From: Macrostomum lignano
Lineage: Eukaryota
Direction of reading: 5' to 3'
Assembly (NCBI GenBank): GCA_002269645.1
Contig: NIVC01005151.1
Coordinates: 1-24,670 of the forward strand
DNA: 24,670 nucleotides
A program made the translations under genes and the position numbers. The notes below the pieces were generated by a model. That model saw only the letters and a program-made list of their open reading frames with translations. It did no database searches and was not told the DNA's origin. Within the stretch, counting starts at the first letter, position 1; each line of letters begins with the position of its first letter. Positions 1-24,670 of this stretch are shown one piece after another.

Positions 1-48
1 GCGAATTGGAACAGCGAATAAGAGCTTTTTTTATTGACTAAATTGCAG

Positions 49-91
49 TCAGTTTGGGGACCGGGTTCTGCGAATTTTGACTGGTGGGAGG
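49..91 (+). CDS. POLR3E: Probable penultimate micro-exon (43 nt) of RPC5/POLR3E-like gene
   Basis: Preceded by T-rich tract, ACTAA and TTGCAG acceptor (46-48); reads QFGDRVLRILTGGR; ends at AGG|GTGAGA in phase 0, matching the phase-0 acceptor at 748. Exon boundaries are inferred. Confidence 0.4.
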
Positions 92-437
92 GTGAGACTG
101 CTGGTGGAGGGTGAAAGTGTTGGGTTGGAGGGTGAGACTGCTGGGTGGAGGTGAAAGTGTTGGGTTGGAGGGTGAGACTGCTGGGTGGAGGGTGAAAGTG
201 TTGGGTTGGAGGGTGAGACTGCTGGGTGGAGGTGAAAGTGTTGGGTTGGAGGGTGAGACTGCTGGGTGAAGGGTGAGACTGCTGGGTTGGAGTGTGAGAC
301 TGCTGGTGGAGGGTGAAAGTGTTGGGTTGGAGGGTGAGACTGCTGGGTGAAGGGTGAGACTGCTGGGTTGGAGGGTGAGACTGCTGGGTGAAGGGTGAGA
401 CTGCTGGGTTGGAGGGTGAGACTGCTGGGTGAAGGGT
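82..437. repeat. G-rich minisatellite of interleaved 20/21-bp units (GAGGGTGAGACTGCTGGGTG / GAGGGTGAAAGTGTTGGGTTG)
   Basis: Directly visible tandem units; the ORFs 38..718 and 49..654 are translations of this repeat and the adjacent 26-bp array. Confidence 0.95.
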
Positions 438-696
438 GAGACACCATTGGAGATGCAGGGTGTGAGACACCATTGGAGATGCAGGGTGTGAGAAACCATT
501 GGAGATGCAGGGTGTGAGAAACCATTGAGATGCAGGGTGTGAGACACCATTGGAGATGCAGGGTGTGAGACACCATTGGAGATGCAGGGTGTGAGACACC
601 ATTGGAGATGCAGGGTGTGAGAAACCATTGGAGATGCAAGGTGTGAGAAACCATTGGAGATGCAGGGTGTGAGAAACCATTGGAGATGCAGGGTGG
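432..696. repeat. 26-bp minisatellite (GAGAMACCATTGGAGATGCAGGGTGT), ~10 copies
   Basis: Directly visible tandem units. Confidence 0.95.
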
Positions 697-748
697 GAAT
701 CACCATAATACAAGTCACTCCACCCCTCCCTCCCTGAATCGAACCCAG

Positions 749-1195
749 GACCGCATGGTGGCAGGTCTCGAAGAGCTAGTCCGTTTCTATCGCGCCGAGA
801 CTGCCTCGCCAGACGGTGGCAGCGGAGACGCTGCCGCAGCAGCAGCCGCCTCCCTTCCAGCATCCGATGAAGCGTGCCGCAGACTGTTCGACTCGGCTGC
901 TGAATCAGCCGGTTTGGTGATCTTTCAGGGCGGCAGTGGCTGCCGTCTGTACGCCTACAGTCCCCAGAGCAGCGGCTCATCCCAATTGGACTCCCAGCCT
1001 CCTCACGCGCGTCATCGTCAAGAATTATTAGCCGCATTGAAGGCCGGCAATGCTCAGGTGACGCTGGCCCAACTCAGAGCGCGGTTCGACGCCGCCCAGC
1101 TGGAACCGCTGCCCGAATCAACTTTGAAATCGCTAGTTAAAGACTATTGCGTGTTTCGCGGTAAAGCCTATTATGCTAAGGGATATCAGCACTAG
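749..1195 (+). CDS. POLR3E: Last coding exon of RNA polymerase III subunit RPC5 (C-terminal tandem winged-helix region)
   Basis: C-terminus HRQELL...LKSLVKDYCVFRGKAYYAKG resembles, from memory, human POLR3E HRQVLL...VDKVLKDCCVSYGGMWYLKG. VAGLEELVRFY aligns with VLTLSELKRLF. CCCAG acceptor at 746-748 is in frame; TAG stop at 1193-1195. Confidence 0.7.
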   Translation, partial: DRMVAGLEELVRFYRAETASPDGGSGDAAAAAAASLPASDEACRRLFDSAAESAGLVIFQGGSGCRLYAYSPQSSGSSQLDSQPPHARHRQELLAALKAGNAQVTLAQLRARFDAAQLEPLPESTLKSLVKDYCVFRGKAYYAKGYQH

Positions 1196-1248
1196 ATTGA
1201 TGTATAGCTTTTTTGCTGGATTTATCGCCTGTCAATCTGAATTAACTA

Positions 1249-1512
1249 TTAGCGGAGGAGAAGGGGTGGGTGTTAGCGGAGGAGAAGGGGTGGGTGTTAG
1301 CGGAGGAGAAGGGGTGGGTGTTAGCGGAGGAGAAGGGGTGGGTGTTAGCGGAGGAGAAGGGGTGGGTGTTAGCGGAGGAGAAGGGGTGAGTGTTACAGGA
1401 GGAGGTGGGGTGGGTGTTAGCGGAGGAGAAGGGGTGGGTGTTAGCGGAGGAGGAGGGGTGAGTGTTACAGGAGGAGGAGGGGTGGCTGTTATAGGAGGAG
1501 GATGGGTGGGGG
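1249..1512. repeat. 24-bp G-rich minisatellite (GTTAGCGGAGGAGAAGGGGTGGGT), ~11 copies, degenerating to the right
   Basis: Directly visible; the source of ORFs 1173..1529 and 1232..1558. Confidence 0.95.
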
Positions 1513-1678
1513 TTCGCGGAGAACTTTGATCAGGTGTGTGATTTTGAGTACTGCTCATGTACTTTATGTTTCATCTGCTACTATGACCGATCTGGCATTT
1601 AGATAACTAAAAGTAAAAAATCTAGGATACTAAAAAAATCGATCATTTTAAGGTATTTGTACGTCTTTGACAAGTGAC

Positions 1679-1684
1679 AATAAA
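1679..1684 (+). terminator. Candidate poly(A) signal AATAAA for the POLR3E-like gene
   Basis: First AATAAA downstream of the stop at 1195; T/GT-rich sequence follows. Confidence 0.3.
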
Positions 1685-1922
1685 TTTGTTCTGTCGGTGT
1701 TTGAGACATAAACAGGCAATGCTCTTACAGGCGTATCAGGTCAGTTGATTCAATACATAGTTGTGCTTTTTGATAAACAGATAAGCTTGCTTTATTAAGA
1801 GTGTCAATTCTTTCTTTATCCATTTTGAACAATTGTGAGAATGGGTACTAGTGGGTGCAGCTGTCAGAACACAGATGTATCAGAGTGAGTTATTTTTTAT
1901 TGACACGGGTGTACAAGGGTAA

Positions 1923-2600
1923 TGGTAGATTGACCCGGATGTGGAGTGGGTATACTGGTAGATTGACCCGGTTATAGAGTGGGTATACTGGTACCAGGTA
2001 GATTGACCCGGATGTAGAGTGGGTATACTGATAGATTGACCCGGATATAGAGTGGGTATACTGGTAGATTGACCCGGATATAGAGTGGGTATACTGGTAG
2101 ATTGACCCGGTTATAGAGTGGGTATACTGGTACCAGGTAGATTGACCCGGATGTAGAGTGGGTATACTGATAGATTGACCCGGATATAGAGTGGGTATAC
2201 TGGTAGATTGACCCGGTTATAGAGTGGGTATACTGGTAGATTGACCCGGTTATAGAGTGGGTATACTGATAGATTGACCCGGTTATAGAGTGGGTATACT
2301 GGTAGATTGACCTGGATATAGAGTGGGTATACTGGTAGATTGACCCGGATGTAGAGTGGGTATACTAGTAGATTGACCCGGATGTAGAGTGGGTATACTG
2401 GTAGATTGACCCGGATATAGAGTGGGTATACTGGTAGATTGACCCGGATGTAGAGTGGGTATACTGGTAGATTGACCCGGATATAGAGTGGGTATACTGG
2501 TAGATTGACCCGGATATAGAGTGGGTATACTGGTAGATTGACCCGGTTATAGAGTGGGTATACTGGTAGATTGACCCGGATGTAGAGTGGGTATACTAAT
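1923..2600. repeat. 33-bp minisatellite (TGGTAGATTGACCCGGATATAGAGTGGGTATAC), ~20 copies
   Basis: Head-to-tail copies with no unique spacers; two units carry an extra 8-bp insertion (TGGTACCAGGTAG). Confidence 0.95.
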
Positions 2601-2687
2601 AGACTGACTGGTAGATTTCAGTAGTGAACTGGTATGGGTTTTTTTCTATAGTGCAAAAAATTAAGTTTAACAATTGCTTTGAGTTTC

Positions 2688-2693
2688 TTTATT
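2688..2693 (-). terminator. Candidate poly(A) signal AATAAA of the GPCR gene
   Basis: TTTATT on + strand ~10 nt beyond the GPCR stop codon. Confidence 0.4.
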
Positions 2694-2703
2694 TCAAATT
2701 AAG

Positions 2704-3387
2704 TCAAATTGATCGTGTGCACTTCACTCGGACAACTCGTAATCGCGGAGCCGAACCTCTAGCCAGATGAATAACTCTATTGTAAGACTGCGGGTGCGTC
2801 TTCACTGCTGAACCATCTGAGGCCAGGCGGTGTGGCTTCTGTGGTTGAGATCCATGTGCAGCAGCTGCTGCAGTACCTCCTCCGCTGCTCTGATGGTTCA
2901 GCTGGTGATGCTGCTGCAGTAAATGCTGAAGCTGCTGATGCTGCAGTTGCTGCTGGCCAGACTGACACCTCAGAAAGCGCACAATGGCCAGTCGGTATCC
3001 TTTGTTCATAAAACAGTAGAACAGAGGATTCAGAAACGCGTTCATGTAGCTGAGTATCCAGAACAGGACGTAGAGCCAATCTGTGCTGGTCAGGTTGGTT
3101 GTCCCTGTGACGATCATGTTCTCAACCACTTGCCAGGGCATATTGGTGAGCAGGAAGGAGATCAGTACGCAGGTGACAATGCGGAACGATTTCACCAGTC
3201 GGTTGGCCAGGGTTGAACTTCGACGTACATGTACGCCGGCATGCTGACGGGAGAGTCGGCTGTTGACTCCGCTGCCACCAGCTGTACATGTAGCTATTAG
3301 CGACTGCGAAGCGGTGTCCACGCAGCTCTCCTGCAGCGAGGAGGCTGCAGCAGCCAAGCGGTGATTGGGGCTTCTTGACTGACGAGC
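2704..3387 (-). CDS. Class A GPCR exon 2 (rest of ICL3, TM6, TM7, Gln/His-rich C-tail)
   Basis: TM6 FLLTNMPWQV, TM7 SYMNAFLNPLFY (NPxxY), helix 8 NKGYR. Acceptor CTGATTGCAG ends at 3388 in phase 0. Confidence 0.9.
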   Translation of the reverse strand, partial: ARQSRSPNHRLAAAASSLQESCVDTASQSLIATCTAGGSGVNSRLSRQHAGVHVRRSSTLANRLVKSFRIVTCVLISFLLTNMPWQVVENMIVTGTTNLTSTDWLYVLFWILSYMNAFLNPLFYCFMNKGYRLAIVRFLRCQSGQQQLQHQQLQHLLQQHHQLNHQSSGGGTAAAAAHGSQPQKPHRLASDGSAVKTHPQSYNRVIHLARGSAPRLRVVRVKCTRSI

Positions 3388-3453
3388 CTGCAATCAGGTT
3401 TTAGTGGGTGAACGACTTGAATTGAAATACTTTTAAGACGCTTCGCTTCCTAT

Positions 3454-4030
3454 AACGCAGGCACACGAAATTCAAGAACACGAACCAACTTTTTGTTGCG
3501 CACCTTCTCAAACAAGAATCAAGTCGCCAGCCCTCCTTGCGTAGATAGACCTCATGATCACCTTGCGCCACCTTTTGAAGGTGCGGACGGCGTCGGAGTG
3601 ATGACGGAATGCTTGAGAGACTAGCTGAGGATGTCCAGCAGTTGAGGCTTGTCCACTGTCGAGACTTGATCGACGAAACTAGAGAAATCCGCATCAGGGT
3701 GTCCATAGTCACCTGGTGCCACCTGCTGAAGGTCCAGAAGCTCCGCCTGGGTGAAGGCCAGTGACCAACAAAGTCAGAGCTGATGCAGACGCAGACACAT
3801 GTGATCGGCGTGCTGTTGAAATTTGGAGGCTTGGCAAGGCTGCACTGAGGCACAGTGCTAATTGGCGCACAGGGGTGTACTGAAGACACAGGCGCTTATG
3901 GGAAAAATCCGACCTTCTGGCAGAATCGTCGAATATCTCGACGGTCCGGTGGGCTGGCGACTTGATTCTTGTTTGAGAAGGTGCGCAACAAAAAGTTGGT
4001 TCGTGTTCTTGAATTTCGTGTGCCTGCGTT
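3454..4030. repeat. Perfect 80-bp inverted repeat (3454-3533 / 3951-4030) around a 417-bp spacer
   Basis: The arms are exact reverse complements, checked base by base; mismatches immediately outside and inside. Confidence 0.95.
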
Positions 4031-4313
4031 GCTCCCTTCCGGCGCAGCAAAAAATTGTCAGGGGGAATTTTCCCTCCCTCTCGGTAGTTCTACCGTTAAG
4101 ATTCTTTTTAATGTGTCATTTAACTATTAAGAATAGTTACTGAACTGAGAGGTTTGACCCGGTATAACAAAGACGCAAACTATAAAATGTGATGCATAAT
4201 GTGAAATTCGATATTTGCTACCAGCTCGCACCAGTTATAAATAGGATAGCCCCGTTTTGTTTTTGTATTATAAAATACATGTAAACTGTTTCGAGAACGT
4301 GCGAGTTTAGAGA

Positions 4314-4645
4314 AGCGCCCCCTGTCTATTGGTGGGCGCCCGTCTCTTAGTGAGCGCCCCTGTCTCTTCGTTGGGCGCCCCTGTCTCTTAGTGGGCGCCC
4401 GTCTCTTATGAGCGCCCCCTGTCTCTTCATTGGGCGCCCCTGTCTCTTAGTGGGCGCCCGTCTCTTATGAGCGCCCCCTGTCTCTTCGTTGGGCGCCCCT
4501 GTCTCTTAGTGGGCGCCCGTCTCTTATGAGCGCCCCCTGTCTCTTCGTTGGGCGCCCCTGTCTCTTAGTGGGCGCCCGTCTCTTATGAGCGCCCCCTGTC
4601 TCTTCGTTGGGCGCCCCTGTCTCTTGGTGGGCGCCCGTCTCTTGG
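4314..4645. repeat. Higher-order minisatellite: 59-bp unit of three ~20-bp subunits (GCGCCC(C)TGTCTCTT core)
   Basis: Successive 60-nt lines shift by one base, giving a 59-bp period; ~5.5 units. Confidence 0.9.
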
Positions 4646-5233
4646 TTACCAGACTGCTATTCTTTCTGTAATGCAAAAATTATGATACAATTCTATTATC
4701 AATTAATCTAGAATAAGAATCAATAAATATTTAATTTTTAATATATTTGTCGTGATAGACCTGTAGATTAAACTCTATGATAAAGAAAAGCTAGAACAGT
4801 TGTTAAATCTATTTTTTAATCCTCGAATATCTTCGAATATTTTCTTATCTTTTGGGAGATGAAATCCGAATATTACCGAACAGATATTCGACAAGACAGC
4901 TCGTGCTTCTATGAGTATTTTATTTCTTAGCTTTTATTAACTCTTGGCCTTTGTTTCAAAGTTCACTAGACAATCCCGTTCGTGATTATCAAACTTAGAT
5001 TAATCCTTCGGTCTCTTAAAAACAAATAATTAATTAAAATCCTCATCCAATTATTGGGCGGCTCATTGAGACGGCACGAACGACAAGAACACCCTATTGA
5101 GATTAAACAAAAGGCTTTGGAATGATATCACAGATTGTGAGTTATGGAATTACTTCTAGTTGCTGCCAAGATTATGAAACCCTTCCACTAAGCTACAACC
5201 CTTTCCATTGAGGAGAATGTTTTGTGCGCGTGA

Positions 5234-5443
5234 GGGGTTGCTTTCACAAACGCGAAAATTCACAACCACTAAATCACCTTCTTTCATAACCGCGAAACTT
5301 CACAACCGCTAAAAAGACTACCGTATATGAAAGTAAGTGCAAAAGTTTTAGCGGTTGTGAAATTTCGCGTCTATGAAATTTAGCGCTTATGAAAGTAGGT
5401 GCTTTTAGCGGTTGTGAAATTTCGCGTTTGTGAAAGCCACCCC
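5234..5443. mobile_element. MITE (210 bp) with ~45-bp TIRs (GGGGTKGCTTTCACAAACGCGAAA...) and 8-bp TSD
   Basis: TIRs at 5234-5278 and 5398-5443; flanks GCGCGTGA (5226-5233) and GCGTGTGA (5444-5451) differ by one CpG-type transition; internal subterminal repeats in both orientations. Confidence 0.8.
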
Positions 5444-5811
5444 GCGTGTGAGGGTTAGGAGCCTGCCGCGGAAGTGACAGCGGGATATCAACTTGGTTGA
5501 CAGGCTAGAGGACAAATTCTGTTTCTCAAACTTCGCAGATATTATCTCTGTGCCATTTTTAGCAGATCTTCTCAATCTGCTCGGTTCTTGCAGAATCTTC
5601 TACGAAGGGAGGTAAATTTGTTTTGTCATTCATTTGGCTTAAGTTTTAGCTTTATTATTTTTTATTTTCTGGTAAAATAGGACAATAAATATAATAAAAA
5701 TGTGATTTGAAGCTATAAGAACATATAAAAGTTAAGATCACAGAATACTGTGGTATTCTGTGGTTAAGATCTTGTACGATGTAGCAAGTCGCCCAGATCT
5801 GGTAAGTTTAC

Positions 5812-6930
5812 TGAAATACAATGGTTTTCTCGGGGTGGCCTGGTAGGTCTTTGAATCCCACCGCTGCCACCAGTGAAATAGATAGCGTTTTTCTCGGGGT
5901 GGCCTGGTAGGTCTTTGAATCCCACCGCTGCCACCAGTGAAGTACAATGGGTTTTCTTCCCGGTTTAGGCCCTTGCGGATTACCTTAATCTTGAGCCTCT
6001 TCAGTGGGAAGTTCTCTCAACTCTCTCAGTAGCGTAGGTAGTGCTGCCACCAGTTCCTTCAGGTCTCGGCCTTCGATGAGGTGAGCTTCCCGTCGGAACG
6101 AAATAAACAAGTCAACGAACTCAGCACAGTGTGCAGATTTGCAGATTAATGAACAAGGCGTCCTGATCAGCAGATCCCCGCCGGGCTCAGGGGTGGCTAG
6201 GAAGGCAGTGTTAGCCTCCCTTAGGCTTGGGCTTTAGTGGGGTCTCAGTCAGACCAGTACAAACGGATTCAGTACGCAAAGGGCACTTAGTTAGACACTG
6301 ACGCACACGGGTTCTTAGTGAATTCTCCGCAGATAAGAAGCCAAAATCCTTGACGGAAACAAGGGGAGAGGGGTCCTATTTATAGCCGGGAAACACCCAC
6401 GCACAAGACCTCGTGACTTGTTCTATTTTTAGAACTGACGTCACTTGAGATCTCGAGGCAGGGTCTCAGTGCGCGCAAGACCTCGTGACTCGTTCTATTT
6501 TTAGAACTGACGTCACTTGAGGTCTCCGGCCAGAGTACACGCGGCTGTGACTCAGTTGCTATTTTAGCAACATGAGTCACTCCTCTCCTTAGAGAAGGGA
6601 GGGGTCCAAAAGCACGTGATTCTCCCGGTAAACAGGGCCAACGAGTGCAGTAAACATGTTTACTGCACTTTAGGACTCGAAGAACGCAGAGTCTGTCATG
6701 TGACTTGCTCACATGACAGAGGAAAACGGGACGGGAACGAAACAGAGACAGCCCACAGCAGAGAAGCTAAGGGCTGAGAACAGAGACGCAGAAGGGCAGA
6801 ACAGTCCAAGGGCAGCAACAGACGGGCCAAGGGGGCGGGAAGCTGACCAGCGGCAGACAGCAACCCAGGGCGAGGGCGAGGGAGACTGCTGACAAAGTGG
6901 GACGCCTAACACAACTAGCGGATCACTACA
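5812..6930 (-). repeat. 3' LTR (1119 bp)
   Basis: Differs from 13873-14993 by 3 substitutions and 2 single-base indels on manual comparison. Confidence 0.95.
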
Positions 6931-6942
6931 CTCTCCCCGTTC
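6931..6942 (-). promoter_or_regulatory. Polypurine tract GAACGGGGAGAG
   Basis: Abuts the TGTAGT start of the 3' LTR. Confidence 0.9.
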
Positions 6943-7495
6943 AAATGAAGAGGCGGAGTGAAAGCGAAGCGCGCTTTATTTAATAAACAAAATAGTGATT
7001 TTACTAAATAAAATTATTACAAATGCCTGGCAAAAGGATGACAGTGTCACAAGGCATACCAATTATTACACGGCTGGGCCAAGGTCAGGATTGTGGCCCG
7101 AAATGGCGAAGCACCAATAGCACCGGTGGGTTGCCCACGCCAAGGCAGAGCCCTAGAAAATCATAAAATCGGAGGGGCTGGCAAGTCCCTCGGGCGTACG
7201 CAGAATCAGGACCTCAGTCCAACAGCGGTTTGGGGGCGCCGGCCCGGAAAATGGGCGCCTAAATATACGGGATACCATAGACAGCCGGCAGAGCCCGTCA
7301 CTGGGGAGAAGGGGGATGCAGAACTGCATCAGAGCAACAGCTCACGGGAAGATAAAAGAGTACGCATTGCGGGGGCGCTGGCCCGCTATTGAGGCGCCAC
7401 ATAAAGTAGAGCAGGGAAAAATCAGAGGGTGCCTGTCAGCACCAAGTCCACAGAGTCAGAGTTAATCGCTGCGTTGGGTTGATCGGTGCACGCAG

Positions 7496-7708
7496 ATGCG
7501 GGCAGTGCGACTAACATACGTCTTGGCCCTAGGATTAATAATTAGCCTCTCAGGCTGCCTACGATTCCTAGCCGGCCTACCGACATCTACAGACCCTAAT
7601 GACGCTTCCACCGGAGTGGTGCATAACGACGGCCCAGGGGTCTGGACCACAGAAAAAGCAGCACTGGGAGCGGGAGCAGAAACGGCGGAAAAGAAACAGC
7701 AGGCATAG
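7496..7708 (+). CDS. Possible antisense small protein (70 aa) with signal-peptide-like N-terminus in the retrotransposon 3' region
   Basis: ATG start; MRAVRLTYVLALGLIISLSGC has a basic n-region and hydrophobic h-region. No homology recognised. Confidence 0.2.
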   Translation: MRAVRLTYVLALGLIISLSGCLRFLAGLPTSTDPNDASTGVVHNDGPGVWTTEKAALGAGAETAEKKQQA

Positions 7709-8799
7709 ACGCATCAAGAACAGGCTTATGCAGATGACATTCACCATACGGCACTGGCTCACGCCGAAGTGCACTTGCCTGGTTCGCTGGTGTCGTGACC
7801 GGTCCACCTCCTGGCTGCACCTCCGGGATCGCCAAAGGCCGGAAGTGCCATCGGAAGGCCGGCCTTGCGTCGTAGCCGTCATCATCGTCATCGTCGGGGT
7901 CGTCCTGGTCGTCCTCGGGATTGGCGTCAGGGTCGCGGGTCCTGCGCCGTCGGGGACGTCGGGCGGCCGCCGGCGTTTCTTCGGTTTGTCGACTTCAGGG
8001 TCCGAAGTTCTCGTGTAGTCAGCGTCAGGCACGAGCAGAAGGTTCCGGCGATGGACGACTAGTTCGTCTCGTCTAGCTCTCGGGTTAGGCAGTCTCCGTC
8101 GAATCTTGTAGACGACCTCGCCCTTGGGCTCGACGACTTCGTACAGCGCTTTGCGAGGTCGATGAAACTTCGCCGCCTCATCCGGTTCGAGTACCGGGTT
8201 GTTGAGGAAGACCAGATCACCGGGTTGAAGCTTCTTGGCGGCGGGCAGGTTCGAATAGTGCTCGTCTCGCAGTTGCTGGTGCAGATGCAGGCGCTCCTTG
8301 GCTAGCTCAGTCGCCTCGTCCAGGCGACGTTGGAAGTCCTTGACGTAGTCGGGCAGGTCGGCGTACTCGGGCAGCTTCTTCAGCGCGTTGTCGATCGGGA
8401 GTCGGAAATCACGGCCGAACACCAGGTAGTGAGGCGTGAAGCCGGTCACCGGGTGCACGCTGGAGCGGAGAGCCATCAGACAGGCCGGGAGGAAGGTGTC
8501 CCAGTCGTTGTGGTTGCGCTCGAGCAGACAGGTGAGGACACTCTTCAGCTGTTTGTTGAGGTTCTCGACTTGTCCGTTGGAAGCTGGATTGTACGGTGTT
8601 GTTGTCGTATGCCGAATGCCAAACAGGTCGCAGAACTTCTTGAAGGCTGAGCCGGTGAAGTTGGTGCCTTGGTCAGTGTGGATCCAGCATGGTACACCGA
8701 ACTCGGGATGAAGCGCTCCTGCAGAAGCTTGATGACTGTTTTGGCTTTCTGGTTTCTCATCGGGTAGGCGAATGGATACTTCGACGTCGCATCGCACAA
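7596..8799 (-). CDS. pol: Pol: integrase catalytic core and C-terminal tail (frameshifted segments)
   Basis: IHTDQGTNF (D) and SNGQVENLN (E); GPY/F-like region KFHRPRKALYEVV. One-base deficits near 8800, 8708 and ~7935; the restored tail is Asp-rich (PEDDQDDPDDDDDDGY). Confidence 0.85.
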
Positions 8800-10300
8800 G
8801 TCAGGATGTAGCGGTTGCCGCTCTTGCTCTTCTGCGCGATTGGTCCTACTACATCACAGTGGATTCTACCCAGAACTTCGCAAACTGGGAAGCTCTGGAC
8901 CGGAACTCTCTCTCGCCGTCGCGATTTACTTTCAAGGCAAGTGCGGCACTTACTGATGAAGGTCTTGGTAGCACGGGCTAATCCGGGTCTCCAGAACCGT
9001 TCTCGTAGCCGCAGTAACGTCTTCGTCTCGCCGAGGTGTCCACACAGTGGCGAACTGTGGAGCTCCTGGAGCACCTGGGCGTCAAGGGCCTCAGGCAGAA
9101 CAACCTTTGGCGGCTGCTGGCCATCAGTCAGATCAATCAGCAGCAGGCCGTTGTCCTCCTGCAGGTTCTCGTAGTATCCGAGCAGATTCCGCTGCTCCTT
9201 AGTCAGTCGCAACCGGGCGTCGAACTCAGGCTTCGGGGCTTCGTTCTCGACCAGGTTGAGCACGTAGCTGATGGCTCGGTCAGCGCGTTGGGCGTCAACG
9301 AACTGTTGGCGAGTCATCGGCAGCTTCAGAAAATCAGTGAGCACAGCGCGGCATGGCTGAGGGGTCATGACTCCCGCAGTCTCCGCTTTAATGGCTCCAG
9401 GTCGATCACACGGCACCGTCTTGTCGGCGTCAGGATTAGGTCGCTCCGAGGGACTTTGTCTCACAACGTCGGCGTACGTCCGTTGATCTAGAATCGAAGT
9501 TCTCTTCATCGCTCTCATGACAGAAAAATCCGCAGATGGAGCAGCGCGCATGCCTCCACTGCATAGCCCAGGCGACTCTTGGCTGTAGGGCGGGACGCAA
9601 CACGTGAAGCACGCCTCGTCGCTGGCAGCTGTAGCCGTCGGCTCAATCGTAGTCAAAATTGGGTGAGTCTTCTCCTGCACTGGGCGGTGTCGCAAAGGGG
9701 GACTCGACTTTCCGCACAGGCGATGAGCAGCTGTCTGTCGGCCCGGGGGACAGAGCTTCGACCTTGCAGCTGGCGCGAGATTCTGGCCTCTGTCAACACG
9801 GCGAGAAATCTCAGCGAAAGGCTCGGCGGGGTTGTAGTTAAATTGCTTGCCTGGAGTTGCGTTGCGGGCCGTCATCAGAAGGGCTGCTGGTGCGGTGGCC
9901 TTTGAATCTTGGTCCGTGGGCGTCTCCAGAGTCCGAGACCTGTAGTCTTGGGCGTCGTCAAGGAGGTCTGTGTCCACAGTGGCCTCAAGGTCTTCGTCCA
10001 GGTTGGTCTCCAAGTAGCGGCAGTCGGCGTGGGCATCGTTGCAGAGGGCTGTTGTCACAGTGGCCTCTGAGTTGTCGTCCAGGCCGAACTCCAGGCGTTG
10101 ACTGCATCGGTGGGCGTCGTGCTGGAAGGCTGCTGGCGCGGTGGCTTCCAGGTCTTCGTCCAGGTCAGTCTCGGCCTCCAAGGAGCGAGAGTGGACAGTC
10201 TTCGGGAGGGCTGCTCTGGCAGTGGCCTCGGGTGTCGCGTCCAAGTCCGTTTCCAGGAAACGTCGGCGCTCAGTCTTGGGCTGTCGCCGGCACCGGGTTG
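8800..10300 (-). CDS. pol: Pol: long RH-IN linker with acidic repeats plus integrase HHCC zinc-binding domain and first catalytic Asp
   Basis: LHSSPLCGHLG...CRTC (HHCC); IHCDVVGP. Confidence 0.85.
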
Positions 10301-11116
10301 GGCTGCAGAACCGGGTGGTTCAAGGAGTCGGCCATGCTCGAAGGTGATCGGTGGTGTCTCCGGTCTTCTTGACAGGGCGTCGGCGTTGACGTGGTCCTTG
10401 CCTTTGCGGTGGTTGAGCTGGAAGCGGAACTCGCTTAGGCGTTCGATCCAGCGGCCTAAAATACCTGTGGCCTGAGTTTGGTTCAGTAACCACAGTAAGG
10501 CCCGATGATCGGATCGAACTTCAAACTTCTTGCCGATTAAGTAATGACGGAAATGTCGCATAGCGTCCACAATTGCAAGCAGCTCTTTCTTCGTGACCGT
10601 GTAGCGCTTCTCAGGATCGCGAAGTTTACGGCTAAAGAATGCAATTGGACGTTCGACGCCGTCGGATTGCAGTTGTCCAAGGCAAGCGCCTATTCGAATA
10701 TCAGAGGCATCCGTGTCGAGGACAAACTTCACAGCAGGATCAGAATTAAATTCAGGCAGAGCGAGAACTTCAGTAGAACACAATTTCTTCTTCAAAGTGT
10801 CGAACGCTACCTGATGCTCGGGAGTCCAATGCTGCCGCAGGCTGCCAATGTCCTTTCGCGTCAGGGCATGCAGCGGCGCAGCCACTCCAGCGTAGCCGTC
10901 GACAAACTTGTGGTAGTAATTGGCGAGGCCTAGGAATTGTCTCAGTTGAGTAACGGACTGTGGCACGGGCCAATCACGGATCTGCGCAATCTTGTCCTCA
11001 CAGGTCTTCAGGCCGTCGGGAGTCACGACGTGACCTAAATAATGCAGCTCCTTGAGGAACAAATGACACTTCTTCGGTTTCACTTTGAGGTTGGCTGCGA
11101 TGATGCGCTGGAGCAC
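10300..11116 (-). CDS. pol: Pol: RT C-terminal part, connection and RNase H
   Basis: KPKKC...YLGHVV, FLGLANYY, LDTDAS, RPIAFFSRKL, KELLAIV, SDHRAL, NADALSR. Confidence 0.93.
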
Positions 11117-11142
11117 AGTCGCAGATTATCCAGCTGTTCCTC

Positions 11143-12755
11143 AAAGTCACTGAGTGCACCACGATGTCGTCCATGTAGCCAAGCGCAGTCTTTGGCGTCA
11201 GGCCGTCCAGGAGCTTATTGATGCAACGCTGAAAGCTGCCAGGACTGTCGTGGAGACCCATCGGTAGAACGTTGAAACAGAATTGGCCGCGGTCGATTAC
11301 TGAGAATGCCGTCAAGTGCTGGTCGCAGTCGCGCAGCGGGATCTGCCAGAATCCTTGAGCAAGGTCCAAGCTAGAATACCACTGAGCACCACGAAGCTTC
11401 GCGAAGGTTTCCTGGATGTGCGGGAGCGGATACGGGTGATACACACACCTGTCGTTGAGAGCTCTGAAGTCGTGGACTAGTCGGATGTTGCCGTCCTTCT
11501 TGGGCACGATGAGCATTGGCGAGTTGTAGCTCGAGTAGGCAGGGCGAATGATATGCTTCGCCAGCATCTCGTCTAGCAGGGCGTCGAGCTTGTCCTTCAG
11601 ATGAGGCGGGATTCGGCGCGGTGGTAGCGCGACTGGTGTCCGGTCCTTCAAGATGATCTCGTGGGTCACCAGGTGAGTCAGGCCGGCGTCTAGCGAGTGC
11701 TTGGAGAAGGCCGCTTGACATTCGACTAGTAGATCTCGCACTCTTCGATGTTGTTCTTTGGACAATTCGCTGTTGATCTCGACTTCATCTAGCCATGCTG
11801 TGCTGGATTCTTCAGAGTTCTTCGGGAGGTGTCGCACTTCAGGTTCGGGCGTCTCGCTCAGGTACATCAGGTCGGCAGTTCGGAGTGGCGTCGCAACACC
11901 CACACGGATACCGGCTTGCAGGAACACCTCGCTGTCGGCGGTGTTGACGACCTCAATGTAGCCGCGACCTTCAGGCATCGTCATCAGAGCAGGCGCTGCT
12001 TCCAGAGCGTTGCAGCTGGGATGCAGCCTCGACTTAACCAGCTCGACAATTGATGGCGATCCTCGATTCTCAGGGTGGCCGTCATCCAGTCTGACGGCAA
12101 GCAGCGCTGAACTTCTAGGCGGCAGGGTGCACTTCTCAGAGGTGTACACTCGGCAGTTCTGAAGCTCACGCCGCGAATAACGAACAGGGATGCACGTGCC
12201 ATTGTTGAACGTTAGCATTCCTTGAGCGAAGTCCAAGTTCTGGCAGTGCTCTCGCATAAACGATACGCCAAGCAAATTTTCACAATCGGAGACCGTAACG
12301 AGGAATTCGGTGTCCGCGACGACATCACCGAACTCCACCGGGATGGTCACCTTACAAGCAAGCGGGAGCTGCGTCCCGTCATACATAGTTACGCAATCGG
12401 GAATAGCATGCGATATAATACAACGAGGCATCCGGCGTCTAATAGCGGCCCAGGTTGACGAACCGAGGAAGTTTTTCCGGCTGCCGCTGTCTAGCAAGAA
12501 AGGGACCTCTCGACTCGCCACTCGACCTGTGACGTACGGATCGGCCTCACGCGCATGGATTTTTTGATTCGGGGAGGTGTCCACGAAACCTCCGCACTCA
12601 GCGTCGCTTACTGACGAGCGACTGTCGGACTGGGCATTGGCGCCTGCGCAGCCGACATCCTCTTCTTCTCGCGACCGTTCTGAATCTGCCAAGTAGCCTG
12701 GGCTTGGACCTCGCGGAGGGCGGTGCCGTTGTCGCTCTCCGCCTGGCCGTTTCCC
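11143..12755 (-). CDS. pol: Pol: aspartic protease and RT N-terminal part
   Basis: FLLDSGS protease motif; LDLAQGFWQI, LPMGL, YMDD RT motifs. Two one-base deficits at ~11110-11143 before the next segment. Confidence 0.93.
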
Positions 12756-13780
12756 TGGTTCTGGCGCATCGGGCACTGGGTGTTGCGATGACCGGGCTGT
12801 CCGCAGCTATAGCAGATTATAGCTCTCTTTGGCGGGCTGGCTACCTGCTGTTGGTCACGCTGCACCAGGTGATCCAGCATTCGCTGCTGCTTCTCAATCA
12901 AGTCGGTTAGAGTCAGCAAGGCTTGGGCGGTGACGTCGGGTTTCGGGTCGCCGTCCTCCTCCCCGTCCAACATCCTAACCGGGGGTTGAGCAGATCGGTG
13001 CGCCAATTCTTTGGCGCCTTCTAGTCGTCGTAGCTCTCGAATCGCAGCAAGAAGATTGTTCGGGCGAACCCAGTACAGCCGTTCGCGCAGATCTGGAGTC
13101 GTCCGGATACCAGCAAGAAATTGATCAGTAATCTCCTTCTCGCGGTCTTCAGGATGCATTCGAGGATATGCACGTTCACCCAGAGTTCTCAGGGCGTCAG
13201 CGAACTCTTCTGCTGACTCATTCTTGCCTTGTTGACGACGCCTCAACAGCTCTCTGTACTCATCAGCACCACCATGACGGGCAAATCGCTCAATCAGACG
13301 TTGCTTGACCTCCTCGTAGCTGGCGAAACGCGGAAGATTCATACCAAGCAAGGCAGGATACGCAGTAGCTAAGTCAAGACTCGCGATGAGGTGTTGTTTC
13401 ATCTCGAACGGGTCGACGATGCGCTCCATCTCGCAACGCTGCTCGAACGCGGCAAGCCAGACATGAATGTCCTGACTTGGAGTAAATTTCACAATTTTAA
13501 CTTGTTTACTCACGGGCCGCTCCATCTGCTGCTGCAGAGCTGCCATCATGGTCCTCACGTCCTGGTGCGTGATGTTCCGGCCGATGTTGTCCAGGCCTTG
13601 CAGAAGCTCGTCTGGCGGGTCGTCGGACACGTCGCTTCTGGCACCTCGCCTCGGCGTCGGCTGCTGACCAAGGTCGTTGATCGCTGCTGCTGCTGCGGCG
13701 TCCGCTGCCGCAGGCCTCGAACTGCTGATGTGCTGATCCCGCCGGCTGCTGCACCGGCTCTCGTCTCGTTCGTTGAACAT
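12608..13780 (-). CDS. gag: Gag (capsid-like domain, single CX2CX4HX4C zinc knuckle)
   Basis: First ATG after the PBS is at 13780 (MFNERDE); retrotransposon gag-like QGKNESAEEFADALR; knuckle CYSCGQPGHRNTQC. Confidence 0.9.
   Translation of the reverse strand: MFNERDESRCSSRRDQHISSSRPAAADAAAAAAINDLGQQPTPRRGARSDVSDDPPDELLQGLDNIGRNITHQDVRTMMAALQQQMERPVSKQVKIVKFTPSQDIHVWLAAFEQRCEMERIVDPFEMKQHLIASLDLATAYPALLGMNLPRFASYEEVKQRLIERFARHGGADEYRELLRRRQQGKNESAEEFADALRTLGERAYPRMHPEDREKEITDQFLAGIRTTPDLRERLYWVRPNNLLAAIRELRRLEGAKELAHRSAQPPVRMLDGEEDGDPKPDVTAQALLTLTDLIEKQQRMLDHLVQRDQQQVASPPKRAIICYSCGQPGHRNTQCPMRQNQGNGQAESDNGTALREVQAQATWQIQNGREKKRMSAAQAPMPSPTVARQ
12700..12755 (-). promoter_or_regulatory. -1 programmed ribosomal frameshift signal: G GGA AAC slippery site plus downstream stem (GGCGGAG...CCGCC/CTCCGC)
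   Basis: Heptamer at 12755-12749 is in the gag frame (Q-G-N); the -1 frame reads GKRPGGE into protease; a GC-rich stem starts 5 nt downstream. Confidence 0.8.
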
Positions 13781-13850
13781 GTTGAACTCGTAGTAGTCGC
13801 TGGCCGAAGTCGTTCTCGAAAGAGCGGTTGGCTTGGGTGTGTCGTAGTCG

Positions 13851-13871
13851 GATCTCACCGCTGCGTCACCA
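13851..13871 (-). promoter_or_regulatory. Primer binding site, imperfect match to tRNA-Leu 3' end (TGGTG-AC-GCAGCGGTG-A-GAT)
   Basis: One nt after the 5' LTR CA; complementary to ...AUCCCACCGCUGCCACCA with a 2-nt bulge and a mismatch (tRNA sequence recalled from metazoan tRNA-Leu(AAG/UAG)). Confidence 0.8.
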
Positions 13872-14437
13872 GTGAAATACAATGGTTTTCTCGGGGTGGC
13901 CTGGTAGGTCTTTGAATCCCACCGCTGCCACCAGTGAAATAGATAGCGTTTTTCTCGGGGTGGCCTGGTAGGTCTTTGAATCCCACCGCTGCCACCAGTG
14001 AAGTACAATGGGTTTTCTTCCCGGTTTAGGCCCTTGCGGATTACCTTAATCTTGAGCCTCTTCAGTGGGAAGTTCTCTCAACTCTCTCAGTAGCGTAGGT
14101 AGTGCTGCCACCAGTTCCTTCAGGTCTCGGCCTTCGATGAGGTGAGCTTCCCGTCGGAACGAAATAAACAAGTCAACGAACTCAGCACAGTGTGCAGATT
14201 TGCAGATTAATGAACAAGGCGTCCTGATCAGCAGATCCCCGCCGGGCTCAGGGGTGGCTAGGAAGGCAGTGTTAGCCTCCCTTAGGCTTGGGCTTTAGTG
14301 GGGTCTCAGTCAGACCAGTACAAACGGATTCAGTACGCAAAGGGCACTTAGTTAGACACTGACGCACACGGGTTCTTAGTGAATTCTCCGCAGATAAGAA
14401 GCCAAAATCCTTGACGGAAACAAGGGGAGAGGGGTCC

Positions 14438-14445
14438 TATTTATA
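14438..14445 (-). promoter_or_regulatory. LTR TATA box TATAAATA (copy in 3' LTR at 6377-6384)
   Basis: Canonical TATA immediately downstream of the enhancer-like repeats in U3. Confidence 0.7.
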
Positions 14446-14459
14446 GCCGGGAAACACCC

Positions 14460-14785
14460 ACGCACAAGACCTCGTGACTTGTTCTATTTTTAGAACTGAC
14501 GTCACTTGAGATCTCGAGGCAGGGTCTCAGTGCGCGCAAGACCTCGTGACTCGTTCTATTTTTAGAACTGACGTCACTTGAGGTCTCCGGCCAGAGTACA
14601 CGCGGCTGTGACTCAGTTGCTATTTTTAGCAACATGAGTCACTCCTCTCCTTAGAGAAGGGAGGGGTCCAAAAGCACGTGATTCTCCCGGTAAACAGGGC
14701 CAACGAGTGCAGTAAACATGTTTACTGCACTTTAGGACTCGAAGAACGCAGAGTCTGTCATGTGACTTGCTCACATGACAGAGGA
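14460..14785 (-). promoter_or_regulatory. U3 enhancer: 72-bp direct repeat with two CRE palindromes, paired AP-1 sites, E-box, forkhead palindrome, M-box hairpin
   Basis: TGACGTCA at 14497 and 14569; TGACTCA/TGAGTCA pair; CACGTG; 26-bp palindrome at 14706-14731; TCATGTGA/TCACATGA stem at 14754-14782. Function is inferred from motifs. Confidence 0.55.
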
Positions 14786-15142
14786 AAACGGGACGGGAAC
14801 GAAACAGAGACAGCCCACAGCAGAGAAGCTAAGGGCTGAGAACAGAGACGCCGAAGGGCAGAACAGGCCAAGGGCAGCAACAGACGGGCCAAAGGGGCGG
14901 GAAGCTGACCAGCGGCAGACAGCAACCCAGGGCGAGGGCGAGGGAGACTGCTGACAAAGTGGGACGCCTAACACCAACTAGCGGATCACTACATTACCCT
15001 AAGTATTATCATAGCGAAGATCTTGCACGTTCTTGAAAGTACTTGCGCAGCAACCCAAGAAGATAGATAAGATCTGTTAAGAATCAACAAGTCAATGCCT
15101 TCTAGGGGATCCTTGGACTGAACAGCCGTACGCAGCCTTCAG

Positions 15143-15843
<701 letters not shown>

Positions 15844-15851
15844 AGACTCAC

Positions 15852-16574
15852 CGCGTTGGTCGAAGTGGCACCAAAAGCGCGAGAGGACTTGAGAATGCGG
15901 AATACCACAGCGCCGTAAAAGAAGACCAGCAGCACGATGGGGATGTACAAGGCCACCGTCCGGTGTGCGATGCCCGCCGCGGTGTCCTGGTAAATCGGAT
16001 GGCCGCAGGCACCGAAGGCCTCCCTGGCCCGGAAGCCGGACAGCACGGCCCACATGGGGAAGGTGGCGATGCACCTGGCGGAGGTGACGAGCCACACCGC
16101 GGCGCACAGACGGAGCTGATTGGCGCGGTGCATCCAGCGCTTGTGCAGGAACACAAAGTTAGTAGCTAAAAATCTGTCGAAAGCAACAGTGGTCACGCTC
16201 AGCATGCCAACGTTAGTGCTGATGTAGTCCACCGTGATCCACAGGTCGCAGGACCATTTCGGCAGCGGCCAGCCGCCGCACAGGGTTCTCACCAGGTAGC
16301 CCGGCAGAGCCAGCATGCCGACAAGAATGTCGCTGCTCACCATCAGGCCGACGATGAACACGTGACCGGGGACGCGGTGGACGCTGCGGTCGCGAAGGAA
16401 GACGGCAAAGATGGCCGCGTTGACGAAGGTCACGTAGCCGGCAAGCAGAGAGCCGAGGGAGGCGAGCAGCAGGCGATGGGAGAGTTTGTAGGGGCTGCTG
16501 ACGGAGCAGGAGACGAATGAGGAGCGGTGATCGGTGGCGTTTGGAGTTGCTGAGGGCAGACTGTGGAGAGACAT
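15852..16574 (-). CDS. Class A GPCR exon 1 (N-terminus, TM1-TM5), muscarinic/aminergic-like
   Basis: N-glycosylation site NAT; D2.50 (SSDILVG); WPLPKWSC; TM3 CDLWITVDYISTN...FDRF resembles muscarinic CDLWLALDYVxSN...FDRY; TM5 ALYIP. Confidence 0.92.
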
Positions 16575-18515
16575 CCTTGAGCGGTGGAGGTTGAGCTGAG
16601 AAAAGTAAAACCTTTCGCACGAGGGCGTTAGAGTATTTTCGCTCTTTTTTCGTCTGATCGGGGCTTCGTATATTTGATCCGTTTTGCCTTGGTCGGCTGA
16701 TGAGGATTAAGGGCTGCTGACAGCTGATTGGCTCCTCGAGTTGGTATTGGAACTCTTTCTTCCCTGATCTTCCCTTTCAAGCTCAATCAAATGAATATTC
16801 TTGCACATGTATTCTCTCCGTTTGTCTATCTTTGCTATCTGCTTTGGTCCTTATTCTCAACATGTACATCGTTCAAGTAAAGAATTTCATTGGTTGCATA
16901 TATGGACTTCGATTGCGTATAGGCGGACAAAGACCATTAAACGTCTAAACAAAGTTACGAGTACATGTACACAGTACATCCACCAGCTCCTCATACAAAT
17001 GTCCAGTTTAGTGTTTGATTGATTGTTTACACATGCAGGTAAAGCCTGTGACTCGTTGGTGCGAAAGAAAAAAAAACATATTTTGCAAAGCTGTTTCCTG
17101 ATTCTGACCGTGTGAAAGATATTGCTATACCTGTACTGTATCTTGAAAAATTGACGTGCAAATCTATAGGAATTCAACTTTTTGTTTTACTTATACACTG
17201 CTTCATTAGAGCGCACGCATTTAACATGATACCTCATTCGGGTTAAGTTGTTCGAATCTTTACCCGAAGTCGGACGAGTATACTATTTAAGATAGCACTC
17301 AGTATGGCTGCTGCGGATTAGTAACTAATACAATATACTAGTAGTTTACATGCAAATTATTAATTTTTATTATTATTATTTTATATGATTATTTTATGAT
17401 TATTTTATATTTATTATTATTAATCTGTTTTGAGTTTCAAACCAAGACATTGTTTGTATGCAATAATTAATGTTAACCTTTGACTGCGTTGTGAATCGAT
17501 TTGTAATACAATTTTGAACAAAAAAGCTAACTTAGTCAAAATACAACGCATAAGCTGCATGGCGATTTTAATTGACTCATCGTTACAATATTAATTAATA
17601 CAAACAGTCTGTAAGCTGTAGTTTGTCGATTAAATAAGTCACTATTAATTTTAGATTTACCTGTCTGTATGCATAAATGAAGTCAATATATATATTTAAT
17701 TGTCAGGTTTTCGAATATTTAATTTTCTATATCTTATAACCTAAAAAATGCACAGGCAGAAATTCGTTAGACTGAAATATTAAATAATGTTTCTTATTTT
17801 ATTTACGAGTACTCTTTTATTACTTGCAGTCATTGTAGCTAGATATAAAAATTTTTACTGATAATTATACTATTATTAATATAATAGATTATACGTTAAT
17901 ATTATGAAAATAATAATATAATTGTTAAAATTATAATATTATCAGTATATTATCAATATCGATTTTCAGACACACTGTAGTAACTTAGTCTAAATGTTCC
18001 AACATTTTTATTGTTTAACTTTTTTGTTTTGAATAATTTATACAATTTGGTTTGTGTATTATAAACTGTCTGTAATATATTTCAAGCTGGTAACTTAGCT
18101 AAAGCCTCGCTAATCTTCATGACTACTGCTGCAACTATCTCGAAAGTTTCATCTATAAGTTTTAACTCAAATTCTCAACTTGAATTCTCATTCCTGTTAT
18201 TCATTATAACAGGCAAGCAAGAACAAGCATTTTCCAATAAATGCCGGCCAGATGTGTCACAAAAAGTGTAAGTGCACACCATAGAAATTTAAATGAATTA
18301 TGGAGGATAAGTGAAAAGAGGGGTAGAATTAATCATTTTTAGTTGCAACAAACTTTGAATCAAAATGGTTCCATTATTGAAATACGTCAGCATTTGTCCT
18401 AAATGAGTTCCTGAGCCCCTCCATCGGACTAAAAGTGCAGCTTCTGCAGTTCCCTGAGCACACGCTCCACAATGCCTCAGCTTCTCCAAACTCTCCTCTT
18501 CAGCTCAGATGAGCC

Positions 18516-20066
18516 ATGACCGAAGCCACTCAAGCAGGCAGTCGGCGCTGCTCCCTGGCCACCTGCAGCGAAGCAGCTGCTGGCGCCGGAGCTCAGACAC
18601 TGCAGCCTCTGTGCCAGAGACACCTGGACCGAGACTCCGACAGAGTGCGCGAAATTCATGCCAGAGTCGAAGCGAGGCTGCAGCCTCTGAGGCTCGTTCG
18701 CGACCTGCTAAGAACGGACTCGCAGGCGCTAGAAGCGAAGCTACAGGTCACTGAGGATCTGCTCAATGCCGCCATTGAGTCGCTGATGAAGCACAAGGAA
18801 GCTGTTACGAATCGACTCACTGCCACAACTGACGCAGCAAGGCAGAAGCTGAGCGACTTCGCAGTGCTGCAGGAGTTCGACAGCTCGATGGCAGCGGCGG
18901 AAAGCGCCAACAATCTTCGAGGCATCTTTGAGCAGTGCTCTCGCATGGAGCTGGAGTGCAGCGATCTCGAAAACGCTGTGTCTGGTGGAGACGAACAAGG
19001 ACGACTGAAGCTGGGCGACGTTTGCGGAGCTCTGAGAGACTTGCAGCTGAGCATCGACAGGCAGTTCGAGGACGTGATGAAGCTGTTCGAGAGTGTTAGT
19101 CCGCTGAGAGAGGAGAAGCAGAGCATTTGTGAGTTCCACAGCGAGATCCAAGAACTCGATGGTGCGCCTGCTTGGGTTTCATGCTGCAGCAACACGAAGG
19201 GCTTCTCCGCTGATGCTTCAGGCAGCAAAGTGGTGAAGGCGGAGTCTGCGGTCGATGGTGCACAGATGCTTCCCGAGCCGTGTCTGTTCGTAGCTTTTGA
19301 TTTGCGATCCGATCTGGATTACCTTCTCGCGTGTTCGATTGACGGATCCGTGAGGCTGAAAGTTCAAGTCGACCTCGACTGGTTCACGCCAATCACAGGA
19401 CTCAGCTGTGACAGCAAGCGCCAAGCTCTGTACATCTCGCAGAAAAACGTGGTCAAGGTGTCGGACCTGAGCGGTCAGGTGTCACTCGAGATCAACTCGA
19501 GCAGCCTCGGACGGCCTGTCAGATTCATGGGGCTGACCTGCAGCTCTGACAAGATAATTGCTCTGGACAAAAGCGGCTCGGAAATGCAGCTGCTGTGCAT
19601 CGACAAAGACAGCGGCCAGCTGCAGACCTGCGTTTCTGTCGGTGGCGTGCCCAGTTCCCCAGATCGCTCGGAATCCATGTCGGTCATCGACCATGCGGTG
19701 CTGATCACTGACTGGGCAGCTAAAAAGATCTACAAAGTGTGCATCGTCAGCGGTCAGCTGATCTCGACCTACCCGACAAGCCGAAGTCGTCTTGATGAGC
19801 TTCTGAGTCCTGCAGGAGTTGTGGCTCATCGCTCAGGTCTGGTGTTCGTCAGCGAGTATAATAGGCATGTGGTTCGTGTGATGCAAAGTGACGGCACTGT
19901 GCTGCAGACTGTCGGAGTCGAGGGCGAGGCTGGCAGAGGCCGAGACAAAATGCACTGTCCGTGTGTCTTGGGCACCGTCGAAGGCGACTCAGAGCTGCTT
20001 GCCGTGTGCCAGAGGGAAGGACTGTCCATCAGATTTTACCGAGTTTCAACTGGTTCTGCCGTGTGA
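18516..20066 (+). CDS. Intronless TRIM-NHL-like protein without RING: C-x4-C-x15-C-x2-H finger, coiled coil, NHL-type beta-propeller (516 aa)
   Basis: Heptad-rich helical segment; NHL-like blades, e.g. LSPAGVVAHRSGLVFVSEYNRHVVRVMQSDGTVLQTVG. Confidence 0.8.
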   Translation: MTEATQAGSRRCSLATCSEAAAGAGAQTLQPLCQRHLDRDSDRVREIHARVEARLQPLRLVRDLLRTDSQALEAKLQVTEDLLNAAIESLMKHKEAVTNRLTATTDAARQKLSDFAVLQEFDSSMAAAESANNLRGIFEQCSRMELECSDLENAVSGGDEQGRLKLGDVCGALRDLQLSIDRQFEDVMKLFESVSPLREEKQSICEFHSEIQELDGAPAWVSCCSNTKGFSADASGSKVVKAESAVDGAQMLPEPCLFVAFDLRSDLDYLLACSIDGSVRLKVQVDLDWFTPITGLSCDSKRQALYISQKNVVKVSDLSGQVSLEINSSSLGRPVRFMGLTCSSDKIIALDKSGSEMQLLCIDKDSGQLQTCVSVGGVPSSPDRSESMSVIDHAVLITDWAAKKIYKVCIVSGQLISTYPTSRSRLDELLSPAGVVAHRSGLVFVSEYNRHVVRVMQSDGTVLQTVGVEGEAGRGRDKMHCPCVLGTVEGDSELLAVCQREGLSIRFYRVSTGSAV

Positions 20067-23000
20067 CACAAATGACTGTAAATCACCTTTCGATTCAGCT
20101 CTGCATCTGCATGTTTTTGCTTTATCAAAATGTACTATTTTTATGCTCTGCGTGTTTTGACACATGAATTGAAGCTTGACCATTATAGTTTTAGAATTTG
20201 TGCCTGGTAACAGCAGTAATTTTGTATAACAAAGCGGATTTTTACCTTAACCATGACTTCAGCAGAGAAAATGAGTTCGTCTTTGACTTTTAAATGGATG
20301 TGTTTCACCAATTTTGAGAATTTCAGTTCCAAACTTGGTGAAATTTAGTTGCAGATTTTGCATTTAGGCGTTGATATGGTTTCGCTGTTACAAGTTGTTC
20401 GCTGTTGCTGATTTAGATTTAGATTTATTAAATTATTAAATAATCAAATTTGATTATTTGATTATTAAATTTAGATTTTGCTTGAATATGAATGGGAGTT
20501 TCATTTGTGAGTTTAACTTGGTGGCAGCTAAGTTCTTCTGGCTACCTGGGTGAACGAGTGTTGAATTAGCGAATAAATCAGGTGCTATTCCGGACATGAA
20601 TGCTGGCTCTAGATTTTGGCTGTGTGATTTTATTTGTTAGGCCGAGCTCAAACATCATCTGATTTGCCGACGAACTCAGCGCAGTTCAGGCGCTGCTCTG
20701 ATGAAGAACCAAGGCTGCCAGCTTCGTAAGGCTTTGTTTGACGTCTTTGTTATTCAGCTCAGACAGTTTGACTCAAAGCATTCTCATGTGTTTGACTGCA
20801 CCATGTGAGTTGTTGCTAATCTGATGCCTGATCAGTGCTCAATTGCATGCATTGCTACTCATCTGTACTACGAGCAAACGAATCTTGAAGGTTTTTATGA
20901 GTCCTGATGACATCTGTGATAACTTTTATTGAATTTTAAAACTTCCAAATCTTTACCAGCCAAGCTAATGTACCGGTTTCTGCTGTCTTGCAGTTGGGTT
21001 TATTGATTTTTTGTGACTAGTGGTGTACTTTAGCTAACAACTGCGTGTACTTTTACCAGCAGCAGCCAATGTTGCCTCAAATACATCAGTTTGCAGAGCT
21101 GTTATTGTTGTGATGCTGTTCGACAAATTTCATTTTAAACACGATCATGCAATCAGCATCAGACAGAGCAACAAGTGCCAGCTGAGTAGATCCGAAACCC
21201 CTCAAGACTGAGCTAAGCTGAAGGCATCATTTGATGAGGTAAATTAAAAAAACTCAAGCTCTCAGATACTTAAGATTTCTTATGTTCTCCCCAATTAACC
21301 TACTGAGGCTGAGACCTGGGATTTTCTATGACCCATTTTCTATGATTTTCTATGAGACGACTCTGCACCCTCGTGGCCAATCCGATGGGATTCGGCACAG
21401 AATCCGCTCCGGTAGTTCGACTAAGCTGACATCTTTTTTCGGTGTTGTAAAAGTCCCTGAGCTGGTCCTGCGCAATGCTGATGCAGTGTCTCCCGCAGCT
21501 GATCCATTTTCTATCAAAACAATAATGAAGCATTTTAGCCTGGCGCATTCGATATATTGAAAACTTTTTGCACATTTTCAACGCCATTCTTCAAGCACAA
21601 TGTCTGACTCGAGCCCGAGCTGCTTCATCAGAGGCTGCAGCGCTGCCCCGACCGGTACCGGCGTTCGCCTCCCAGAGCCCCTGTGCGAGAGACACGTGGC
21701 TCAGGACGCTGCCGCGGTGCGCTACCTCGCACAGAAGGCGCTCGAGCAGCTGCAGCCGCTGAAGAGTCTGCGAGACGGCCTTCGAGTTCATCAGCGAGCG
21801 CTAGCAGCCGAGCTGCAGAGCGTCGAGCAGCTGTTCGAGTCGGCTGTGGAGTCGCTGCTCACCTACAAGGAATCTGTGCTCAACCGATTGACTGTGAGAC
21901 ATGAGAGCAGCCTGCAGAAGCTGAATGAGCTGTCAGTGCTGCAGGAGTATGAGATTGGCCTTACTGAAGCTGAGGCCAATGCTGACCTGAAGACATTGCT
22001 CTCACTCTCAGCTGCAGTGAGTGCGGAGTGCGGCGACTTGGATGAAAAGAGAGACAGCTTTGAGTAAGTCGGCAGAGACATTGGCGACGTGAGCGGAGGC
22101 GTGAGAGACTTTCAGCTGCTGATTGACAGGCAGCTGAGCGATGTGATGAAGCTGTGCGAGAGTGTTGGTCCGCTGAGCGAGGAGAAGCAGAGCATTTGTG
22201 AGTTCCACAGCGAGATCCAGGGACTCGGTGGTTTGCCTCTTTGGGTTTCATGCTGCAGCAACACGAAGGGCTTCTCCGCTGATGCTTCAGGCAGCAAAGT
22301 GGTGAAGGCGGAGTCTGCGGTCGATGGTGCACAGATGCTTCCCGAGCCGTGTCTGTTCGTAGCTTTTGATTTGCTATCCGATCTGGATTACCTTCTCGCG
22401 TGTTCGATTGACGGATCCGTGAGGCTGAAAGTTCATGTCGATCTCGACTGGTCCACGCCAATCACAGGACTCAGCTGTGACAGCAAGCGCCAAGCTCTGT
22501 ACATCTCGCAACAAAACTGGGTGAAGGCGTCGGACCTGAGCGGTCAGGCGTCGCTCGAGATCAACTCGAGCAGCCTCGGACGGCCAGTCACATTTATGGG
22601 GCTGACCTGCAGCTCTGACAAGATAATTGCTCTGGACAAAAGCGGCTCGGAAATGCAGCTGCTGTGCATCGACAAAGACAGCGGCCAGCTGCAGACCTGC
22701 GTTTCTGTCTGTGGCGTGCCTTATGGACAAATATTTGACGAATCCATGTCGATCATCGACCATGCGGTGCTGATTACCGATTGGGAAGCTGGTAAGCTCT
22801 ACAAAGTGTGCATTGACAGCGGTCAGCTGATCTCTACCTACCCGACTAAGCGAAGTCGTTTTGATAAGCTTCAGAGTCCTGCAGGAGTCGCTGCTCATCG
22901 CTCGGGTCTGGTGTTCGTCAGCGAGTGTTTTAATCATGTGGTTCGTGTGATGCGTAGTGACGGCACTGTGCTGCAGACTGTCGGAGTCGAGGGCGAGGCT

Positions 23001-24054
23001 GACAGTAGCGAAGACAAAATAAACCATCCGTATGGCTTGGCCATCGTTGAAGGGCACTCCGAGCTGCTTGCCGTGTGCCAGGAAGAAAGCCTCTCCATCA
23101 GATTTTACCGAGTTTCAACTGGTTCTGCTGATTGACGGCGGATGATTGTGAATTTACCTGTTATCGCCATGTTTTTGCTGAATTACAAATTTTTATTTTT
23201 ATAATCTGCATGTTGGACCAATTAATTGGAGCTGTTTTACCGCAGCCTGTGAGCACAGAATAGAAAATGAGCTCGTCTTTGATTTTTAAATGGATCTGCT
23301 TTACGAAATTGTTATGCTTTGCCAATTTTCAAAATTTCAGTTACAAACTCGGAGCACCAATTTTCGTGAATTCTGTTAGCAGACTTTACATTGACGCGTT
23401 GATTTGGTTTTCCTTTAGATCTGCTTGTAGAGCTAATCTGTGATTATGATTGATCAGGAGGTTCATCTGTGGGTTTAACTTCTAAACTACCAGGTTATTC
23501 TGGCTACCTTCGTGAATAAGTGAAGAATAAGCGAATAATCAGGTGACATTCTAAACATGAATGCTGGCGCCAGATTTTTGTCTCATCAGAGCTTCTGCCG
23601 CTTGAGGCTACTCAAAGTTGCTGTTAGAGTTTATTTGTTAAGCCGTGCTCCAATAAAATATGATTTGTATCTGTTCTATTCAGACAGTTTGACTCAAAGC
23701 ATTCTCAAGTGTTTGACTTTACCATGTGAGTTGTTGCAAATCTGATGCTTGACAGTGCTCAATTGCATGCATTTCTACTCATCTGTCTCATCTAATATTG
23801 GAGGCTTTATGAGTCCTGATAATATCTGTGATAACTTTTATTGAATTTTAAAACTTCCAAATATGTACCAGCCAAGCTAATGTACCGGTTTCTGCTGTCT
23901 TGCAGTTGGTTTTATTGATATTTTTAGTAGTAACGTACTTTAGATAACAATTGCGTTTACTTTTACCGGCAGCTGCCAATATGTTGCGTGAAATAAAGAA
24001 GTTTTCAGAGCTGTTACTGTTGTGCTGCTGTTTGACAAATTTCTTTTTAAACAC
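20067..24054 (+). repeat. Homologous 3' flanks of the two NHL genes (20067-21142 vs 23136-24054): ~3-kb tandem segmental duplication
   Basis: Shared blocks, e.g. CCAGCCAAGCTAATGTACCGGTTTCTGCTGTCTTGCAGTTGG and CAGACAGTTTGACTCAAAGCATTCTCA. Confidence 0.85.
21600..23135 (+). pseudogene. Tandem paralogue of 18516..20066 interrupted by a single in-frame TAA (22065-22067)
   Basis: ORFs 21600..22067 and 22089..23135 share one frame and together are collinear with copy 1; no other lesion seen. Confidence 0.75.
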
Positions 24055-24670
24055 AGATTCGAGGTTCTCAAGAAAGGGCGTCTTCTTCTTTAAATAACGG
24101 AATCGGAGTCGTGTGCCCCTATCGGTTACTCTAGGGTACCAAAATCATCAATTGATAATCCTCTAAGGGTATTGGAATCGGTCCGCAGATCCTATCCAAT
24201 CCCTTAGGAATAGGGGCCAGATGGAGGTTGGCCTCGTGGTCCCCGGCGCCACCCGGCGGATCCATAGTTGAGGTAGCAGGGACTGCGGACAACAGGCGCC
24301 TGGCCGCGCCACGGAGTCGCCCTCGCCGGTTGCGCTCGCGCCGCCGCTCAGTGCGGCGTTGCGCGCTGCGCTGACCTCTGCGAGTCCCTGCTGTGATGAG
24401 CTTTGCTGCCGCAGCCGAAGCGCGGGCCCGAGCCAAACGAGGTCATCCGCGCCTGATACTCTGGCCGCGATGCCAGGTGTCAGCACTATCTGCACGGGTG
24501 TGCAAATAAAATGGCTCTGCAAATAAAATGGCTCGTAGATAATGTATGCTGGCACATTGAGTGCAGCTTGGATGTTGCCGGCCAGGATGTTGAGAAATTC
24601 ACCAAAGCAGTCCTTCGTCATGCCAATTGGATAGTTTTGAAGTGGCATTGCTCCATCCAACCCCTGGAGA
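24055..24670 (-). mobile_element. Unidentified GC-rich insertion with 3' end of a minus-strand ORF, running off the window
   Basis: Homology with the copy-1 flank stops at ~24054; composition shifts; ORF is open to the window edge; 17-bp tandem duplication at 24501-24534. No family recognised. Confidence 0.3.

Follow-up and report, generated by a model that had tools for sequence, protein, structure and literature searches.

The window, by which we mean the whole 24,670-nt stretch analysed here, carries on its minus strand a single, young Ty3/gypsy element. It is an LTR retrotransposon of this class, with TG...CA LTRs, a target site duplication (TSD), a primer-binding site (PBS), a polypurine tract and the order gag, reverse transcriptase (RT), RNase H and integrase; its protease was recognized by eye only, from a DSG motif, with no Pfam match. 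The TSD is TTAC at both ends, and the two LTRs differ by three mismatches and two one-base indels in their alignment. A protein search with the element returned, as its top two matches, proteins named Macrostomum lignano at 57% identity; none of the protein matches bears the name of a gypsy clade. Both LTRs contain the same two tandem units, each with a perfect tRNA-Leu PBS, placed upstream of the imperfect outer PBS. The features are as follows.

14438..14445, minus strand: TATA-like box, called by motif only
13873..14993, minus strand: 5′ LTR, TG...CA, 1121 bp including two units, from the LTR alignment; TTAC at 14994-14997
14104..14113, minus strand: 10-nt PBS remnant followed by a CUACC arm, also at 6043-6052; similar remnants occur in families B, C and D
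13998..14020, minus strand: original LTR end of the unit-less form (unit-less copies end here) and variable subterminal segment
13934..13997, minus strand: unit 1, 64 bp, with perfect tRNA-Leu PBS (13978-13997), loop, anti-PBS arms (13967-13972 and 13959-13964), variable tail and LTR-end motif, from sequence and fold prediction
13872..13933, minus strand: unit 2, 62 bp, with perfect PBS (13914-13933), anti-PBS arms (13903-13908 and 13895-13900) and a tail unlike that of unit 1, from sequence and fold prediction; it also holds the LTR end used for integration and a 1-nt spacer
13852..13871, minus strand: outer PBS of 20 nt, in which two extra nucleotides follow position 5 and one G>A change is present, from sequence; a family allele found at 43 places
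12608..13780, minus strand: gag with a CCHC zinc knuckle (PF00098)
7577..12806, minus strand: pol, split by frameshifts in this assembly into four ORF pieces, with RT, RNase H and integrase arranged as in gypsy
6931..6942, minus strand: polypurine tract adjoining the 3′ LTR, from sequence
5812..6930, minus strand: 3′ LTR, 1119 bp, with the same two units as the 5′ LTR, from the LTR alignment; TTAC at 5808-5811
5873..5936, minus strand: unit 1 in the 3′ LTR, from sequence
5812..5872, minus strand: unit 2 in the 3′ LTR, with the TSD at its end, from sequence

Given the position of the TATA-like box, the units would lie downstream of the likely transcription start; neither AATAAA nor ATTAAA was found within the LTR of the window element. 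The same insertion is assembled a second time on contig C224 and partly on C4574. The gag frame is open upstream of the gene (12608-14077) across both units, whose 126 bp are a multiple of three, with no ATG there. A 72-bp tandem repeat in U3 (14461-14525 and 14533-14597) carries the motifs TGACGTCA and TTCTA..TAGAAC, and its repeat number differs among copies. Just inside the LTR end (13998-14015, and likewise in the unit tails), 10–14 bases are hypervariable, with 20 variants in 60 copies (L122-L181) and the remaining LTR near-identical; once priming has occurred, these bases are copied before any others. The element is flanked by rhodopsin-family GPCR pieces (15837-16706 and 2704-3393), which may belong to a single gene that holds the element in an intron, and further along lies a pair of paralogous ORFs 3 kb apart (18513-20066 and 21561-23135), the first of which has no Pfam match.

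The sequence-only reading had located the perfect 20-mers at 13914-13933, 13978-13997, 5853-5872 and 5917-5936, and all four are exact on the minus strand; every other coordinate that it gave is correct as well. It had also matched them to tRNA-Leu, and the 20-mer is indeed the exact complement of host tRNA-Leu 3′ ends plus CCA, and all 12 genomic pattern matches were tRNA-Leu genes (7 AAG and 5 TAG). These Leu(AAG/TAG) genes were missed by an Rfam tRNA search, which scored 63 of about 62,000 candidates. The probability that one such 20-mer turns up in the window by chance is 4e-8, and the genome contains 312 exact copies, against none of the reversed control. The unit lengths of 62 and 64 bp given by that reading were also confirmed, as was its 10-nt partial PBS at 6043-6052, which has a second counterpart at 14104-14113. 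This remnant is likely a collapsed older unit.

The leader that follows the outer PBS was found at 63 places in the genome, which define family A. Sixty of these were fetched and the other three were read from earlier loci or from the window; the 60 fetched copies, nine of which lack the 3′ end, correspond to 51 independent insertions after nine were merged as duplicates. A 4-bp TSD was read in 38 independent insertions. No unit is present in 31 of the 51 insertions, and the rest have one or two, except for C4285, with four; L143 has two units at each end. Homologous units of 71–89 bp are present in three more groups, D, C and B, whose RT is 97%, 75% and 72% identical to that of the window element. 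Units of 62–89 bp are common to LTR subtypes and to families with RT 72–97% identical. Genome-wide, 336 PBS copies are followed by this type of stub, the segment downstream of the inner PBS, and with a pattern that allowed an insertion, 100 of 100 stub-bearing sites were perfect among the matches listed (of 336). The array thus recurs in many independent insertions and is not confined to the window copy.

Tandem PBS arrays with other stubs also exist. Two further stub types, of 35 and 59 bp, occur in the genome; an AT-rich family (L103/L214) has three 59-bp PBS units, an outer site with only 11 matching bases and no hairpin. In a marine metagenome assembly, three unrelated loci (L222-L224) carry 2, 5 and 4 tRNA-Leu PBS copies, with an LTR-like end before each. 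These are short palindromic LTR-like elements made up mostly of tRNA-Leu PBS units, one of them with the 4-bp TSD GCAT. Head-to-tail elements with a common LTR were seen at L162/L163/L165, L176/L177, L220 and L221, and the last LTR of L165 carries one unit and differs in its downstream part. Longer family members (L134:6302-9016) extend pol by ~800 residues past the integrase core, with no Pfam match in that part, and one family copy (L155:3-2744) contains an ORF for a LINE-type endonuclease and RT.

The sequence-only reading had also proposed that the perfect PBS could be folded away by a downstream complement, and this holds, as a prediction, in three families and with two helices, GGUGGC/GCCACC and GGUGGG/CCUACC. 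In the window units, PBS positions 2-7 and 11-16 are predicted to pair with the stub, which mimics the tRNA 3′ end. For the whole unit the folding z-score is about -2 (5 and 6 of 200 shuffles), a modest value, and -0.2 for the outer site. Over 60 distinct contexts, the predicted cost of opening the PBS was 13–20 kcal/mol in the GACCT-type units of families A–D, compared with 2–14 kcal/mol at outer sites. Each inner PBS is therefore predicted to be folded shut by its own stub, and the outer PBSs are not. Among the 30 units of family A, the PBS and its two anti-PBS arms hardly change, whereas variation in the tail beside the LTR end reaches 63% of rows; the arms are also conserved between families with RT 72–75% identical. 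At equilibrium, however, the computed net binding of the tRNA remains stronger at the folded inner sites (-25 kcal/mol) than at the bulged outer site (-17 kcal/mol), which rules out the hairpin as a sufficient thermodynamic block, and thus it could act only kinetically. No occluding hairpin was found in the tandem arrays of the L103 family (59-bp units) or in the marine loci L222-L224. At outer sites (13848-13851 in the window, and in families B, C and D), a CG lies two bases past the 18-mer and pairs with C56-G57 of the tRNA T-loop; its G is absent from nearly all inner units, a possible determinant of site choice.

The canonical PBS had been described as imperfect. This is true of the window copy and fails as a family rule: the outer PBS is perfect in 14 of the 60 fetched family A copies and altered in 46, 45 of these by a 2-nt insertion. 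Counted by independent insertions, 39 of 51 are altered and 12 perfect. The bulge is present in 9/12 copies of group C, 7/18 of D and 0/15 of B. Five bulge alleles are found across families A, C and D, always with two additional nucleotides and always at positions 6-8, and an identical G>A change is present in the outer PBS of A and C. Each of the 43 sites with the AC bulge is followed by the leader, and none by a stub; correspondingly, no bulged inner unit was found among the units seen. A search of the genome assembly, which may be incomplete, for a tRNA gene templating the AC allele gave no matches. Since 27 of the 39 insertions with an altered outer PBS have no unit, the bulge needs no units, and the same 27 rule out the idea that units compensate for the bulge. 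On the tree, the perfect outer sites are dispersed among the tips (12 rows needing 12 changes), as one-way reversion predicts, and the persistence of the bulge nevertheless implies selection. It is likely, then, that the 2-nt bulge is a trait separate from the units and kept by selection. Perfect sites are not always dead ends, as all 15 sites of family B are perfect and the near-sisters L136 and L150 both have a perfect outer site.

Which PBS primes can be read from the LTR ends. The TTAC duplication lies at the outermost end in the window copy, so its priming at the bulged outer PBS, as first read from the sequence, holds. In families B–D, 36 pairs were tried, 15 of which yielded no 3′ count. 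Both ends were readable in 35 unit-bearing insertions (19 in A, 8 in B, 4 in C and 4 in D), with the TSD read in 33, and the integration end adjoins the outermost PBS in at least 31 of the 35. Unit counts at the 5′ and 3′ LTR are equal in 30, higher at the 5′ LTR in four and higher at the 3′ LTR in one. Priming at an inner site only would shorten the 3′ LTR, and so it explains at most 4/35 insertions (p 3e-6 against half); alternative priming sites, one of the options raised for the array, are therefore minor at most. If inner and outer sites primed at the same time, both LTRs would lose a unit and these counts would not show it. For HIV and MLV vectors engineered to have a dual PBS, Voronin and Pathak reportedly found that initiation at both sites deletes the intervening sequence.

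Units are highly labile, with 5 of the 35 unit-bearing insertions differing between their own LTRs. Unit presence on the 44-row leader–gag tree required 15 changes, compared with a mean of 14.4 after shuffling, although the resolution of this tree is weak (the first leader–gag tree left out 11 rows and a later one five more, and 8 of 38 branches are starred). Four copies that are 1–4 differences apart carry 0, 1, 1 and 2 units. The 30 family A units have 21 distinct tails, multi-unit arrays are mixed in five of six cases, and five different first units are found on one LTR backbone. In L127 and L168, the 5′ LTR carries one unit and the 3′ LTR lacks it, the TSD is intact and the outer PBS is perfect; the nearest relatives of both are unit-less bulged copies, to which they are identical over 900 nt and from which they differ by 16 and 7 positions in 6.5 kb. 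These would be fresh 5′ gains of a unit, which fits capture during plus-strand transfer. L237, with two identical units at the 5′ LTR and one at the 3′ LTR, fits the same landing event in cis, and L245, with one unit at the 5′ LTR and two at the 3′ LTR, all identical, and the outer bulge kept, fits loss of a unit on the minus strand. L247, by contrast, does not fit the landing route: it has two units at the 5′ LTR and one at the 3′ LTR, a bulged outer site and LTRs 97.7% identical. In L131 and L141, the differences between 5′ and 3′ LTR are nearly confined to the part downstream of the TATA box, which shows that two RNAs do become mixed; this would supply donors, yet it is also a rival route to unequal LTRs. 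The computed DNA pairing of the tRNA-copied 18-mer is stronger with an inner site (-26.9 kcal/mol) than with the bulged site (-19.4 kcal/mol).

Several known systems resemble parts of this arrangement. In the mouse elements ETn, MusD and IAP, imperfect PBSs are the commonest and perfect ones are scattered on the tree, for which escape from 3′ tRNA fragments (tRFs) has been proposed (Cullen and Schorn 2020, PMC7472051). As in these endogenous retroviruses (ERVs), the imperfect PBS is commonest in family A (39/51) and perfect ones are scattered, family B being the exception; unlike them, this is a flatworm gypsy element with a bulge that is always of two nucleotides at one place and with perfect copies nearby in U5. 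The same review states that Ty3 inherits its PBS strictly (PMC7472051); in the present families, the way perfect sites are scattered is suggestive of partial reversion. The tRF classes set out in the available portion of a planarian study are 5′ and internal ones, with no 3′ class among them (PMC7962491). Ty1 has a multipartite PBS, Ty3 a bipartite one and Drosophila Gypsy two PBSs, the extra sites of Gypsy pairing with the anticodon and T stems (PMC1635307). These elements, like ours, have more than one tRNA-binding site; in contrast, the units described here repeat the full 3′-end site, vary in number and are missing from 31/51 insertions. The array is not a multipartite PBS of this kind, since the same 3′-end site is repeated, it is optional and it shows no significant pairing with other tRNA arms. 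It shares with the dual-PBS vectors two primer sites per RNA and differs from them in that its units are natural, number up to four and each bring along a spare LTR end as well as a hairpin predicted to be occluding. The main text of a paper on Ty3/gypsy (Ty3/Mdg4) families of Macrostomum lignano does not contain PBS, primer binding or tRNA, and a leader motif was not found in its five supplements (PMC12801592). No description of natural tandem PBS units was found in a search of the open-access literature. The tandem PBS-unit architecture is thus real and recurrent, and it appears to be undescribed.

We consider it somewhat more probable than the opposite that the units are cassettes propagating through reverse transcription, beside a separate, selected imperfect outer site. 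Plus-strand strong-stop synthesis halts at the methylated A58 of the tRNA. The plus-strand strong-stop DNA would end in an 18-nt copy of the tRNA, as is established for retroviruses (PMC7472051). To gain a unit, this tRNA-copied end would land on the complement of an inner PBS in U5, on its own minus strand or on a co-packaged one, and the landed end would copy the stub, the LTR end and the tRNA again before the normal transfer. This would leave an extra unit at the 5′ LTR only, with perfect sites templated by the tRNA, and the next cycle would copy the new unit into both LTRs. Loss would follow from misaligned transfer or from simultaneous priming at inner and outer sites. The hairpin may slow tRNA loading on the inner site, so that folded units would escape deletion and remain in the donor strand; they could persist on their own account, without having to benefit the element. 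The bulge, for its part, would keep priming and weaken a host attack on the PBS by 3′ tRNA fragments or a PBS-binding repressor. Of the four options offered by the sequence-only reading, iterative capture of primer copies is the best supported, because copies with units do not cluster on the tree, adjacent units are mostly different and two copies resemble recent 5′ gains. The gain route through plus-strand landing is drawn from the sequences of two or three copies, and copies of the L127/L168 type could also be explained by inner priming or by read-through on a second RNA. A bolder form of this reading, which we hold tentatively and think doubtful, makes the unit a parasite of the retrotransposon: a gene-less 60–90-bp cassette that would spread among co-packaged elements and families via the tRNA-copied plus-strand strong-stop end, hide its own primer site in a hairpin, thereby avoiding deletion, and impose its own LTR end on the element that hosts it.

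The array might instead be an ordinary unstable tandem repeat, descended from one old duplication of the U5–PBS junction and changing by RT slippage and unequal recombination, with the hairpin inherited and the units unselected. That most copies manage without units (31/51) agrees with this, as do the unrelated hairpin-less PBS arrays with other stubs (the L103 family and marine L222-L224), the decayed units in U5 regions and the identity of the units involved in L237 and L245. Slippage, however, cannot create a first unit on a unit-less LTR, which L127 and L168 appear to have, and the PBS and anti-PBS arms are nearly fixed beside a variable tail, the arms being kept even at 72–75% RT identity; we regard this account as unlikely, while giving it more weight than the others that follow. 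A duplication made by the assembly of this contig has a negligible probability: the assembly does have indel errors and duplicated loci, but the two units differ, each LTR contains both of them, and units recur in many independent insertions whose TSDs are not the same, which refutes it, and the region is covered by contigs of four of 24 public runs, none of them recorded as RNA.

Functions for the perfect inner sites fare less well. They might be protective, acting as decoys for either 3′ tRNA fragments or a repressor that binds the PBS and so offering an alternative to bulging the real site. In family A, units accompany 8/12 perfect outer sites and 12/39 altered ones (Fisher p 0.042), and family B, with all outer sites perfect, has units in 12 of 14 readable copies; stub-bearing sites number 336 in the genome, and equilibrium tRNA binding to inner sites is still favourable. 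Yet in independent pairs the association falls short of significance (median p 0.375), and it is also predicted by gain with a tRNA-templated site, host 3′ tRFs are hypothetical here, a perfect site on the same RNA should itself draw silencing and a folded site is a poor decoy. The decoy or sponge raised in the sequence-only reading is thus hard to reconcile with the predicted occlusion and with its location on the same RNA as its target, and we find it improbable. Still less probable is that the units recruit primer tRNA and hand it over to the weak outer site, as in the multipartite PBSs of Ty1, Ty3 and Drosophila Gypsy. The stub sequences AGACC and GGCCAC do match the tRNA-Leu D arm, and the family B U5 (L092, upstream of 1500) contains a near-complement of nt 1-22 of tRNA-Leu(TAG) ~60 bases before the first PBS. 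Stub–tRNA pairing, however, gave p 0.08–0.46 against shuffles, so the stub as a D-arm binding box is rejected; inner sites compete for the tRNA 3′ end rather than bind another arm; and with the 27/39 altered-site insertions that lack units, the proposed tRNA-recruiting module is unsupported. A 7-nt complement of the tRNA-Leu(TAG) anticodon loop lies upstream of the first LTR end (14024-14030 in the window; L120) and is no better than shuffles (p 0.22–0.43); in some copies, it fits the AAG loop instead.

LTR ends and primer sites are usually taken as fixed single features, and here they form a repeatable module. In about one in seven insertions with units, the two LTRs are unlike in this module, so that strand-transfer errors and the mixing of RNAs in particles can be read from the genome. 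Annotation software that settles on the first PBS behind an LTR-like end will set the LTR borders of these elements in the wrong place. If the unit were a parasite, arrays would record past co-packaging partners in order, and elements that have escaped the host through a bulged primer site would be its easiest targets. The recurrent 2-nt bulge extends the trade-off of priming against silencing from mouse ERVs to an invertebrate gypsy element, and its natural pairs of bulged and perfect alleles on near-identical backbones are suited to testing that trade-off.
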